Positions 1 through 64,000 of a DNA stretch of 64,000 nucleotides are shown in pieces. This DNA comes from Tetramitus jugosus. Taxonomy: Eukaryota > Protista > Heterolobosea. Both the position numbers and the translations under genes were made by a program. The notes under the pieces are model-generated. The model saw only the letters and a list, made by a program, of their open reading frames with translations. It was not told the origin of the DNA and did not search any database. Numbering within the stretch: the first letter of the stretch is position 1; the number at the start of each line of letters is the position of its first letter. Location of the stretch: NCBI GenBank assembly GCA_937625935.1, contig OW569360.1, positions 124,001 to 188,000 on the forward strand. Reading direction: 5' to 3'.

Positions 1-1
1 C

Positions 2-346
2 ACATGGCCAAAAATAGAAGAAAGAGAGTACATTGCACAAGAAGCGAGACAATTGTTTGGTACCAACAAGAGTATCAGTGAAGAAGACACTGAACTGATT
101 GATAAGAAGATTATGGAAGCAGAAGCGCGTTTGGCCCTCGCACTGCACTATGGCATTCCTTATCCCAGAGCTTACAATATTTCTCCCGATCAGAAAACTT
201 TGATTGTTCCGCAGTACATGCATTCGTTTTTGCCAGAGGGTTATGAAGAGATGGGAGAAGATGCGTATGAGGAGAGTAACAAGAGTCGACACGGGCAACA
301 ACATCAACAGCAACAGAATCAACAATCGAATGAAGAGGAATATTAA
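2..346 (+). CDS. LYRM1: LYR-motif protein 1-like, 5'-truncated by window edge
   Basis: Frame is open from nt 2: TWPKIEEREYIAQEARQLFGTNK...IDKKIMEAEARLALALHYGIPYPR, matching the LYRM1 pattern (E..YI..EAR.LF..NK...AR....LHY.IPYPR). Confidence 0.8.
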   Translation, partial: TWPKIEEREYIAQEARQLFGTNKSISEEDTELIDKKIMEAEARLALALHYGIPYPRAYNISPDQKTLIVPQYMHSFLPEGYEEMGEDAYEESNKSRHGQQHQQQQNQQSNEEEY

Positions 347-435
347 AGTTGTTGTTGAAGATGGGAGGAGAAGATGATCTGATCACACAGTGCTTTTGCA
401 TCACGGTAATATCATTGTTGTTAAATTTTTACATG

Positions 436-2400
436 TTAGAGCCTCGATGTGGACATGGATTGGATTCTGCCTCTGGGTGTTGTGGTGGTAGTAGTAGTAG
501 TAGCAGTAGTTGGTGTGACTACGGCTGTGGAAGTCGGAGGTCGTGCAGCAGCTTTATTGCTGCCCCGATTATTGCTCTTCTGCTGCTTCTTGTCCTTATT
601 TACTTGGTTGGTGGTTGCAGTTTGTCGGATTGGTAGAGTGGTTGTTGTCTTTTTGGTGGGTTGTGTGCGCTCTTCTGGCGACGTGGTTTGTTTAAGCGTG
701 TCGTTATCATTCTTCTCAGTTTGAACGGATTCGTTTAGTTGTGCATCATCGGTGTTGTCTGAAGTTGGCTTTAGTTGGGCATTGGAGTCGTGATGTTGAC
801 TATCCTTTGGATACCACCGATCATCGAACACTGAAACTTCTTTCCAATACTCAATAAATTCTGCAACCATGGTTTTCAATCCCAAAATCCCACGTAATTC
901 TTCAACAGCCTTCTTATAACCCTTTTTCGCACCGTGAATACGCTCAAGTAAACTATGAGGCACATATTGAACGAGCACTTGTTCTGGAATATTCAGCTTT
1001 TGCGCCAGCTCATAAGAATATACATGGACACCGAACTCTAACTCATGAGAAACAGATTTCAGAGGAATCAATTCTAAATTCTTTGTTGAATTGAATTCGG
1101 CACTAAAGAATTGACTATTGTCATCCTGGGTTGTAAATAGTTGAATAATCTTTTCGTCATCTAAACCAATTTCACGTCCCTTTTTCACAATATTGTCAAA
1201 TTGTGACAAATATTCAGATCGGATATAATATCTCAACCGCTCCATGTTATCCAATTGTTTCCATTTCTGCGTAATATCTTCATTAAAGAGCTCTACTTCT
1301 TTCCGTGCGTGAACTAAATCCTCTCGCAGTTTTCTCATCTTGGGAGATTCCTCCTCGGCTCTGTTAAAATCTTGATACTTCTCATCACTATAAAAATAAC
1401 TGTACAACAAGCACTCATCCAGTGGATAATAGATACCATCTGTGATTTTGGGTGACCAATCATTGATAAGTACCGCAGCGTGACTAATCCAATCAAAGAG
1501 CAATGCCTTGTCTTCGACTGACATCTCAGTCGTATCAAGGTCTGACACACTACTGTGATCACTCGCCAACTTGGCTACCCTGGTGACCAATGGGCAATTC
1601 TTTCTCATAAACTGAATGCCTTTCTGTTTGTTTAACTCGTCGATATTCTTGTATTTAACATGGTGCAACAATCGCTTTACACTCACAAAACTAGCATACT
1701 TTCCCACTTTACTCTTCTCAATATCATCTAACCAAATGGCATGAAAATTTCGCTGAATAATACTGGTACGTATCTCCTCCAATCTTTTCATTCTTAGCTC
1801 GTGTTCTCTCTTGGCAGCAATCTCAATGGCTTGCACAGTGTAGTGAGCATTTCTATGATCTGACACATCTGTGAACGCAGATTGAGCATACACTGAAGAA
1901 GGAGGTACATTTTCGTAAGCAGTTGTTTTTTGTGCCGCATTCATCGTCGGTTCTGTTGCGGTGCGATCCACTGTATCAACCAATCGACGGTTTCCACTTT
2001 TCAATTGCCGATCTCGTTGAATTTTCATTGCTATAGAGCTCTGAGCAGCCAATCTCTCAATTACCTTGATATACTCCTCTCGTTGTTCCTTTGGCATGTC
2101 CATGAACTGACTTCGGCTCAACCTTGGAATACTCTCCAACTGTTTTTGAATCTTTGTTAATTGTTCATCCAGTAATGCATCAATATTTTCATCATTGATT
2201 CTTTTGCTTTGAAGATCGTCACTCGTATGGATCATGTCATCCAATGAAAGGTTCACTTGCTTCAGAGCTTGTTCCACACGCTTTTGAAGACTGGAACGTC
2301 TCTTGTCGATTAGCTCTTGTGTGCTCTGATGAAAATGAGTCTCCGTACTTTCATGGGCACTACTAGGAGCCTCCTCCTGATGTTCTGTCCTCCTCGGCAT
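436..2400 (-). CDS. Hypothetical 654-aa coiled-coil protein, possible degenerate HMG-box-like segment
   Basis: Long ORF. Segment PLDECLLYSYFY...ITQKWKQLDNMERLRYY resembles HMG-box helices. Thr-rich tail. Confidence 0.6.
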   Translation of the reverse strand: MPRRTEHQEEAPSSAHESTETHFHQSTQELIDKRRSSLQKRVEQALKQVNLSLDDMIHTSDDLQSKRINDENIDALLDEQLTKIQKQLESIPRLSRSQFMDMPKEQREEYIKVIERLAAQSSIAMKIQRDRQLKSGNRRLVDTVDRTATEPTMNAAQKTTAYENVPPSSVYAQSAFTDVSDHRNAHYTVQAIEIAAKREHELRMKRLEEIRTSIIQRNFHAIWLDDIEKSKVGKYASFVSVKRLLHHVKYKNIDELNKQKGIQFMRKNCPLVTRVAKLASDHSSVSDLDTTEMSVEDKALLFDWISHAAVLINDWSPKITDGIYYPLDECLLYSYFYSDEKYQDFNRAEEESPKMRKLREDLVHARKEVELFNEDITQKWKQLDNMERLRYYIRSEYLSQFDNIVKKGREIGLDDEKIIQLFTTQDDNSQFFSAEFNSTKNLELIPLKSVSHELEFGVHVYSYELAQKLNIPEQVLVQYVPHSLLERIHGAKKGYKKAVEELRGILGLKTMVAEFIEYWKEVSVFDDRWYPKDSQHHDSNAQLKPTSDNTDDAQLNESVQTEKNDNDTLKQTTSPEERTQPTKKTTTTLPIRQTATTNQVNKDKKQQKSNNRGSNKAAARPPTSTAVVTPTTATTTTTTTTPRGRIQSMSTSRL

Positions 2401-2600
2401 TCATATGAAATTGTTTCGTGTGTGGAGGCGGAGATCAATCTCTTGTTCAACGAATTCAGGGAACATTCATGAAGCATCTCCAAATTGCGATTCTTCATTG
2501 AACCAAATCAATCGCAGTATTCTTCTTTTTCTTGTGCTCCAATAGGAGTTTTTTTTTGCACACAAACGAACTGAAAGAACAACAATCATCAACGACAATA

Positions 2601-3615
2601 ATGACAACACAAATCACCAACCAAAACACATCATGGGCAGATGCTTCAGAAGACTCTGACGTTGACAAAGACGGATTCAAATATGTCACAGAATACATCA
2701 CAAGAGACAACAAGAAATATAAAGTAACAAAGAAGATCAAAGTCTCCAAAAAAATTACCAAGATAAATAAGAAGGTTCAAGAGAGAAAAGTATGTTTTTT
2801 GATTGATTGTGATCATTTTTCACACACTTGTGCAATTTCTCCGCTTTCGCGCCTTTCCCCAGAGCTAACCATTCTTTACGATTTTTTTCCGTGTATTTTT
2901 TTGTATGATTTGTTATTTGTGTTGCACGTGATCCCTCTCACAACAGAAGTGGAAGCCTTTTGGATTAGCTCTGAACCAAGAAGATCTTCAAAACATTACC
3001 TCTGTCAGTGAACCAATTTACTTTGAAAAGGTGGGTGAAACTGCACTTCAAACCATTCAAAACAAGGAAGTTCAACTCTTGGACAAGCTTCAATCTCAAT
3101 TGTTGAGTGGACAATTCTCTGCTTCAAGCTTGCAATCTGGTGCAACAAACGACAGTGGTGTCAGAGCTTATAGACCTCCTTCTGCCATGGACGGTGGTGA
3201 CATGCTAAAGAGCGGTCCAGGTGCTTACAAACCACCTGGCATGCAAAACAGAGACAATGATTTGGCAATGGGAGGCAAGGGCAAGTACGTTCCTCCATCA
3301 CAACGTGGTGCAGGAGGTCAAGATCAAAGATTATCAGGCACAGCAGGTGGAATGGAAGAGAAGCGAGCAGTGCTCATCAACAATTTGGGTCCTGAAGTGA
3401 CTGAAGACGAGTTGCGCATGCTGTTTGGTCAATGCGGTTATATCGAGAGATGTTCATTGTTGACTGATAGGAGAACTGGTGCCTCCAAGGGTCTTGCCTT
3501 TATTACCTTTGCTGAACAAAAGGCTGCTGAAGCTGCCATTGCTCGATTCGATGGTAAGGGCCTAGATCACTTGATTATTGGTGTTGAGTGGGCCAAGCCA
3601 CACAGAACATTCTAA
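2601..3615 (+). CDS. EIF3G: Eukaryotic translation initiation factor 3 subunit G (2 exons: 2601-2789, 2947-3615)
   Basis: N-terminal SWAD, VQERKKWKPFG after splicing intron 2790-2946 (GTATGT...CAG), YVPPS motif, C-terminal RRM (SKGLAFITF, GLDHLIIGVEWAKP). Confidence 0.95.
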
Positions 3616-3725
3616 GCTCGCGAACCACCAAATTATGAGTGACTCGGAGAGACAGAATATCGATTGCGATTACCTTTACTACCATTATTATATAAAACAG
3701 CAAAAACATTTCAGAAACCATGTGT

Positions 3726-6700
3726 TCATGATGAATGATTAATCCTGCTCTTGAATCTCTTGGTTCGTGGAGGAGAGAGATAGGCAATCTGGCTATTGGT
3801 TCTTTTTCTTTTTCGTTCATGATTGGAGGAAGTGGTCTCTTGAAATGATGCCCAGGACTGCCACACTAAATTGTTCTTCAAATCTGTTGTGTGGCTGTCT
3901 GATTCTCCACTGCTAGTTGGTTCAGTTGTATTCGACCCTCGCAACTTTTGAGGATGCTTGATCTGGATGTTCTGTCTGATCCAATGCTTGATATGAGAGC
4001 TACATTGTTCACAGAAACTCGATACCACAGACGATTGCAACTGCTTTTCAATATCGAAGAGCAGAAGAACAGGTAGTCCATAGTTGATTGAATATGCCCA
4101 TTGCACTACAATAGAGATAAACGCACTATGCATCAAGAAAGGTTTCTCTAGTAGAAGCATCTTGATTGCAGTAGATATTTGAGGAAGCAGAGTGCTATTC
4201 GCTAACCTAGGGAGTAGAAACAAAGGTGAACATTTGTTTTTGAATACAACCTCGAGCACTATTAGCAGATTATCTTTCATATCTTGTGTGGAGTTGTTGG
4301 GAAACTGTTTTAGAACATTCAAGAACCACATTGATTCCATCACGGTCGAGGAGGGTTGAGTCTTCGAGAACGATGGAATCTGATTTGTATCTACTTTTTC
4401 CTCTTGTTTCACTTTTGTTAAATCTTCAGTGTTTTGACCAATTGACAGACAGTACTCTGAGATGAGGTCAATGAGTTCACTCGGAAGTCTCGGTTCATTC
4501 GTTTGTTTCGATAGATATATTGGCAATATTTTCGTGAGCTCCACAAAGAGAGCACTCAGGAAACGAGAGCAACGATTATCAAAATAGTATGGCAAATACA
4601 AGTTGTTAATGATGTCCCTTATTTGTGTAGCTCTGATATGTGTTGGATTCCTAGTATAGGCTGACAATGTCCAATAAAGCCAGCATCTAAATCCAGGTTT
4701 CGAGAAGAGTGATAAATAGTATTGCCGGCACCTTAAGTTCGGCATTTGTTGGTAGTGCGGGTCATGAGTGAATAAACGCGATTCTGTAGCCGATATCCAT
4801 GCATTCTTTGATTGTTTCTGAGCACTTTTGCTGTGTGTTTCGATGGACGAAAACTCTAGGTTTTGTCCTAACTGTTTAACAACTTTACCTCGGAAATGTT
4901 GCCACCAACCGATGATGTTAGTTACATCTGGGCCACAATATATATCTGACAACCATTCGAACCGATGAAACAGTGACTGGTTGCACCAAAAGCCATCAGA
5001 AAGCGTTGCAAGATCGTGATTCAATGTTCCGACCTGACCAATGATCTTATCTAAACTTGGAGTATATCTTGATATGACATATTGCGCGAGGTGACTCACA
5101 ATGCTTGTTGGATACACTTCATTACACATGACATCATTAAAGATATGTCTCCAAATATTGTTGTGCAATTTCGAGGTTTCACTGTACACCAACACGATTT
5201 CAGTTGGAGCAAACAGAACCCACTTGTGATCTGACATTGGAAGCTCATTTGAAGATCGCTCTATCTCAATACAACTTCTCAATAGATTCGTGTATGCAGT
5301 GATAAGTCCGTCAGAAATGAAAAAGCTTGCATAATTCTTAAATATGCGCATACAGCAGCTTAATAGCGTATGAACATTCCGTTTCATTGCCTGATCGGAA
5401 TCTTGAACTTGTTGGACAAACAATTGCTTCATGATTATTTTAGCAAGTGTTGTTGTGTCAACTAGGTTACCAGAGCACAAAAATTGAAAAATGCGTTGTT
5501 CAGTCACTAGATCGTTAAATCCATTCACATCCAACACTGCAGAAAGCTCTCTGGATGGGGGTTGAAGATGAAATGACTCCATGAACATCTTCTTAAATTC
5601 TAATTGATTCCTAGAAAAGTTCCGATTGCTCGACAATATGTGATGCAAGAGATTGAACAACTGCAGCGCTGGACCAAGTAGCTCTGTATTGTTTCTCCAC
5701 TTTACAAGATAATCCTGTTTCATGGCCAATAGTTGTTCGTAAATATTCACATGATTCTCGTCTATCAGCTTCATTATTGTGTCACATGATGAGTTGGCTC
5801 GGAATGAGTCCAAAATGCTGCACTGGAACTGATTTGTTTCTAGTGAGGTATCTGAAGTGGGTTTTAAAAGATTGGTAGGAATAGATGGGAACTTATCCAG
5901 GGCCTCTCTTCTAATTTCTTCACAATATTTCTGGACAGGTAACTGTATTTCGTCACTGGTTAAAATAACAGACAAGAGAGGGATAATAACTACTTGAATA
6001 TGATACACATTCTCTCGACTGAATCGATGCCGAATACAATCTAGAATAGACACAGCATCATATCGTTTGATAGCAGACAATAAATAGTTGCTCATTGAAT
6101 ATTGGGTCTTGCCAACAAACGATTGATAATGTAATGCTAAGGACCAATTGATAGCCATATGAACTTCTCTCGCTTCTATTATTTTATCGAGTAAATCGGT
6201 CAATGACCTCGTCGTATTCTGATTCGAAACCATCGTATGATAATAGAGGAACAAAAATCGATCAATAATGCTGCGACACGAATCGCCTATACAGTACACG
6301 TATGTTTGCCTATTCTTTCGACATATATCTTTCATCAGAATGATTGCGCACTTGGAAAACAAATCGATCAAACCATTCATTTGACTATTCTGTTGCAATG
6401 TACGAATCACAATCTCCTCAATTGCTAATGTCGCTCCACCGTTCATCTCACTTGAAAAACAGTGAATCATGCTGGAGATGGTTGATTCAAGCACTGAATG
6501 AGTCATTGTTTTTTGACACTGACTCACGAGCAGTACACAGACATGAGAGGAAACAAAGCGCGAAATGACATCACTTAGTTCACGCTCAGATGAACAACAC
6601 ATCTCATAGGCATTCAAGCTCAACGCAACAGCATCCAACAATTGTTGCTGATTATTTTTCAATGTCGTTATCGTCGCTGATTTATCCTTTGGACTGCTAC

Positions 6701-7118
6701 TACTCTTGCTGCTACCAACACCATTGCCATCATTGCTCACAGCATTACCAAAACGACTAGCAATAAAATAGAGTATCGCATCTCGAATAAACTTGCTCAA
6801 CGTTGTTAAACGGCACGACAACAACACTATTGAGTGATCATCATTGTTCACTGGTTCGAACAGAGAGCTCCACGATGAAGCTTGTTTGTGCTTTTGTACA
6901 AAACGACACAGTACTTGAATGATTTTTACAAAATGATCGATCGGCAACTCTGACGGAAAATGCACAAGCAGCCACTTGTGATTATCAACGTTCTTCATGT
7001 GTCGTTCATCATCATCTTCATCTTCATCAGATAGAGTGGTCAATATGGACCGAATTGTTTGGTTCAGTGAATTTTCATTCTCAACCGAATCATCATCAAT
7101 AATGATGATTGTGGCCAT
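3726..7118 (-). CDS. Hypothetical 1130-aa helical (ARM/solenoid-like) protein with C-terminal basic NLS-like motif
   Basis: Uninterrupted 3.4-kb ORF with Leu/Ile-rich helical composition and RKRKR near the C-terminus. No family securely recognised. Confidence 0.7.
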   Translation of the reverse strand: MATIIIIDDDSVENENSLNQTIRSILTTLSDEDEDDDERHMKNVDNHKWLLVHFPSELPIDHFVKIIQVLCRFVQKHKQASSWSSLFEPVNNDDHSIVLLSCRLTTLSKFIRDAILYFIASRFGNAVSNDGNGVGSSKSSSSPKDKSATITTLKNNQQQLLDAVALSLNAYEMCCSSERELSDVISRFVSSHVCVLLVSQCQKTMTHSVLESTISSMIHCFSSEMNGGATLAIEEIVIRTLQQNSQMNGLIDLFSKCAIILMKDICRKNRQTYVYCIGDSCRSIIDRFLFLYYHTMVSNQNTTRSLTDLLDKIIEAREVHMAINWSLALHYQSFVGKTQYSMSNYLLSAIKRYDAVSILDCIRHRFSRENVYHIQVVIIPLLSVILTSDEIQLPVQKYCEEIRREALDKFPSIPTNLLKPTSDTSLETNQFQCSILDSFRANSSCDTIMKLIDENHVNIYEQLLAMKQDYLVKWRNNTELLGPALQLFNLLHHILSSNRNFSRNQLEFKKMFMESFHLQPPSRELSAVLDVNGFNDLVTEQRIFQFLCSGNLVDTTTLAKIIMKQLFVQQVQDSDQAMKRNVHTLLSCCMRIFKNYASFFISDGLITAYTNLLRSCIEIERSSNELPMSDHKWVLFAPTEIVLVYSETSKLHNNIWRHIFNDVMCNEVYPTSIVSHLAQYVISRYTPSLDKIIGQVGTLNHDLATLSDGFWCNQSLFHRFEWLSDIYCGPDVTNIIGWWQHFRGKVVKQLGQNLEFSSIETHSKSAQKQSKNAWISATESRLFTHDPHYQQMPNLRCRQYYLSLFSKPGFRCWLYWTLSAYTRNPTHIRATQIRDIINNLYLPYYFDNRCSRFLSALFVELTKILPIYLSKQTNEPRLPSELIDLISEYCLSIGQNTEDLTKVKQEEKVDTNQIPSFSKTQPSSTVMESMWFLNVLKQFPNNSTQDMKDNLLIVLEVVFKNKCSPLFLLPRLANSTLLPQISTAIKMLLLEKPFLMHSAFISIVVQWAYSINYGLPVLLLFDIEKQLQSSVVSSFCEQCSSHIKHWIRQNIQIKHPQKLRGSNTTEPTSSGESDSHTTDLKNNLVWQSWASFQETTSSNHERKRKRTNSQIAYLSPPRTKRFKSRINHSS

Positions 7119-7136
7119 TCTTTTCGAGTACTCACA

Positions 7137-8359
7137 ATGTGCTTTCGTTTGCTATGCAGGAGTGTTTTTTCACAAAGCGGCCGAATTACTTCTCCGCCAA
7201 GGCCAAAAAAAACTGGAACAACACAAAAACCAATGCAAGCCGCAGATCTGGAAATCAAGAATGAGTTCTTTTCACTCATTGCACAAGGTGGAAAACTAAA
7301 GGTGGAAGAGGATAGAGTTGGAGCCATGAAATTCTATTGTGAGGCTGTCAATCTCTGTCCATTTCATTATGAGAGCTATGTGGAACTGGGAGTTGGTTTT
7401 TTGTTGATAAAACAGCCGATTTATGCTCTGAGAAGTTTTCAATATGGATTGGATTTTGCGTTTATGAGCTTTGAAGATGAAGCAAGCAGTGAGAGAGTGC
7501 AGGGCTATTATAGAGAAATCTTACTAGGGTTGATGAATGAGGTCAATGAGAGTTGGATCCAAGCACGCAGTCATTATAAGAAAGCCACAAAGTTGTACAG
7601 CCAGGGATTCTATGGGGCATTCAGTGTTGGTGTCACTTATGGCTACTGCTTTCATACGAACGTTGTTGAGAACAGTCGTAAAGCAAGTAAATGGTACCTT
7701 CGTTCTATCGAGTTGTTGCACAAGGATCCACATTGTGCACGGTATTGGTCATTCTTTGAATCGGTCATTTATACGAACATGGGAAGAGCACAACATGGAG
7801 GTGGATATTTTTACGATGCACTACATTCTTCGAGTACTGCAATTCAATTGAGAAATACGAACATTCAGGCTCATCTGATACAAGCAAAAGTATACAACTC
7901 GATGCTCAATCCTGAGAAGGCGCTTGAGAACTATGAATATTCAATTCAATTCTTTCTCAAGAGACTTGATAGGCTCGAACTGACTTTTGAAGTGGATCCC
8001 AGGCAAGAAGTACGCGATAGTATTGAATTCACAAGATTACGAATAGTGGAAATTATCAACGACAAGGCATACTGTTTATCTAATCTGAGTATGGACAAGG
8101 CAAAAGAAGAAGGACAGAGGGCAATTCAGCTCTTTCCGAGCTACAGTCCCCTTCCTTACATTTTTTTAGCCGACTCTAGACCACCTGAGGTCGCAATCTC
8201 AGTGTTGTCACAAGGGATCGAAGCAAGTTCTGGTAAGGATGGCATCGCGCATTGTATGATTATCGTTCGGAATTGTACAAGTCAATTTCCATGCCTGAGG
8301 AGGCAGCGAAAGATCAGATAAGGGCAAAACATTCACGTAATCAGGTCCGATATCACTGA
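7137..8359 (+). CDS. TPR-repeat protein with mitochondrial-presequence-like N-terminus; apparent frameshift near 8249 (ORF track stops at 8321)
   Basis: Multiple TPR-like units (IYTNMGRAQHGGGYFYDALHSSSTAIQL; AHLIQAKVYNSMLNPEKALENYEYSI). The last TPR (ALYDYRSELYKSISMPEEAAKDQIRA) lies in another frame ending TGA 8357-8359. Confidence 0.7.
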
Positions 8360-8375
8360 GCTCAATGATCAATAT

Positions 8376-10130
8376 TTATTCAGCTTCTTCTTCCTCTTCA
8401 TTTGCCAGGTTCAAAATACGAGCAATCTGAGTGCACAGAGTAGAGCCAACAAGTCGTTTGTATGTGGCAATCTTGTCAAGCTCAGACTGTGGGATATCAA
8501 TCCGTGCCTTTCTAATTGTCTGAACGGTGGCCAAGGATCTCTCAATGACACATACTACATCATCTACATTGGTTACATCAACACTCTCTGCTGGAACATT
8601 GTCTGGTGCAAGTCTCAGTTTTCTTTCTTCTGGCCGAACCTTGGTGTGATCGTTGTCTTGATTCACTCGATCAATACATTGTGAGATGGGAACCCAGGTG
8701 TAAGTAACAGGACACAGTAAATCGCTCGGTTTATACCCAGCCTTATATCTCATCTTCTTACATGTATGAATATAAAAACCCATGTAATAATAGTGAAGAT
8801 TAGGTAATCTCCGCGATAGTAGCTTCACATACAAAATTTCGGCAAGTGCAGAGTACACGCCAGGCTTCAGAAACATCATATCTGGATCATAGTACAAATA
8901 AACAGAGGACAAACAGCTGGGCAACAAATCAACAACACCAACCATAAACAATTTTCCGTCCAGACAATAATGAACATGATACGATCCATATCCACTGAAT
9001 CCAGAGAAAGTCATTGACGCAAGTCCCTCCAATCCTGGAATGGCATCTTCCATTGGGAACGAAGAACACTCTGCACCTGTTCGTTCCATCTTCATTGGAG
9101 AATCAACCAAGAATCCGATATATGATTTCTCAGTGACTTCATCATATTCGTCCTTGTGAACAGCCACTTGATACTTTCTATACAACTCAAATGCCTCCTG
9201 ATTGAATGCAGCAGGATGCAAACTCAGCTCCAAGCGATGAACAGGCTCCTTCTTTGCCTTCTTTGATTCTTTTTGATCATCATGAGATGATGAACTTTCA
9301 CTTCTGCTTCTCGATCGGCCACTATCATTTTTCGAGTCACTGGTTTGAGCCGTTTGTTGTTCGCTCAATTCGTTTTGCAATCTCAGTTTGCCACTCTCGT
9401 TCAAATAAAAATTAATGAATCCATTGTTGCTCGCTTCTATCGATGTAATATATTGTGTAATTTGATCATTTTGCTTCAGTTCATCCACAATTCTCTGAGT
9501 GAGCTGACCAGGCGAAGCAAACTTGTCACTCTTCAACTTCTTCAAATGTCCAAACACTTGCATGCCGACACTGCAAAATAAATCACCAACCTTGGTCTTC
9601 TTGTGCTGTTGGACAGGAGGTATGACATGGACTTGATCCTCTCCACTCAACACATCAATGTTCAATCGATCTTTCAACGTGACAAAAATCTCTCGTGCAA
9701 ATTGACTTTGGAGCGTGTGACTAGCCACGTGTGATCGACTCTGCTCCACAACCTTTTGTTTCTTCTTTTTCTTTGCTCCGTCTTGTTCTTCCTTGGTATC
9801 TGCAGCAGCAGCAGGCATCACACCATCTTGCAAATACGCTGCTATTCTCTGAATCAAATTCTTGTGTGATTGACTGGGCATAAACTTGTGAACGTCTAGT
9901 CGGATCGTGTACTGCAAAGAGAGACACTTTTCCGGATGTGGCTTGTACAGATATTTACCTGATCTTCTCCAGTTTCGATCCACCAATTGTTGATAATGAG
10001 AACATGTGAGATCGACGCCCCAGAGACCATTGGCATGAAAGCTATCTGGAGCTTTGGTGTAACCATCTTTGGAGACATCATACCCCGTGTCATAAACGAC
10101 TGAAAACTGCTGTTGCTGCTGACTGCTCAT
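8376..10130 (-). CDS. ATE1: Arginyl-tRNA--protein transferase 1 (N-degron pathway) with inserted ArgRS-N-like domain
   Basis: YQQLVDRNWRRSGKYLYKP, QYTIRLD, LYRKYQVAVH, GSYHVHYCLDGKLFMVGVVDLLPSCLSSVYLYYDPD, YYYMGFYIHTCKKMRYKAGYKPSDLLCP. Confidence 0.97.
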   Translation of the reverse strand: MSSQQQQQFSVVYDTGYDVSKDGYTKAPDSFHANGLWGVDLTCSHYQQLVDRNWRRSGKYLYKPHPEKCLSLQYTIRLDVHKFMPSQSHKNLIQRIAAYLQDGVMPAAAADTKEEQDGAKKKKKQKVVEQSRSHVASHTLQSQFAREIFVTLKDRLNIDVLSGEDQVHVIPPVQQHKKTKVGDLFCSVGMQVFGHLKKLKSDKFASPGQLTQRIVDELKQNDQITQYITSIEASNNGFINFYLNESGKLRLQNELSEQQTAQTSDSKNDSGRSRSRSESSSSHDDQKESKKAKKEPVHRLELSLHPAAFNQEAFELYRKYQVAVHKDEYDEVTEKSYIGFLVDSPMKMERTGAECSSFPMEDAIPGLEGLASMTFSGFSGYGSYHVHYCLDGKLFMVGVVDLLPSCLSSVYLYYDPDMMFLKPGVYSALAEILYVKLLSRRLPNLHYYYMGFYIHTCKKMRYKAGYKPSDLLCPVTYTWVPISQCIDRVNQDNDHTKVRPEERKLRLAPDNVPAESVDVTNVDDVVCVIERSLATVQTIRKARIDIPQSELDKIATYKRLVGSTLCTQIARILNLANEEEEEAE

Positions 10131-10337
10131 TCTGGTTTTATGGGAAGTTTTTTTTCTGACGGCTCAGATCTCCGACCAAATATTTTCATTGAAAGTTCAC
10201 ACAAAGCGTCGCAGAATTTTTTATCTTTTGCCCAAAAAAAAACGAAACACAACGAAAAGGAGAAAGCTTGTGTGTGTTCAATCATATAGCAATCACAACA
10301 ACAACAACAAGCTTCACATCACCATACAAAAAAAATC

Positions 10338-13300
10338 ATGTTGAACGAGGATGCTTCTCCCGTGGCAGCATCACCCACTCCCATGTTCACTGGCAGAGAA
10401 GACGATGAAAAGCTAGTGATTGATCTCATCAATCAAATTCAATGCGAATCAGACAGTCAACAAAAAGTGAATCTACTGTGTCAAGTCGAAGAAATCTTGT
10501 TGAGAAAACAGCCCAGTATCATGCCCATTTTTCTAAAGAGAGTGCTTGAATTTCACTTGGACACGAGTAGTTCAGTCAAGTGCTTCTTGTCTCAATTTAT
10601 TCAAAAATTGGCAATTACAGTGTGTACAACATTGGAGTCGATTCAATCACCACAGACACTGTCCATCATGAAGGACTGTGTAGAGACGTTGTTGTACTTG
10701 TACAATGATGGAAGTCCAAAGGTTTTGAAGAGTGTCATCTCATCGACTACTGTGTGCTACATGAGATCACTATTGTTAATGTATGTGATGACAGACGACA
10801 TGTGTGTTTTGTTTTTTTTTTCTCACCAGCTATATAGCGCTTCACTGTTGTAACCATAACAAACACACACTCATTTTTTTTTATTCCAATCGATGATGAT
10901 GATGACGACGATGACATGAAACGATAGTTGTAAAATTACAATGAATATGCAAACACAGACAGATTGTACAAAACTGTGGAGTATCATGACGCAATTAAAG
11001 AGAAGAATGGCAGACAGTTTAGACAATGAACATGAGGGAGTTCGAACACAAGCGATTCACTTTTTTGAATATTTGGTGATTGCATATTCCTCACCTCCAC
11101 CATCTCCTATTATTGTTGCAACGAGAAAGGGATCAAAGTTTACGAACAAGCAATCTGATGATGAATTCAATTTGAGTATGATACCGATGAAGCATCCATT
11201 GTTGGACATGGAGAGCATACGGAAGGAAGGTGAACAATATTTTGGGTTGTTGTTGACCAATGCAACCAACAAGTCAATGTGTGTATACTATTTTTGTGAT
11301 CTTCTTTGGTGGTTTTTGTTTGATATTTGTGATGAATGATCATTTTGCTAATGCATGACTTTTTCCACTATTCGATTGAAACGTGTGATCCGTGATCTGT
11401 GTTATCTACATTTCGTTTTGGCTTTGCATCTGCAGTAAATATAGCAATATCAGTGTCATACATCAATGCATGTTCAATATTGCAAAACAGAGAACGAATT
11501 GGTGGGATCAAATCATACCAATCTTGTACGATCCTCCACTGCCACCTCAATTGACTTCCTCTCAGCAAATTAGCCTTCGATTCTCCCAGAGATCCATTTT
11601 GCTCTATTTGTTGAAAATGCCAGCTCTTAAACAGTTCCGCAATCCAATTGCTGCCACATTGAAGAAATTAGATACGAAATCAGATGCTATCGATTCAGCA
11701 ATTCGTTATGCAGACGTATGTTGTTGTTTTACTGTTGTTGTTATTGTTGTTAATGATTTTGTCGTTGTTGTTCTATGCAAGAGCATAAACAAACACATAT
11801 CAATCATTATTTTTGTTTTTTATGTGCTTATTAACAATGGTATTGGCAATTATTTTAGAGAGCTGTGGCTGCATCAGCAAGTCGTTCTAAAGAGCAAGAT
11901 GCAACCAAATCCCAGAGTGATAAGAAGAGAAAGATTGCAGAATCCGAAGAAGCACCAAAGAAGAAGAAGAAGAAGCATCGTCCGGAAATGGAGGCGACTG
12001 GAACGATTCCACCTCTGTCCATTCTGTTTGATACGCCAATAGGAAGCTATCATGCTGTAGATTTGGCCAATATCGTCGTTGATAACTTTTTAGCCTCTAA
12101 CGTACAACCAAAAGACTCTAATTATCAGTTATCGTTCATATCTTTTGCCAATATTTTGATGAATATGACATCAGAGTTAGAAAAGCAGGACAATCTGGAA
12201 CTGCAAACATTTGTGTCCGAACCATTGCCTCCTAAATCATCCCAAGAGGCAGCATCAATTCAGGATCCTCGTCTCGCTGATCCTCGATTAGCCGCAGCGA
12301 TGCAAAGCGAAGGAATGAAGATGGAAGATGAAGACGAATCTCAAGTCATTATTCAACGCAGAGTACAAACCGAACAGGAAATTGAAGAGAAGAAAGTTGC
12401 GAGACAAATTATTACGCACCGAGACTTTGAATCAAAGGCTCGTCAACTCTCAGCCAAAGACAAAAAGTTTTTGTTAAATGTCGGATGGGAACATATTGTT
12501 ACGTCCGAGACTGAAATCAACAGAGAAGGAAAACAAACTCTAAGAATTGCTCTGTTGGTTAAAATGATATCTAAAAAGTCAGAAACTAACGACTGGTTTA
12601 CTGATCTATTGAAGCATATCAAACAGGATGTGAAGGCTAGAATGGATCTCGCATTGCAGTGGCTTCATCAGGAATACACCAATTGCTGCATCAACCACAA
12701 AAAGAAGCAATCGAGAAACATATTGAAAGAGGAAACACAAGATGGTGACATTGTCAAGACTGAACAAGTGGAAGAACAAGAACCAATTTCCTTTTCTCGT
12801 TATGAAAATCTGTTCCACTCTATCCTGGGATTTTTGAAGGAAGAATTAGAGCCAAATGATCTTCTCTTTGCTCGCTTCTATGTTCAAGCCCCACGTATCA
12901 CTACAGAGAGTTTGAACATTGTACGATCATACATTGAAGATCCTATTCGTTTAACTCTGGGATTGATTACACTAAGAGACATAGTTCTCAGAAGAGAACC
13001 TGTTCGTAATTTATCGCTAACGTACATGCTCGAATATGCCATTCATGAAAACTCCAACATAAGAACGGCTGCTGTTCGTATTCTTGTGGATCAACTGCTG
13101 TCTGTTCCCTATTTTACAGAGAGAATTGAAGAGTTTGCCAAAGATGCAGTCAAAAAACTGCTCGAACCTTCAACACTTGAATCAATCAAGCATATCGCGG
13201 AACAAAAACGACAGCAACAACTCATCGAACATGAACAATTGGTTCAATCTTCAACAGAAAAGATTCCTGATATGCCAAAAATTAATTTTGAAGCCGAACA

Positions 13301-14384
13301 GGTGATAAGGCATTGCTCGCTCATCTCGTCACTCTGCCTGTTGAAGTCAGAGTTTTTTACATTGTTCTTGTCCATCTTTAGCGAACTCAAGAAGCAGGAT
13401 GTAGATAAGGCAATACTGGACGCTCTTGCCATTGAACTCCGATCTCTTGCGAGACTCTTGGGAACTCAATCACCTGTGATCATGAACTTGTTGAAATCAT
13501 TCCCAGATGAATTAGAAGAATTAGTGCTGCATTTTGTCGAAGATCTCACGCCTCCAACAGTACTTCTATCCCCTGAAATAGTATCCGCGATCAAATCCAT
13601 TTTCTTCTCGCGACCACAAAAGAATGCTCGCTTCTTGTTACCAGTCATGGTGTTCTTGACCAAAGAAGAAGTAGATCAAAGTTTGGAACATATTTTAAAT
13701 TTGGATAACACATTGTTGAAGGTATCTATTCACAGGCTCATCCAAGCAAATATGAACGGTGTGAGGAAGGATGCTTACACTCCACAAGAACTACTCATCA
13801 CACTACACAAGTATGATCATACGACAGATCAAGCACTCTTAAAGAAGATTGCCTTTGCTACGACCTCGTGTTTTGGAAGAGAATATAGACAAATATTTAC
13901 GCCAAATGTTTTAGCAGCCGTCATACAGCATCTGGTTGATATGACACCAATGCCTCAACTATTGATGAGAACTGTAATACAAACACTAAAGAACTACCCA
14001 GAAATGGAAGAATTTATTGCTGGTACGTTAGTGAAACTGATCCAGAAGCAAATCTGGGAGAACAAGTCACTATGGATTGGCTTTGTGAAATGCCTGGATC
14101 AAATGAAGGACAGAAGTGTAGCAAGAGTTCACGAAATTCTAGCTCAACTACCTTCCAAATGCAACCATATGATCTTCACGGATAAGGCAAATGCAGCAAT
14201 GAAGGAGAAGTTAAGAATGTTTTGCATCGCTACGCAACCAAGGAACTCCACAGATAACCTGTTGAAACACCTGGGCTTCAAATACAACAGTCAACGAGAA
14301 ATCGTAACTCTGTCTCGGGAAGAAACAGCACAGGTGGCCAAGGAGTATGCAACAGAGGAACCAGAAGCAGAAGAAGAAAAATAA
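10338..14384 (+). CDS. SYMPK: Symplekin (4 exons: 10338-10780, 10928-11278, 11436-11715, 11859-14384)
   Basis: HEAT N-domain (NEHEGVRTQAIHFFE, NIAKQR), DPR motifs, C-domain (LALQWLHQEY, PQLLMRTVIQTL, QIWENKSLWIGFVKC). Three GT-AG introns keep the frame. Confidence 0.9.
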
Positions 14385-14470
14385 ATGTTTCTGCGTTTTG
14401 ACAGTCTTTTTATCAACACTTTTTGGTTTTTGTACAATAAAATTTGTTGTTGTGATATACAATCTAGTAT

Positions 14471-16021
14471 CTAGTGACTTCTCGGAGATGTGATCCTGCC
14501 TGAAACAACAGAAGTCTTCCGTCTGTTTCTGCTCTCGTATCTCTTCAGCTTTCTGAAATCAACAATAGAGTCATAGGCCATTCTCTTCAAGGTGTCAGTG
14601 TCATGTGCAGAGAATTCGTCCAACTTGAAATCAAATTCCTTGTCGCACACTCTGAGATCACTGGCACGGAAAATGTCCTTAAAGTATGGATGATGCAGAG
14701 CTTCTTCGGATGTGAGACGCTTTGCTGGATTGAACACTAAAATCTTCTTGAGCAAATCAAGTGCCAATGGATTGGCATTATGGAACATTTCCAAGCGTTC
14801 AAACTCGACTGGAACAGACCTAGGCAATGTACTGAAGAATCGATGGGCTTCTGGACTTCCACCCACTTCACCACCATCGTCCGGCGTGCCCAAAAAGTAA
14901 ATAATTCTTCGCAGTTGATCCATGGAACTCGATCCATTGAACAACACCTTTCTTCCAATCATTTCAGCCATGATACAACCAATACTCCACATATCAGTCT
15001 GCTTGTTTCCATCAGAATTACCCAATAACAATTCTGGTGCTCGATACCACCTTGTCTGTACATAGTTTGTGCTCATTCTAGGGTCCACTTCTTCCAATTT
15101 TCGCGCCAATCCAAAATCACAAATCTTCAATTGACAATTCGCATTCAACAAAATGTTTTCAGGCTTGAGATCACGATGAAGAATGTTGGCCGATTGGTAG
15201 TACAGCACACCGAGCAATAGCTGATACATGAGCCATTGAACGTGCTTATCACTCAACTCTTGAGGACTTCCCAGAACACACTTCAAATCAGTGTCCATCA
15301 AATCAGTGACATAGTACACGTCACCAAACAGTTCATAGGACTTTGGCAGAATGATATCGTGCAGATGAATGAGATTTGGATGGCCTCTGAGATGCATCAG
15401 AATACGAAGCTCTCTCAAGATTCGCTTCTGTGCAGTTAATGAACCTCCTTTGAATGCAATGTGACTTGGATCAATAGCTATTGTGGTCACACTGCCACTG
15501 CTACTCGACGAACTGCCATTGGTGCTCGTGTTGGTGTTCGTGCTTGTGACGCTTGATGACTGATTTTCAACCGTAGACGACGAAGAGGACCAACCAAATA
15601 ATCCCCGCCTTTTGCTATTGGAAGCGGCAGAATTTGCTCCGCTGCCATTTACTCCGACCCCGACAATGGAAGTCCCCTCGGAGGATTGATTTTCCTGGTG
15701 TTGTTGCTGTTGCTGTTGTTGTTCGAGGCACTTGTCTGGGTTGCTCAGTCGTCTCTTTCTAGGGTAGACGGTTCTATTTTTCTTGATTGCTAATTTGAGT
15801 TCAGGGTTGGTATGATCCTCTGCACTGTACACGACACCGTATGCACCTTGACCCATCCAATTCACTAGCTTATATCGCTTGGGTATCTCAAAAGTTTCCG
15901 TGCCCATCTGAATCACTTGAAATTCTTCGAGAGGACCAGAGGGAGCACTCATCATGCTCTGTGAGGCACTAATGGACTCACTGGCGCTTAGTTCACTGTT
16001 TAATGACTCGTACATGTTCAT
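14471..16021 (-). CDS. MAP kinase with T-N-Y activation loop and low-complexity N-lobe insert
   Basis: GQGAYGVV, LAIKK, RILRELRIL, HRDLKPEN, LKICDFGLAR, TNYVQTRWYRAPE, ALHHPYF. Confidence 0.95.
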   Translation of the reverse strand: MNMYESLNSELSASESISASQSMMSAPSGPLEEFQVIQMGTETFEIPKRYKLVNWMGQGAYGVVYSAEDHTNPELKLAIKKNRTVYPRKRRLSNPDKCLEQQQQQQQHQENQSSEGTSIVGVGVNGSGANSAASNSKRRGLFGWSSSSSTVENQSSSVTSTNTNTSTNGSSSSSSGSVTTIAIDPSHIAFKGGSLTAQKRILRELRILMHLRGHPNLIHLHDIILPKSYELFGDVYYVTDLMDTDLKCVLGSPQELSDKHVQWLMYQLLLGVLYYQSANILHRDLKPENILLNANCQLKICDFGLARKLEEVDPRMSTNYVQTRWYRAPELLLGNSDGNKQTDMWSIGCIMAEMIGRKVLFNGSSSMDQLRRIIYFLGTPDDGGEVGGSPEAHRFFSTLPRSVPVEFERLEMFHNANPLALDLLKKILVFNPAKRLTSEEALHHPYFKDIFRASDLRVCDKEFDFKLDEFSAHDTDTLKRMAYDSIVDFRKLKRYESRNRRKTSVVSGRITSPRSH

Positions 16022-16604
16022 TTTTTATGATTGTTGATTGTTTGTTGGAGGTTTGATATGATGATTGAACTAGTCAAGGAGTAAAAAAACAATTTTTGGT
16101 TGTTGTTATGGGTAATGAGTATAGGTATGGAGATGGATTGTTATTAGGTGTGCTGTGTTGTTGTTGTTGTTTGGTTATTTGTTTCTCACAGCAAGAGAGT
16201 CGTTCCAACAGTTGATGTTGCGACTATGGCGCACTAAAAGGACTATCGAACCCAAGGGAATCCCTATTCGCTTGATGTGACAGTTTTGCTGACATGCGAT
16301 TACAAAGTGCGAATCTCAGACGGAGTAATAGTCCAATTTTAGTGGAAGACCTCGTTCCGTGAATACTTCCATTGTCCGCCTCGATGATGGTGGATGCCTC
16401 ACCACCTTTTATTGATCAAGATAACTGCATTGAGTGACAGTTGAATGACCTTGTGGAATAGCGGGAAGCATGAACGAAGTCTCTCTTTGGTGAACTATTG
16501 CTCAGGTATTTCTGTTTGGTAGAGCAGGTTTATGTTTGGGGAGAGATCACAACTTGATAATTCGGGCGATTTTGACGAAGCCGATCACATAAAACAAGTT
16601 GACC

Positions 16605-17693
16605 ATGCCCAAGTATCTCAACGCCAAAACACAAGATCAGGAAAAAGTTGCCAACAACACTCCATCGAAGACTGATCAACAAATAACATTACAACGACAC
16701 TATTCTTCTTTTCAATACTCTTCTTCTGGAGTGATCGCAGGAATATGCACTGCCTTCGTTAATCAACCATTGGACACTGTAAAGTCCAGGCTTCAAGTCC
16801 AGGGTATGAAGTGCCAAGTTTCAAGTGGGCACTGCAATACGAATGCTGTTTTACCAGAACTTCGATCTTACCATGGAGGAACGTTTCAGACATTGCAATC
16901 AATTTACAAGGAAGAGGGTTTTCGATCTCTCTACAAGGGTTTACCTCCCTCCATGCTCTCTATTCCTCTAAGTATGGGCGTTTTCTTCCCCATTTACCAC
17001 AAATGCAAGATTTACTACTCGGAGTGGTTCAACAAGAGCGTAATGAATCCACTTGTAATTTGCCCTTCGGTGATCTCCAGTTGGCTAACATCGTCTCTAT
17101 TCGTGTCTCCCATTAGCTTAGTCAAGGTGAGATTGCAGACACAACCATTCGAACATGGGATGCTCAGAATGTTTCGAAATATTATCCAAAAGGATGGTTT
17201 CATGTCACTGTACCAAGGGTACAAGGGTCACCTCTTTGGTTCCATCTTCTTCAGTATTTTCTTCTCCATCTACGACCCACTGAAGCATTTTCTGTCACAT
17301 AGAACTGGGTTTCCAATTGTAGTTGTCTCTCCATTTGCCAATCTAGCCTCAATGTCCATTGCATGTCTCATCAACTACCCAAATGATCTCATTCTATCTC
17401 GCATGCAGTACCAACGTCCCTCCAACCGTCAGTACAGCGGCTACTTGGACGCAGTGCGAAAAATTATCACATGTGAAGGTTGGTTAGGGCTGTACACGGG
17501 ATTACCGACCTATTTACTCCGAATTGCAATCTCCAGTATCGTCAGTATGAGCGTATTCGAATTATGCTTACATCAGTGGGAAGCTTACATTATCAGCAAT
17601 TCGACTGAGCGGTTTGAAACGAACTTAGCGACCGAGCACCCCCCATCAACACCGCAGAAATCAAAAAAGGCCACCCATGATCCCATAACTTGA
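16605..17693 (+). CDS. Mitochondrial carrier family protein (NAD+/folate/FAD carrier-like)
   Basis: Three carrier repeats: QPLDTVKSRLQVQ, SPISLVKVRLQTQ, YPNDLILSRMQ, with EG..SLYKG-type motifs. Confidence 0.85.
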   Translation: MPKYLNAKTQDQEKVANNTPSKTDQQITLQRHYSSFQYSSSGVIAGICTAFVNQPLDTVKSRLQVQGMKCQVSSGHCNTNAVLPELRSYHGGTFQTLQSIYKEEGFRSLYKGLPPSMLSIPLSMGVFFPIYHKCKIYYSEWFNKSVMNPLVICPSVISSWLTSSLFVSPISLVKVRLQTQPFEHGMLRMFRNIIQKDGFMSLYQGYKGHLFGSIFFSIFFSIYDPLKHFLSHRTGFPIVVVSPFANLASMSIACLINYPNDLILSRMQYQRPSNRQYSGYLDAVRKIITCEGWLGLYTGLPTYLLRIAISSIVSMSVFELCLHQWEAYIISNSTERFETNLATEHPPSTPQKSKKATHDPIT

Positions 17694-17782
17694 AGGACAC
17701 GCTCTCCCATTCTCGGACAAAAAAGCAGTGAACAGTCAAAAATCAGCAACCACAACACAAAAAGTTGAAACAACACAACAAT

Positions 17783-18630
17783 ATGATACTACCTCTGACC
17801 AATCATAATAACGCGTATTACCACAAGAATGCTCTTCCACCTGCACTCGAGCTTTTTACAAAGTTTTATCACTCTAGCAGAAGAACAAAGATTGTGTTGC
17901 TCGTAAGTTGTTGTCATTTTCTTTTGTGTGGTGTTCTTTCATCTGTTGTGTGTTGGATCATAGAAGCTAATGTCTCTCTCTCATTCAACGAAAAAAATGG
18001 ATATCTGATTTTGGTTTTTTTGAAGTTTTTGATTGTGATGATTCAAATGGTTGTCTACTGGCTTTACATTAAGCATTACATTAGTGAGAGAGTGTTCTTG
18101 CATGATGAGCTCTTACAAGATAGTAAATTGAAGCGCTACGTTGTTGATGAGTTGGTGGTTTTGTCCAACAATGAGACACCAACTCGTCAACAACAGTGTT
18201 ATCACCTGACTGGTGTCAGGAGTGACCCTCAATTCAGACAAATGAAATGTCTCTTGAATCAAATTGGTAAATTCAACAAACAATTTGTGAGTATAGCTAT
18301 CAGTGGCAGCGAGAACATTCAGAGCTTTGAACAAAAGGTGAAACAATTTGCAGAGGTAAGTGCTCCATCCAGCATATGATTTTGATTGCTATTTTATGTG
18401 TTGATTGATCATTGAACTCATTTTGTTTGTTTTTGTAGGATCACGAGGTATCAATGATCAAACCTGAGGCATTCCAATCAGCTCCAATCGCTCTGTTCCA
18501 CAATGATTGTTCAGGTGGAAAGTATGAACTTGTTTCAGGAAAGAACAAGGTTCAGAGTTTACTGTGGGAGACGCACAAAAAATCGCTATCTGATGTGAAA
18601 AGCAAGCAAGCATTCCTATCGCTGTGCTAA
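17783..18630 (+). CDS. Hypothetical membrane-anchored protein (3 predicted exons: 17783-17902, 18026-18355, 18439-18630), MDH1B/PPIL6-N-terminal-like domain
   Basis: GTAAGT donors at 17903 and 18356 with pyrimidine-rich AG acceptors give a continuous frame to TAA 18630. One hydrophobic segment precedes the soluble domain. Confidence 0.55.
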
Positions 18631-18707
18631 CAAACTGATTTATTCCCATTTTGTGTAGTATAGAAGAAGAGATAACAAAAGATGGATGGATCCCCCTATC
18701 CAAATCA

Positions 18708-19892
18708 TTATTTATTCAACGTTGCTTCTGCTCTTTCAATAATGGCGCCGACTGCTTTGGAGCCTGCTGCACTGAAGGCAGCCCCATGAATCATATTGGG
18801 CAATATTTCTACATAGACTGGTACATTTGCTTGCTTGAGTCTCTCTCCATATTCAATGGCTTCACTTTTTAAGATGTCAACCTCTACTGGAATGATAATA
18901 GTTGTTGGCAATTGATCAAATCGAGTATTGTGCTTGTTTGGCCCCAAGACAGCCAGATAGCTGTACTCTGGATCATTGATGATTGTTTCCATCGTTGCAT
19001 TGGCATATCTGGACCACATGGAGGTCAACACTGCTCGATCAAGTAGAAGACCGTGCTGGCTATACTCAATATATGTTTCGAACTTGTTTTCATCATAAGG
19101 ATAGTAATAAACTGCTGGATAAATCAAAATTTGTCTTCGAATCATGAAATGACTGAGGACATCCGGATCCTGAGCTCGAACATCTCTTAATCGATGAGTC
19201 ACAGAAGAGATCAAGTTGGCACCAGCACTGTCACCAACCAGAGTCACATCTGATCCATCAATGTTGTAATTAGCAAGAACACCTCTCTTTCTTGAGGCAT
19301 ACAACACTGCAAACAAGCAGTCATTGACTGCTTGCTGGTAGCTGAAGAATGGAATTTTTCTGTAATTGATGGACAACACAGCCACATTGAACTTTGCACC
19401 AAAGTAACGCAACTGCTTATCATACACATCTATATTATTCAAATGCCAACCACCGCCATGAAGATAGATCCAAATGGGCAGCTTTTGATCTTTTAGAGTC
19501 TTTGGCACGTACAATCTCATTGGCAATGACTTGTCTTGACTCAATGTGTAATCACCCTTCAAAAACACTGATTCCTCACCAGCAGAAACACCATCACTCA
19601 CGCCTCTACCATTCACACGATAGGAAGCATTGAAATCATGCCGAATGAACAAGCTGGCAACAGATGACTCGTCCACAGAATCAGTGGTCGAGTTTCTCAA
19701 GGTACTAATCTTTTCATAGAATCGAGTAGGCTCCATATACAGATAACTGTACTTGAACTTGCATGAGGCAACGAATGTGTTCCAACCAAGCTTTTGGTAA
19801 GGTGTTTGCAAGTAGCAATAGATGACATAGGATATGATCACTGTGAGGACAGTGGCAACAAATTGGCCAATCAATCTACCAAGAGATGACAT
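18708..19892 (-). CDS. Hormone-sensitive-lipase family alpha/beta hydrolase (AADAC-like) with N-terminal membrane anchor
   Basis: YLHGGGW oxyanion motif, GDSAGA nucleophile, DIL (Asp) and MIHG (His). Confidence 0.92.
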   Translation of the reverse strand: MSSLGRLIGQFVATVLTVIISYVIYCYLQTPYQKLGWNTFVASCKFKYSYLYMEPTRFYEKISTLRNSTTDSVDESSVASLFIRHDFNASYRVNGRGVSDGVSAGEESVFLKGDYTLSQDKSLPMRLYVPKTLKDQKLPIWIYLHGGGWHLNNIDVYDKQLRYFGAKFNVAVLSINYRKIPFFSYQQAVNDCLFAVLYASRKRGVLANYNIDGSDVTLVGDSAGANLISSVTHRLRDVRAQDPDVLSHFMIRRQILIYPAVYYYPYDENKFETYIEYSQHGLLLDRAVLTSMWSRYANATMETIINDPEYSYLAVLGPNKHNTRFDQLPTTIIIPVEVDILKSEAIEYGERLKQANVPVYVEILPNMIHGAAFSAAGSKAVGAIIERAEATLNK

Positions 19893-20004
19893 TTGTGTGT
19901 GAATTCAAGTGTCTTTTCGAAAAGTTTGCTGCGCATGCAAATCTTTTTAACCAAATCGCGGAGAAACAAGGGCGGACTGTGGAGAAACTCCAAAACAAAT
20001 CCTG

Positions 20005-20595
20005 ATGGGTCAATTGCTAACATCAGAAGCTGTGATCAATAAGCTACCAGTGTCAAGGCTCAACAAGTATCGAATTGGTTACTTGAAAGCTGGTGGTCAT
20101 CCCTTGTTGGGCGTCTCTGGTATTCCCAATCCAAGACTAACGGCCATTCTTGTTACTGTAATCGTTGGAGGAATGTACCTTGTTCCGTTGGAGATGATGA
20201 AACAAAATTTGAAGAGTGATATGCAAGGTCGTGTAGATGAGCGAAAGATGCGTGAAGGCATGTTTGCTCTTCAAATGCTAGAGTACTTTGATGACGACGC
20301 ATCGAAAACGAATCCAACAAGAGAACTGTTGACAGTGAGGAGAGGTGTGATGAAATCGATTGAGCCAATACCGGGTTATACAACCATGATTGAAGTGAGT
20401 GATGATGATGATGATAAGAAGAAGAGCAATGACGACAGTGGTGACAATGGTGAAGAAGAGCTTGTGGATGTCGAACGGTGGCCACACATGTTCGAACAAA
20501 GACATTCCCTGTTTTACAGGAATCAAGTACGGAGGAAGATGCAACAAGTGCAGGCACAAATCGAAGAATTAGAAGGTGAATTACTCAAGGTTTAA
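20005..20595 (+). CDS. Hypothetical single-TM protein, weak resemblance to NDUFA13/GRIM-19
   Basis: 196-aa ORF. A TM segment is followed by MMKQN...DERKMREGMFALQMLE. Confidence 0.55.
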   Translation: MGQLLTSEAVINKLPVSRLNKYRIGYLKAGGHPLLGVSGIPNPRLTAILVTVIVGGMYLVPLEMMKQNLKSDMQGRVDERKMREGMFALQMLEYFDDDASKTNPTRELLTVRRGVMKSIEPIPGYTTMIEVSDDDDDKKKSNDDSGDNGEEELVDVERWPHMFEQRHSLFYRNQVRRKMQQVQAQIEELEGELLKV

Positions 20596-20725
20596 TCGTT
20601 GTTGTTTTCATTTTTACAAAAAAGGAACAAAAGTGGTCTATGCAAGTTGGTGTGTTTGTGCGTGTTTGGATGCACGAACAAAGGCAAATGTTCTCTCTCT
20701 CAAATCTCATATGAGGAGAAGTGTC

Positions 20726-21448
20726 TTAATCCGAGTCGCTATCATCCGATCCAGCATCACTATCACCACCATCATCATTCTCAATAGGTCCTAATGGTGA
20801 AGGTGCATCAGGAGTATCCAACAGTGCAGGATCATATCCAGCCATCACCATCTTGTGTTCCAATTGCTGTCTCGGCACACGAATCTTATAAAATAGAGTA
20901 AAAAAGTGAGAGAGTCTTGGATCTTGCTGACAAGTCATCACATTCGATGCCGCTGCTGCTGCTGTTGCATCACCCACTTCACCACCAACACCAGCAATAG
21001 GTCCTGGAGGAGGTGGAGGCAATGTTGAAGGAGCAGGTGGTCCACCACCCATCATTGGAGGTGGTGGTGGCGGTGGAGGAGGTCCACCTCCGCCCATTGG
21101 TGGTGGTGGAGGAGGTGGTGGTGGTGCACCAGTTCCATTCGCTGTTGTCGTCGTTGTGGCAGCTGCAGCTGTTGTTGTTGATTGTACACTTTGTTCTAAT
21201 CCTTCGATGGAATTGAGTTTGGCTTCCAATAGGCCCAACGTTATTTCGAGTCGTTGAATATCTGTGCCAACCTTGTTCAGTTTTTCTTCACAAGTGGATG
21301 CAAATCGATTGAGAAATTGAGTCGTAGAGACAACAAATGTGCTCACAAGGTCCAACGTGTAATGAAATTCGATGGCAGAGTTGTCTTCTAGTCTGCGCTT
21401 CCTATGTTTCCTCCTGAGGCCACGCACTGAAGCTGACTCGGCGGACAT
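20726..21448 (-). CDS. WASHC3: WASH complex subunit 3 (CCDC53)
   Basis: FVVSTTQFLNRFASTCEEKL...IQRLEITLGLLEAKLNSIEGL, polyproline linker, DPRLSHFF...KMVMAGYDPALLDTPDAP. Start taken at ATG 21448. Confidence 0.93.
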   Translation of the reverse strand: MSAESASVRGLRRKHRKRRLEDNSAIEFHYTLDLVSTFVVSTTQFLNRFASTCEEKLNKVGTDIQRLEITLGLLEAKLNSIEGLEQSVQSTTTAAAATTTTTANGTGAPPPPPPPPPMGGGGPPPPPPPPPMMGGGPPAPSTLPPPPPGPIAGVGGEVGDATAAAAASNVMTCQQDPRLSHFFTLFYKIRVPRQQLEHKMVMAGYDPALLDTPDAPSPLGPIENDDGGDSDAGSDDSDSD

Positions 21449-21740
21449 TGTCAAACTTGTGTTTTCGTCTTTCTTTTTTTTGTTGTCTTTTGCGTGACTT
21501 GGAAGGTTTGAGCTTTGGCGGGTTTTCACTGATGGAGTTATTCCGCCATCGGTGAAAGTAATATTATTCCGAATGAACGTCAAACTTGAACTCGAGTGTC
21601 TGTTCCACGTCGACTGCAGCGACAAAAACGCACGTGTATACCTTCGGCCTTGATTCAACAACAAGCTCTTTGCGATAGTGTTCTGCACCCACACAAACAA
21701 AGTAAAATCGACTATTTATTGTCAAGAGAAAATAACAACG

Positions 21741-23981
21741 ATGACCCCATTCTCTGTTTTAACTTCCGATCTATCGATAATTCTCCGTCTCACCTCTTTT
21801 CTGAGTGATGACAGTGCAAGTATATGCTCTCTGACTGCCTTGAATCGTTCCTGTTGGGATTTATTGGGAGATCACTCTGCCGGGCAAATCAATCATGAAC
21901 ACGTGTGGAAGGTACTGTTCGAACAAAGGTGGCCTTCCATGTCATGGATACTGACAGCATCAGGTGATGAGGTACTGTCTGATTCAAAGGGCTGGAAGCA
22001 AATGTACGTAGATCGCTCCATGTGCGATCATACATTGCAAAAAGGCAAGCCTCGTCAAATCGTACTCGAGTCCCACACGTGTGCCGTCTCTGCCATGTGC
22101 CAGATTGATATTCGATCGAATAATCTGGGATTTGTGGACACAAAGAGACCTACTATCATTACAGCAGATGAAGAAGGTGGAATGATCCAGTGGGATCCTA
22201 CAACTGGTCTTCAAATGAAGTTTATGGATGTCATTCATCAGACAAAGGTTATTTCGATTCAACCTGTGCCTCAGATTCCAAACAGAGTCGTAAGTTGTGA
22301 ATCTGGAAGAGCAGAGTCGAATGGTGATGGAGCACAAGTCGTATTGTGGGATGCCTTCCTGGGTAATGACAAAATTTATGAAGTTTATGAAAATATTAAT
22401 TGTGTGGGTGGTGTGGCTGGTGAATCAGTAGGACCAGTAGGTGCATTCTTATGGCTGAGTAATCAATGCTTTGTTTGTGCTGCAGGAGCTGATCTATTTG
22501 TCTGGTATAACAATGCAGTTGAAGATTCCAACAACTTCTTCTTGCTCCACCATATACCAAACGCACATACTTACGACATCACAACAATGAAGAAAGTTCA
22601 TGGATTTACTGGTGGTCTAAGTGATCCAACAAATGATGGAGATAATGGACTAGTTATTGTCACTGGATCAATGGATGGATCGTTGAAAACTTGGAATGTT
22701 GATTCTGGAAGTCTGCTGTTTAGTCTAGATGGACATAATGGATCCATCACCCAAGTGGACACATCTGCCACAGGATACATCGTAAGCGCATCAAGTGATA
22801 GTACTGCAAAGGTGTGGGATAAAAGTGGTGATTGTATCTCAACATTAGTAGGCCACACTAAGGGCTTAACTTGTGTGATGGTCGATAAGAACCCAAAGAG
22901 AACGGTGCGCATCGTGACTGGATCTTCTGACCGTACAGTGAGAGTTTGGGACCGTCAAAGAAACAACGAATTTACCTGTACTCATGTACTAAGTGACCAC
23001 TCTGCTCGTATTTCTACTGTCCAGTTCAATGAAGCACTGATTATAACTGGGTCGAGTGATCGAAACATCTATGTTTACGATGCACAACAAGCTGATCCAG
23101 AAAAATTAGGAAGCTTAAAGCTGGTAACAAGTTCTTCGCATCACTTGGGTAATATTTCTTCCATCCTGTTTGATGACTTTGGGCGATTTTATTTTGCAGG
23201 TAGTGCTGATGGTTCAATTACAATTTACAACTGTATGCCAACCCGAAAACATACCGTTCAATCAAGCACGAATAAGAATCAGAAGGATGTTTGGGTATCT
23301 CCCCTGTACGACACTGCCAGCAACACTTACATGGGTCCACCAACACCTACCTGGAGTAGTCTCGTAACAGACAAGTTACCAGATGACTACAATGCAATTG
23401 AGGTTGTGCCAATTCTGACAAATCGATTCAAAGATGTGCTTCTCTTATACAATGTCTTATCCCCTTCCGAGTGTAGCAATCTCATCAAGGAGACTGAAAC
23501 ACTTCAGTACGAGGATTGTCATGGATACCACGTACAATACAGATCAAATAAGAGAGTCATCATTATGGATCACAAAACGTGTGACGTCGTATCAGACAGA
23601 ATAAGAGCTCACGTTCCTCAAACAGTCATAAGACAAGGATATGAATGGAATTTGGAGGGATTGAATGAAGTTTGGCGATTCTGCAGGTACACACCTGGTC
23701 AACACTTTAGTCCTCATATCGATGGGTACTTTGCAAGGAATGAAGATAACCGCTCCTGGTTCACTTTCATGATCTACCTGAATGGTGGTTTCACTGAGGG
23801 AACAACCAGATTCCTGAAGGACAGACAATCACTCGAAGTATTAGAAAAGGTTGTTCCACAAGCTGGCATGACATTGGTGTTTCCTCATGAGCTGTTGCAT
23901 GATGGTGAGCCACTCGGCTCAGAATCAAAGTATATCATGAGAAGTGATGTGATGTACAAGCGAGGCAAACGTGTAAACTAA
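21741..23981 (+). CDS. F-box-like / WD40 / 2OG-Fe(II) oxygenase (prolyl-4-hydroxylase-like) fusion protein
   Basis: LTSDLSIILRLTSFLS...LTALNRSCW...VWKVLFEQRWP (F-box-like). WD40 repeats (IVTGSMDGSLKTWN, IVSASSDSTAKVWD, IVTGSSDRTVRVWD). C-terminal RFCRYTPGQHFSPHID...FMIYLN...LLHDG...KYIMRSDVMY. Confidence 0.88.
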   Translation: MTPFSVLTSDLSIILRLTSFLSDDSASICSLTALNRSCWDLLGDHSAGQINHEHVWKVLFEQRWPSMSWILTASGDEVLSDSKGWKQMYVDRSMCDHTLQKGKPRQIVLESHTCAVSAMCQIDIRSNNLGFVDTKRPTIITADEEGGMIQWDPTTGLQMKFMDVIHQTKVISIQPVPQIPNRVVSCESGRAESNGDGAQVVLWDAFLGNDKIYEVYENINCVGGVAGESVGPVGAFLWLSNQCFVCAAGADLFVWYNNAVEDSNNFFLLHHIPNAHTYDITTMKKVHGFTGGLSDPTNDGDNGLVIVTGSMDGSLKTWNVDSGSLLFSLDGHNGSITQVDTSATGYIVSASSDSTAKVWDKSGDCISTLVGHTKGLTCVMVDKNPKRTVRIVTGSSDRTVRVWDRQRNNEFTCTHVLSDHSARISTVQFNEALIITGSSDRNIYVYDAQQADPEKLGSLKLVTSSSHHLGNISSILFDDFGRFYFAGSADGSITIYNCMPTRKHTVQSSTNKNQKDVWVSPLYDTASNTYMGPPTPTWSSLVTDKLPDDYNAIEVVPILTNRFKDVLLLYNVLSPSECSNLIKETETLQYEDCHGYHVQYRSNKRVIIMDHKTCDVVSDRIRAHVPQTVIRQGYEWNLEGLNEVWRFCRYTPGQHFSPHIDGYFARNEDNRSWFTFMIYLNGGFTEGTTRFLKDRQSLEVLEKVVPQAGMTLVFPHELLHDGEPLGSESKYIMRSDVMYKRGKRVN

Positions 23982-24026
23982 ACTAAATAAAACACATAAG
24001 TTTCATGGTAGTTTTCTGTTAAGACC

Positions 24027-26514
24027 TTATTCTTTTATTGGCGACAAGTTGAGTAAAGAAGGGGGTTCTGTCTGTTCCGCGTCCATTTCTAGTAGTTGTC
24101 CATCCTGTTGAATCATATATTGGTTGCTCTTTGGAGTCAATTCAATTGTTGGTTGAGTAGGTGGTCGATCTATTGGTTGCTTCTCGGTCGTGCCATCTGG
24201 ATAGCAAGTTGTTTTCTCTTTCGTTGCTGGGTCAAATATCGCAAAGCGATTCTTAGGTTTCTCAACAACTGGTGCTCCATCGAAAAATTCCTTCTCGAAC
24301 AGTTGTAACTCTGTCCGGAAGGTTGGATTGGGGCTCACCTGCGGCCGACGTTCACCTAGATACCGGAATGCTGTCTTAACTCTCAATTGCTTGTATTGCA
24401 TAATAAATGCCGTCATGATCGTTGCTGATCTACTGACACCTGCCATGCAGTGAACAATACACCCACCTGCCTCAATACCCTCCTTAATAAACTCAGCAGT
24501 TTCGTAAAAGTGAGCTTTCAAGGACGCTGTCCGCACATCATCAGTATAGATGACCATATATTTAAAATCGTCAGTGTACTTTGGCGGAATATCGTTTGCT
24601 ATCGTCAATACATGTGTAACGCCGTATGCTTTGAGTAAATGCTTGTTCGTTGAAGCATTGGCCGAACCAATAAAAAGCCCCTTGCCTATTTGTGATGCCA
24701 CTTCAAATTGATTTGTGAATGAAACATTGTTGGTCGTTATCCATTGTTGAACCTCGTCCGAGATTTCTAAATGTTGATGGTTGAAACTCACGCATAGTGA
24801 TGTCAATTTGGTTAGTTTCGTGATCGAGTTCGGTATGGTCGTGAGTCCATTGTTGTCCAAGTTGAGTTGAATCAAGCTGTCCATTTGTTCAATCCGGGAG
24901 TCCAACTCCTCAATCAAGTTATGCTTCAATCGAGCCTGTGTCAAGCTCTTCAACATATAAAACGATTCGGGGAGCTCTGGAATCCGATTCATTGTGAAAT
25001 CGAGCACAGATAATGTGTTTTGAATAAATGGGTTTTCGCTGATGCCTGTGGGGAACGACCGAATCAGATTGTTAGAAGCTTTGACTTCACGTAGCTCTTG
25101 CATCAATGACCAATCGAACATTTGATCAATCATGTTTGAAGAAACATTTAACGTTTGCAGCCTTGACAGATATTGCATTGAACGAGGCAAGTATTCAATT
25201 TGATTGTTTGCGAGGTTCAAGGATTGCAAGTGAGAGAACGAACCAATGCCCTCATCGATCTCCGTGATCGAATTGTCACTCAAGTCCAAAATCTCCAAAA
25301 ACGTGAGCTGCGTAATGTGTGCTGGTAGGTGGTTGATGCGATTTCCGTTCAATCTCAACTCTTGCAAGTACCTGAGCGATTTGATCTCTGTGGGCAGTCC
25401 CAATATATTGTTTTTAGACAAGTGAAGAATTCTGAGTTCTTCCAGTGAACAAAACTGCGACCATGCAGTGATGTTACAATCGTTGGCGTACAGTTCTTCC
25501 AACTGATTCAACATTCTCAAATCATGCATGGGCAGCTTTGAAATCCTGTTCTCTGAAATGTTGAGCACTTTGAGTCGTGTCAGCTCACACACTGCTCTTG
25601 GAAACTCTCTCAATCCGCACTTGTCGATATTCAAGTTGGTCAATGTGTCCTTTAGCCGAATAATCGACTCTGGCACCTCTTCAATATTGTTCTTGGACAA
25701 TCTGAGAGATTGCAACTGGGAGAATTCGGCCAACTTTGCAGGAAACGTATGAAACTGATTGAATCCGAGATCAAGCACCTTCAAGCTCTGTTGAATAGGC
25801 ACGATGGGTGATCCACCTGATCCGAATAAGCTGGACAATAGGCCACCAGAATTCGAAAAGGAAATCTTATTGATCTGATTGAAAGACAAGTCTAGTACCT
25901 CTAAATTGGCAAACTTGTTGACTGATTGGGGCCATGTTGACAAGTCATTCAATTGCAAGTGCAATTGTTGCAATGAACCACTCAACATATCCAAATTCCT
26001 TGGCAGTACTCTGAGTTGACTCCGATTGAGCTTCAAAACTCGCAAAGAGTACAGTTGTGAGATGGTTTCTGGCAGTTCCCGAACATCATTCCCCGTGAGA
26101 TCCAACTCTGTTAATTGAACCAATTTACATAGCTAAAAGAATTCCATATCGTGGTGTGTGTTGTTTTTGTCGTGTTAGCTTTTCAAGTATTTTACAAAAC
26201 GCAGGCAAAAAACACAGACTCAGAAAGAACCAAAAAATAAAGTTCAGAGCTTTCAACAACAAAATGAATCTCTCATCATCATCACACAAAATCACACATA
26301 CACGAATTAAATCAGCTTCCGTAGCTTTGAGTTGCGTCTTGTTTGCAGATTTATAGAGAGCTAAATCCAATATTTGAACAGGTATTTTTTGTGATTGTAA
26401 GAATTCAATTTGTTCAATTTTGGTTCGCGCTGGCAATTGTTGTTGCTGTTGTTCATTGCTATAGCTGCTTCCACTCTGATTATTGCTGTTATTATTATTG
26501 TTATTATTGATCAT
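24027..26514 (-). CDS. Leucine-rich-repeat dual-specificity phosphatase (2 exons: 26514-26302, 26132-24027)
   Basis: About 18 LxxLxLxxN repeats, then GLFIGS, DD loop and VHCMAGVSRS catalytic motif. Intron 26133-26301 (GTATGT...TTTTAG) keeps the frame. Confidence 0.93.
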
Positions 26515-27306
26515 AAGGAGCTATCAATCTTGTTATTGTTGTTGTGTCTGTAGGTTTCGCTTAGTTTATCGTCGTAGATGTGAATAAAATGTTGTTGTTT
26601 GTTGTGTGTGTCTGTTCGCAAAAAGAGCGAATATCATCAAGCTTATTGTTGTTGTTGTTGTTGCTGTTGTAGGATTTCGACAAGATGATGCAGCAAAAAA
26701 AACACGCTCTTGAATGATTCAATATTCCTTGAAAAAGTTTGACACTTGTTCCGTTTTTGTTGAATTCTTTTGAGGTTTGTTCCACGCGGTACCAGAAAAA
26801 ATGGGTTTGTTGTTTTCGTCTGTGTGGTCGAGTTGTGTTGTTTGGGTGTTGTTGTTTGAGAAATGATCCTCCTTCAATCTTGTTCTTCTGGGGCGACAAC
26901 AAACGGAACTTGTGTGGGTTTGTGGAGAGCACTCAAGGGTTCAGGTTGTTTGGTTTGCTGTGTTGTTTTCATCTGGTGTCAACAATCAGAATTTTGTAAA
27001 GTACCCTGCATGTTCCTCCCATTGGAGAAGTGTGACGCGGTTTGGTAAGATTTTTTTCACTCGATCGGGTGAGACCATCAAGTTAGATACTCTGGGCATG
27101 GTGCAATGGCACCATTTCCATTTTATTGGACAAGAAGAAGGTTCTTTCTCATTCCTCCAATAGAGCACTAACTCTTGAAAGAAAGAGAAACCAAGGAATT
27201 CGATTTGGCCTTCGAAAAAGGGAGATATCCAAATGCCGGATGAATGTCAAGTGTCAGAGAACGGGTAAATTATGACGCGGCAATGTCTGCTGTCTAGGCC
27301 ATCCAT

Positions 27307-30300
27307 TTATTGCTGATTGTTTTGTGTATGCTCAACTGGTGCAGGTTCAGACGATAATTCTGTCTGCTTTTTAACTACAGGCTCAACCTTGGTCTCTTCT
27401 TGACTTTGAAGTTCCGTTTGATTTCCTTTCTTCTCTTCTGTTTGCTTCTCAGACGAAGCGGTATTCGTTTCCCTTTCATCCTTAAGGGCATTCTCCTTCG
27501 CTGCAAGACTCCTATTGAGTTTCTGCTGGAATACAGAATTCTGGCGTCTTAACTTGGCTCGTTCTTGTTCTTCCTTCTGTGTATTTTCATCACATGCCCT
27601 CTTAAACTTGTTAACAAAGTCACAGATGACAGAGAAGAAAGGATCACTATCACCCGAGCTGTCCATCGTGTCATAATGATAGAATTCTAGTGTCTCAAGG
27701 TATGTCGATTCACATTCTTGGGACAACTTGGTCAAATACTCCAACTGACCTGAAGCAGTATCAGCTGCCTCCGTCAAGCGCTTTGATCCATCGGATGTCA
27801 GCTTCTTATTCTTCATAAAGTATTTCATTTCGTTTTGGAGATGTTCAGCCTGATTTGTGAATTCCTTTTGTAGAGGTATGAGAGATGAGAGAGATAATTT
27901 AGCGCTCTTGCTCACAAGCTCATAGAATTGATCTTCTTGATAAAATGTACACACAGACTCCTCTTTCTCTTTGATTATCTTCGCAATATAGTGGAGCAGA
28001 GATTTAGTATTTGGATCATTTGCTCTCGTTCCATCAAGTTTTGGAAGAATGTCAAGGTTGAAGCCACTGACATTTGTCAAATTCCGTCTTCCCTCATTCA
28101 TGATGTTGCCTACTGCCAGAATGTATGCTAAGATTTTTTTGAATCCTTCACTCTTCCGAACTACGTCACATGACATCTTTTTAAATTCTAATTTTTCGTT
28201 CAACTCATTGAATAACTCAAGAGATGAGTTCATGTACATGAGTGACAACAGATTTTGCTGAATGTGATCTCTTTTGAGAAAGTGGAACATAAACTGTTCA
28301 TCTTTTGGCAGCTTATCAAAAGTAGAACATCCAGCCTTCAACAGCTCAGTCTTACTCTCCTCAGGTATGGAAGAGATTAGTTGATACAAACTAGCGACAT
28401 GTGCTGAAGGTATTTCATCAAAGTCCATAATCTTACGTATGAGTCGTTGAGCATCATCTACTCCCTTGAACTGCGATGCAATAACAATAGATATATTTCT
28501 ACTGATATTTGAAGGCAGAACAGACACTGTATCACTCTGCTCCTTCTTAGCCGCTGGTAACTTTGAAGGTGTAGCTTTTTGCGTAAACAGTGTTTTCAAC
28601 TGATCGACATTATCATCTACAGCACTCTTGACATCGATGATATCGCCCATTAGTTCTTTCCACACGGAGTCATTTGAATCTTGATTGTTTTTGATAGGTT
28701 TCCAATCAACTCTTTTCATCATGTTCTCCTTTGGAGCTGGCTTGGTCATCATACCAGGCATGCCAGGAGGTGGTGGAGGCATACCTCCCATCATTGGAGG
28801 AGGTGGAGGTGGCATTAGTCCGCCCATCATTGGAGGAGGAGGTGGTGGAGCTGTGATACAAGATAAAGGTGGTAAGCTAGATGGCTTTCATGACAAAAAT
28901 AAATAAAATCGAGATAAATACGAGGTAGAACATACCATTTGAGGAGAGGATTGGCGGTGGAGGTGGAGCACCATCACTAGTTGACTCATTATTTGATTCA
29001 GAGCTGGAGCTGGATTGAAGTCCCTCTGGTATTTTGAGTTTCATGGTTCTACCCTTTGATTTGGTCGAACTGGTTGAACTGTCGGTTGCTGCATCAGGTT
29101 TCGCGACATGCCTTAGGAATTTGCTGCCTCCCATCAAATTAAACTTTGCCTTCAACTCTGTAATCACAAAGGTCATTTCACTCATATGTTTGTCGTTATG
29201 ACGGAAGACATGAGATAGACGATGCTCTAGCGTCATCTGATCATTGTTCAGATAGTAGTATGGACATTGTTTCAAAAACTCTTCCATCTTATCTCTGTAA
29301 CTCTGCATGACACTCTGCTCTTGCACACTACCAATTCCGGTTCGTTCAGAGAAGTTCAACTGCACAATAAAATCAAAAGGAATCAGTTCGTTATCTGCCC
29401 AGTCCAATTTTGATTTTGGTTGTGTCAAGTCCAACTTCTTTTGACCGACTTGGTGGGTCTCATTCCGAATGAACATTGTATTGAACGTAAAACGGAATAG
29501 TTTCTTAAATGTATCACGAACAACCCAATAGCAACAAATGACGAAGTCTCCCAATAGATTGACTGGTTGTCCAGTTTTTTGAATATCATAGACGTACCAT
29601 GTTTCTCCATTCGAGTCCATGATCACCTTTGATTGACTATTGTCGAGCATAAAACTGGAGTTGAGTCCTTTTATGCCTTGTTGTTGTTGGAAGAAGGCTC
29701 CATATACTTCTTGTTCATTCTGTTTCACTACTATGTACAATTTACCGTCAGAGGATGCCGTAGGTGCTTGCAATGACAGTCTGTGATTTCTCGGAGAAGG
29801 ACGTGGTGAATTCATCACACCCAGTAAACTATTGAATCGAACTGACTCAAGCGAATAAATATAAATGGGTGGCATGGGCAGCTGAGTCAGCAGTGTGAAG
29901 AATTTACAGTACCGAGTGAGAGAGGCCTGAATATTGTCATAACTAGGCATAAATAACTGTTGAGAGATTCTTGGTGTCTTTGGACTGTGTTGCATACTGG
30001 CAAACACTTGATTCACTTGTCTGATGTATTGGTTCAAGAGACCCTCAATGAATGGGTCACCAGTTGAAAAATGAACCAGACAAGTACATGCCAAAAATCC
30101 ATACAGCACATTGTCGGCCGTACAATAAAAGATGACTCTCTTTGTGTTTTTCGCATGAGCCTGCTGCTGTGGTTGGTAACCGTCGTGTCGAGGCGTACGT
30201 GGAGTATGAGTCGGCGTGACACTTCTGCTGCTATTGTTGCTGCCAGTGACACTGCTTGCATTACTCACTGCTAGAGTACTACTGCCTTGATTGATAATGC

Positions 30301-31501
30301 TGGGCATAGACATGTTCTTGTCTTTGATACCACTGCCCGACAAGATACCAGCTGTGTCACTCTCATCATCACACATATCATCACTAATGGCACGCACTGT
30401 TGCACTCGTATCCACAGTCATTGAAGATGTTGATTGAGTATCGCTCACTTGTGCCATACTCGAATCATTCACTGCAGGAGTTGTTGATGTTGATCGACCA
30501 CTCATGCTGCTCACACTCTGTTTATCATCTTCATCATTCGCCTCTGCTGTCAATAATCGACTATTCTTCACTATTGTTTGTTCATTATTATTCGGAGTAG
30601 TCACAGTAGGATTGGTGGTCGATTGATCATCGTGGTCCACATCGTCACAACCCGGTTCATCATTATCATCATTACCATTTGCACCACCACTACCACTACC
30701 ACTACGATGCGTATCTCCTTCACTATCAGAGCTCTCACCATCCGATTCCACATGAATCACGTCATCAGTGCTAAAACTGCGCTTCATCATTGATGGCACA
30801 TTTAGCTTTGGAATGGTTCGTTGCCGCGGTGTCATTGTCGTTTTTTTAGTGTCGACACTGCAGTCGTCAGTCATTGTGGAAACATTGTCCTCTGTTTCTA
30901 AATCTTGAGAGGATGGTGAAGCTGACATGGAAGCAGCTGTAGCTACTTGTAATTGTTGTTGTTGTTGTTGTTGTGATGATGATGATGATTGTCTTGATTT
31001 CGTGTTGTTATTACTGTTGTTATTGTTATTATTATTATTGTTGTTGTTGGTACTGACCAATTCGTGTAACAAGCCACACAGCTCCATAATGTTCACCACT
31101 TGTTCATAATGAAAGTTTGTCATGACTCCAAAATCAATATTGGTCGTATTTTTCAACGGTTCGAGCGTATAGGGAGTGAAATTGACAAGAATAATGTGAT
31201 TGGAGTTTTTAGAGTAGTGCTCATTGATCCATTGACTCATTTTTCTCATTCGACTCGTCTGTTGTTGCTCCTCCAAGTATTCCACCTTATCGAGCAGCAC
31301 TGTATATATATATATTACATTGAGTCATACATGTGTTAATCATCTTATGGTGTCAAGTGAAAAAAAACAACAGAAAGAGTGTGAATAATAATATGATGAC
31401 GACGTACCATGAAACGAAGGACCAATTTCAAAGGTGTGAGGCTGTTGAAACTGCTCTTCATTCATTGAGAGAGTCGGCAGATTCTTCAACCATTTGAACA
31501 T
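27307..31501 (-). CDS. Formin with PTEN-like/C2, FH1 and FH2 domains (3 exons: 31501-31408, 31299-28936, 28850-27307)
   Basis: FH2 motifs MKRVDW, RNISIV, ILAVGNIMNEG, GFNLDILPKL, SLLHYI. Polyproline FH1. C2-like LLGDFVI...LFRFTFNTMFI...KSKLD. Two GT-AG introns join the ORFs in frame. Confidence 0.9.
30952..31047. repeat. Coding trinucleotide microsatellites (AAC/AAT/TCA/CAA) encoding poly-N/S/Q in the formin
   Basis: Runs of ttg/tta/gat on the + strand are directly visible. Confidence 0.8.
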
Positions 31502-31890
31502 GTTTGTTTGTTGTGGTTATTGTTGTGGTTGTTTTTGTTCGTTTGTTGTTATTGTTGATGTCGTTTGAATTTGGAATGGCCGAATGAATATTGTTGTTGT
31601 TGTGATCGGGGGAGTAAGCTATTGCGTTGTTTTGTTGTCCTTTGGGTTAAATGAACGTTGAGTGTCCTATTGGAGGACCACTTTTGGGGTGGAGAAATAA
31701 AAGAACCAAACGCACACAACACAGAGAGCACTGTTTGAAGGCGGTGACGACAACACTTAGATTCTCATCGGTCAGAGAGAAGTGTCCTTCTGATTTGATT
31801 CACCGGCGGGATCTGTGAACTTTTTTTGACGGGCGACAACTGGTGGTTTATTTATGGGACAGTCGGTATTCAACGGTCATTGCTTCCGAC

Positions 31891-34002
31891 TTACAACTTG
31901 CAGCACATGGGTTTGTTTGGAGGAACGTCAAGCACTGGGTTTTCATCAAAGAATCCATGTGGTACGAGAGTGAATGCCTTGAGCGGTCCCACTGGCATCA
32001 CTGGGAAGTCTTCTAATCTGACGACGTGAGTGATACCGAAGGTATACCAAAGAACCAGATCTTCGTCCACGATACCTCTGTTCTTGTTCGTGACAGTCTC
32101 CAAGGTATCACCTCCTGTTGTTCCATCAGTTTGATTCACATAGTTACCGGATGGATGTCTCGAATCAGAAGGATCATATTTTGAGCACCATAAATGGTGT
32201 TTGAGCCATGGTGCTCGTTGCACCAACCAGGAGTGTGGCTTTGCAAAACATCTAACGTTTGTTGCTGGCTGCAATGAATACGCAACAGGAGTTCCAGCCT
32301 TGTTTCTCTTGTTTTGGTTGACAATCTTCCAGCTTCGATTCGTGTTAAAGTTCAAGTTTCTTCTGGCCTCCATCTCTTTTGTCAGCAGTGTTTCCTGAGC
32401 ATAGAAACCGTTGCCTCTGTAATTTATCTCATCATCATCCTCTTCCTGAACATTAACTTCAACGAGTCTATTTTCGATACCATCCAAGCACATGTCGATC
32501 CGAGCACAATAAATGTGTTGATGAATTTGTCCACACAATCCTTCTTTGCTCAGTAATGTGGCATACTTTAGAGGGTCGTAACTCTCAATTTCTCTCAGAC
32601 CACCATCCTTTGATGGAACAAGGTGCTTACTGAAGACCGTGCTCGTATTAATAATACCAGTGTGCTTGATTTCCAGTTCAATTGCACCATCAAGATACAA
32701 GTGGTAATAGAATCCATATTCATAGTTACCAACTGTAGCAATAAAGGAGATAACTAGTCTTCTCGATCGTCTCACAGATGCTTTGTCTCTTCTCCAATCA
32801 GTGTGCTTCCACAAGATAGAGTTGTCCTCTTCATGCAAACAAATCACGTTCTTCATTGTGTATGGAACACCATGCATGGTTGTTAAGCACCCATCAAAGT
32901 AATAAATTTCACCAAGACAGTCGCATCCCAAGGACAAACTATTGGCCAATTTGCCAAGCCCATACTCACCGACATCGAATGCATTCTTTCTGGAATGAAT
33001 TGATGTTGGATCTCCATATGGAACTGCCATCTCTGAGATGCTAATTCTATTAGCAATTGGTCGTTTGTGAAACTCCAAACAATGCAACGTAAGGCCTTCC
33101 AGAGCACTGAAGCCCACTCGCAAATTCCAGTTTTGCCAAGACACAAGATTGGTGTCACTTACTGTCCACGAGGCACCCATTGGTTGAGTAATCTCAATGG
33201 GTTTCATAGTAGTTCTCATCTTTTCTCCTCTCTGCTCGAACAAGTGCTGTTCATAGTTGATTCTTTCCTTTGGTAGAATTTTTGCTAATTCTTCTTCCGA
33301 ATAATTAGCAAACATGTCATCAATGCAAATAATGGTTCGGTTGACCAGATCCAAAGTCAAACAAAGGCCATCCACTGGATGAGCATATCCATGATCATCA
33401 TCCGATCCCAATCTTGCAAATACAATGGTTCTGAGCAGTCGATAACCTCTCTCTTCTTCATCTCCATAGAAACCAGCGCTCCAAGGCTCTATCATCCATC
33501 TCCTATCTGCCCACTGTTGGATCTTGATTGGATCATTTGCAATCTCTGCCGGTACCAGTCCTCTACGATTCATAATGGCTTGAAATCTTGCATCTCCCTT
33601 GACTAGCTTCTCACAGATTTGGAACTCCTCAAGTGTCACAAACGGTTGCGTACCCAGTGGCAACCAACTCCAATCGAGTACCTTGTCAGTTCTCATGGAC
33701 ACAATTACCTCAGCAGACATGCTTTTGGCCTGTTGCTTATCATGCACCATGACACATGTTCTGCTACGTCTCTCAAACGATGAATTCCTCTTGTTTTCAT
33801 TCGATTCAAAGCATGCTAGTTTATCACTTGGGGTAGACGGTTCCACCAAGTCAACACTCACAAAGATGACCTCTTGTTGGTGTGGATTCCTGAGCAGTCG
33901 ATGATTGGCCATGTGTTGCTTGATGGCGGCCACAGAACGCACAATTTCATCATCTTGAATGGGAACTAACGGGTGACGGTTTACTGGTCTTGTTACTGAC
34001 AT
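31891..34002 (-). CDS. Copper/topaquinone amine oxidase, probably peroxisomal
   Basis: NAFDVGEYGLG, SLSLGCDCLG, TVGNYEY (TPQ Tyr), HQH copper ligands, HVVRLEDFPVMP. C-terminal -CKL fits the PTS1 consensus. Start taken at ATG 34002 (MSVTRPVNRHPL). Confidence 0.95.
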   Translation of the reverse strand: MSVTRPVNRHPLVPIQDDEIVRSVAAIKQHMANHRLLRNPHQQEVIFVSVDLVEPSTPSDKLACFESNENKRNSSFERRSRTCVMVHDKQQAKSMSAEVIVSMRTDKVLDWSWLPLGTQPFVTLEEFQICEKLVKGDARFQAIMNRRGLVPAEIANDPIKIQQWADRRWMIEPWSAGFYGDEEERGYRLLRTIVFARLGSDDDHGYAHPVDGLCLTLDLVNRTIICIDDMFANYSEEELAKILPKERINYEQHLFEQRGEKMRTTMKPIEITQPMGASWTVSDTNLVSWQNWNLRVGFSALEGLTLHCLEFHKRPIANRISISEMAVPYGDPTSIHSRKNAFDVGEYGLGKLANSLSLGCDCLGEIYYFDGCLTTMHGVPYTMKNVICLHEEDNSILWKHTDWRRDKASVRRSRRLVISFIATVGNYEYGFYYHLYLDGAIELEIKHTGIINTSTVFSKHLVPSKDGGLREIESYDPLKYATLLSKEGLCGQIHQHIYCARIDMCLDGIENRLVEVNVQEEDDDEINYRGNGFYAQETLLTKEMEARRNLNFNTNRSWKIVNQNKRNKAGTPVAYSLQPATNVRCFAKPHSWLVQRAPWLKHHLWCSKYDPSDSRHPSGNYVNQTDGTTGGDTLETVTNKNRGIVDEDLVLWYTFGITHVVRLEDFPVMPVGPLKAFTLVPHGFFDENPVLDVPPNKPMCCKL

Positions 34003-34177
34003 GCTTTCTTCTTGTTGATATTTTGTTGCTGATTTGACGTTATCAATTGGTTTTGTTTCCACACTAATGGGATAGCTCTCCTGATTCCACAACTCAACCA
34101 AAATTGATTGGTCCGGATCTGACAGAACAAAAAAGGGATTCAAAAGTGTGAAAAAAAAGCTTCCAACACAACAGAAA

Positions 34178-35140
34178 ATGCCCTCGACAGCGAGTGAGAA
34201 GGAAACAACAAGTGTGCAACCTCTCTTTTTGACGATTGAACAATGCAAGCTCTACCTTAAGAGAATTGGTCTCCTAGAGGAAATTTGTTTGGCCAATAAT
34301 GTCGAAAGCTTACAAGATCTCAAACAAAAGCTCAAGCCAACGTTGGAGACATTGAAAAGGTTACAGGAGGCACACACGACTCACATTCCGTTTGAGAATT
34401 TGAATATTCACATGGGACAACCTGTTGTAATTGATGAATCACACGTGTTTGAAAAGTTGGTGCTTGCACCGAATCGAGGTGGTTATTGCTTTGAGCAGAA
34501 CATGTTGTTTGGTCATTTTTTGACAATGTTGGGATTCGAGGTGCGTACACTGGGTGCGCGTGTCCTGGTGGGATGCATGCGTCAAAAGTTTTTGCCACTG
34601 AATCATCGAACTCATCTGGTGACCATTCCAAAGGGCGATGGTGATGAAGAGGAGAATAGTGAGGACAGAGTGTGGTTGGTGGATGTTGGATTCGGTGGAA
34701 CGACTCCAATGGTGGCTCCTCTATTGTTTAAGACCAATGTGGAGTGTAAAGTGTACTCGGATACGTTTCGTATCGAATTTGATGAAACCTTGAACTATAT
34801 TCTGCAGTGGTACGATGCTAGTGCATCTCAATGGGAAGATATGTACTGTTTTAGTACTCTTCCATTTATGCCGATTGACTATGTCATGATGAACTATTTT
34901 GTGTCTACTCATCCAGAGTCACTCTTTGTGAACAATTTGTTCTGTGGTTTGGCAACGCTCGAAGGCACAAAGGTCGTGTTCAATAACAAGTTTACTGTGA
35001 GAGACAATCACAAGATTACAGAACGTGTCATCTCGAATATGGAGGAGATGAAGGATGTGCTCATGAATGAGCTCAAGATCCAAGTGCCAGATCATGTGAC
35101 TAATTTTCCAAGAGTGAGCTTTGAGAGGCATCCACTTTAA
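34178..35140 (+). CDS. Arylamine N-acetyltransferase
   Basis: YLKRIG, HIPFENL, RGGYCFEQN (catalytic Cys), NHRTHLV (His), LVDVGFGG (Asp), STHPESLF. Confidence 0.95.
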   Translation: MPSTASEKETTSVQPLFLTIEQCKLYLKRIGLLEEICLANNVESLQDLKQKLKPTLETLKRLQEAHTTHIPFENLNIHMGQPVVIDESHVFEKLVLAPNRGGYCFEQNMLFGHFLTMLGFEVRTLGARVLVGCMRQKFLPLNHRTHLVTIPKGDGDEEENSEDRVWLVDVGFGGTTPMVAPLLFKTNVECKVYSDTFRIEFDETLNYILQWYDASASQWEDMYCFSTLPFMPIDYVMMNYFVSTHPESLFVNNLFCGLATLEGTKVVFNNKFTVRDNHKITERVISNMEEMKDVLMNELKIQVPDHVTNFPRVSFERHPL

Positions 35141-35185
35141 GCAGGTTATCGCGTACATTGATTGAAAACGATTGTTGATAAACAT

Positions 35186-36310
35186 TTATGTACAAAACAG
35201 TGCATCTGAATAGTGAGCAGACGCACTTAAGCAATAATGGGAATCATCCTTTTCTTGTAGTTCTCTGCTTGCATACCGGTATGCGGACTTGTTATTGTTG
35301 ACAGCCATTGCTACAATTTCAGAGTTGGCACACAGCCGCTTCGAAGCATATCGCAAGGAGCAACCATATCTTCGTACAGCCATGGACACAATGTCAAAGT
35401 CATCTCTAAGTGTAGGAGATGCATACTCCAGTGCATAACCATTGTTTTGAACAGCAATTGAAACAATCGTTCTATTGTCACGAATTTCTTGCGAGGCATA
35501 CTGCAAGATGTAACCATAGCTTTGTGCGGCATGCATGACGACATCTGTATCGTTTTTCAACCGATCTGAGGCATACTTGAGAGAATATCCATAATTGTCC
35601 ACAGATTCCATCACAACGTCTCTATCGTCTTTCAACTCTGTTGAAACAAAATCCAAGACACATCCATCGTTGTGTAACGCAGCCAACACCATATCTCTCT
35701 CTCCTCTGTACTCGGCATGATACTTGATCAATTGTTCACAACAGTCAGAAATGGTCTCTCCGTTAAGTGATGCAGATGTACAAAAGCAAAGACAATCAGA
35801 GAACAGTTCCTTCATTCTGACATAACGTTTCGAATTCATGTTCTCATGATTCGATAAAATGGCTATCAATTCCTGACACTTGCCAGTAATTTCTCTCACT
35901 TCCTTGTTGTGAGTGACTGTCATCATGGTGTCTGTTATCCACCTATAGTACTGCAATAGGTGTAAGATGATTCGTATGTCACAGCCAGCATCGATCAACT
36001 GTGCAATCTTCCTGTGGGCAAGAATGGTGGTACAATTTTGTTTGCACATCATCTTTCCTCTCCTCGATGTTAAGAATGAGATACTTGGAAAATGGGTTTC
36101 ACTCTTCAACGCAACCTTATCCTTCAAAATGAACGCTCTCAGCATGAAAAATGAGAATTCATTGTTTTTTTGAAGGAGTTGATTGAATCTACGGTTGACC
36201 AGCAACAAAGACAGATAATTCGTTCGCTTTGGATCACCAAGAACAAATGAAAATATCTCGTGCCACAAGTCGTCCAGGTTATCCACAAACCAAGAGTAAT
36301 TGTCGTTCAT
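35186..36310 (-). CDS. F-box-like N-terminus plus DUF4116-type ~25-aa tandem repeats
   Basis: LDDLWHEIFSFV...LLLVNRRFNQLL, then repeats of D.DVV..AV...G..L.YAS..L. Confidence 0.8.
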   Translation of the reverse strand: MNDNYSWFVDNLDDLWHEIFSFVLGDPKRTNYLSLLLVNRRFNQLLQKNNEFSFFMLRAFILKDKVALKSETHFPSISFLTSRRGKMMCKQNCTTILAHRKIAQLIDAGCDIRIILHLLQYYRWITDTMMTVTHNKEVREITGKCQELIAILSNHENMNSKRYVRMKELFSDCLCFCTSASLNGETISDCCEQLIKYHAEYRGERDMVLAALHNDGCVLDFVSTELKDDRDVVMESVDNYGYSLKYASDRLKNDTDVVMHAAQSYGYILQYASQEIRDNRTIVSIAVQNNGYALEYASPTLRDDFDIVSMAVRRYGCSLRYASKRLCANSEIVAMAVNNNKSAYRYASRELQEKDDSHYCLSASAHYSDALFCT

Positions 36311-36488
36311 TTTTGTGGTGTCTGGCTTGTTTGATCTCAGATCTATCCGCCACTGACGATGATTCGGACATTGGATTTATTTTCTTTGTATTTTTAGCAC
36401 GCACTTGTTCAAATAGCAGGTCGATGCATAACAAGCATGACAAGGATCTGGACTTACTGTCCACACCGTCGTTACAGATACATGACTG

Positions 36489-38714
36489 TTACACCCTGAC
36501 TATGTTGAGACGTTGATCAGGCGAATCATTGCATACCCAGAGATTGGCATCTGTTGAATCTGTGTTCAAGTTCGCACACAAATCTGGATTCATAATTTTC
36601 GAAGAGAGATTCGTAATAAGGGAGCAACTCTTCTTTTTGTTATGTGTCAATGGGAATTGCCAGAGTTGTTTTGTTCGGAAGTGACAAGGCCACAGAATCA
36701 GTGGTGATGTTGGCTCATCTGGTCCAGAATAATCCAAACACATTTGATACTTCTTATTAATCAGAGCACACATGGTAGAGTTCTTGGCTTGTACGAAGCA
36801 CTTTTCATTCTCGTCATATTTGATATCATGCGGGTCAGTGCATGCTGCGATCATCCATTCTTGTTCCTCAAGGGATTCCCGTACAGCAGTTGCAGCGTCA
36901 CCTTCATCTATCAGATGGTTGCATGGAAGGGCATGAACTGAATTATCATCGAATGCGGTCAAGCATGTAGCTTCATCAGAGAAGATATGATATGAGGTTT
37001 TGTCTCTCACTTGGTTACTACTATCATCCATCCATGCATCCAGCTCATCAAGCAGGAATGTATCATTTGCAAACTTTCTTGCGAACAGTGCAGTCCTTTC
37101 GTTCTTCAGGTATGGAAGATCTTCGGAATCAAAGTTATCAGGATGTCGACCACAAGAGTCAGCGATCCTATCAAAGAAGCATTCAGCAGTATCTCTCCAC
37201 TTGATCGATCGGAGGTTATTATGAACAATCTCATGACAGAATGGGCTAGCCTTGATAATAGTCTGGAAGAATAATTCGTCTGAAACCAGCATGTTGTCAA
37301 TATATCGCAAAAATTTAGGTACAAGAAGCTCATCATGCATAAAGAACTTGCAAAGTGAATTGTGCATGATAAACCATTGAGATCCACTCCAAATATCAAT
37401 TCCTCGAGGCAATGGTCTCCATCCTGCCAAATATAAATAATTATCACATTCTGCAAAGCCGAGTTTAATCGGTTTGTTATCTCTCAAGTCGTTTAGATGC
37501 ATATCAACATAGCTGATATCCTTCTTTCCAAGCAGGTATGCATTCACTGCTAATTCCTGGACAATCTCCTTGTTGGATCTTAGAGGATAATCTGCTCCAC
37601 TCAAATTGATACAGTATTCCCAATCATCAGGAAAATCTCGATGTAGAACTTTCATTGATTCCATTGTGGCATAAATCATGCTTGGACCTCCCCACGTAAT
37701 AGAATATTGATTGAACACGATGACATTAGGCCTTTTCACGGCGAAACGTTTGTACAGCTCGCCAATTTTCTGATTTACTTGATTCTTGTACTCATCAGTC
37801 GACTTTGAATCAATGTGGACAACATAATAGAAATTTGGGTCATAGATTCTAGCCAACAAGCGCCTCACATGATCAATATTATTGTGTAGCAATAGAATAT
37901 ATGCCAACTTGATATTAAAGTACTCTTTTGGTACTTGTGACACAATTGGGTTAGGATCCAACTCATATTGTTCTCGATGTTTGACTAGTTGTTCATGTAA
38001 GGGCGTATTTTGCTGATTTTCAGCCTCATGATGCTCATTGGCTATATTCATGCGTCGTTTCACCTTTTGATTCAAAGATACGCCTGATTTTCTTTGTATC
38101 AGAGGCTTCTCTGTTGTTGCAGTACGATTTTGTTTACTTGCTAACTGAGTCACATTTGCAGCATTTTCTACAACATTGGCTGATCCATCATCTTTATCAT
38201 CAGCATCATCATGTTCGTCATTTTCATCACCTAATACTTCCACTGGTCTTGGACAAAATGAAGGAAACGAAAACAAATCTTCCTCATCATGGTACAGTGC
38301 CCTATTGTTGATCATGTATGTCTCTGCAACCTTTAGCTTACAAGTGTATGATTTGATACGTTCAATCGATGGTCCAATATTACGCTTATCCACATCTGAA
38401 AACTCTTTCCACAATCTCTTAAACATGACTCTTGCTTCCAAATCCTTCACTTGATTCTGACCAATGTGGTGATCTGCAGATCTCTTCTTGTTTGCTGCCT
38501 GTGCTGCATCATTGTCTGATTGTCTTGACCTTGGAGAATTTCCAGCAATGATGGGAGGAATCTGTTCTGCTGTTTCTGCTGCTGTTTGTTTCTTCAAGAG
38601 ATAAAAGAAGAAGATGGCAATCAAGCAGAGAACAATTGAAATGACAATCATTGCCTTTTGAGAAGAAGAAGACTTCTTGGCACTCACTGAATCCTTGTGC
38701 TTCTTGGTTTCCAT
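36489..38714 (-). CDS. GT14 (XYLT-like) type II membrane glycosyltransferase with C-terminal ricin-B lectin domain
   Basis: TM anchor, LAYILLLH, YYVVHIDSKS, ITWGGPSM, INLSGADYPL, GSQWF, DELFFQT, LFARKF. Tail has CLD/QxW ricin repeats (EQEW, KQLW). Confidence 0.88.
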   Translation of the reverse strand: METKKHKDSVSAKKSSSSQKAMIVISIVLCLIAIFFFYLLKKQTAAETAEQIPPIIAGNSPRSRQSDNDAAQAANKKRSADHHIGQNQVKDLEARVMFKRLWKEFSDVDKRNIGPSIERIKSYTCKLKVAETYMINNRALYHDEEDLFSFPSFCPRPVEVLGDENDEHDDADDKDDGSANVVENAANVTQLASKQNRTATTEKPLIQRKSGVSLNQKVKRRMNIANEHHEAENQQNTPLHEQLVKHREQYELDPNPIVSQVPKEYFNIKLAYILLLHNNIDHVRRLLARIYDPNFYYVVHIDSKSTDEYKNQVNQKIGELYKRFAVKRPNVIVFNQYSITWGGPSMIYATMESMKVLHRDFPDDWEYCINLSGADYPLRSNKEIVQELAVNAYLLGKKDISYVDMHLNDLRDNKPIKLGFAECDNYLYLAGWRPLPRGIDIWSGSQWFIMHNSLCKFFMHDELLVPKFLRYIDNMLVSDELFFQTIIKASPFCHEIVHNNLRSIKWRDTAECFFDRIADSCGRHPDNFDSEDLPYLKNERTALFARKFANDTFLLDELDAWMDDSSNQVRDKTSYHIFSDEATCLTAFDDNSVHALPCNHLIDEGDAATAVRESLEEQEWMIAACTDPHDIKYDENEKCFVQAKNSTMCALINKKYQMCLDYSGPDEPTSPLILWPCHFRTKQLWQFPLTHNKKKSCSLITNLSSKIMNPDLCANLNTDSTDANLWVCNDSPDQRLNIVRV

Positions 38715-38831
38715 GAAATGTGCTGTTGTTGTGCCCTGTGAAGTCTGTGTCAAGCGAGTTCGTTGTTTTTTCTTTCGTGAACCAAGAGAAGTTGTGAAAA
38801 GGAAATGGTTTTTATTTTCCGCTTTCCTTTG

Positions 38832-39245
38832 TTAGTTTTGCTGCAGCAAGTTGGTTGTTTGCTTTTTTGCCTGAAAACTACTGTTGCTGTTGTTACCATT
38901 GGAGTGGAAACGAGACCGAGAACGATGAAACATGGAGCTTGGAGGGCTATTCGGAGAAGAGGTGGAGTTGGAAACAGAGTTCAAAGACGAGTTATATCCC
39001 ATCTTGATACTCTCAAGTGTTCTATTCCTCTCTGTTTCTATATCTACATCCAACTGCTTGATACGCTCGATCAATTCTTCATTTTTCTCTTGAAAATGAG
39101 AAATCTCCTTGGAGGTGTCCGCAATCTTGTCCTCTAGCTTTTGAAACATTTCCTCTCGTTGTTTGAGGATTTGTCTAAACTTCTTCTCACTTCGCTCGTA
39201 CTCCCCGACAAAAGATATTGGCTGTGAGGTACTAGAGTTGTTCAT
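38832..39245 (-). CDS. Hypothetical coiled-coil protein (137 aa)
   Basis: ATG-initiated ORF with E/K-rich heptad segment and Ser/Asn-rich tail. Confidence 0.55.
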   Translation of the reverse strand: MNNSSTSQPISFVGEYERSEKKFRQILKQREEMFQKLEDKIADTSKEISHFQEKNEELIERIKQLDVDIETERNRTLESIKMGYNSSLNSVSNSTSSPNSPPSSMFHRSRSRFHSNGNNSNSSFQAKKQTTNLLQQN

Positions 39246-39516
39246 CTAACTATTCACTTTTCAGTTCAAGAGTGGTTCACTTTGATTTTGGTCAGCCCGA
39301 TCTTAGGGAATTCATCAGTTTCTACGTAGAAACGAATGGCGCGAGAGGATTACTCCTACCGAGGTCAGAAATGTGGAAGATTTCAGACGCTGGTAAAGGA
39401 ATACTTTTTCTAGACGTCATTAATATAGACTCATGAGCTCAAATTAATCCCCTGGCCAACTGATCAATTTAGCAGTTAGCAGTCTTCGTTTGTGCTGAAC
39501 AACAAACAAGTGACAC

Positions 39517-40029
39517 ATGGCCGCTACGTACCATCCAAACACTCTACTATGCCAGATCATCTGTCAGGAATTGTCCATTGAACAATTGAGGGATCCACTG
39601 AACATTCAATATTACCGTGGCGTCTCCTTCAAACAATACATGGATACAAAGTACGATGAAAAAAGAAAAGTGCTACGGATTCCTCACACATACATTGTTT
39701 GTTTAGACAATGTGGTAGCCAGACACTGTATTGCAATACTGAGTGCAACCGCATCTGTACCAAAGCAACAATTGGATGAATTCAAGGAGATTTCTAATCA
39801 TTTGGTTGACCAATTCAAGACACAGCTGTGGATGGAAGTCATGCACAAGAGACCATTCTCGGTCCCTCTCTTCACAAGCATTTTAGGAGAAGCTCTCCAT
39901 CTCATTTACAACAACACCGGCTTACCTTACTTGATGAGCACAGTGAAGCTGGGACGCAATATTCGGTCAATTAACTGTTGGACCTCCCATCCTGAATTAG
40001 TTCCCATATTTACGTCCTATCATAAATGA
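39517..40029 (+). CDS. Hypothetical protein (170 aa)
   Basis: ATG after an AAC-rich leader, globular composition, AATAAA right after the stop. Confidence 0.6.
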   Translation: MAATYHPNTLLCQIICQELSIEQLRDPLNIQYYRGVSFKQYMDTKYDEKRKVLRIPHTYIVCLDNVVARHCIAILSATASVPKQQLDEFKEISNHLVDQFKTQLWMEVMHKRPFSVPLFTSILGEALHLIYNNTGLPYLMSTVKLGRNIRSINCWTSHPELVPIFTSYHK

Positions 40030-40071
40030 AATAAATAAAGTCATCCTTTGTGTATTTATCGAATAATTGAC

Positions 40072-41163
40072 TTATTTGGAGCAAGTAGCTCTGAGAAATG
40101 ACCAGATGCAGTGTTCGTCCTTTGTTTTGGTTAATTGTGGTACCCTTGTCTTATCTCTAATCTTACCGCTCAAGTACATGATATCATCGTTTCTATCCTG
40201 ATCGCCTCCCAATCGACTGAGACCAACATTGACAATATGATACAACTTTGTGTTATTGGGCACAGCATGAACAAGTCTCCATTTGGACAACACTGGTGAT
40301 TGGTCAGCATCGTGATGAGGTATCAATGAGGCTGACATACCGTACTCTTCCAACAATTCACCACCCAAGTCTGTTTCAGGAGCTGAAAGCTCTTTCAATC
40401 GCCCATGTAAATCACTGAACAAAATAATGTACTCGCCGTTGCCAACATGACTCAAAAAACAATCATGTGACAAATCGAACTTCGTCAATGTTTCGTTCAT
40501 CATGATCGCATCCGCTAGCAACGGATTCGGTTGCAGCACATTGGCAGTTGCAGAACAAATCATTGAATAGTGAGCAGGTGCAAGGGGCACGTTCTCTGAT
40601 AAAGCTTGTGGTATCAATCTCTCGAATCTCCACAGGAGCTCCTTTGTACTTGGGGCATTTTGCCTGCTCCAATCCACCATTTCAGGAATATTGTCCTCTG
40701 ACTCTCCCTTCAAATACTTGCCACTCTTCACATTCTGCACACAGTACACATGATTCAACGTGTGGTAGTCTGACGGAATGAGACGCCACTGTTGGTGCAA
40801 ACTGCGTTCCGTACTGGATCCCTGCCACAAAAAGGGTGTCACTCTGGATCGATCAGGAAAAAGCATCCATTGTTTTGCCTGAGTGTGAGGCATGGTGTTT
40901 CCATCGATGCAGTGCGGTGTTTCAACCATGAAATTTGTTTTGATCGAACATCGAATCTGTTGTGCCGCTAGGTCGTCAGAGGAGGAGTGACTGGCTTGCA
41001 TGACATCGACAAACCACCACTGCGATTGGCTCATGATGTTCGGAGCGTTGTTGAGAGCCATTCTCATGTGGTTGGACACGGGTTGTCTCACTAAATGAGT
41101 ATCTGCATCCAGACAGAGACCATTCTTGATGCATGTGATCATGTACTCGCCTGATTCCATCAT
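40072..41163 (-). CDS. Ricin-B/beta-trefoil lectin-like protein without signal peptide
   Basis: YMITCIKNGLCLDA, QSQWWF, HQQWRL, YCVQNVKSGKYL, ELLWRF, SKWRL, HCIWSF: repeated (Q)xW trefoil motifs, probably two domains. Confidence 0.7.
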   Translation of the reverse strand: MMESGEYMITCIKNGLCLDADTHLVRQPVSNHMRMALNNAPNIMSQSQWWFVDVMQASHSSSDDLAAQQIRCSIKTNFMVETPHCIDGNTMPHTQAKQWMLFPDRSRVTPFLWQGSSTERSLHQQWRLIPSDYHTLNHVYCVQNVKSGKYLKGESEDNIPEMVDWSRQNAPSTKELLWRFERLIPQALSENVPLAPAHYSMICSATANVLQPNPLLADAIMMNETLTKFDLSHDCFLSHVGNGEYIILFSDLHGRLKELSAPETDLGGELLEEYGMSASLIPHHDADQSPVLSKWRLVHAVPNNTKLYHIVNVGLSRLGGDQDRNDDIMYLSGKIRDKTRVPQLTKTKDEHCIWSFLRATCSK

Positions 41164-41477
41164 CGTTGTTTGCTGTTTTTTGTCCTTTCTTGGGCTGTCA
41201 GCGATCGCTCAACCAAGTTCGTTTTTTTCCGACTGAGACAGTCGGGAAGTTTAAGCTTCGCTCCCCGAAAGGATTCGAACATTCGATCTAAAAATGTTGT
41301 CTTATTGGTGATCCACATTCAAAGTTTTCACACGAGATCTGATCAATTCTTTCTGTATTTAGAGAGATTTGTGGTGCCTGGGGTGGTATAAATTGGAAGT
41401 CTTCAGATGTGTGTTTTCACTTTTTCACAACACAGCATTAAAACCTACAAACACCCAACTTCATAAACTGTTCAAAC

Positions 41478-42098
41478 ATGAATTCCAAGGTACAAGTATT
41501 CCTCATCGTGCTTCTGGCTCTGGTTCTTGGCTCCTATTGCCAAACTATTATCTCCTTTGATCAAAATGTCCTGTTCGTTCCTGCTGATGGAACAAAGGTG
41601 TACAGAGTTAACATGGCTGACAACACTTATGTTCAATTCCAAATCACTACAGCTGGTACTAGCAACTTCAACTTCCAGATTAAGCAATTGGCTCAAAATC
41701 CATTCTCTGCTGTTATTCCAGCCAACAACAAGGTTCTTGGAATCTTCAAGTTTGAGACACAACTTGATGCAGCACCTCGTCCTTTCACTGGTATCGTCTC
41801 CATGAAATACCAAAGTAATCAACTGGTTGATACCGCCAATACTGTCAGTGCCATCGTCTACTCTCCTTCCAACAACTCATGGAACAGAAGAGGAGTTCTA
41901 TCCACTTCTTCTAACGTGAATCCGACAGCTGTAGTGAGTGATAGTGACTTTGATGCAAGTTCTGACCTGTTCTTTGGTTTCATTGAGAATACTGGAACCC
42001 TACCAAGACCATCAGCCGCCTCAACTACTATGAGTAAGGCGAAATTAGCTCTTTCCTTTGGTGCAGTAGTTGGAGTCTGCTTGGCCGTTCTCGTATAA
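41478..42098 (+). CDS. Secreted, probably GPI-anchored, beta-rich surface protein
   Basis: Signal peptide MNSKVQVFLIVLLALVLGSYC. Small-residue site SAAS followed by a C-terminal hydrophobic tail. Confidence 0.75.
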   Translation: MNSKVQVFLIVLLALVLGSYCQTIISFDQNVLFVPADGTKVYRVNMADNTYVQFQITTAGTSNFNFQIKQLAQNPFSAVIPANNKVLGIFKFETQLDAAPRPFTGIVSMKYQSNQLVDTANTVSAIVYSPSNNSWNRRGVLSTSSNVNPTAVVSDSDFDASSDLFFGFIENTGTLPRPSAASTTMSKAKLALSFGAVVGVCLAVLV

Positions 42099-42211
42099 TT
42101 GAATACCACTCGCCTCTCATTGGACATTCCAATTTGAAAGTTGTACATAGTAATTGAATAAATATTGGTATTTTACAAAAGTTACATAATGCTTTTCTTG
42201 AACAAGTTCTT

Positions 42212-43228
42212 CTACTTTAAAGTAAATTTTCGAACAAACGTATCGTAATCATGGTGATGTTTCTTGTTGCTACTCCTCCGAACTTCAATAAGTTGGTTCA
42301 ACTTTCTCTTGCCTCGCACGGGAGGATGAACCACCTTTGGGTTTTCATTTCCTGAATGCCATGACCACTCTCGCTCCTCTTCTTCACTGGACAACTGATT
42401 CGCACTCGGATCGCCTATTGGTGAAATGTCTTGTTTAGAGGAGAATGAGGAAACAGAAGTGGAAGCTGAGAGAGGAGATGATTGACTGATTGATTGATTC
42501 AGTACTACAGGTGGTTCCTCCATGGGAGTATTGTTCACAAGAGCAGTGAAAGACAAGGTAGTTGGGCTACACTCGATAGATTCTCCTACAACCGCGTGAG
42601 ATTGGTTATTGGTGCTTGAAATGTATGGTACAAGAGGTTCATTGATAGAGTGACGACTATAGTTGTCCACTGACGATGATGACGATGGTGGACATGTTTT
42701 GGTGCTTGCTTCGATGAGCGCGCGATCTCTGCTCTGTACGGAGAGCCACAACTGCTGAATCAGAGACTTTTGTTGAGAATTTTCATTTCTTAACATATCG
42801 TTCTCTTGTTTTAGTGTTTCCATCATCAAGGCACTGTTGTTGATCGTGGATGGTTGGTAGTTTGGTGTTGAACCAACAGACGCATGACTACTGTTTGACA
42901 CTTGGTCAAGTCCCATGAAACTCTCTCCCAAAAGGTCTGAACAATTGACCATCGAGCTGGACAGGGAAATAAACTGTGTGTTGCTGAGACAACTCGCAGT
43001 GTTCTCTTCTCTTCGTTCTCTGCTGACACCTGAACTGAGAGGTGAATGGTCAAAGAAGCAGTCACCACCAGTGTATGTAGAGTATTGGTGGGATTGGATA
43101 TGAGAGCTGGTAAGAAATTGATCTCCCAGTGGTGTATGTAATGAATGATTATAGTTCAATAACTCTTCATCATTGGTGTCTAACTGTAAAAGTGTGGACG
43201 GTGGTCTCTCTTGCTCTCGATTGGACAT
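42212..43228 (-). CDS. Hypothetical Ser-rich protein with short coiled coil and basic C-terminus
   Basis: ETLKQENDMLRNENSQQKSLIQQL coiled coil and RGKRK basic patch. Confidence 0.65.
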   Translation of the reverse strand: MSNREQERPPSTLLQLDTNDEELLNYNHSLHTPLGDQFLTSSHIQSHQYSTYTGGDCFFDHSPLSSGVSRERREENTASCLSNTQFISLSSSMVNCSDLLGESFMGLDQVSNSSHASVGSTPNYQPSTINNSALMMETLKQENDMLRNENSQQKSLIQQLWLSVQSRDRALIEASTKTCPPSSSSSVDNYSRHSINEPLVPYISSTNNQSHAVVGESIECSPTTLSFTALVNNTPMEEPPVVLNQSISQSSPLSASTSVSSFSSKQDISPIGDPSANQLSSEEEEREWSWHSGNENPKVVHPPVRGKRKLNQLIEVRRSSNKKHHHDYDTFVRKFTLK

Positions 43229-43569
43229 TTGTTGTAGTGGTGTTGTGGAGGAATTACGTACGGTAGATCGTTGGTGTTGTTGTGTTGATGAGTGTTGTTG
43301 GTGTTGTTATGAATCAAACAGGAATTCCCCCTCCTAGGATTAGTATTATTAGCTCTCAGAGCTGGTCTGGAATCTTTTGCGATCAAAGTTGGAACATCTG
43401 CACGTTATTAGCATAACACTCAACGCTCCTCCAAAAGAATCTGAACTCTCTCAATTTGCCTCGGAAGATTGGGACCGGAGCTTATCGTATTGATTTGGCA
43501 ATGTCACGGATAATTTTTATTATCTCAACTGAAAAAGGAAGCAAAGCTATACCTTTATTCGGTTCTGCT

Positions 43570-44868
43570 CTATCCCTTTGCTACATGCTTCTTCTTAGTC
43601 ATTCTATGACTCTTGAGTCTCCTTGGTTGCTGTTCAACTACATTGTCCCCCAACGCATTGTAATCTGCTTCACCCGAAGGATAGTAGATTGTGCTGGAGT
43701 ATGGGGCGTAACCACTCGATGGATACCAAGAACTAGATGGATAGTATGAGCTTGAAGGATACCACGAACTGGAAGGATACCAGCTGCTTGAAGGATAATA
43801 GCTGCTTGATGGATACCACGAGCTGGATGGATACCAAGAGCTAGAAGGATACCATGAGCTGGATGGGTACCACGAGCTGGAAGGATACCAACTACTGGAA
43901 GGATAATAGCTGCTTGATGGATACCACGAGCTGGATGGATACCATGAACTTGATGGATAATATGAGCTGGAAGGATACCAAGAGCTAGATGGATAATATG
44001 AGCTGGATGGATACCATGAACTAGAAGGATACCATGAGCTGGATGGATACCACGAACTAGATGGATAGTATGAGCTTGAAGGATGCCACGAACTGGAAGG
44101 ATACCAGCTGCTTGAAGGATACCATGAACTAGAAGGATACCATGAGCTAGATGGATACCACGAACTAGAAGGATAATATGAACTCGATGGATACCAGCTG
44201 CTTGAAGGATACCAACTACTGGAAGGATAATAGCTGCTTGATGGGTACCATGAACTCGATGGATACCAACTACTGGATGGATACCAAGAGCTAGATGGAT
44301 ACCATGAACTAGAAGGATACCAAGAACTCGATGGGTACCAACTGCTTGATGGATATCCTGAGCTACGACAGCCCTCACATCTGCAGTCAGGACCATGTCT
44401 CAAAGAGTCGTAGTGGTAGTCCCAATGACCCTGCTCTTCAGCTAATGGCTTTTGCACAGAAAAGTGGCTCTTGCACTTGCTGACACAAGCAGAAATGAAA
44501 TCATTCTTCTTGAAACATTGATTCACACATTGCTTAAACTGTTGAACAAGAGGTGAAACTCTCAATTCATCTGTCATCACTCTTCTCTTCTTCTGATAGT
44601 TTGGCTTATTAACACGAGGGAGTTCATCCTTCATCATAGGACGGGCAATAGGAGCTACAAGTCTCTTCTTTGGAATTTGTTCCTTCAACTCAAAGAGACA
44701 TCTCTTGATGCAGGTGCTCTCTTTTTGAACACAATTCTTGAGGCATTTCTTGTAGAAAGTCAAGGAGTCGATCGGTGTTGACTTGGAAACCTTTGCAGAC
44801 ACCAGTGAGGATGCAAAAAACAAAAGGGTAACACACAATACCCAAAGCAGCTGTGTATTAGCTCTCAT
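43570..44868 (-). CDS. Secreted Cys-motif protein with 36 tandem (W/Y)YPSSS hexapeptides
   Basis: Signal peptide from ATG 44868 (MRANTQLLWVLCVTLLFFASSLVSA), two CX3C...CX3C motifs, HGPDCRCEGC, then the repeat array. Confidence 0.85.
   Translation of the reverse strand: MRANTQLLWVLCVTLLFFASSLVSAKVSKSTPIDSLTFYKKCLKNCVQKESTCIKRCLFELKEQIPKKRLVAPIARPMMKDELPRVNKPNYQKKRRVMTDELRVSPLVQQFKQCVNQCFKKNDFISACVSKCKSHFSVQKPLAEEQGHWDYHYDSLRHGPDCRCEGCRSSGYPSSSWYPSSSWYPSSSWYPSSSWYPSSSWYPSSSWYPSSSYYPSSSWYPSSSWYPSSSYYPSSSWYPSSSWYPSSSWYPSSSWYPSSSWHPSSSYYPSSSWYPSSSWYPSSSWYPSSSYYPSSSWYPSSSYYPSSSWYPSSSWYPSSSYYPSSSWYPSSSWYPSSSWYPSSSWYPSSSWYPSSSYYPSSSWYPSSSWYPSSSYYPSSSWYPSSGYAPYSSTIYYPSGEADYNALGDNVVEQQPRRLKSHRMTKKKHVAKG
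43711..44358 (-). repeat. Coding tandem array, 36 x 18 nt
   Basis: 648 nt of units such as TGG TAC CCA TCG AGT TCT and TGG TAT CCT TCT AGT TCA. Confidence 0.97.
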
Positions 44869-45233
44869 AACGCGCAATATTATCTTTGTACTTTTTTTTG
44901 TGATGTCTGGAGGTTTCTGTTGGCGGTTGAAGGATGTAATTGTGCTCGAACAATTGAAAGGAACTCCAGGCATCAGCAGAAAAGTGAGTTGATAAATTCC
45001 GCTGAAAATCAACCACAAAGAGCAGGTTCTCAGCAACTGAGTAAACTTTCTCAGATATGCACTTGGGAATGAGCTGTCTTTTGGGCTCTACAAGATAAAA
45101 GAGATATCGGTTGCCATTCGCCGCAATTCGGATAAATCGAATTTTGTTTTATTTTTCCGCGTGCGGGTCGGAAAAAAAGGGCCCTGCAAAAGATACTCAA
45201 GCCAACCAAAATCACAACAAAACAACAAATACG

Positions 45234-46659
45234 ATGATTAGGAAACTCTCTCAACAATCCTTGTCTGCTGTTTCAAAGGCTGCAATCCAAAGAGTAAGTA
45301 CTCTATTCACGATGCTCGATCTTCATTACCACAAAAAAACAACAAGCCCATCGTTTGATCAAAAACTAACGTTTTTTTTGGTTTTGATTACTTTTTTTTT
45401 CACCAACATCTAAACAGAACGCCGCAGCAGCTGTCTCTCGCTCCATTGCCACCACCTCTGTTACACCAGTCAGAGCCATTCACCTCAACAAGCAACATGT
45501 GAACAGAGCTGTGATCAAGAGCAACATTGTTCAAAATCAACAACAAATCATGTTCAAGAGAAATTACTCAACAGGTGCACCAGAAGAAGTTGTCAAGGTT
45601 CCAGAGTTGGGTGACTCCATCACTGAAGGTACCATTGAAGAATGGGTCAAGAATGTGGGTGATTTTTGTGAGATGGACGAAGTTGTTGTCAAGATTGCCA
45701 CTGACAAGGTCACTGCTGATATCAGAGCACCAGTCAACTGCACACTTACTCAACAATTCACCAAGGTTGGTGACAATTGTGGTGTAGGTGCTCCATTGTA
45801 CGCTTACAAGGCTGGTGGTGAAGCAAAGGCAAAGCCTGCCGCTGCTGCTGAACCAGCAAAGAAGGCTGAAGCTCCAAAGCCTGCCGCTGCTGCTGAAGCA
45901 CCAAAGAAGGAAGCACCAAAGGCTGCACCAAAGCCATCTGCTCCTGCAAAGCCAACTGGTGAGAGAACAGAGACTAGAGTCAAGATGCCAATGATTAGAC
46001 AACGTATTGCCACTCGTCTCAAGGAGAGTCAAAACACCTATGCCATGTTGACCACATTCAACGAAGTTGACATGTCTGCTTTGATCAGCTTGAGACAAAA
46101 GTATCAAGATGAGTTCCAAGAGCAACACGGAATCAAGTTGGGCTTCATGAGTCCATTTGTCAAGGCATCTGCTCTCGCTCTTGAAAAGTACCCAGTTGTC
46201 AATGCCGTCATTGAAGGAAACGAGATTGTGTACCGTGATTTTGTCGATATCAGTGTTGCTGTTGCTACACCAACCGGTTTGGTTGTTCCAGTCATGAGAA
46301 ACTGTGAAAGCAAGAGCTTTGCCGATATTGAGAAGAACATTTACCAGTTGGGACAAAAGGCAAGAACCAACTCTATCACCATTGATGAAATGAAGGGTGG
46401 TACATTCACCATCTCTAACGGTGGAGTGTTCGGATCCTTGATGGGCACCCCAATTATCAACCCTCCTCAAAGCGCCATTTTGGGCATGCATGCCACCAAC
46501 AAGAGACCTGTTGTTGTCAATGACCAAATTGTCATCCGACCAATGATGTACTTGGCTTTGACTTATGACCACAGAATAATTGATGGTAGAGAGGCTGTCT
46601 CCTTCTTGAAGACTATTAAGGAGTTGATTGAAGATCCACAAAAGATGCTTCTTTTGTAA
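45234..46659 (+). CDS. DLST: 2-oxoglutarate dehydrogenase E2, dihydrolipoamide succinyltransferase (exons 45234-45293, 45418-46659)
   Basis: Presequence, lipoyl domain (ATDKVT), [37 protein letters not shown]. Intron GTAAGT...CTAAC...CAG. Confidence 0.97.
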
Positions 46660-46735
46660 ATGAATAAAAGAAAAGATAGATATTTTAATGTACTTTGGAA
46701 TGCTTGATCCTGATGGATTGTCGAAGATGACACCT

Positions 46736-47310
46736 CTATTCATCTTGCATCATCGTCTCCGAGTTTTCATTCTCCTCGCTCAAGCCTTGAAAGATTGGTA
46801 ATTGCTGAAACGATGATGTCAATTGACTATTCATAAAGAGTAAAAAGAATCACAAGAGCAATGTTAGCTCACAAGAACAAGAAAAAAACCTGGGAGCATT
46901 GCAACAAAAAGAAAAAGACAATAGATCCAAAAACAAAAAACTTTGCAAGCTGGAATGTATTCATTCAATTGTGAAGATACATACGTTTTTTCTAGGTAAG
47001 CCTTCTGCAATTGCTCATACCGTTCTTGTTGTTGCTCTCTGGTCATATCTGTTCCTGGCAACTCATCCAACACTTCCAAGCTCTGTCTCATCTCTTCATT
47101 CAACTTTGTGAGACGAACATAGATGGTTTGCTTGTAATCCGTGCCAGAGTAATTGGCACTGTCTTGCACACGAGAAATGATATCACTCATGATGGGCAAA
47201 AAGTTAAAGTTTGTGTGTTTGATTGATGTGGTGGTGCTCGCGGTATCCTCATCATCGAGCTGTCCATGTTCATTGTCTTGAGGTGGTGCTACCGTTGTTT
47301 CATCCTCCAT
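46736..47310 (-). CDS. MED9: Mediator subunit 9 (exons 47310-46985, 46826-46736)
   Basis: FLPIMSDII...LDELPGTDMTREQQQERYEQL...KTQLTSSFQQLPIF after removing intron 46827-46984 (GTATGT...ATAG). Confidence 0.75.
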
Positions 47311-47611
47311 TTTTTTTGTGGTTTTGTTTGAGAGAGCTCATTCAAACAATTTTCTGTTTCCAGAGGTTGGGGGAACGGCGATAAAATCGCATGAAAAGCG
47401 AATCCATAGATGACGATGATGCATCCAATCTAATCCCCAAAAAGTCAACCCACAATCAAACTTATGGGCGACATACCGCTTAGAATTTTTCGCGTTCTTC
47501 CAACTGTCGTGAAATTGAAGTCCCTTGTTCCCAGTAAGTTGATCCATCTTGTGCCAAGGGGGAAGTGTTTGTTGAATTATCCTAACAAACGAAAGATTTC
47601 TCTGCTCCTCC

Positions 47612-50600
47612 ATGTTCTGTGAATCCAAGATGATGAGGAACAACAAGAGACAGGAAATGTCTTTCTCTTTGCTGATGACCATGGTAGGTTGTCTTTTGCT
47701 GGTTCTCACATGGCCACCGTTGCACATTGGCCAGCACTCGTTGGTTTCTTGCTCCTCCACCGATTCGTGGGAGTTGTTTACACCAATAACCAATGTGACA
47801 ACTGCGTACAACTCGAGCAACAGAGAGGGTGTTTTAGCGAGTGCAACATTGGGCAATTATACATACTTTGTGGGCTACTTGGACTATACAAATCGTTCCG
47901 TCATTGGTGGACAAAGCTTTAATAATCAGTCAGCTCCAACATTCTTGGGTAAAATGGACACAACAACTGGCAATGTCATCAAAATTGTACAGATTGGTAT
48001 CTCGGGAAACAACACCTATGCCTTTTCAAATATTTATCTAAATCAGAGCACTATCTATGTCTCTGTGTCTGTTTACTGCAATAACAGTGGTAATTCCACA
48101 TGTGGTTTCATGGTTGGTAATACAAGATTAGAAAATGTAACCTTTCATTCAGGTTATGTATTCGTTGGACAATTTAACACTCAATTAGATTTTATTGGTT
48201 ACAATGGTTTGGAGAATGTAGGTGGCAGTTTGTATAGTTATGGTCTAGTGAGTTCCATCTCTTCAGATCATGTCTATCTTTTGGTGTCTTACAGATGCCC
48301 GAGTACACTTAATGCAACCATTGCTCATCGTACCATGAACTGTACAGGAGTAACTCAAACAGCTCTCATCGTTCTCCAATCTCTGGTTGTGGATAGAATC
48401 GATAATTATGTAGCAACTACTGGATTTTGTAAACCAGGTGGGTTAGCAATTGATACAAATTCTGGAAGTGTGTACCTGAGCATTACAGCTACAGGAACGG
48501 ATAAATTCTTGCGAAATGGCCAAGAACTAGAAGCACCTGGTTATTCGATGAGTTCACTTTTGTTTATAGAGAGTGTGAATCAATTGGGATCGCTAGGATC
48601 CGTTAGTTTCATAAGGAATCAGTCGACTGTTTATATTACCTCATTAGTAATGGGGAAGACAGGGTATTATATAGCTGGTACATTTACTGGCTCTGCACCA
48701 TTTGATTCAGGGATTCCTTCTGTTGTGACTTCTGGAGCCTTTGTTTCATATTTTACATCTTGGAACATAATGTGGACGAGGGTCATAAATGTTACGATAC
48801 CGTCCTCCGATATGCCTACAGTTATCCAAGGGAGTGGAACTGATGAGGGTGTTTTTGTTTCAGTTACAACTACATCTCAACAATTAGTTGTTTGTCATCT
48901 CGATGGCACCTTAATTTATTCTGGCATTGGTTCTGGAAAAAACAATTCCTGGACAGTGTTCTTCACCGATTCAGGTGACGTGACGCGTGACAATATTTTT
49001 TCTGGAGGCCAGGGACAAGCGTTTAGAAGTCTTTCTTCGATGGAGAATTCAGTACTGATTTCTGGAACGTACTCTAATCCAGGTAACTACAGTGGACGGG
49101 GAGCATTTATTGGAAAGTGGAGCTACACTCCAATATGCACTGGAGGATGCAAAAACGGAACTTGTGTGAGAGACAACTATTGTAGCTGCTTTAGTGGCTA
49201 TAGCGGCAATGACTGCTCACAGTTTGGTTGCTATGGTATATCATATGGAGATGCTATTGTGTGTTCAGGGCATGGTCAATGTACTAGCCCAGATAAGTGT
49301 ACATGCAATGCTGGTTATTCTGGTTTACAATGCGCAATTGTACTGGATCCTTTTAATATTACAGTATCAAGTAACGGCAGTGATATTTCCTGTATGATAC
49401 CACACTACTATCCAGAGTTCATACCAGGTATTATTGTGTCAAATTTTACTTGGCTATTCATACAGGATGGAACTACTTCTGAGCAAGTTACAAGTGCATC
49501 CGTACCTCAGGAATATTCACCCACCCCCTTGAAGATACACAATGGTGGCTACTCTATCAGAGGCGAGTTGTTTTATCAACTATCTGGAGTGACTATGTTC
49601 CGTAATGTTTCTGTATTTGGTTCAGCATATTGTACAATTTGTTCCTCAGTTAGTGCTTCTAATTGTAGATATAGCCTCACTTTGAGTAACGGCATTACTA
49701 ATGGTTCTATGACTTTGATTAATCGAATGAAAAGTTATGAAGTGGCCGTAATCAATCAGGATTTCTCCACCAACAGTGCGATTACAGGTTTACAGTTAGA
49801 GTGGATTAGCTCAATCAATTCACGCGAGATGAATATCTTAGTAACATCTTCAAATACTTCTAGCTCCTTCATTATATCTCCACTCGATTCCATGGGAATG
49901 AATCCCGTTGATATCAATATTACACTACGATTGAAGATTCCTTACTTGGAGTGGCAAGTGATATCTTTCAAGTTGAAAGTTCTTGCTTCGAAAGATATCA
50001 CACCAACCGGAAGCACTCCTTTAATCATCACACCACAGGAGGGCTACAGTCTGAAAGATAATTTTAAAATTCAGGCCACGAATTGGATCGGTAGTGGATT
50101 GATGTATTCCTTTTCCTACCGAGATCTCTTTACCGGAGAGTATGTGAGACTTGGTGAATCAACATCTCCATTGATCACTACGGTTCTTCCTCCGGGAAAC
50201 CTCACCAATTCGGGTTTATCGATTCGGGTAACTGTCTTGAATCCAGAAAATGGCGACTTTGGGTCAGCTGAAATTCAGATCATAGTTAAGCCATCTTTCG
50301 TCGCTGGCCTCTTATCACAGAAGTTGGAGGAGTCGATTGAAACTGGTAATTATACAACAACACTAACCATAGCAAGTCAAATTCGAGGAGCAACTGTACA
50401 AGAAGTTGATGCTAACTTGAGTGAGTTTAAAGCAGTTATTCGCAAAATTCTAGAATATACAGCCACAAGAGTTGTACCAGATTCTGTATCGATTGAGCAG
50501 CAACTCCTTGTAGTCGATATGATTACCAAGAATAGTAATATCGTATCAAATCAAGATAAGGGAACAGCTCTCAATATTTCTCTCAATATCATTGATCTGG

Positions 50601-52732
50601 ATCTGAAAAACACATCCATCTCGTTTGTGTCAAGCGGTGGGTATCAAAAGGTTACTAATATTATTTCGAATGTAGCTATCGATGGATTTACGAACAAGAC
50701 CGTAGCACAACAAGCTGTACAAGCTGGAGAAAACTTGGCCAAATTAGTTGCATCTAAATTATTTGTAGGTGAGGCTCCAGCCACTTTTATTGCTCCTAAT
50801 TTCAAAGTTACTGTGATCGTTGATCAGATATTGAGTATTGCTAATAAGACAGTTCAAACGAATGGCAGTACGGTTGATTCTTTTTATATTCCATATCAAT
50901 TTGCAACCGACATGAGTGGAAATGCTGTGTCATCCTCAATTTTGGTTTTCCAAGATAATCCCTATGAGATACAAACAAGTGGCTCTTCTTCAAGTGTATC
51001 GAGTCCTGTAATCGATATCAAATTTAACCACCTTGATGGTTCTTTGCTTGCCGTAGCCAATCTGACTCAGCCTCTACTCATCTATTTCAATAGAAGCAAA
51101 GCCAAACAACAAGGTGCTTGTCCAGATGCCACGTTCCAATGTCGATATTGGAGCGAGTTGGAACATAAATGGAAAACAGATGGATGTCACTGGATAGACA
51201 ATGAGAATGAAGACTACATATCGTGTGCCTGCGACCATACGACCAGTTTTTCAGCTTTCGTACTCGAGAAGGGTGATTCTTGTGTCACTTATGCAGGTAT
51301 CAAGGTGACGGATATTGTCTTCAACTCCATGTATCTTATCACATGCGTACCTATTTTGATTGGATTATTCATAACAAGCAAACAACAACCAATGAGATCC
51401 AGATTCATCGCGCCTTTCCTCGGTATCGGCGCAATCCTTGTCGATAGTGTCCTTCAGGGATTGATTCGTAATTCACTATCATTGGCGCGAAAGCAAAATG
51501 CGTCAGATGCATTCTCATATATCATCATGCTGACTGCCAATCCATTGTTCGTGACGGCATTGTTTGTATTCTTATGGCAACAAGTCAGGTTTCTATTGAT
51601 GCAAAACATTTATTATTTAATGCCATCCACGAGCAATTCATTTCAAAAGAAATTCATTCGTTTGAACCGAGTACTGGCATCTAAGGCCTTATTTCTTATC
51701 ATAACTCTCTGTGTTGGATCATTTGTTCTTGCTTGCTTCGCTGTTCTTGTTGGCTTAGCTGCCCACTACAACGATACAGGAGCTATGGAGAAAAGGAATA
51801 CAGTTGTAATTGTTCAGGCAGTTTTATTTGCCTCGATGTTGATTATAGTATCATTGGGAATACTATTTACTCTTGCTGTTGACATTGTATACTCAGTCAA
51901 ACAAGAGTCTGTCTCGAAGAAAACCTTAGAAGATCATGCAAGCGAGCATAATCAGCAAGTACATGTGAAGAAGACAAAAGGACTCGGTCTTATTAAGAAA
52001 CACTTTGTCAACGATCCATTGTTATTCAGAATGGAAGGGATCATGATCTTGGTCACTGTATTGATAATTATTGTACTCTATTCGATTGGTATTGCAACCA
52101 TTATCCAGAAATCCAGAGCAAAGTCGCCAATTATGATTGTTCGAACGGTGATTGAGATTATATTAATGTTCACAAGGATACTCGCATTTGGAGGATACAT
52201 CCTTCTTGCCAGTACCAAGAATATGATCAGAGAAAGACAGTTGAGCTCACAGTACGAACAATTGTCTTCTGCATCACTGTCTAAAGAAACCATTCAGGAC
52301 CAAAAGGTGCTTGATATTCTGAGACATGTTTATGGTTATCAACTTATATACGACTTCTGTAGAAAGGAATTCTCTCTCGAAAATCTCTTGTTGTGGAGAG
52401 AACTAGAAACAATCCGTTCCAGAAATCTACTGATGACCACAGAGGAGAGACGAAAAGCTCTCAGAGAGATTCAAGAGCTATACATTGATAACAACAGTGA
52501 AAGGCAATTGAATATCTCCAATCAACAAAGAAAAGTGTTCCTGCGAGTTTCAAAGATGTCTGAACCTTCGGCAGCAGATGCTGAAGAAGCATTTGTCAAG
52601 CTGTATGGTGCTTGCATGATGAACATTACAGACACTCTGACTAGACTCAGCAGCACTGAAGCCTATCATACTTATGAACTGGCAAGAGAAACTTCCAACG
52701 AGCTGAAGGATGATTTTATCAGCGCACATTAA
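47612..52732 (+). CDS. Adhesion-type receptor: signal peptide, beta-rich ectodomain, EGF repeats, REJ/PKD-like, GAIN/GPS, 7TM, RGS
   Basis: EGF CSGHGQCTSPDKCTCNAGYSG. GPS CRYWSE..WKTDGC...CACDHTTSFSAF. Seven hydrophobic segments. RGS FCRKEFSLENLLLW...YIDNNSERQLNIS. Confidence 0.9.
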   Translation: MFCESKMMRNNKRQEMSFSLLMTMVGCLLLVLTWPPLHIGQHSLVSCSSTDSWELFTPITNVTTAYNSSNREGVLASATLGNYTYFVGYLDYTNRSVIGGQSFNNQSAPTFLGKMDTTTGNVIKIVQIGISGNNTYAFSNIYLNQSTIYVSVSVYCNNSGNSTCGFMVGNTRLENVTFHSGYVFVGQFNTQLDFIGYNGLENVGGSLYSYGLVSSISSDHVYLLVSYRCPSTLNATIAHRTMNCTGVTQTALIVLQSLVVDRIDNYVATTGFCKPGGLAIDTNSGSVYLSITATGTDKFLRNGQELEAPGYSMSSLLFIESVNQLGSLGSVSFIRNQSTVYITSLVMGKTGYYIAGTFTGSAPFDSGIPSVVTSGAFVSYFTSWNIMWTRVINVTIPSSDMPTVIQGSGTDEGVFVSVTTTSQQLVVCHLDGTLIYSGIGSGKNNSWTVFFTDSGDVTRDNIFSGGQGQAFRSLSSMENSVLISGTYSNPGNYSGRGAFIGKWSYTPICTGGCKNGTCVRDNYCSCFSGYSGNDCSQFGCYGISYGDAIVCSGHGQCTSPDKCTCNAGYSGLQCAIVLDPFNITVSSNGSDISCMIPHYYPEFIPGIIVSNFTWLFIQDGTTSEQVTSASVPQEYSPTPLKIHNGGYSIRGELFYQLSGVTMFRNVSVFGSAYCTICSSVSASNCRYSLTLSNGITNGSMTLINRMKSYEVAVINQDFSTNSAITGLQLEWISSINSREMNILVTSSNTSSSFIISPLDSMGMNPVDINITLRLKIPYLEWQVISFKLKVLASKDITPTGSTPLIITPQEGYSLKDNFKIQATNWIGSGLMYSFSYRDLFTGEYVRLGESTSPLITTVLPPGNLTNSGLSIRVTVLNPENGDFGSAEIQIIVKPSFVAGLLSQKLEESIETGNYTTTLTIASQIRGATVQEVDANLSEFKAVIRKILEYTATRVVPDSVSIEQQLLVVDMITKNSNIVSNQDKGTALNISLNIIDLDLKNTSISFVSSGGYQKVTNIISNVAIDGFTNKTVAQQAVQAGENLAKLVASKLFVGEAPATFIAPNFKVTVIVDQILSIANKTVQTNGSTVDSFYIPYQFATDMSGNAVSSSILVFQDNPYEIQTSGSSSSVSSPVIDIKFNHLDGSLLAVANLTQPLLIYFNRSKAKQQGACPDATFQCRYWSELEHKWKTDGCHWIDNENEDYISCACDHTTSFSAFVLEKGDSCVTYAGIKVTDIVFNSMYLITCVPILIGLFITSKQQPMRSRFIAPFLGIGAILVDSVLQGLIRNSLSLARKQNASDAFSYIIMLTANPLFVTALFVFLWQQVRFLLMQNIYYLMPSTSNSFQKKFIRLNRVLASKALFLIITLCVGSFVLACFAVLVGLAAHYNDTGAMEKRNTVVIVQAVLFASMLIIVSLGILFTLAVDIVYSVKQESVSKKTLEDHASEHNQQVHVKKTKGLGLIKKHFVNDPLLFRMEGIMILVTVLIIIVLYSIGIATIIQKSRAKSPIMIVRTVIEIILMFTRILAFGGYILLASTKNMIRERQLSSQYEQLSSASLSKETIQDQKVLDILRHVYGYQLIYDFCRKEFSLENLLLWRELETIRSRNLLMTTEERRKALREIQELYIDNNSERQLNISNQQRKVFLRVSKMSEPSAADAEEAFVKLYGACMMNITDTLTRLSSTEAYHTYELARETSNELKDDFISAH

Positions 52733-52802
52733 GACTCGACCGAAAAGGAGCGGAATATCTTGCTGACTTGCAGAAGGAGACAAAATAATAAAAAAAACAA
52801 AC

Positions 52803-53495
52803 ATGATTGGTCAATTGATCTCTCTCGGCGTTGATGTGGCCATGGTGTTTGGTCCAGTGATCGGATATGTGGATCAGTACAGGATGATCCATCAAGAGAA
52901 GACCAGTGAAGCTTTCAGTAAGCTCATTTCACTCATTCTCATGCTGTCCAACGTGTTGAGAGTGTTCTTTTGGTTTGGAGCAAAGTTTGACACTGTTTTG
53001 CTGTTGCAGAGCTTTGTCATGATACTGGCACAGTTTGTGATGCTTCACATTTGTTGCAAGCATCCATCTAGCAGTCAAAAGAGAGCCAATTCACTCGTAC
53101 AACGATTTTCGTTGAGTGATTTTTGGAATTGGCCCGATATGGCGTCCTACATTGCATTTATTGGTGTGTTTGCAGGTGTTGTTGGTCTCCTGAGTGGCAT
53201 TATGATTCCAAAGAGCAACTTGTATGTTGAATTGTTGGGATTTGCTGCACTCATGATTGAAGCAACTCTTGGTCTGCCTCAATTGATTCAAAATTATAAG
53301 AAGCAGAACACTGAGGGCTTTTCCATGGTTTTGTTGGGTTCATTCTTCCTTGGTGATGCATTCAAGACCATTACTTTTATCGTGAGAGGAAATCCATTGC
53401 AATTTATTGCTTGTGGTACATTCCAACTGTTGGTTGACTGCGCGTTGCTCTATCAAGTGCTAACTTATTCAAGCGGCAAGAAGAACAGGCCATAA
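52803..53495 (+). CDS. PQ-loop repeat membrane protein (PQLC1/SLC66A2-like)
   Basis: GYVDQY..I, LRVFFWFG, FWNWPD, EATLGLPQLIQNY, FLGDAFKT. Confidence 0.88.
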   Translation: MIGQLISLGVDVAMVFGPVIGYVDQYRMIHQEKTSEAFSKLISLILMLSNVLRVFFWFGAKFDTVLLLQSFVMILAQFVMLHICCKHPSSSQKRANSLVQRFSLSDFWNWPDMASYIAFIGVFAGVVGLLSGIMIPKSNLYVELLGFAALMIEATLGLPQLIQNYKKQNTEGFSMVLLGSFFLGDAFKTITFIVRGNPLQFIACGTFQLLVDCALLYQVLTYSSGKKNRP

Positions 53496-53533
53496 ATACT
53501 TTTTATGAAAGGACAACTATTGAACTATTGAAT

Positions 53534-56206
53534 TTAATATGTTGCGTAATTGTTTTGGACCAAACTATTCTGTGTAGTCGTCAACCATTGTTTCGCTTCT
53601 TGAATCGTTCCAAAGCTCTTATACTTGGCCGCTCTGAATCCTGTGACAACTGGTTGGCAATCAACCCAACTGCTAAATATGCCTGTGCGTTTTCCAGCTG
53701 CCACTGCATAAAATTTGGTGGCGTTTGGCTTGATGTCCATAACATTGTTAAAAGACTGACTGGAGGATGTTGGAGGCAGTGTTTGACTCGTCGTTGGTTG
53801 TCTAGCAACAGGTGGACTTCTGAACAATGCCCTTGGTGCTGTGCCATCGTTGACCGGCACAGGCTTGAATGTTCGGACAGGAGTAATTGGATTATCGACT
53901 GTTGACTGATATGTGGTCGTGGATTGGGTGGGTTTAGTGACAGTAGCAGCAGGAACGACCTTTTTTGGTGATACTTTCGCTAGCATTCCAGTTATCGTCT
54001 GTTGACCTGGTTGTGCAGCTGCATTGCCAAGTGGAGACGAAGACATCTTTTGCTTTTTCGCCTTTGGTGCTTCATTCGATAAACCGTTAACATCTGCCTT
54101 CCAACTCGTGCTACTTCTGTCCCGTTTCATTGATGCGAACGATTGACTAAAATCAGACATGGTACCGCCAACCCGCTTAGTTGTCACAGATCGACCCCTT
54201 GAGTAGTTAGCTCGACCCATGAATGAGAAGCTAGAATCATCAACCTTTGTATAATTCTTGAATTGTTTTAGTGGTGGCAGAGGGGCATTGGCTGCATCAG
54301 GAATGGTCTGGTTCTCTATGGACTTGTAGAATTTGAGAGCAGTTTCATCTGCTCTGACAACCCTCGGATCAAACTGTAATACCTGGAGTCCTTCAAGGGA
54401 TCTGGCTCTTGACAGTGCCACATAAGCTTGTCCCTTTTCAAAGATATCCTTCATGGAAATAATGCAATAGTCAAGAGTCAGCCCCTGCGTCTTGTGCACA
54501 GAGAGCGCCCAGGCCAGCGATAGTGGAAGTTGACATCGCTTGGCAAAGCTTCCATCGGATGGACCCAGAGCTTCAAACACAACAGGTTCAATAACCTGTT
54601 CAGTGCCACACTTGAATTTTACAACAGGCAAATATTCGTTATCTTCGAACCACTGCATAAACTCCTTCAATTCAGACTTCCGCCATTGATCGGCATTTGA
54701 GAGTAATGAAGTCTCCGATATTTTCTTAAAGCCTACGACAGTACCTCTTGATCCGTTCACCAGCTTACCATCCGGATAATTTCGCAACAGCATCACCTGT
54801 GCTCCAATTTTCAAATCCAACTTGACAACAGCATGACTATGCTCCAAATTTGTCCGCATTGCATCATATACAAACTTGTAAAACGCGTTGCTATTCTCCT
54901 CTCCATTCGATATTCTCTTCAGATTGATATAAAAGTGAGAGATGGCAGAGAATGATACTGTATCTCCTGATAATTTGCTCAATTCACGAATATTCTGTTG
55001 TTCGACTGCAACATTCTTTGGATAGATTACGGTAGGCTTCACACCATCTGTATTCGGCAGCACACGAGACAATGATCGAATCGTATCAACAGTCTTTGGT
55101 GACACATGTCCATGCCTCAACTCGTTCAACAGTGAAACAAACTCCTGTTGTTCCTGTCGAAACACTTTTCGCAGCTCGAAACAATGATTGATGCACTTGT
55201 TCCATGACTTGGCTTCAAAACACATACGCTTTGGTTTCACTTCCATTGGATTAACACTGCCGTTAGTGCCGCTGTTACTGCTGCTGAATCCTATCGTATC
55301 ATTACTATTCGATGTTCGATGATGATTGGCAGCCATTTGAGTGAACCGATTTCTCTGCTGTGACTTATCAACCGGTGGTAATTGCAAAAAGTCACCACAC
55401 AAGACCAACTGTATGCCCCCAAATGGTGGTATCTTGTCTGATGGCACACCGCCACGCAAATCATCACTGCATCGTATCATTGTTGCCGTCTTTTCCAACT
55501 CATCGAAAAAATCAGCGTCAATCATTGAAATTTCGTCAATAATCAACACATCTACCGCTCTCCACTGCTTCTTGTTCTTCCATGCTGTCTGAGCATCAAA
55601 TGTGCCATTGTCATTCTGCCTCACTCCACTAAAACTGTGTATTGTTCTGCCTTGAATGTTCTGCGCTGCGATACCGGTTGAAGCAGTCACAACCACATGC
55701 TTGTTCCTGTCTCTCAGTCGTTTGATAATCTCCGATAGTATAAAACTGTTGATGTTTAAAGCAAAAATGGTGAATGTTAAAGTCAGAACTCGGATGCATC
55801 CTTCTAAAAGAAATGAAATCACAACAATACAAGTGATATAAAAAGCAAGTGATCATAATCGCCACCTTTTACCAACTCCTGCACTGCCAGTACAAAAAAT
55901 GCTGTATCCCTTCATGACATAGTCCAATATTTTCATTTGTTCTGAACTGAGTGATGCGACAACTGGTGTCGTAGGAGTAGGTGATGGTAGTGTCTGGGCA
56001 GCTTTAGGTATTGGGGTGAATGTTTTTGTTGTTGCAGTTGGTGTGGTGGTTGATGGAAGCGATCGTATCAATGGAGGGAGTACTGGGATGATTTCGGCTG
56101 AGCTTGTCTCATTTGAGGGTTGTGGTTGCGATGATTGGGATTGTGGTTGGCTCATGTTTTGCTGGTGATTGATCGTCAATGCAAAGCTGTTTGGTTTGAG
56201 CGACAT
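53534..56206 (-). CDS. PIF1: PIF1-family 5'-3' DNA helicase with C-terminal RNase H1-type hybrid-binding domain (exons 56206-55866, 55745-53534)
   Basis: GSAGVGKS (restored across intron 55746-55865), DEISM, FGGIQLVLCGDFLQLPPV, LKIGAQVMLLRN, LAWALSVHKTQGLTL, GQAYVALSRA. Tail KFYAVAAGKRTGIFSSWVDC...YKSFGTIQEAKQWL. Confidence 0.93.
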
Positions 56207-56304
56207 TCTTTGTTTTGCAATTTGTTTCTGTTCGTTATTGCTTTTCAATTTTTTTGGCGAATTTGCTTGGCGCTAAATTAGTAAAGGTTCTCCGACTTAA
56301 GAGT

Positions 56305-58347
56305 TTATTCGTTTTCTAGGTTTCTGAATGCATGAGTAATTTCATCGTACAGTGCTTGATAGAACTCCTTGAGTTGAGCTTCTGGTTGTTGTGGATCCTG
56401 GAACTTTTGAGCGGAAAGCTTGTACAAAAGTTGGCCCAATTGAGCCTTGATGGTGGAAAATGACACCTTGTGGACACCAGTCTCGTTCACAGCCTTTTGA
56501 GCTTCTTCGTAGAAGTGGATCAAGTTTCTCAACATCAAAACAGTCTTGAAGAATGGGCAGTACTTGTCGTATGGAGTGTAAGAGTTTTGTTGCAAGAAAT
56601 CTTCTCTGATAATTCTAGCAACTTCCAAGGTAACCTTATCACCTTCAGCAAGGGAATCCTTACCGACCAGCTGTACAATTTCAGTCAAATCTTCTTCTTG
56701 TTGCAAAATTTCTCTGGCAACCTTTCTCAATCTAATAAATTCTGGATCGAATTGCTCATAGAATGGCTCCAAAGCATCGAGGTACTTGGAGTAGGAGACG
56801 AGCCAGTTTACAGAAGGGAAATGCTTTCTTTGGGCCAACTTCTTGTCCAATCCCCAGAAAACTTGCACAATAGACAAAGTGGAAGCAGTAACTGGATCAG
56901 AGAAATCACCACCAGGTGGAGAGACGGCACCGACAATAGTGACGGAACCGGTTCTGCCTGGATTACCCAAACACTTCACCTTACCGGCTCTTTCGTAGAA
57001 GGAAGCAAGACGAGCACCCAAGTAAGCTGGATAACCAGAATCAGCAGGCATCTCAGCAAGACGACCAGAAATTTCTCTCAAAGCCTCAGCCCAACGAGAG
57101 GTAGAGTCAGCCATCATAGAAACATTGAGACCCATATCTCTGTAGTATTCAGACAAGGTAATACCAGTGTAGATGGAGGCTTCTCTGGCAGCGACAGGCA
57201 TGTTAGATGTATTGGCGACAAGGGCAGTACGGTTCATGATAGAAACTTCTTGACCAGTCTTCTTGTTGGTGACAGTCAAGTGAGGGAATTCCATCAACAC
57301 TTCAGCCATCTCGTTACCACGCTCACCACAACCAACATAAATAATGACATCAGAGTTGGAGTATTTGGAGATAGCTTGAGAAATGACAGTCTTACCGCAA
57401 CCGAAAGCACCCGGAATAGCACAAGTACCACCTTGAACCGCAGGGAAAACTGCGTCCAAAACTCTTTGACCAGTCAGGAGAGGTGTATCACCAGCAAGCT
57501 TCTGGATCACAGGTCTAGGTTGTCTCACAGGCCACATGTGGCACATTTGGAACTCGCGCTTGACACCGTTGAATTCAATTTCCAAAACCTTGTCTTGGAG
57601 GGTGTAGTTGCCTTGTGGAGCAATGTATGTAATCTCACCCATAGCATATGGTGGAAGCATGATAGAGTGATCCACAAATGTGTTCTCTTCAACAACACCA
57701 TAAATGTCACCTCCGGTGATCTTGTCACCAACGGTAAAGTTGATTGGGTTGAACCACCAATTCTTGTCCATGTTCAACTCAGGAACATTGACACCTCTTG
57801 GAATATAAATATCTCCAGTCCTCTTGTTAATCACTTCCAAAGGTCTTTGAATACCGTCGAAAATACTCTCCATGATACCAGGACCAAGGTTGACAGACAA
57901 TGGCTTACCAGTTCTCAAGACTGGATCACCAACGGTCAATCCTGAAGTTTCCTCGTAGACCTGAATGGTAGCAGTATCACCTTCCAATCTAATAATTTCA
58001 CCAACCAATTCTTGGGTACCCACTCTGACCAATTCGTACATAGCAGAACCCTCCATCTTTTCAGCCATCACGACTATCGTGTTCAAAGATCGCAAATTAC
58101 ATTCATATTAGCATGGATTTTTGTAGTTCATGTCGTATGTATTTACACAAATTATGTTCATTGGTATGTGCATGTGTGATTTCAGAAAAGAGTGTGAAAA
58201 ATGATGGTGTGAGAAAAAAAGCTCTGTGATGCAAAGGCAGTCAAAAAAACGACTGCGAATGACACTTTGAGGTGGCAAAAACCTACCTGGACCAGAGACA
58301 GACAATACTTGTCCGTACTGGGATTCATCTTCTTCTCTCTCGAACAT
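56305..58347 (-). CDS. ATP6V1A: V-type proton ATPase catalytic subunit A (exons 58347-58287, 58073-56305)
   Basis: VSGPVVMAEKM after splicing. [46 protein letters not shown]. Confidence 0.98.
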
Positions 58348-58655
58348 CTTTTTGACTGTTGTTTGTGTTGTTTTTTGTGAGTGTCAAATGAAATTCTCTT
58401 GTTTTTTTGTGCGGCGCAACTGTGTGAATGCTTTTTTTCGGCCTCATGAGAATCTACTTTACAAAAAAATTCTTTACAACAAGATACTCATTGGAAGCTT
58501 TCGCGTATCTGAAAGTAGGAACATTCTGATCATTTGGCGTCCAGGTGAATACAAAAAAATGGCTGCAATTTGGTCAAACAACAAGCGTTGATAAATTAGA
58601 GTCAAAATCGGCAATCATCAGAAGGAATTACCTCATAGCATACAATAATGGGGTT

Positions 58656-59981
58656 TTAGAGATTCTCATACATTCCTTGCTTGGATTCATCTTCAGACAA
58701 GGAGAAATACTGTCTTGCTCTAGAGTACCACAGTAAGATCATCATGCTCACATAGGTCAGCAATTCAATGGAGCGAGTTAAACCTTCAACCCACTTGGCT
58801 CTGTGTTGTCTTGGAATCAATAGTGCAGTCAGGACCATGACTGGTAGAATGAGGAACCACACTGAATACAAAGCAAATGTTCTGTAGAACCAAATCTTGA
58901 CGGCACTGACTTCCTTCTTGTAAGTTGTCTTGAGTGCATAGATGAAGAATGCCAGAGCTGGGATTCTGAGTGCAGCCAACAAGACACCTGGCACAGTTTC
59001 ATACACATAGTCGCTAGTGTTGATCTGGGTAGCAAGGGAGATTTGAGACCATGAGAACATTGTGGAATAGAGAATGATGAGGGCCAACAGGATGCCTGCC
59101 AAGTACTTTGCATGTCTCAAATAAGGTTGAGTCACAGTCCATCCTGATGCAATTAAATAGAGAAGCATCATAAATGAGAGCTCGGCACACAATCTGAGTG
59201 CAGTGCTCATGCCATCAAAGAATGGAACACCGATACCATTGCTAGCATAGACCATATTGTGGAAGAGAGCGAGGTAGGAACTGGCAGTGTACAGCAATAA
59301 ACTACCATAAAAGACACGCACAATCCAATGGAAACAATTGGATCGAATCAACATGACAACGCTAAATGTGTAAGCAATACACATGAGTGTTAACAGTGGT
59401 GTGAATGCGAGCAATGTGGCATAGATACCGTGTCTGTCCTTTGAGAATTGTCTCTCAAAGATATTACCAGGATTGAGCCATGTGAAATCAATTTCAAAAT
59501 ATTCCTTTTTGCCCGCCTTGAAATCCTTTCCGTTTCGATCACAGGCACCCAAGAACACATACCAGAATCGAGGTCTTGACTCCTGATTGATATCCCATCG
59601 GAAATGTGTGTGTTGTTCCATATTCACAATGTAAGGTGTATAGTTTCTGGAGATGACTTGACTGCATGGCAGTTGATAGTTGGACTTGGCCAAATCTCTC
59701 TCCAACTTTTCAAAATAATCATCTCTAAAGAGAGCGACTGTCAAATTGGTGAGGAGTTCTGGCTTCAGATTGTTGGCCTTGTAGCTGACAGAGCCCATTG
59801 CTTTCTCACCTTCATTATCAAAACAGAACTGATCAATATAGTACCATGACTTACTCAGTTCACTCTTTTCAAAAAAGAAACGTGACACCTTGGCGTTGGC
59901 AGGAGACGTGTAAAGAGTGATGATTACGAGAAAAAAAACCGAAAGTGTGAGGATGAGACGAGAGAGGAATGTGACTTTCAT
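58656..59981 (-). CDS. GPR180/TMEM145-family 7TM protein
   Basis: Signal peptide, luminal domain with YIDQFCF and RPRFWYVFLGAC, QFSKDRHGI, YASNGIG, IASGWTV, YVYET.PG. Confidence 0.82.
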   Translation of the reverse strand: MKVTFLSRLILTLSVFFLVIITLYTSPANAKVSRFFFEKSELSKSWYYIDQFCFDNEGEKAMGSVSYKANNLKPELLTNLTVALFRDDYFEKLERDLAKSNYQLPCSQVISRNYTPYIVNMEQHTHFRWDINQESRPRFWYVFLGACDRNGKDFKAGKKEYFEIDFTWLNPGNIFERQFSKDRHGIYATLLAFTPLLTLMCIAYTFSVVMLIRSNCFHWIVRVFYGSLLLYTASSYLALFHNMVYASNGIGVPFFDGMSTALRLCAELSFMMLLYLIASGWTVTQPYLRHAKYLAGILLALIILYSTMFSWSQISLATQINTSDYVYETVPGVLLAALRIPALAFFIYALKTTYKKEVSAVKIWFYRTFALYSVWFLILPVMVLTALLIPRQHRAKWVEGLTRSIELLTYVSMMILLWYSRARQYFSLSEDESKQGMYENL

Positions 59982-60107
59982 TTTTTTTTCGTCTTTCTTT
60001 TGCTGATGTTGTCGGAGAATAAAGGAGTATTAGAAAAAGAGCGCCAACAAAAACCTTGTCGCTTACAACGCACACAACCACAATAAGCCAATTCGATTGA
60101 AAAAAAA

Positions 60108-60659
60108 ATGTTGAGCAGAAGACTTTTGAACAGAGTTGTTGCCCTGGCATCAAAGAAGAACACTCAATTCGTTCTACCATCCACCCATGCAGTCCAATCT
60201 GCATCTTCAGGCATCACAATCATAAAAAACAATGCAAATGTGAGACAGTACCGCACCACAACTGTTTCCCGTGATACTCAACACCCAGTTACTTATGTAA
60301 GTGTGATGCACAGCGATTCATCCTTCTATTTTTTGAGATTTTGATCGACTCACTCCTGTTGTGTGTGACATTTTTTGTCCTGCCCTTATTTTTGCTTATG
60401 TTGCCGCTGAATGAAAAAAAATGAACAAACACTGCATAAATAATAGACTCCAATCATGACGGAGGAAGAGTTGGACGAAGTTGATCCTGCCAATTTACCA
60501 CCTATTGAAGTCACTGAAAGTGTTGTGAGATGTGATGGAGAAATGTTGAAGGGATTGGGACATCCTGCAGAGTTTATTCGTGTGACCCATGATCATCCAG
60601 AACGATGCAAATATTGCGGTCTAACTTACATTAAGGTCCATGGAGGTCATCATCATTAA
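60108..60659 (+). CDS. NDUFS6: Complex I zinc-finger subunit NDUFS6-like (exons 60108-60296, 60447-60659)
   Basis: Presequence, then PPIEVTESVVRCDG...LGHPAEFI...CKYCGLTY (zf-CHCC). Intron GTAAGT...ATAG. Confidence 0.85.
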
Positions 60660-60752
60660 ATTCGTTTTGGAGGTGAGAGTTTGGTGTCAAGAACGAAAAC
60701 AACAGGCACACACACGCAATGCATGAATCATAATAATAATCGAAAGCAATCA

Positions 60753-60779
60753 CTAATAATAATAATAATAATAATAATA
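60753..60779. repeat. (AAT)n microsatellite between convergent genes
   Basis: ctaataataataataataataataatat is directly visible. Confidence 0.85.
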
Positions 60780-60871
60780 TGAATTATACGAGAGAGAAAC
60801 AAACCATGTCCTTGGTGAACAATAAAAGTGTGGAATGAAATAACAATAATACATGATCTGATATGCTAAAC

Positions 60872-61975
60872 TTAAAACTCCAATATTCCTTTATCGTTGT
60901 TTGCAGCACCGAACTTGGCAGAGAAGTTTTGCAATTGCTCAATGTGCTTGTTCACTGGCTCATCGTCCTCTGATTTTGTCATTCTCTTTTGACGTGCCTT
61001 GTCATAATTGCTCAACACCTTTTGTCTCGTGTGTTCCAATTGTCTCTGTTTTATCGCTTCGTCAATACTCATTTGTTGCATTTTGAATTTTCTTCTTGCT
61101 TCATACTTGGCTTCCAACTTTTCTTGAATCTTCTTCAATTTCTTTGGTGGTTCAACAGCTTGTTCACCAAACTCGACATAATCCTCTCTGATTGCACCTG
61201 ATTCAGCATCTTCCAAATCATCATCCTCCAGATTGATGTTCAACAAATCTTCGTCATCCAAAATATCTTCTTCATCATCAATGACAATAGTTCGTTTGCC
61301 ACCAGATGCCTGCTGTCTCGATTCTTCCTTTTCTCTCTTTCTCTTCTTCAGCTTACTTCTCTCTACAGCGGTCACTTGATTCAACTGTTTCTTAATCTTT
61401 TTCATCTGTTCCTTCTCCTTCTTCATTTTGGACCACATCTTGTTCTTTAGCTTTCTGTTTGTCATGGTCTGACTCTGTAGATTGGAGATGATGGCAGGTG
61501 TTTCCTTGGTATTACTGTTGTTATTCTTCTTGTTATTATTATTATTATTGTTGTTGCTGTCATGAGGATTGTTGATGTGATCATCACTTGTTGTTGTTTG
61601 ATGGTTGAATTGTGATACATCGTGACCCATGAGAGCCATCTGTCTCTTTTCCTTCTTTAGCTTATTGTTCAATCGAATCTGTTCTCTCTCCTTTTCCAAT
61701 TCGACATTCTTTTGTGCGCTGTCTTGTTGTTTCAACTCATTTTGAAATTCCATAATTTTTCGAATGCTCTTTGGAATGAAATCATTTTGTTTCTTTGGTG
61801 CTTCATTCAACCGCTTCTTCTCTTCCATTTTCTTCTCTTTGAGTTTTGCTCTTTCATTGCCCTCTGGATTATTGGGATCAATGTCCAAAATTTTGTTTCT
61901 TCTTTTGCTCTTGGATTGTCTGTATCCACGGCCTCTTCTCTTTTCTGCTTTTCCCTTTGATTGAACAGGACACAT
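60872..61975 (-). CDS. CCDC137-like nucleolar coiled-coil protein
   Basis: NEAPK..NDFIPKSIRKIM, DYVEFGEQAVEPP, RQKVLSNYDKAR. K/E-rich. Confidence 0.7.
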   Translation of the reverse strand: MCPVQSKGKAEKRRGRGYRQSKSKRRNKILDIDPNNPEGNERAKLKEKKMEEKKRLNEAPKKQNDFIPKSIRKIMEFQNELKQQDSAQKNVELEKEREQIRLNNKLKKEKRQMALMGHDVSQFNHQTTTSDDHINNPHDSNNNNNNNNKKNNNSNTKETPAIISNLQSQTMTNRKLKNKMWSKMKKEKEQMKKIKKQLNQVTAVERSKLKKRKREKEESRQQASGGKRTIVIDDEEDILDDEDLLNINLEDDDLEDAESGAIREDYVEFGEQAVEPPKKLKKIQEKLEAKYEARRKFKMQQMSIDEAIKQRQLEHTRQKVLSNYDKARQKRMTKSEDDEPVNKHIEQLQNFSAKFGAANNDKGILEF

Positions 61976-62124
61976 GTTTGATTGTTCTTGGTTGATGTTG
62001 TTGTTGTGGTTGTGGTTCTGTCTGTTGTTGTTGTTGGTCCAATGTGAGCTGTGAAAATGGATGAGGAGAAATGCAGTTCAACAAATTGATTGAATATTCA
62101 AATCGGTGAATTCCATTTCGTTTA

Positions 62125-62844
62125 TTACTTGACTTTGACGGTTCTGCTCTCAAGGGAGAAAATGTTGACTGCTTGATCATTGTCAGCATCGTAATCGGAC
62201 CATTCGCCCTCAGAGAAGTCAACCTCCATCTCTTCTTCGCTGTCCACTGGAGTTGCAACAATGCCTGTTTGATCATGATTCATTGGATCCCACGATTCCA
62301 CATCTACTCCTCTGCAATCGAATTGAACCATGGTGACAAATCCATCGTCGCTTGATTTCTTCTCTGCTTCTTCCAATGTCCAAGGATGGAATGTTTCAAT
62401 CAAGATGTCCACTTGACCCTTTCTCTCACAATTCTTGCACTTGTAATTCAAGTGTGTAGTTCCACGACCAGTGAGTTGTTCGACTTGATCATTGGCACAG
62501 ATCTTTCGTTTCAGTTGTTACGAACGTAGCAAACAAACAGGACGAATGTGAGATAGAGAAAAAGCTCAAATTTGCTCGCAAAGAAAGAAATGAAAAAACT
62601 GTGAAACAACAATTGATCATCATCATCATCGACATACAAATACATGCTTGTCAGAAATGGATTGACAGTGGGAACATTGAACTTTTAATCTCCAAGAGAA
62701 AGATGAAGGATCACTCAATGAGATCTTGCTAATGTTTTCGGCTTCGAATTTGACTTGAAGAGCTAATTTCTATTGAAGAACAAGAGTGAGTTCACACCAA
62801 TCACATCATTGACTGAAAAAGTTGAATTGAATACGTACTGGCAT
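62125..62844 (-). CDS. CZIB: CXXC-motif zinc-binding protein, UPF0587/DUF866 (exons 62844-62839, 62769-62638, 62502-62125)
   Basis: Spliced product MPKLALQVKFEAENI...LKVQCSHC...GRGTTHLNYKCKNCER...FDCRGVD...EGEWSDYD. Confidence 0.85.
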
Positions 62845-62984
62845 CTTTTTTTTTCTTGTCTTTTGTTCAGGTCCTGATCTGTTGGTGAAAGCGGCATCCA
62901 ATTTCTCCAAAAATAAGAAGGCTCTCGGTAAATTTATGGTTCGGATTTCTGATGTTTTTTGAAGGGAGAACAAAAACACCACAC

Positions 62985-64000
62985 ATGTCATTCAAACAGA
63001 CTCCTCCTGATCTTAATGGAAAGAATCAATACCTTGGTGATGCCACACTCCGTAGCATCATTCAATATTATTTTTTTGAAAAGTGTCCACCCAACAATGC
63101 CTGCGGCAGTAGTCAACCAAACAATCGGTGCATAAATGAGATTCATGACCAATTGATTCAATTCGGCTCCAGTGTTGTCTCCAAGACGATGCTCGACAAT
63201 CGATTCGCTGCAGAAAACGTCAACAACCATCCAAGGTTGCGCACGTTTGACGCTTGGCAGAACAGGATTGACCAATTGGAGATTCATGAGTCATGGAGGT
63301 ACTTTCAGTCCATTGCGGCAAAGGATGGGCTCGTAGCTACTGGATATGGCCCATTCAGAGAAAAATATGGTCCAATGGCACGTGTCCTTCAATTTGCAAA
63401 GCTGTATCTCTTTGATGCGAGCAGTGCAGTGTACACTTGTCCATTGGCAATGACAGATGGTGCCGCCAGGTTGTTAGAACTGCAATTGTCATCTCTGTCA
63501 AAGGCAACTGGTTCTCCTCAGTCGAATCATGCTCAAATTAGTGACCACAAGAAACAATTGTATTCTGGAGTGTTTAACCATTTGACCACCACTGATACAA
63601 ACCAGTTCTGGACCTCTGGGCAGTGGATGACGGAAAAAACTGGTGGTAGTGATGTCAGAGGCACACAAACCATTGCTACTCCTGTTCGTGGCACTGACTT
63701 GAAACATACAATTGGTTGCTATTATCACTTGAATGGATTCAAGTGGTTCACAAGTGCAACCGACTCACAGATTACACTGGCATTGGCCAAGATTGAAGGA
63801 TCAGATGATTTGTCACTGTTCTTGGTGCGTATTCGAGATGAGAAAACAGGAAAGTTGAATGGCATCAAGATTCACAAGTTGAAGGACAAGTTGGGAACCA
63901 AGGCTTTGCCAACAGCTGAACTTGCTCTAAAGAACACGGAAGCATTGCTTGTGAGCGAGCCTGGAAAGGGAGTACAAACCATTTCATGCATGTTGAACAT
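62985..64000 (+). CDS. AidB/ACDH-11-like acyl-CoA dehydrogenase, 3'-truncated by window edge
   Basis: Manual translation: MSFKQTPP...NQY..D..L...YTCPLAMTDGAARLL...WTSGQWMTEKTGGSDV...GFKWFTSA...KLKDKLGTKALPTAEL. Absent from the ORF track because there is no stop in the window. Confidence 0.92.
   Translation, partial: MSFKQTPPDLNGKNQYLGDATLRSIIQYYFFEKCPPNNACGSSQPNNRCINEIHDQLIQFGSSVVSKTMLDNRFAAENVNNHPRLRTFDAWQNRIDQLEIHESWRYFQSIAAKDGLVATGYGPFREKYGPMARVLQFAKLYLFDASSAVYTCPLAMTDGAARLLELQLSSLSKATGSPQSNHAQISDHKKQLYSGVFNHLTTTDTNQFWTSGQWMTEKTGGSDVRGTQTIATPVRGTDLKHTIGCYYHLNGFKWFTSATDSQITLALAKIEGSDDLSLFLVRIRDEKTGKLNGIKIHKLKDKLGTKALPTAELALKNTEALLVSEPGKGVQTISCMLN

What the first reader, a model, noticed from the sequence alone, without database searches (positions are those of the whole stretch)
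9397..9722. ATE1 carries an inserted arginyl-tRNA-synthetase N-terminal (Add1)-like domain
Seen: between the ATE_N and ATE_C halves lies a folded-looking insert, VGDLFCSVGMQVFGHLKK...SPGQLTQRIVDELKQNDQITQYITSIEASNNGFINFYL. Established: this follows the Arg_tRNA_synt_N pattern (GDY.cn.am.l.k.....P..lA..i...l.......i..ve.ag.GFINF.L), the ArgRS domain that contacts the tRNA(Arg) D-loop. Inference: this ATE1 may select its Arg-tRNA donor with a module borrowed from ArgRS. From memory, plant ATEs have a GH[LI]NF-ending insert in a similar place, so this may be an ancient and under-recognised feature.
Basis: partly seen in the sequence, partly recalled or inferred. Interest (0 to 1): 0.8.

Follow-up and report, generated by a model that had tools for sequence, protein, structure and literature searches.

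The report
ArgRS tRNA-reading domain inside ATE1
A protist arginyl-transferase (ATE1) carries, between its two conserved halves, a folded copy of the domain that arginyl-tRNA synthetase uses to recognise tRNA-Arg; the same domain is present in plant and many protist ATE1s but was not detected in animal or fungal ones, which gives a testable idea of how this enzyme picks its tRNA.

Summary
Confirmed. The single-exon gene at window 8376-10130 (minus strand, 584 aa) is an ATE1. Residues about 140-245 (window 9396-9713) form a true Arg_tRNA_synt_N (Add1) domain.

- Sequence: Pfam 38.6 bits against a cut-off of 21.5. A profile built only from ATE1 inserts hits solved ArgRS chains (E 2.3e-7). An ArgRS-only profile finds this insert as the only other match in the genome (E 2.3e-13).
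- Structure: the AlphaFold model has pLDDT 92. All seven ArgRS representatives top an exhaustive PDB comparison (Z 8.5-12.4; next fold 6.4).
- Anatomy: the domain hangs on two disordered, basic linkers, at the site where human ATE1 has its tRNA-binding loop.
- A20 pocket: the hairpin keeps the small residue, the stacking Phe and the Asn. The genome's tRNA-Arg genes have A20, while the Lys, Ile, Ala and Gln tRNAs read have U20.
- Spread: the insert occurs in land plants including Arabidopsis, green algae, Cyanophora, Rhodelphis, Heterolobosea, Amoebozoa, Cafeteria, Plasmodiophora, Chromosphaera and Corallochytrium. It was not detected in animals, the sampled fungi or Gefionella.

No paper found describes it. 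D-loop reading is inferred, not shown. An unchecked first-reader note records the same idea elsewhere in this genome.

The parts
8376..10130 (-). ATE1 gene: a single ORF of 584 codons plus stop
   Evidence: ORF list. Pfam finds ATE_N and ATE_C. The full-length model matches human ATE1 8tzv_A with target-normalised TM 0.88, and 33 ATE1 chains match at E<=0.001.
9861..10037 (-). ATE_N region (residues 32-90); three of the four usual metal-binding cysteines are missing
   Evidence: Pfam 58.3 bits. Cysteines occur only at residues 43 and 69 in the N lobe. Alignment with other ATE1s.
9714..9818 (-). Linker 1 (residues 105-139): disordered and basic, with a lysine run
   Evidence: pLDDT below 50 for residues 108-137; pI 9.6.
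9396..9713 (-). Inserted Add1 (Arg_tRNA_synt_N) domain, residues 140-245
   Evidence: Pfam. Insert-only profile against solved ArgRS chains, E 2.3e-7. AlphaFold model pLDDT 92.3. Foldseek top 22 matches all ArgRS. VIA Z 8.1-12.4 to ArgRS N-domains. ArgRS-only profile hits window 9330-9614 at E 2.3e-13.
9570..9590 (-). Counterpart of the ArgRS F-G-D-Y-Q motif (residues 181-187: V-G-D-L-F-C-S)
   Evidence: Aligned to human ArgRS F-G-D-Y-Q-C-N. The roles of E. coli F36 and Q40 are taken from PMC8975779. G-D is kept; the F36 and Q40 positions have changed.
9408..9431 (-). A20-pocket hairpin (residues 234-241: S-N-N-G-F-I-N-F) between predicted strands 228-233 and 239-243
   Evidence: Aligned to human ArgRS A-G-P-G-F-I-N. 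S234, F238 and N240 correspond to E. coli A78, F82 and N84 (PMC8975779). Strand positions.
9234..9395 (-). Helix 246-264 followed by linker 2 (265-299): disordered, basic and Ser/Arg-rich
   Evidence: pLDDT below 50 for residues 264-292; pI 9.7.
8712..9197 (-). ATE_C region (GNAT catalytic core), residues 312-473
   Evidence: Pfam 135.4 bits. All 33 columns that are invariant across 20 diverse ATE1s lie in this half, at residues 320-472.

Best explanation
Shown: this ATE1 is a normal arginyl-transferase core, with ATE_N and a GNAT-type ATE_C. Spliced into it, at the loop between the N lobe and the GNAT core, is a complete ArgRS-type Add1 domain held by two flexible, positively charged linkers of about 30-35 residues. 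The same insert is homologous across plants and many protist lineages, so it is old, probably as old as the last eukaryotic common ancestor. Inferred: the domain does here what it does in ArgRS. It docks on the outer corner of tRNA-Arg and reads the D-loop, above all A20, with its beta-hairpin pocket, while the GNAT core holds the acceptor end. That would give ATE1 a second, identity-specific grip on Arg-tRNA-Arg. Animals appear to have replaced the domain by a basic helix in a disordered loop at the same site, and most fungi appear to have lost it.
For: Domain identity:
- Pfam PF03485 scores above its cut-off.
- A profile built only from ATE1 inserts finds human cytosolic ArgRS (E 2.3e-7) and six further solved ArgRS sequences.
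- In 1.84 billion representatives the same profile finds 357 proteins at E<=0.001. The listed ones are ATE1s, ArgRSs and short N-terminal fragments of about 100 aa.
- An ArgRS-only profile searched on the whole genome finds only the ArgRS gene and this insert.
- The AlphaFold model was built from ATE1 inserts alone (pLDDT 92.3, pTM 0.85). In an exhaustive comparison with 48,161 chains its top seven matches are the ArgRS representatives (Z 8.5-12.4), all aligned to their N-domains; the next fold scores Z 6.4.

Tethering: linkers 108-137 and 264-292 are disordered and basic.

Function:
- Add1's only described role is recognition of the tRNA-Arg D-loop and A20 (PMC3956977; PMC8975779).
- In the window protein S234, F238 and N240 match E. 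coli A78, F82 and N84.
- Of 37 representative inserts, 29 keep the G-x-[ILVM]-N motif (the Asn is part of that pattern). Among these 29, 24 have a small residue at -4 and 24 have F, Y or H at the stacking position.
- Fourteen tRNA-Arg(UCU) genes and one tRNA-Arg(UCG) gene have A20, while the Lys, Ile, Ala and Gln tRNAs read have U20.
- The insert occupies the site of the human loop 105-268, whose helix contacts the D- and T-arms in the cryo-EM complex (PMC11283454; alignment).

Age:
- The insert is present in Discoba, Amoebozoa, Holozoa (Chromosphaera, Corallochytrium), Archaeplastida, Stramenopiles and Rhizaria.
- A single origin is not rejected (AU p 0.40).
Against: - No binding or activity data exist.
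- Two of the five E. coli A20-contact positions are changed: F36 to Val and Q40 to Phe.
- Yeast and mouse ATE1 work with an acceptor-arm minihelix, and ATE1s without the domain are active, so it cannot be needed for catalysis (PMC10115844; PMC11283454).
- In yeast ArgRS the Add1 to D-loop contacts do not contribute to specificity (PMC8975779).
- Several close relatives in this paralogue clade (P0005, P0006, P0008, P0011) have lost the hairpin motif.
- AlphaFold does not fix the position of the domain relative to the core (pTM 0.66).
- The tree of this short domain is unresolved.
Confidence: 0.58

Rival explanations
1. The insert is a true Add1 homologue that no longer reads the D-loop. It would serve as a structural spacer or a regulatory lid, for example by occupying the substrate cleft or steadying the basic linkers that do the RNA binding.
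For: The F36 and Q40 equivalents are changed. Some relatives have lost the hairpin motif. The mouse disordered loop at the same site is predicted to sample the substrate cleft (bioRxiv 10.1101/2024.08.23.609426). The linkers themselves are lysine- and arginine-rich.
Against: Among 22 land-plant ATE1 inserts the Gly, Asn and Phe of the hairpin motif are three of only five invariant columns, and the Ala, Cys, Asn and His of the same motif are nearly invariant. These are the A20-pocket hairpin residues. Across 29 motif-bearing inserts the small residue and the aromatic are kept in 24 each. This conservation has lasted across most eukaryotic supergroups.
Confidence: 0.27
2. The domain is a protein-protein docking module, for example to ArgRS or to a translation complex for hand-over of Arg-tRNA, rather than an RNA reader.
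For: Only general plausibility: ATE1 must compete with elongation factor for Arg-tRNA. No tool result speaks for it.
Against: No such role is described for Add1 in the papers read. The conserved positions are the RNA-contacting ones.
Confidence: 0.08
3. The match is a chance similarity, or a gene-model artefact that fuses two genes or reads through an intron.
For: None found.
Against: The ORF is uninterrupted. A 98% identical 583-aa product is called on an independent assembly. The same architecture occurs in many taxa. The profile hits are reciprocal and the fold match is strong.
Confidence: 0.02

Closest known systems
Add1 / Arg_tRNA_synt_N (PF03485), the N-terminal domain of arginyl-tRNA synthetase
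   Same: Same fold: Z up to 12.4, about 90-100 aligned residues at rmsd 2.0-2.8 A. The sequence motifs G-D and G-F-I-N-F are kept. The hairpin pocket keeps the small residue, the aromatic and the Asn.
   Different: It sits in the middle of a GNAT-type aminoacyl-transferase, on flexible linkers, rather than at the N-terminus of a class I synthetase. The positions matching E. coli F36 and Q40 are changed. tRNA binding is untested. PMC3956977 calls Add1 unique to ArgRS among the aminoacyl-tRNA synthetases.
Human/metazoan ATE1 loop 105-268 with its tRNA-binding helix (PMC11283454)
   Same: Same insertion point between the N lobe and the GNAT core. In human ATE1 it contacts the D- and T-arms, the region an Add1 domain would reach.
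   Different: No detectable sequence relationship (hhalign probability 0.1%). It is disordered in the apo enzyme rather than a folded domain. [quoted passage not shown]
Yeast ATE1 (S. cerevisiae, K. lactis; 7TIF, 7WG1, 8E3S)
   Same: Same catalytic core; the full-length model matches them at Foldseek E about 1e-13 to 1e-17.
   Different: Per bioRxiv 10.1101/2024.08.23.609426, yeast ATE1 has no insert at this site. In the Mucoromycota and Glomeromycota ATE1s measured here the gap between the two halves is only 34-57 residues. tRNA contact in the yeast complex is through the acceptor arm.
Plant ATE1/ATE2 (Arabidopsis thaliana P0292 and others)
   Same: Homologous insert at the same place, ending in G-H-[IL]-N-F. 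Riccia ATE reaches the Pfam cut-off (25.9 bits).
   Different: The plant version has an extra stretch inside the domain, His at the stacking position, and no G-D. Arabidopsis itself gives no Pfam hit.

Membership tests
ATE1 (arginyl-tRNA--protein transferase) | ATE_N (PF04376) and ATE_C (PF04377) above their curated cut-offs | tested here: met
   58.3 bits (cut-off 27) and 135.4 bits (cut-off 25).
ATE1 (arginyl-tRNA--protein transferase) | Fold of solved ATE1 enzymes (GNAT core plus N lobe) | tested here: met
   Human ATE1 8tzv_A at E 8e-29 with target-normalised TM 0.88; 33 ATE1 chains at E<=0.001.
ATE1 (arginyl-tRNA--protein transferase) | N-terminal CxxC...CC metal site. This is conserved and regulatory in the yeast and human enzymes; it is a usual feature, not the family definition. 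| tested here: not met
   Only one of the four cysteines is kept. The second paralogue on contig 7 keeps all four.
ATE1 (arginyl-tRNA--protein transferase) | Arginyl transfer from Arg-tRNA to N-terminal Asp, Glu or oxidised Cys | not testable with these tools
   All 33 columns invariant across 20 diverse ATE1s lie in the catalytic half of this protein, at residues 320-472.
Arg_tRNA_synt_N / Add1 domain | Profile match above the Pfam cut-off, and reciprocal profile hits | tested here: met
Arg_tRNA_synt_N / Add1 domain | Add1 three-dimensional fold | tested here: met
   Model pLDDT 92.3. Z 8.5-12.4 to all seven ArgRS cluster representatives, next fold 6.4. Chain ranges fall in the N-domains.
Arg_tRNA_synt_N / Add1 domain | A20 pocket residues (E. 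coli F36, Q40, A78, F82, N84) | tested here: inconclusive
   Three of five are kept or conservatively replaced (S234, F238, N240). V181 and F185 differ (alignment; PMC8975779).
Arg_tRNA_synt_N / Add1 domain | Binding of the tRNA-Arg D-loop | not testable with these tools
   Context only: this genome's tRNA-Arg genes have A20, and the other tRNAs read have U20.
Arg_tRNA_synt_N / Add1 domain | Position at the N-terminus of a class I ArgRS catalytic domain | tested here: not met
   It lies between ATE_N and ATE_C. So it is filed as an Add1 domain in a new host protein, not as an ArgRS.
Metazoan ATE1 tRNA-binding loop | Sequence similarity to the conserved animal loop motif | tested here: not met
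   hhalign probability 0.1% for both the protist and the plant insert profiles against 13 animal loops. Only the insertion site is shared.

The most novel reading that the evidence does not exclude
The ancestral eukaryotic ATE1 already carried an ArgRS-derived Add1 domain, so arginylation and arginine charging read the same tRNA identity nucleotide (A20). The domain was then replaced by a basic helix on the way to animals, and lost in fungi, whose nuclear tRNA-Arg lack A20 and whose ArgRS ignores position 20. On this reading, ATE1's hold on tRNA co-evolved with tRNA-Arg identity rules.
Probability: 0.35. Interest if true: 0.85.

Novelty: new variant of a known kind. Interest (0 to 1): 0.72.

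Why it matters
How ATE1 picks Arg-tRNA-Arg out of the tRNA pool, in competition with the ribosome, is an open question in the N-degron field. The solved yeast complex shows acceptor-arm contacts only. The human structure added a disordered loop touching the D- and T-arms, which was read as a speciality of higher organisms that Arabidopsis and amoebae lack (PMC11283454).

The finding reverses that picture. Plants and many protists have, at the same site, a folded module borrowed from the one enzyme that is known to read tRNA-Arg identity. This gives direct experiments in Arabidopsis, where ATE1 and ATE2 control oxygen sensing and flooding responses: delete the domain, mutate its hairpin, or mutate A20.

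It is also a rare case of a synthetase's identity-reading domain being reused in another tRNA-dependent enzyme. Databases already flag the domain in some entries; the Acrasis kona ATE1 is even named 'arginyl tRS'. Eight full-text searches found no paper that describes it.

Tried and rejected
- **Single-sequence search.** phmmer of the insert against solved chains gave only noise. The word-index search restricted to the insert found only two close relatives. Profiles were needed.
- **Recent copy of the genome's own ArgRS.** Rejected. The only ArgRS (contig 15) has an N-domain so diverged that Pfam does not see it. BLAST to the insert gives E 0.057 over 30 residues.
- **Homology to the yeast 'variable domain'.** Rejected. 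That domain is C-terminal (PMC13592012) and no solved ATE1 matched the insert.
- **Hidden Add1 remnant in the animal loop.** No signal.
- **Domain tree to find the donor lineage.** Unresolved: 21 of 43 branches are open and branches are long. It only shows that one origin is not rejected. The ranking of solved ArgRSs, with human cytosolic ArgRS best, is a hint and not a result.
- **Plant-only profile against solved chains.** The best hit is an ArgRS but it is weak (E 0.38). The plant link rests on the profile-profile match to the protist inserts and on Pfam hits in Riccia and Cyanophora.
- **Expression.** No read evidence was obtained and read laying was not used.
- **Splicing.** The gene is a single exon, so no spliced model or joined step was needed.

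Full report
**Observation**

They lie within one uninterrupted ORF, 8376..10130 on the minus strand, 584 aa.

Pfam gives:
- ATE_N at residues 32-90 (58.3 bits);
- Arg_tRNA_synt_N, PF03485, at residues 164-243 (38.6 bits, cut-off 21.5, E 1.6e-9);
- ATE_C at residues 312-473 (135.4 bits).

The excised piece alone scores 42.9 bits. A 98% identical 583-aa product is called on an independent public assembly.

**Is it really an Add1 domain?**

Four lines of evidence do not depend on the Pfam model.

1. A profile built only from 14 ATE1 inserts (alignment A2) hits solved ArgRS chains. Human cytosolic ArgRS scores E 2.3e-7. Neisseria, Klebsiella, Plasmodium, Pyrococcus and E. coli ArgRS follow. No solved ATE1 is hit.
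2. The same profile, run over 1.84 billion representative proteins, finds 357 proteins at E<=0.001. Among the 140 listed beyond the query set, 14 are further ATE1s. At least 39 are ArgRSs with a recognisable catalytic core. The rest are mostly fragments of about 100 aa matching at their N-terminus. Spot checks give PF03485 scores up to 78.6 bits.
3. In the reverse direction, a profile of ten full-length ArgRSs searched on the whole 26.35-Mb genome finds the ArgRS gene on contig 15 and, as the only other hit, window 9330-9614 (E 2.3e-13).
4. An AlphaFold2 model of residues 134-250, made from ATE1 inserts alone, is confident (pLDDT 92.3, pTM 0.85). Foldseek's top 22 PDB matches are all ArgRS. 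In an exhaustive VIA-align comparison with 48,161 representative chains, the top seven are the ArgRS representatives (Z 8.5-12.4, 89-102 aligned residues, rmsd 2.0-3.1 A). All align through their N-terminal domains. The next fold scores Z 6.4.

The full-length model (pLDDT 82) matches human ATE1 8tzv_A (target-normalised TM 0.88) and 32 further ATE1 chains from yeast, K. lactis and human. After those come ArgRS, through the insert, and then FemX and MprF. The protein is therefore an ATE1 core with an ArgRS Add1 domain spliced in.

**Anatomy**

- In the full-length model the Add1 domain (140-245) is well folded.
- It is flanked by two segments with pLDDT below 50, residues 108-137 and 264-292.
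- Both linkers are basic, pI 9.6 and 9.7. One has a lysine run and the other a Ser/Arg-rich stretch.
- The relative position of domain and core is not fixed (pTM 0.66).
- By alignment, the insert occupies the same gap between ATE_N and ATE_C as the human loop 105-268.

**Pocket residues**

According to PMC8975779, E. coli ArgRS holds A20 by F36 and Q40 of the F-G-D-Y-Q motif, by A78 and N84, and by stacking on F82. PMC3956977 places the pocket floor on strands beta3 and beta4.

The alignment to human ArgRS puts V-G-D-L-F (residues 181-185) on F-G-D-Y-Q, and S-N-N-G-F-I-N (234-240) on A-G-P-G-F-I-N. So S234, F238 and N240 correspond to A78, F82 and N84, while the F36 and Q40 positions are changed. 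The hairpin lies between predicted strands 228-233 and 239-243.

Of 37 representative ATE1 inserts, 29 keep the G-x-[ILVM]-N motif; the Asn is part of that search pattern. Among these 29, 24 have a small residue (A, S, T or G) at -4, and 24 have F, Y or H at the stacking position. Among 22 land-plant inserts, the Gly, Asn and Phe of the motif are three of only five invariant columns.

**tRNA context**

Fourteen identical tRNA-Arg(UCU) genes and one tRNA-Arg(UCG) gene have A directly after G18-G19, which is A20. The Lys, Ile, Ala and Gln tRNAs that were read have U there. A20 is thus available as a tRNA-Arg mark in this organism.

The genome has a single ArgRS. It is of the M-S-S-R type and its N-domain is too diverged for Pfam. 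The ATE1 insert is therefore closer to the Add1 consensus than the synthetase's own domain, and it is not a recent copy of it.

**Spread**

PF03485 reaches or nears its cut-off at the same place in:
- P0004, a metagenomic sequence (45.6 bits);
- P0054 (24.3 bits);
- Riccia sorocarpa (25.9 bits);
- Cyanophora paradoxa (25.4 bits);
- P0264 (20.9 bits);
- Plasmodiophora brassicae (20.1 bits).

It gives weaker hits in P0010 (19.5 bits), Pharyngomonas kirbyi (18.5), P0011 (17.3), P0039 (14.4) and Cafeteria roenbergensis (14.1).

The big search added Chromosphaera perkinsii, Acrasis kona, Rhodelphis limneticus and Heterolobosea sp. BB2.

Arabidopsis ATE1 has no Pfam hit. However, land plants share Y-T-S-N and A-C-N-G-H-[IL]-N-F motifs. 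The plant insert profile matches the protist one with probability 97% and E 1.1e-10 over 105 columns. Many angiosperm ATE1s also hit the protist profile directly, at 1e-5 to 1e-8.

- 113 carry the insert;
- none of the animal sequences do (their gap is mostly 115-215 residues and holds an unrelated conserved basic motif);
- none of the Mucoromycota or Glomeromycota do (gap 34-57 residues);
- none of the three chytrids or Gefionella do.

Animal loops show no similarity to the insert.

A tree of the domain is poorly resolved. The AU test does not reject one clade of ATE1 inserts against ArgRS domains (delta lnL 1.09, p 0.40). With one shared insertion site, a single old acquisition followed by losses is the simplest reading. 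It remains an inference.

**This genome's second ATE1**

Contig 7 carries a 642-664 aa paralogue that groups with the Acrasis kona enzyme. It keeps the CxxC...CC site. It has a weaker Add1-like insert ending in N-G-F-V-N-I, with no Pfam hit.

An unchecked first-reader note of this scan (s1-532871) reports an ArgRS-like domain in an ATE1 on another piece of this genome, which may be this paralogue.

The best named relatives point to a heterolobosean. This is an inference from protein similarity only.

**Mechanism**

Shown: a folded Add1 domain, tethered by basic flexible linkers, at the site from which the human loop reaches the D- and T-arms (PMC11283454).

Inferred: it binds the tRNA-Arg elbow and reads A20 while the GNAT core takes the acceptor end. 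I put this at about 0.58.

The main rival, at about 0.27, is that the fold is kept for a structural or regulatory purpose without base-specific reading. Points against the preferred reading are listed under Best explanation.

**Literature**

- PMC10115844 describes yeast ATE1 as contacting the acceptor arm.
- bioRxiv 10.1101/2024.08.23.609426 treats the region as a disordered insertion present in plants and slime mould as well.
- PMC3956977 calls Add1 unique to ArgRS among the aminoacyl-tRNA synthetases.
- Searches pairing ATE1 or arginyltransferase with Arg_tRNA_synt_N, Add1 or 'Add1 domain' found nothing relevant. Nothing relevant turned up in the other papers read.

Domain databases do flag the hit in some entries: it appears as a precomputed PF03485 match, and the Acrasis protein is named 'arginyl tRS'. 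The library does not cover most subscription journals, so 'not described' is a bounded statement.

**Limits**

- Only two structure predictions were allowed, so no plant insert was folded.
- The gene has no introns, so no joined model was needed.

**Verdict**

The finding is a new variant of known kinds: a known enzyme carrying a known domain in an architecture not described in the searched literature. It is widespread and probably ancestral, and it comes with a specific, testable mechanism.

Noticed in passing
G000:C15 about 250383-253325 (L004 2884..5826, minus strand); outside the window: The genome's only detected ArgRS is 980 aa and of the M-S-S-R (mitochondrial/bacterial-like) type. It has an N-terminal extension of about 240 aa. 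A PF01588 tRNA_bind domain (residues 471-558) is inserted between the two halves of the catalytic domain. Its own N-domain is too diverged for PF03485, even though the nuclear tRNA-Arg genes have A20.
   Followed up: partly
window 9861-10070 (ATE1 residues about 20-90): This ATE1 keeps only one of the four cysteines of the conserved CxxC...CC zinc/iron-sulfur site. The same loss is seen in its nearest relatives (P0004-P0006, P0008, P0009, P0011), which suggests a metal-free ATE1 paralogue clade.
   Followed up: partly
G000:C7 554033-557464 (L005 1216..3210, minus strand); outside the window: A second ATE1 paralogue, which groups with the Acrasis kona enzyme. It keeps all four cysteines and has a weaker Add1-like insert (hhalign E 4.4e-4) with an A/F/N hairpin triad.
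   Followed up: partly
P0191 (Acrasis kona KAL0476525.1): A public ATE1 entry is named 'arginyl tRS' at NCBI, probably because of the embedded Add1 hit. This is a likely misannotation.
   Followed up: no
P0235 and P0166 (metagenomic proteins): Strong Arg_tRNA_synt_N matches sit next to a B3_4 domain and next to a metallophosphatase domain. These could be fused gene calls or further host proteins for Add1.
   Followed up: no
G000 contigs C54 and C56: The two contigs carry tRNA genes at identical coordinates (Asn, Pro, Tyr, His, Leu, Lys and Gln read on C54). This looks like the mitochondrial genome assembled twice.
   Followed up: no

What the first reader, a model, noticed from the sequence alone, without database searches (positions are those of the whole stretch)
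21741..23981. F-box-like/WD40 substrate receptor fused to an intact 2OG-Fe(II) prolyl-hydroxylase-type domain
Seen: one ORF containing an F-box-like N-terminus, a WD40 propeller and an oxygenase domain with the complete HxD (HID)...H (LHDG) iron triad and a K/R 2OG-binding motif (KYIMRSD). Established: F-box/WD40 proteins are SCF receptors, and in Dictyostelium and Toxoplasma Skp1 is prolyl-hydroxylated for O2 sensing by a separate enzyme. Inference: this could be a single-chain O2-dependent ubiquitin ligase module that hydroxylates Skp1 or its own substrate, a possible protist analogue of PHD/VHL logic.
Basis: partly seen in the sequence, partly recalled or inferred. Interest (0 to 1): 0.8.

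Follow-up and report, generated by a model that had tools for sequence, protein, structure and literature searches.

The report
F-box/WD40 protein with built-in prolyl-hydroxylase-type domain
A soil amoeba gene encodes one protein that joins a ubiquitin-ligase docking motif, a protein-binding propeller and an intact oxygen-using hydroxylase; this layout is conserved in related amoebae and hints at oxygen-dependent protein turnover, but its target is unknown and is probably not Skp1.

Summary
Window 21741-23981 (+) is a single intronless 746-aa ORF. It is covered end to end by one metatranscriptome contig. It has three parts:
- a divergent F-box-like N-terminus;
- an 8-bladed WD40 propeller laid out like Fbw7/Cdc4;
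- a C-terminal 2OG/Fe(II) oxygenase with an invariant HxD...H triad and a 2OG-binding Lys.

By profile and fold the oxygenase is closest to P4H-type prolyl 4-hydroxylases, not to the PhyA/PHD clade.

The window protein's own N-terminus fails Pfam's F-box models. Orthologues pass or nearly pass, a family profile hits FBXW proteins, and the model superposes on Fbw7/Cdc4 from residue 1.

Orthologues occur in Naegleria gruberi, N. lovaniensis, Willaertia magna and Acrasis kona. All are unstudied.

Skp1 as the substrate is unlikely. The genome encodes a separate PhyA-like hydroxylase fused to the Gnt1 GlcNAc-transferase.

The same genome holds two more oxygenase/F-box fusions. First readers of this scan noted both on other contigs, and I confirmed them here. 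Many bacteria independently fuse this oxygenase subfamily to WD40.

Best reading: a Skp1-docked hydroxylase that acts on a WD40-bound protein. This is a new variant of the known F-box-plus-dioxygenase kind. Substrate and activity are untested.

The parts
21753..21935 (+). F-box-like region (residues 5-65); relative to orthologues it carries an extra stretch of about 10 residues around GDHSAGQINHEH, before the conserved Trp
   Evidence: The window protein itself has no Pfam hit. It aligns with orthologues whose N-termini score: P0121 F-box-like PF12937 at 27.0 bits (cut-off 24.3), P0122 at 23.3 bits, and P0136 F-box PF00646 at 18.1 bits. The family profile hits FBXW12/19/21/24, FBXW7 and FBXO3 at their F-boxes, E about 1e-3. 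The region is modelled as helices with pLDDT 42-69.
21936..22052 (+). Helical linker between the F-box and the propeller (residues 66-104), with the conserved GW..Y/F motif
   Evidence: Alignment A2. Helices H65-73, H77-82 and H85-100 in the model. The model superposes on Fbw7 and Cdc4 from residue 1.
22053..23231 (+). WD40 beta-propeller (residues 105-497); 32 strands, i.e. 8 blades
   Evidence: Pfam WD40 E 4e-27. PDB phmmer gives FBXW7 at E 5e-39. The AF2 model has 32 strands. VIA-align: Fbw7 7t1y_B Z 36.4 with 395 residues aligned (model 1-502 to chain 280-706); Cdc4 3v7d_B Z 35.4 with 409 aligned. Propeller-only chains align about 315-335 residues.
23232..23399 (+). Interdomain tether (residues 498-553): a low-confidence stretch at 505-516 followed by the conserved motif LYDxASxTYxGPPxxT (residues 522-537, nt 23304-23351)
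   Evidence: pLDDT is below 50 for residues 505-516. Y523, D524 and Y530 are invariant and P534 nearly so across orthologues.
23400..23978 (+). P4H-type 2OG/Fe(II) oxygenase domain (residues 554-746): iron ligands H659, D661 and H720; 2OG-binding K730; R734
   Evidence: Pfam PF13640. Catalytic residues are invariant in 40 relatives. Profile against PDB: B. anthracis P4H E 6.5e-15, Chlamydomonas P4H E 3e-9, PBCV-1 vCPH E 4e-8. AF2 pLDDT 95.9. Foldseek and VIA-align top hits are CrP4H (Z 18.2) and vCPH (Z 17.6).
21649..23992 (+). Extent of RNA-library contigs over the gene (apparent transcript unit, no intron)
   Evidence: Contigs from four soil metatranscriptomes. X2 covers 21783-23992 in one piece, X3 covers 22653-23848, and X4 covers 21656-23369 plus 23379-23992. 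There are no joints, and depth is zero at 21500-21590 and 23993-24057.

Best explanation
The gene encodes a lineage-specific FBXW-type F-box protein of heterolobosean amoebae. Its Fbw7/Cdc4-like 8-bladed WD40 propeller is followed, through a flexible tether, by a catalytically intact P4H-type 2-oxoglutarate/Fe(II) oxygenase.

Shown:
- the domain order;
- the conserved catalytic residues;
- conservation of the fusion across genera;
- a single transcript.

Inferred, step by step:
1. The divergent F-box docks the protein on Skp1, and hence probably on a cullin-1 ligase.
2. The propeller binds a protein target.
3. The tethered oxygenase uses O2 and 2-oxoglutarate to hydroxylate a residue of that target or of a neighbour in the complex. 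Proline is the most likely residue.
4. Hydroxylation and SCF-dependent ubiquitination then act on the same target, or the SCF link controls the enzyme's own level.

Skp1 itself is probably not the substrate.
For: Architecture and transcript.

Orthologues with the same order: P0121, P0122, P0123, P0133; W. magna P0136; N. gruberi P0142; N. lovaniensis P0138. A. kona has the gene split by a frameshift.

F-box: orthologue Pfam hits, profile hits to FBXW proteins, and superposition on the full Fbw7 and Cdc4 chains from model residue 1.

Oxygenase: intact and P4H-like.

SCF machinery in the genome: Skp1, at least 8 cullins and at least 140 F-box-like matches.

Coupling of the oxygenase to WD40:
- A separate clade of bacterial proteins fuses this subfamily N-terminally to WD40. 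All 7 sampled proteins did so.
- Two of them sit in bacterial gene contexts.
- 46 of the 80 best genome loci carry matches running on into the WD40 part.
- The two clades separate on the tree, with SH-aLRT 88 and 94.

Coupling of oxygenases to F-boxes: the same genome has a P4H-like/F-box/actin-like gene and a 2OG-FeII_Oxy/F-box/Rho gene.

Precedent: Dictyostelium JcdI is an F-box dioxygenase found in the Skp1 interactome (PMC9485057).
Against: - The window protein's own N-terminus scores with no Pfam F-box model. It lacks the usual Leu-Pro and is modelled with low confidence, pLDDT 42-69. Skp1 binding is therefore unproven.
- No member of this oxygenase subfamily has a known substrate.
- Structural Z-scores fall off gently, from 18.2 to about 15, across protein hydroxylases and small-molecule enzymes such as PiuC and PolD. 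The fold alone therefore does not fix a protein substrate.
- No information on interdomain geometry was available.
- For JcdI, the F-box was dispensable for the O2-related phenotype (PMC9485057), so an F-box need not mean that a substrate is ubiquitinated.
Confidence: 0.5

Rival explanations
1. It is a targeted hydroxylase, not a ubiquitin-ligase receptor. The WD40 domain brings the oxygenase to its protein substrate. The F-box serves only to park, stabilise or down-regulate the enzyme through Skp1, as proposed for Dictyostelium JcdI. The substrate is not ubiquitinated.
For: Bacteria have no SCF yet carry the same oxygenase subfamily fused to WD40. The oxygenase-WD40 pair therefore works without ubiquitination. 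JcdI's O2-related effect needed its dioxygenase activity but not its F-box, and recombinant JcdI needed Skp1 for solubility (PMC9485057).
Against: The F-box, helical linker and 8-blade propeller are laid out as in the bona fide receptors Fbw7 and Cdc4. The genome has full SCF machinery.
Confidence: 0.25
2. One reading: the tethered oxygenase hydroxylates Skp1 at the Pro of the DFTPEEE motif. The protein would then be a self-contained O2 sensor for its own SCF complex.
For: The genome's Skp1 keeps the target proline, in ...ENDFTPEEE.... The F-box would bring the oxygenase close to Skp1.
Against: - A dedicated PhyA-like domain exists in the genome. Its best PDB hit is DdPhyA 6t8m (E 1e-7), followed by EGLN1/2. 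It lies in one 850-aa ORF with the Gnt1-type GlcNAc-transferase PF11397.
- The window's oxygenase is P4H-branch: profile E 0.023 to DdPhyA against 6.5e-15 to BaP4H.
- PhyA and the glycosyltransferases are inhibited on Skp1 in F-box-protein complexes (PMC12101541).
- The subfamily has stand-alone and bacterial members that have no Skp1.
Confidence: 0.06
3. The oxygenase acts on a small molecule or nucleic acid, or serves only as a 2OG/O2/iron-binding sensor. The N-terminus is not a working F-box, so the protein has no link to ubiquitination.
For: The window protein's N-terminus fails Pfam. PiuC, PolD and AlkB-type enzymes lie within about 2-3 Z units of the best structural matches. In other eukaryotes the subfamily is fused to unrelated domains: rhodanese in Didymoeca and NADAR in Ploeotia.
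Against: Orthologues pass or approach F-box thresholds at the same position. The profile hits are all F-box proteins. The strongest sequence-profile matches are all protein prolyl 4-hydroxylases. Two further oxygenase/F-box fusions in the genome have clear F-boxes.
Confidence: 0.15

Closest known systems
Fbw7 / Cdc4 (FBXW7-type SCF substrate receptors)
   Same: N-terminal F-box, helical linker and 8-bladed WD40 propeller. The model superposes over the whole Fbw7 and Cdc4 chains (Z 36.4 and 35.4, with 395 and 409 residues aligned). By sequence FBXW7 is among the best natural PDB matches, and the best F-box protein (E 5e-39).
   Different: A C-terminal oxygenase domain is added, the F-box is much more divergent, and the first four blades are weakly WD-like. 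I did not test whether the phosphodegron-binding arginines are kept.
F-box + JmjC dioxygenases: Dictyostelium JcdI/FBXO13 and its protist relatives (PMC9485057, PMC11570480); KDM2A/B (my own knowledge)
   Same: One chain carries both an F-box and a 2OG/Fe(II) dioxygenase. JcdI sits in the Skp1 interactome and has a physiological O2 dependence.
   Different: The oxygenase here is P4H-type (PF13640), not JmjC. It lies C-terminal to a WD40 receptor domain, so receptor and enzyme are combined.
PHD2/EGLN plus VHL (animal HIF pathway)
   Same: The logic proposed is the same: O2-dependent prolyl hydroxylation coupled to a cullin-RING ligase receptor.
   Different: In animals the hydroxylase and the receptor are separate proteins, the receptor is a CUL2 BC-box protein, and the hydroxylase belongs to the PHD clade. 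Here any coupling is only inferred.
PhyA (Skp1 prolyl 4-hydroxylase) and Gnt1
   Same: A cytoplasmic 2OG prolyl hydroxylase that acts within the SCF system of protists.
   Different: A different clade. The genome has its own PhyA-like enzyme fused to Gnt1.
Stand-alone P4Hs: B. anthracis P4H, Chlamydomonas CrP4H-1, PBCV-1 vCPH, P. putida PPHD
   Same: The same fold, iron triad and Lys for 2OG. These are the best profile and structure matches.
   Different: Only about 20-25% identity. The window's subfamily has its own invariant motifs (YRSNxR, RFCRY). No member has been characterised.

Membership tests
F-box protein (FBXW class) | An N-terminal motif of about 45 residues that scores with F-box models (PF00646 / PF12937) | tested here: inconclusive
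   The window protein has no hit at E up to 10. Orthologues aligned at the same position score: P0121 27.0 bits (cut-off 24.3), P0122 23.3, P0136 18.1 (cut-off 20.5) and P0133 14.7. The family profile hits FBXW12/19/21/24, FBXW7 and FBXO3 at E 8e-4 to 1.5e-2.
F-box protein (FBXW class) | F-box helices plus a helical linker packed before a WD40 propeller, as in Fbw7/Cdc4 | tested here: met
   VIA-align maps model residues 1-502 to Fbw7 280-706 (395 aligned) and 1-499 to Cdc4 270-744 (409 aligned). Propeller-only chains align about 315-335 residues. Caveat: the N-terminal pLDDT is 42-69.
F-box protein (FBXW class) | Binds Skp1 and assembles with cullin-1/Rbx1 | not testable with these tools
   Only the presence of Skp1 and cullins in the genome was shown.
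P4H-type 2OG/Fe(II) oxygenase (PF13640 / P4Hc) | Double-stranded beta-helix fold with an HxD...H iron triad | tested here: met
   PF13640 scores 38-40 bits against a cut-off of 27. AF2 pLDDT is 95.9. Z is 18.2 to CrP4H. H659, D661 and H720 are invariant in 40 relatives.
P4H-type 2OG/Fe(II) oxygenase (PF13640 / P4Hc) | A basic residue about 10 positions after the distal His that binds the 2OG C5 carboxylate (Lys in P4Hs) | tested here: met
   K730 lies at H720+10, is invariant, and aligns with the Lys of the B. anthracis P4H 'GEKW'. Its role is assigned from my knowledge of P4Hs.
P4H-type 2OG/Fe(II) oxygenase (PF13640 / P4Hc) | Hydroxylates peptidyl proline | not testable with these tools
   No characterised member lies closer than about 25% identity.
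PhyA (Skp1 prolyl hydroxylase) | Belongs to the PhyA/PHD2 clade | tested here: not met
   The subfamily profile gives E 0.023 to DdPhyA 6t8m against 6.5e-15 to BaP4H. A distinct PhyA-like gene exists elsewhere in the genome.
F-box + JmjC dioxygenase (JcdI / KDM2) | JmjC-type catalytic domain | tested here: not met
   No JmjC model is among the matches listed for the whole protein or its C-terminal part; the only oxygenase family there is PF13640.

The most novel reading that the evidence does not exclude
A single-chain equivalent of the PHD-plus-VHL logic. The SCF receptor itself hydroxylates the protein held on its WD40 propeller, and this O2- and 2-oxoglutarate-dependent mark decides whether the same complex ubiquitinates it. 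It would be one of several oxygenase/F-box fusions forming an oxygen- or metabolite-gated branch of the ubiquitin system in heterolobosean amoebae.
Probability: 0.2. Interest if true: 0.85.

Novelty: new variant of a known kind. Interest (0 to 1): 0.6.

Why it matters
Coupling of oxygen-dependent hydroxylation to cullin-RING ubiquitination is known in two forms. One is two separate proteins (PHD and VHL). The other is modification of Skp1 by PhyA.

Here a receptor-type F-box/WD40 protein carries its own P4H-type hydroxylase. The fusion is conserved across at least four heterolobosean genera. The same genome holds two further oxygenase/F-box fusions.

If the enzyme acts on the WD40-bound target, this would be a compact model for how hydroxylation can gate degradation, and it could be purified as one protein. 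It would also give a first functional handle on a large uncharacterised P4H-like subfamily: more than 5,000 representatives, including a widespread bacterial oxygenase-WD40 family.

The orthologues include one in Naegleria gruberi, which is grown in laboratories (my own knowledge), so the idea can be tested directly.

Tried and rejected
1. A whole-protein word search was swamped by bacterial WD40 kinases and found only a same-species fragment. Orthologues came from searching the oxygenase region alone.
2. A Pfam scan of the window protein's N-terminus found no F-box.
3. hhalign of the N-terminal alignment against a single F-box/WD40 protein (P0095) aligned only a WD repeat, at probability 12%, and was uninformative.
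It worked with the bacterial fusion alignment.
5. I looked for a paralogue of the F-box/WD40 part lacking the oxygenase. There is none in the genome, only generic WD40 similarity.
6. Literature searches for this architecture found no description of it.
7. Skp1 as substrate was considered and largely rejected.
8. A common origin for the bacterial oxygenase-WD40 and the amoebal F-box-WD40-oxygenase fusions was considered. On the tree the two form separate clades, with opposite domain order. I therefore treat them as independent fusions, with only moderate support (SH-aLRT 88 and 94, quick search).
9. Not tested: the phosphodegron arginines of Fbw7/Cdc4, and the interdomain geometry of the full-length model, because no coordinates or PAE were available.
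Full report
**What is in the sequence**

Window 21678-23981 (+) is one open frame. The first ATG is at 21741 and gives a 746-aa protein ending at the stop 23979-23981. Neighbouring genes are also long uninterrupted ORFs, so the genome is intron-poor. The window lies on contig 17 of a 26.35-Mb, 56-contig assembly.

Pfam finds WD40 repeats (E 4e-27). It also finds a C-terminal 2OG-FeII_Oxy_3 domain at residues 647-733 (E 3e-9; 40.3 bits and E 6.6e-10 when the domain is scanned alone; cut-off 27).

**One transcript**

Contigs from four independent soil metatranscriptomes were laid on 21500-24200.
- One contig of 2,247 nt covers 21783-23992 without a joint.
- Others bridge the WD40/oxygenase junction (22653-23848; 23060-23816).
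- Depth is zero at 21500-21590 and at 23993-24057, which is the gap before the convergent downstream gene.
- Three runs have contigs ending at exactly 23992.

Contigs from RNA libraries can hold DNA, so this is not formal proof. Boundaries that coincide with the gene ends in several runs nevertheless argue for a single intronless mRNA spanning all three parts.

**The oxygenase domain**

A full HMMER scan of 1.84 billion representatives with residues 534-746 found 5,041 relatives at E <= 1e-3 and 2,319 at E <= 1e-10.

In a 40-sequence alignment the iron ligands H659, D661 and H720 are invariant. So are K730 at H+10, R734, and subfamily-specific residues in the YRSNxR and RFCRY motifs.

The profile's best solved relatives are protein prolyl 4-hydroxylases:

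| Solved structure | E-value |
|---|---|
| B. anthracis P4H | 6.5e-15 |
| Chlamydomonas P4H | 3e-9 |
| PBCV-1 vCPH | 4e-8 |
| P4H-TM | 8e-5 |
| P. putida PPHD | 1.5e-3 |
| Dictyostelium PhyA (6t8m; identity confirmed in PMC7864055) | 0.023 |

The AlphaFold model of the domain is confident (pLDDT 95.9). Its best structural matches are again CrP4H (Z 18.2), vCPH (17.6) and PPHD (16.7). However, Z declines slowly to about 15 across PHD2, OGFOD1, LH3, PiuC, PolD and AlkB.

So 'intact, P4H-type' is well supported. 'Hydroxylates proline in a protein' is the most likely reading but remains an inference.

**The F-box**

The window protein's residues 1-150 hit no Pfam model. Four lines of indirect evidence support an F-box.

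1. Orthologue N-termini aligned to it score at the same place. P0121 scores F-box-like at 27.0 bits (cut-off 24.3, E 3.8e-6), P0122 at 23.3, W. magna P0136 scores F-box at 18.1, and P0133 at 14.7.
2. An HMM of the aligned N-termini searched against PDB sequences returns, apart from WD-repeat hits, mainly F-box proteins matched at their F-boxes. These are FBXW12/19/21/24, FBXW7 and FBXO3, at E 8e-4 to 1.5e-2.
3. The segment after the motif has the FBXW layout: a conserved Trp, a GW..Y helix, then 'LExH...V' of the first blade.
4. In the full-length model (pLDDT 79) residues 4-100 are helical and residues 105-497 form 32 strands, i.e. eight blades.
   - Among solved chains, the longest alignments are to the complete Fbw7 and Cdc4 chains, starting at model residue 1 (Z 36.4 with 395 aligned; Z 35.4 with 409 aligned).
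   - Propeller-only chains align about 315-335 residues.

The N-terminal pLDDT is only 42-69. The window protein also has about 10 extra residues before the conserved Trp, which may explain the Pfam failure. Work on Dictyostelium F-box proteins likewise had to allow insertions between the helices (PMC9485057). I put functional Skp1 binding at about 0.7.

**Distribution**

The same three-part order is found in:
- N. gruberi XP_002681461.1 (725 aa; the gene model starts inside the F-box);
- N. lovaniensis XP_044545732.1 (582 aa);
- W. magna KAL9653265.1 (776 aa);
- several metagenomic and EukProt proteins.

In Acrasis kona the gene is annotated as two adjacent genes, a 395-aa F-box/WD40 gene and the 277-aa 'PKHD-type hydroxylase' KAL0481886.1. 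The conserved WD repeat continues in another frame across an A-rich run at about L029:3860-3880. This is therefore a frameshift in the assembly or the gene, not two genes.

The window genome has no paralogue of the F-box/WD40 part. It has seven further members of the oxygenase subfamily, mostly stand-alone.

None of these proteins appears in the literature I could search.

**Evidence on mechanism**

(a) Skp1 as substrate is unlikely.
- The genome's Skp1 (168 aa) keeps the DFTPEEE proline.
- The genome also has an 850-aa ORF with two halves. The N-terminal half is PhyA/EGLN-like (best PDB hit DdPhyA, E 1e-7). The C-terminal half is the Gnt1-type GlcNAc-transferase PF11397 (E 3e-37). That ORF is the obvious Skp1 hydroxylase.
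- PhyA and the glycosyltransferases are reported to be inhibited on Skp1 already bound to F-box proteins (PMC12101541).

(b) This oxygenase subfamily is repeatedly joined to WD40.
- About a quarter of the 150 best representatives are 400-530-aa proteins with the oxygenase at the N-terminus.
- All seven sampled have a C-terminal WD40 propeller.
- Two lie in plainly bacterial gene neighbourhoods.
- In one genome per bacterial species, 46 of the 80 best loci carry matches that run on from the oxygenase into the WD40 part. They include Myxococcota, Hymenobacter, Tenacibaculum, Achromobacter, Undibacterium and Cellulomonas.
- On a quick ML tree the bacterial fusions (SH-aLRT 94) and the amoebal fusions (SH-aLRT 88, including Acrasis) are separate clades with opposite domain order. 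The pairing therefore arose at least twice. This suggests the propeller is the oxygenase's targeting module.

(c) Oxygenases are repeatedly joined to F-boxes in this genome. I followed two first-reader notes of this scan and confirmed both by Pfam.
- An 816-aa protein with the same P4H-like subfamily (E 7e-14), then an F-box (22.9 bits, cut-off 20.5), then an actin-like domain (E 2e-21).
- A 592-aa protein with a PF03171 2OG oxygenase, then F-box-like (43 bits), then a Rho/Ras GTPase ending in CIVQ.

Together with the known F-box/JmjC protein JcdI, which sits in the Skp1 interactome (PMC9485057), this argues that the F-box/oxygenase link is functional rather than accidental.

**Conclusion**

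The best-supported reading is a Skp1-docked, WD40-targeted protein hydroxylase. Whether its target is then ubiquitinated by the same SCF complex, or the F-box merely regulates the enzyme as proposed for JcdI, cannot be decided here.

It is a new variant of the known 'F-box protein with a dioxygenase domain' kind. It is also a first functional clue for a large uncharacterised P4H-like subfamily.

Noticed in passing
G000:C2:426503-429055 (L028:358-2910, +): An 850-aa ORF fuses a PhyA/EGLN-type prolyl hydroxylase (PF13640 at residues 196-330; best PDB hit DdPhyA 6t8m) to a Gnt1-type hydroxyproline GlcNAc-transferase (PF11397 at residues 382-756). The first two enzymes of the Skp1 modification pathway are thus in one chain. 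I did not establish whether such a fusion is described in the literature.
   Followed up: partly
G000:C38:137006-139453 (L111:507-2954, -): An 816-aa protein: P4H-like oxygenase of the same subfamily (residues 166-265), an F-box (residues 354-393, above the cut-off) and an actin-like domain (from residue 449). This is a second oxygenase/F-box fusion, with a different third domain.
   Followed up: partly
G000:C12:501963-503741 (L123:964-2742, +): A 592-aa protein: PF03171 2OG oxygenase, then a strong F-box (43 bits), then a Rho/Ras GTPase ending in a CAAX-like CIVQ.
   Followed up: partly
G000, several contigs (e.g. C23:478521-479504, C27:475078-476052, C8:510034-511146, C30:237660-238649, C3:402716-403621, C9:384563-385459): F-box-like and Ras-family matches fall in the same open frames at many loci. 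This suggests a sizeable family of F-box/small-GTPase fusion proteins.
   Followed up: no
L031-L076 (bacterial genomes); L002, L004: A widespread bacterial family fuses the P4H-like oxygenase (N-terminal) to a WD40 propeller. It occurs in Myxococcota, Bacteroidota (Hymenobacter, Tenacibaculum), Betaproteobacteria (Achromobacter, Undibacterium, Janthinobacterium), Cellulomonas, Sericytochromatia and others. Function is unknown. TetR-family genes lie nearby in the two contexts I viewed.
   Followed up: partly
L029:2722-4834 (Acrasis kona JAOPGA020000797.1): The orthologue is annotated as two genes, a 395-aa F-box/WD40 gene and the 277-aa KAL0481886.1. The reading frame shifts within an A-rich run at about 3860-3880, while the WD repeat continues in the other frame.
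   Followed up: yes
P0245 (Didymoeca costata), P0271 (Ploeotia vitrea): In other eukaryotes the same oxygenase subfamily sits at the C-terminus behind a rhodanese domain or a NADAR domain.
   Followed up: no
window 23992-24057: RNA-library contigs from three runs end at 23992. They continue with the same non-genomic letters, beginning ACTTAGAACTTTG, 13 to 40 of them by run. This probably reflects 3'-UTR differences between the sequenced strain and its soil relatives. No poly(A) tail was seen.
   Followed up: no
G000:C13:307033-308919 (L113:2534-4420, -) and G000:C3:174768-176621 (L112:1269-3122, +): L113 encodes a 629-aa protein with a JmjC_2 match followed by a 2OG-FeII_Oxy_3/4 domain. L112 encodes an OGFOD1/Ofd1/Tpa1-type protein (2OG-FeII_Oxy_4 plus Ofd1_CTDD).
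   Followed up: no

Follow-up and report, generated by a model that had tools for sequence, protein, structure and literature searches.

A transcribed heterolobosean gene for a predicted secreted protein with a conserved array of aromatic hexapeptides

Why would a protist gene encode the same six amino acids three dozen times in a row, and what could its product do? In the 64,000-nt stretch of Tetramitus jugosus contig OW569360.1 that we analyzed (the window, to which all coordinates refer), a reverse-strand frame runs from an ATG at 44868 to a stop codon at 43570-43572. The frame has no internal stop over its 432 codons and reads as a complete, intronless CDS (43570..44868) for a protein of 432 aa. 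Read by eye, aa 1-25 (44794..44868) form a predicted signal peptide with a hydrophobic core, small residues at -3 and -1 and a cleavage site after V-S-A. In the translation, Cys module 1 has the form C-x3-C-x6-C-x3-C (C42, C46, C53 and C57; aa 42-57, 44698..44745) and Cys module 2 the form C-x3-C-x9-C-x3-C (C114, C118, C128 and C132; aa 114-132, 44473..44529). Each module is Lys-rich and is followed by a basic cluster, the two clusters being KKR (aa 67-69, 44662..44670) and KKRR (aa 93-96, 44581..44592). A His/Cys cluster comes next (aa 148-167, 44368..44427), with four His and then C-x-C-x2-C (Cys 162, 164 and 167), and when it is counted the mature protein has 11 Cys, an odd number. The hexapeptide array (aa 171-386, 43711..44358) leads into a C-terminal tail (aa 387-432, 43573..43710; pI 9.6) that passes from a degenerate Y/P/S stretch through an acidic patch to a Lys/Arg/His-rich end. 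No hydrophobic GPI or transmembrane segment was seen on reading the protein. The original prediction, made from the letters of this DNA, had proposed this frame and a secretory architecture; both hold, given the open 432-codon ORF, the signal peptide as read and the Cys modules.

The gene is transcribed, as that prediction had presupposed, and the evidence comes from RNA contigs of two runs. A contig from the soil metatranscriptome run X9 spans 44315-44846. Since the neighbouring E2 gene is spliced in the same run (45293>45418, GT..AG), the contigs of X9 derive from RNA. Run X6 is probably a culture transcriptome; its contigs extend over 43610-44846 and over the E2 gene, and neither intergenic DNA nor the other neighbouring gene is covered by them. 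Over 44315-44846 and 43610-43775 the RNA-derived contigs are colinear with the CDS. Contig joints that skip 27 and 20 whole units are possible de Bruijn collapses and were not taken as alleles. Between 28 and 38% of the query's words are present in eight RNA runs from eight soil studies. In the culture run, contig depth, a poor measure of expression, is about that of a TCA-cycle gene, and this does not suggest strictly cyst-specific expression.

The array occupies 648 nt, and Tandem Repeats Finder reports periods of 18, 36, 54 and 108 nt within it. The original prediction described it as 36 units of (W/Y)YPSSS. The count was right and the uniformity slightly overstated: 35 contiguous [G/W/Y][Y/H]PSSS units are followed by a terminal WYPSSG, so that 34 units are of the W/Y type, a single unit opens with G, another carries H as its second residue, and the final one closes on G. 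At position 1, 27 units have W, eight Y and one G; position 2 is Y everywhere except in the one unit with H. Half of the array is Ser (50%), with Trp and Tyr together at 32% and Pro at 17%, and Lys, Arg, Asp, Glu and Cys are absent throughout its 216 residues (aa 171-386).

At the DNA level the units are far more diverse, the 35 regular ones falling into 26 distinct 18-mers that vary almost entirely at third codon positions. The Ser codons follow the rule that had been noticed in a subset of units: the first Ser (Ser4) is TCN and the middle Ser (Ser5) AGY in all 35 regular units each, and all four TCN codons occur at Ser4. At Ser6, 25 units have TCN and ten AGY; the Pro codon is CCA 19 times and CCT 16 times. 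Mean pairwise pS among the units is 0.73, versus a pN of 0.12 that stems almost wholly from the W/Y choice at position 1 and from the switch of codon class at Ser6. A degenerate DNA pattern for YPSSS-x-YPSS has 33 matches in the 26-Mb genome, all within the window gene, whereas the reversed control has none. At this locus lies a genuine gene, transcribed and present in a single copy, whose product is predicted to be secreted.

We found positional orthologs in two related uncultured species, here L012 and L011. As in the window, the L012 ortholog divergently adjoins the E2 gene, which is 83% identical; the L011 ortholog is accompanied by the counterpart of the gene that neighbours the window gene downstream, and there E2 is 74% identical. 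The N-terminal domains are only 32% (L012) and 28% (L011) identical to that of the window protein, yet in both orthologs the same Cys framework is followed by an aromatic-Y-P-S-S(S) array. Every aligned row has C42, C53 and C57, while C46 is displaced by one residue in L011 (C-x4-C). Module 1 has the same spacing in L012 as in the window protein, and module 2 is x10 in L012 and x9 in L011, there across an inferred intron. The leaders are equivalent to the window's and end in A-S-A (L012) and S-N-A (L011), and a basic tail ends the L011 protein as well. The His/Cys site is less constant: L012 has C-x-C-x-C inside the first repeats and L011 a single Cys. L012 and L011 thus have architecture, Cys framework and genomic position in common with the window gene.

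Composition filtering leaves BLASTP without any match between the arrays of different species, and the arrays were compared by motif and codon counts instead. The L012 units are degenerate. In L011 the units are YYPSSS or YYPSWSSS, with YEPYPSSS also present, so that unit length varies, and TCN and AGY are mixed at all three Ser positions. Related strains or alleles have arrays of 35 and 24 units in assemblies that may be collapsed, and in the N-terminal part every indel between strains has a length divisible by 3. The His/Cys cluster is identical in strains L008 and L009. Three sequences of the same species differ at 7-8 sites per pair in the N-terminal domain, too few for dN/dS.

Could the array be neutral and functionless in itself, a microsatellite-like repeat of recent expansion? 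The apparent change in unit number between strains (36, 35, 24) and the trace of an 18-unit block duplication in the window array speak for such a repeat. We regard it as extremely improbable, since third positions have come close to saturation with hardly any change in the peptide, two other species retain the motif although their N-terminal domains are only 28-32% identical, and the reading frame is unbroken in four independent sequences. Selection at the level of the peptide, as first proposed from the window array, is supported by its pS and pN and, most strongly, by the aromatic-Y-P-S-S(S) arrays kept in the orthologs of two species. The accompanying claim that the array is old needs dividing. 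It fits the peptide motif, which is held across species, but not the DNA: the Ser codon rule is species-specific, a block has been duplicated and unit numbers apparently differ between strains, so arrays turn over within lineages while the motif is held. On this evidence it is the motif in the peptide, together with its spacing, that selection maintains, and the DNA array keeps being rearranged. The gene offers a case of peptide-level selection on a tandem array whose DNA is repeatedly reshuffled.

The genome also contains a paralog, on contig C10, that is related at the level of architecture. Behind a signal peptide (leader ending in V-N-A) it has a single C-x3-C-x10-C-x3-C module, then a repeat rich in Ser that contains YYPSSS motifs, and it ends in a basic tail. 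Introns were inferred in C10 (L006 1246-1352) and in L011 (5352-5456) from GT..AG boundaries and the reading frame alone; both would be of phase 2 and lie in the codon just before the fourth Cys. A profile search of the window gene's own genome gave no match besides the gene itself. The common layout is a signal peptide, one or more 4-Cys hairpins, an aromatic-Y-P-S-S array and a basic tail; in the form with two Lys-rich modules and a small His/Cys cluster, the array has about 24-38 aromatic-Tyr-Pro-Ser-Ser-Ser units. Judged by sequence, this is a previously undescribed small orphan family, so far limited to a small clade of soil and groundwater protists.

The statement in the original prediction that the family was not recognised was upheld by every search. 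A Pfam scan of the window protein, the orthologs, the paralog and the neighbouring genes, in which the spliced models of C10 and L011 were searched exon by exon, gave no family match above cut-off, and no enzyme or known domain was found in the window protein. Word-index searching with aa 1-175 gave no match, an exhaustive phmmer search with aa 25-170 against 1.84 billion representatives no true match, searches of PDB sequences, by the protein alone and by a 4-row profile, only chance-level rows, and an ESM Atlas feature search no usable match; the hexapeptide strings had no match in a full-text literature search. The sole phmmer match, P0005, is a repetitive, spurious-looking ORF with only a short Cys/Ser/His word in common. 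Word-index matches of the repeat part reflected composition alone, at 27-41% identity across a portion of the array. Prokaryote-style gene callers had translated an ortholog's array in the wrong frame. Calls of this kind can hide relatives of such genes in protein databases, so blank protein searches overstate the isolation of the family, a lesson for database searches more generally.

The N-terminal part invites comparison with the alpha-hairpinins of plants. Their 4C motif, C-x3-C-xn-C-x3-C, occurs twice in the window protein behind the signal peptide, the x6 of module 1 is the commonest spacing of the plant motif, and known modular precursors join a signal peptide to a cassette of modules and a C-terminal region (PMC11591084). 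The window modules are Lys-rich like the plant ones, with net charges of +6 (module 1) and +5 (module 2), and are predicted to be helical. AlphaFold2 returned a low-confidence model of the N-terminal part (mean pLDDT 52) in which aa 35-63, with module 1, form one long helix rather than a hairpin (pLDDT about 65-69) and module 2 a helix-turn-helix (aa 106-120 and 124-134, pLDDT about 62-68). Foldseek with this low-confidence model found nothing in the PDB at E<=0.001.

The protein could accordingly be read as a precursor of cationic helical-hairpin peptides, antimicrobial or signalling, released by kexin-like cuts at KKR and KKRR, with the array as a carrier, pro-region or sorting part. Two charged modules behind a signal peptide, each with its basic cluster, and the helix-turn-helix modelled for module 2 suit such a precursor, and a bacterivorous amoeba plausibly needs peptides of this kind. 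We nevertheless consider it unlikely. The KKR position is conserved in neither L012 nor L011; at KKRR, L012 has non-basic residues and L011 lacks that part of the linker; and module 1 of L011 is acidic. The array, the largest and most conserved part of the protein, would be left without a role. Under the curation rule for alpha-hairpinins, a protein with more than two stray Cys beyond its motifs is excluded (PMC11591084), whereas the window protein has three, at aa 162-167, not in hairpin arrangement. It also differs from the plant proteins in its protist host, in the C-terminally fused 216-residue aromatic/Ser array, in cleavage sites that vary among orthologs and in having no sequence similarity to the plant families (Pfam Vicilin_N, E=2.7 and 8.3 bits, below the cut-off of 26.7). 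The likeness, which lies at the level of the motif, may well be convergent. Cationic 4-Cys hairpins suit an antimicrobial-peptide role and a docking role equally well, which counts against the polymer reading given below.

The original prediction had also offered a multi-core precursor. From such a precursor the hexapeptides would be excised and modified in RiPP-like fashion, as in fungal dikaritins. A secreted protein that repeats one and the same short aromatic core many times is what such a pathway would use. Dikaritin-type precursors have dibasic flanks between the cores, however, while the window array contains no Lys or Arg in aa 171-386, nor any Asp or Glu, and so has no kexin-type flanks. 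The dibasic sites outside the array, KKR and KKRR, are not conserved in the orthologs, and together these observations argue against a multi-core precursor. Unit length varies in L011, the units are degenerate in L012, and no modifying enzyme was seen among the inspected ORFs and called genes beside the window gene or the L011 gene. We judge this pathway very unlikely.

Our preferred reading, held tentatively and inferred from these features, is an extracellular, probably O-modified matrix or wall polymer that works by aromatic cross-linking or stacking. After export, the protein would become part of a matrix outside the cell, for example the wall of cysts or spores, a surface coat or an adhesive layer. 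The uncharged, Ser- and Pro-rich array would form an extended, non-globular rod whose Ser triplets may carry O-glycans or phosphate. The working sites would be the Trp/Tyr-Tyr pairs at their strict six-residue spacing, engaged in oxidative, dityrosine-type cross-linking or in stacking on polysaccharide chains or on each other. Docking of the rod on partner molecules, or its oligomerisation, would fall to the helical modules, which disulfides would staple, together with the odd Cys and the basic tail. The structural-polymer and glycosylation-scaffold roles named in the original prediction are plausible. AlphaFold2 gave no confident fold for the array (pLDDT 49); this, its lack of charge, the conserved signal peptides and the lack of any GPI or transmembrane segment on reading count for a secreted structural role. 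A GT14-ricin glycosyltransferase lies near the window gene, and since it is not syntenic in L011 it lends no real support to glycosylation.

Extensins undergo O-glycosylation and oxidative Tyr cross-linking, and it is from them that we borrow this idea for the window protein. Like extensins and other HRGPs of plants and green algae, the window protein is predicted to be secreted, is built of short Ser/Pro tandem units with regularly spaced Tyr and is expected to be extended. In contrast to them, its units have one Pro each and no Ser-Pro(3-5) block, Trp is the dominant aromatic residue and Cys hairpins precede the array; there is no homology. A more specific form of the polymer reading makes the protein a convergent, protist-specific counterpart of extensins, an 'aromatic ruler' for wall or matrix with the hairpins as docking knobs. 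Fibrils of glucan or chitin would be lined by its Trp-Tyr and Tyr-Tyr pairs, with oxidative Tyr/Trp cross-links locking the pairs in place. Six residues of an extended chain measure about 20 Å, close to two cellobiose repeats. We think this version improbable; if true, it would give Heterolobosea a structural protein of a new class and perhaps also a cross-link chemistry based on Trp that is itself new. Eimeria GAM56 and GAM82 are secreted Tyr-rich precursors of the oocyst wall that have been linked to wall formation and dityrosine. They resemble the window protein as secreted Tyr-rich protist proteins but have neither a regular hexapeptide array nor 4-Cys hairpins, and no sequence relation to it.

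The same array could instead serve a feeding amoeba as a 'sticker-and-spacer' adhesive or mucus rather than a wall component, the aromatic pairs and PSSS spacers driving coacervation or gelling on surfaces, prey or soil particles. Regular aromatic stickers, an uncharged spacer and basic ends of the protein would fit this, as do transcripts found both in the run that is probably from culture and in RNA from bulk soil, with contig depths similar to that of a housekeeping gene. Only low-complexity look-alikes turned up in searches, such as an insect protein named 'prisilkin-39' with GYPSSG repeats, which also agrees with an adhesive. Such a function seems doubtful to us; it shares the limits of the polymer reading, and contig depth cannot rank expression. 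The look-alikes themselves, which include bacterial and lichen hypothetical proteins, have SGYPSSG-like stretches but no Trp, strict period or common flanking domains and are not relatives.

To our knowledge, the molecules that make up the surface coats and the cyst and spore walls of Heterolobosea are poorly known. The window gene provides a concrete candidate for one, being transcribed, conserved between species and marked by an unusual Trp-rich periodic motif. New at this locus are its transcription, the L012 and L011 orthologs and C10 paralog that define the orphan family, the turnover of the array between species and apparently, in unit number, between strains, and the evidence against a multi-core precursor. 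Transcripts of the gene are present in bulk soil metatranscriptomes. In a single-gene tree, which makes the organism a probable heterolobosean, the clade that carries the family sits beside Acrasis.

The repeat gene is an uninterrupted minus-strand frame of 432 codons (44868..43570). Judged by eye, its product starts with a leader (residues 1–25) whose core is hydrophobic and whose predicted cleavage site follows V-S-A. Further along the translation, two cysteine modules, C42-x3-C46-x6-C53-x3-C57 and C114-x3-C118-x9-C128-x3-C132, flank a linker with the basic clusters KKR (67–69) and KKRR (93–96), and a His-rich stretch with a C-x-C-x2-C end follows at 148–167. The mature protein thus read has an odd number of cysteines, 11. 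The hexapeptide array occupies residues 171–386 (window 43711–44358, 648 nt) and is followed by a 46-residue tail with a Lys/Arg/His-rich end. The original prediction of 36 near-perfect (W/Y)YPSSS units was right about the number, all contiguous; 35 units read [G/W/Y][Y/H]PSSS and the last is WYPSSG. The array is 50% Ser, 32% Trp plus Tyr and 17% Pro, with no charged residues and no Cys. Basic pI values were obtained for the N-terminal domain (9.5) and the tail (9.6).

Tandem Repeats Finder reported array periods of 18, 36, 54 and 108 nt. A degenerate DNA pattern for YPSSS-x-YPSS matched 33 times in the genome (26.35 Mb in 56 contigs; GC about 41% in the window), always inside the repeat gene, and its reversed control gave 0 matches in the same genome. 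As had been claimed from a partial reading, the first Ser (Ser4) is TCN and the middle Ser (Ser5) AGY, each in 35/35 units, with all four TCN codons in use at Ser4. Codons for Ser6 are mixed (25 TCN, 10 AGY), and Pro is encoded by CCA and CCT about equally. Only 9/35 units duplicate another 18-mer. The suggested comparison of units gave a pairwise mean of 0.73 for synonymous versus 0.12 for nonsynonymous differences, the latter coming nearly entirely from W/Y alternation and the switch of codon class at Ser6; the peptide is held while third positions vary. Because the variation is concentrated at third positions of the 44868..43570 frame, the coding frame is identified. The array is more than a product of chance, and the frame of the repeat gene is correct.

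No family had been recognised for this protein, and Pfam, word-index, phmmer and PDB searches likewise gave no known family or structure. The Pfam scan yielded sub-threshold noise only, the N-terminal part had no match in the word index, and PDB sequence searches returned chance-level rows only. An exhaustive phmmer search of 1.84 billion representatives returned a single match, a spurious repeat ORF, which was rejected. An Atlas feature search gave no usable match, the exact window proteins were absent from a 15-billion-protein collection, and a literature search with motif strings found no paper. Relatives were recovered through genome context. In one of them, contig L011, the public gene call on the array (5537..6349) is in the wrong frame and has a His/Ile/Ala-rich product. 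Protein databases therefore carry a mistranslated relative that true-frame searches miss, which partly explains the blank results.

Using tblastn, the N-terminal part found contigs L008 (96% identical) and L009 (94%), with dS of 0.01–0.05; these are strains or alleles of the window species. Their apparent unit numbers are 35 and 24, with in-frame indels, and the arrays may have been collapsed by short-read assembly. Minority contigs of run X2 (organism A) carry the 6-nt loss and two 3-nt gains of L009 (at 44426, 44585 and 44610), which suggests a second divergent haplotype in the isolate, or a strain mixture.

Two related uncultured species have positional orthologs. In Logan contig L012, where the 2-oxoglutarate dehydrogenase E2 is 83% identical, the repeat gene lies beside the E2 gene in divergent orientation, as in the window. 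Its leader is followed by C-x3-C-x6-C-x3-C and C-x3-C-x10-C-x3-C modules, after which come degenerate (W/Y)YP(P)SSx units interspersed with a C-x-C-x-C cluster; the contig terminates within the array. In JGI contig L011 (E2 74% identical) the leader precedes two Cys modules, of which the second reads C-x3-C-x9-C-x3-C once a putative intron (5352–5456; GTAAGT donor, TACTAAC box 11 nt upstream of AG) is taken out. About 38 units follow (25 YYPSSS, 10 YYPSWSS(S/P), 2 YEPYPSSS and a terminal YYPSSG), then a basic tail. In the window's own genome, contig C10 holds a paralog, by architecture, with a leader, one C-x3-C-x10-C-x3-C, Ser/His/Arg repeats with YYPSSS, and a basic tail. It lies at 142058–143104 (1058..2337 in record L006), and its repeats show FFADS(W/Y) junctions. 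Its putative 107-nt intron (L006 1246–1352; phase 2, codon preceding the fourth Cys) would agree in position and phase with that of L011, both being drawn from sequence alone. In the N-terminal part, L012 is only 32% and L011 only 28% identical to the window protein, yet the hairpin Cys framework is kept: 6/8 positions are invariant in the N-terminal alignment, one of the others being offset in L011 and one lying in its second exon. The Cys motif and charge would fit a precursor of hairpin peptides, but the dibasic sites are not conserved and L011 module 1 is acidic, making this reading unlikely.

In L011, TCN and AGY are mixed at each Ser position, Pro is always CCA, and Trp is located inside the eight-residue variant unit. 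Units 18 apart in the window array are more alike at third positions than in shuffles (identity 0.611 vs 0.485, p=0.001), which indicates an old block duplication. Adjacent units are, by this measure, less alike (0.429 vs 0.488; lower tail about 0.01, uncorrected for 24 lags), which might fit, weakly, the survival of slippage-resistant arrays. L008 shares 30/35 unit 18-mers with the window, and L009 only 11/24. This qualifies the claim of an old array: arrays are rebuilt within lineages as the aromatic-Y-P-S-S(S) peptide and spacing persist, and the TCN/AGY rule is confined to the window lineage. Such turnover with a persistent peptide is stronger evidence of protein-level selection than within-array statistics alone. 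The multi-core peptide precursor once suggested is very improbable, as the array offers no basic or acidic flanks and unit lengths vary.

Of the sampled query words, 28–38% were present in soil metatranscriptomes (eight runs, each from a different study), and the query also occurred in runs labelled with three organism names and in groundwater metagenomes. Contigs of four runs were compared with window 41400–46800. Lack of a transcript had been named as grounds for doubt; a 530-nt contig of soil RNA run X9 covers 44315–44846. The E2 gene is spliced in X9 (45293>45418, GT..AG), so the X9 contigs at the repeat-gene locus derive from RNA. The same splice was seen in X17; the 124-nt GT..AG intron (45294–45417) is absent from contigs of both runs and confirmed as spliced. 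The E2 gene begins at ATG 45235, which lies upstream of the mechanical ORF. Run X6 (labelled organism B) covers 43610–44846 and the E2 gene, with zero depth over intergenic DNA (45020–45381) and the downstream neighbour (41400–43571). Its RNA origin is a guess, and this coverage is what RNA would be expected to give. Contigs of X9 and X6 both end at 44846, codon 8 (Leu in the window, Phe in L008), a break we infer to reflect a bubble in the assembly graph and not the start of the transcript. Metagenome contig L008 spans the whole gene, with 19 nt 5' of ATG and 67 nt 3' of the stop. Contig depth is unfit for ranking expression.

These data show a transcribed gene with secretory architecture, a Cys framework and a periodic aromatic/Ser motif that are both conserved, and no known domain. 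Orphan repeat proteins are frequent in protists. We file this one as a new lineage-restricted form of secreted tandem-repeat matrix protein, a kind itself known; it stands out for its strict Trp-rich hexapeptide, cross-species conservation and occurrence in soil RNA, its function being inferred. The N-terminal modules resemble plant alpha-hairpinins at motif level, but the protein has extra Cys and no sequence relation to them, and its fold is a predicted one. With extensins and Tyr-rich wall precursors the array at most works alike; defining repeats and ancestry are not shared.

We tentatively favor, at somewhat less than even odds, an exported matrix polymer. The AlphaFold2 model of the uncharged Ser/Pro-rich array gave no confident fold (pLDDT 49), and the array would most plausibly form an extended rod, probably O-modified. 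Aromatic pairs would be the selected feature, acting in oxidative cross-linking or in stacking on polysaccharide or each other, and hairpins, odd Cys and basic tail would supply docking. A trophozoite adhesive or coacervate seems a doubtful alternative.

At a distance of 5 kb, the Ser-rich repeat gene has as a neighbour a GT14 'Branch' glycosyltransferase domain fused to a C-terminal ricin-type lectin (36489–38714, minus strand; Pfam E=8.5e-34 and 8.2e-07), and a tandem beta-trefoil protein is encoded at 40072–41163. The gene calls of L011 include no GT14 family; this neighbourhood is therefore not conserved. The downstream neighbour (42212..43228, minus strand) has no Pfam domain, and its ortholog (6677..7597) comes after the repeat gene in L011 too. 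From this ORF, 64 nt (43134–43197) are absent in soil-RNA contig X9 record 29 and metagenome contig L009; on the gene strand the ends are CC..AC, not GT..AG, and the frame shifts relative to ATG 43228. Either an unusual intron or a deletion in some strains would explain the gap, and the gene model is unsure. In a single-gene E2 tree, the window, L012, L011 and entry P0007 form a clade (100/98) sister to Acrasis kona (94/96), a lead pointing toward Heterolobosea.
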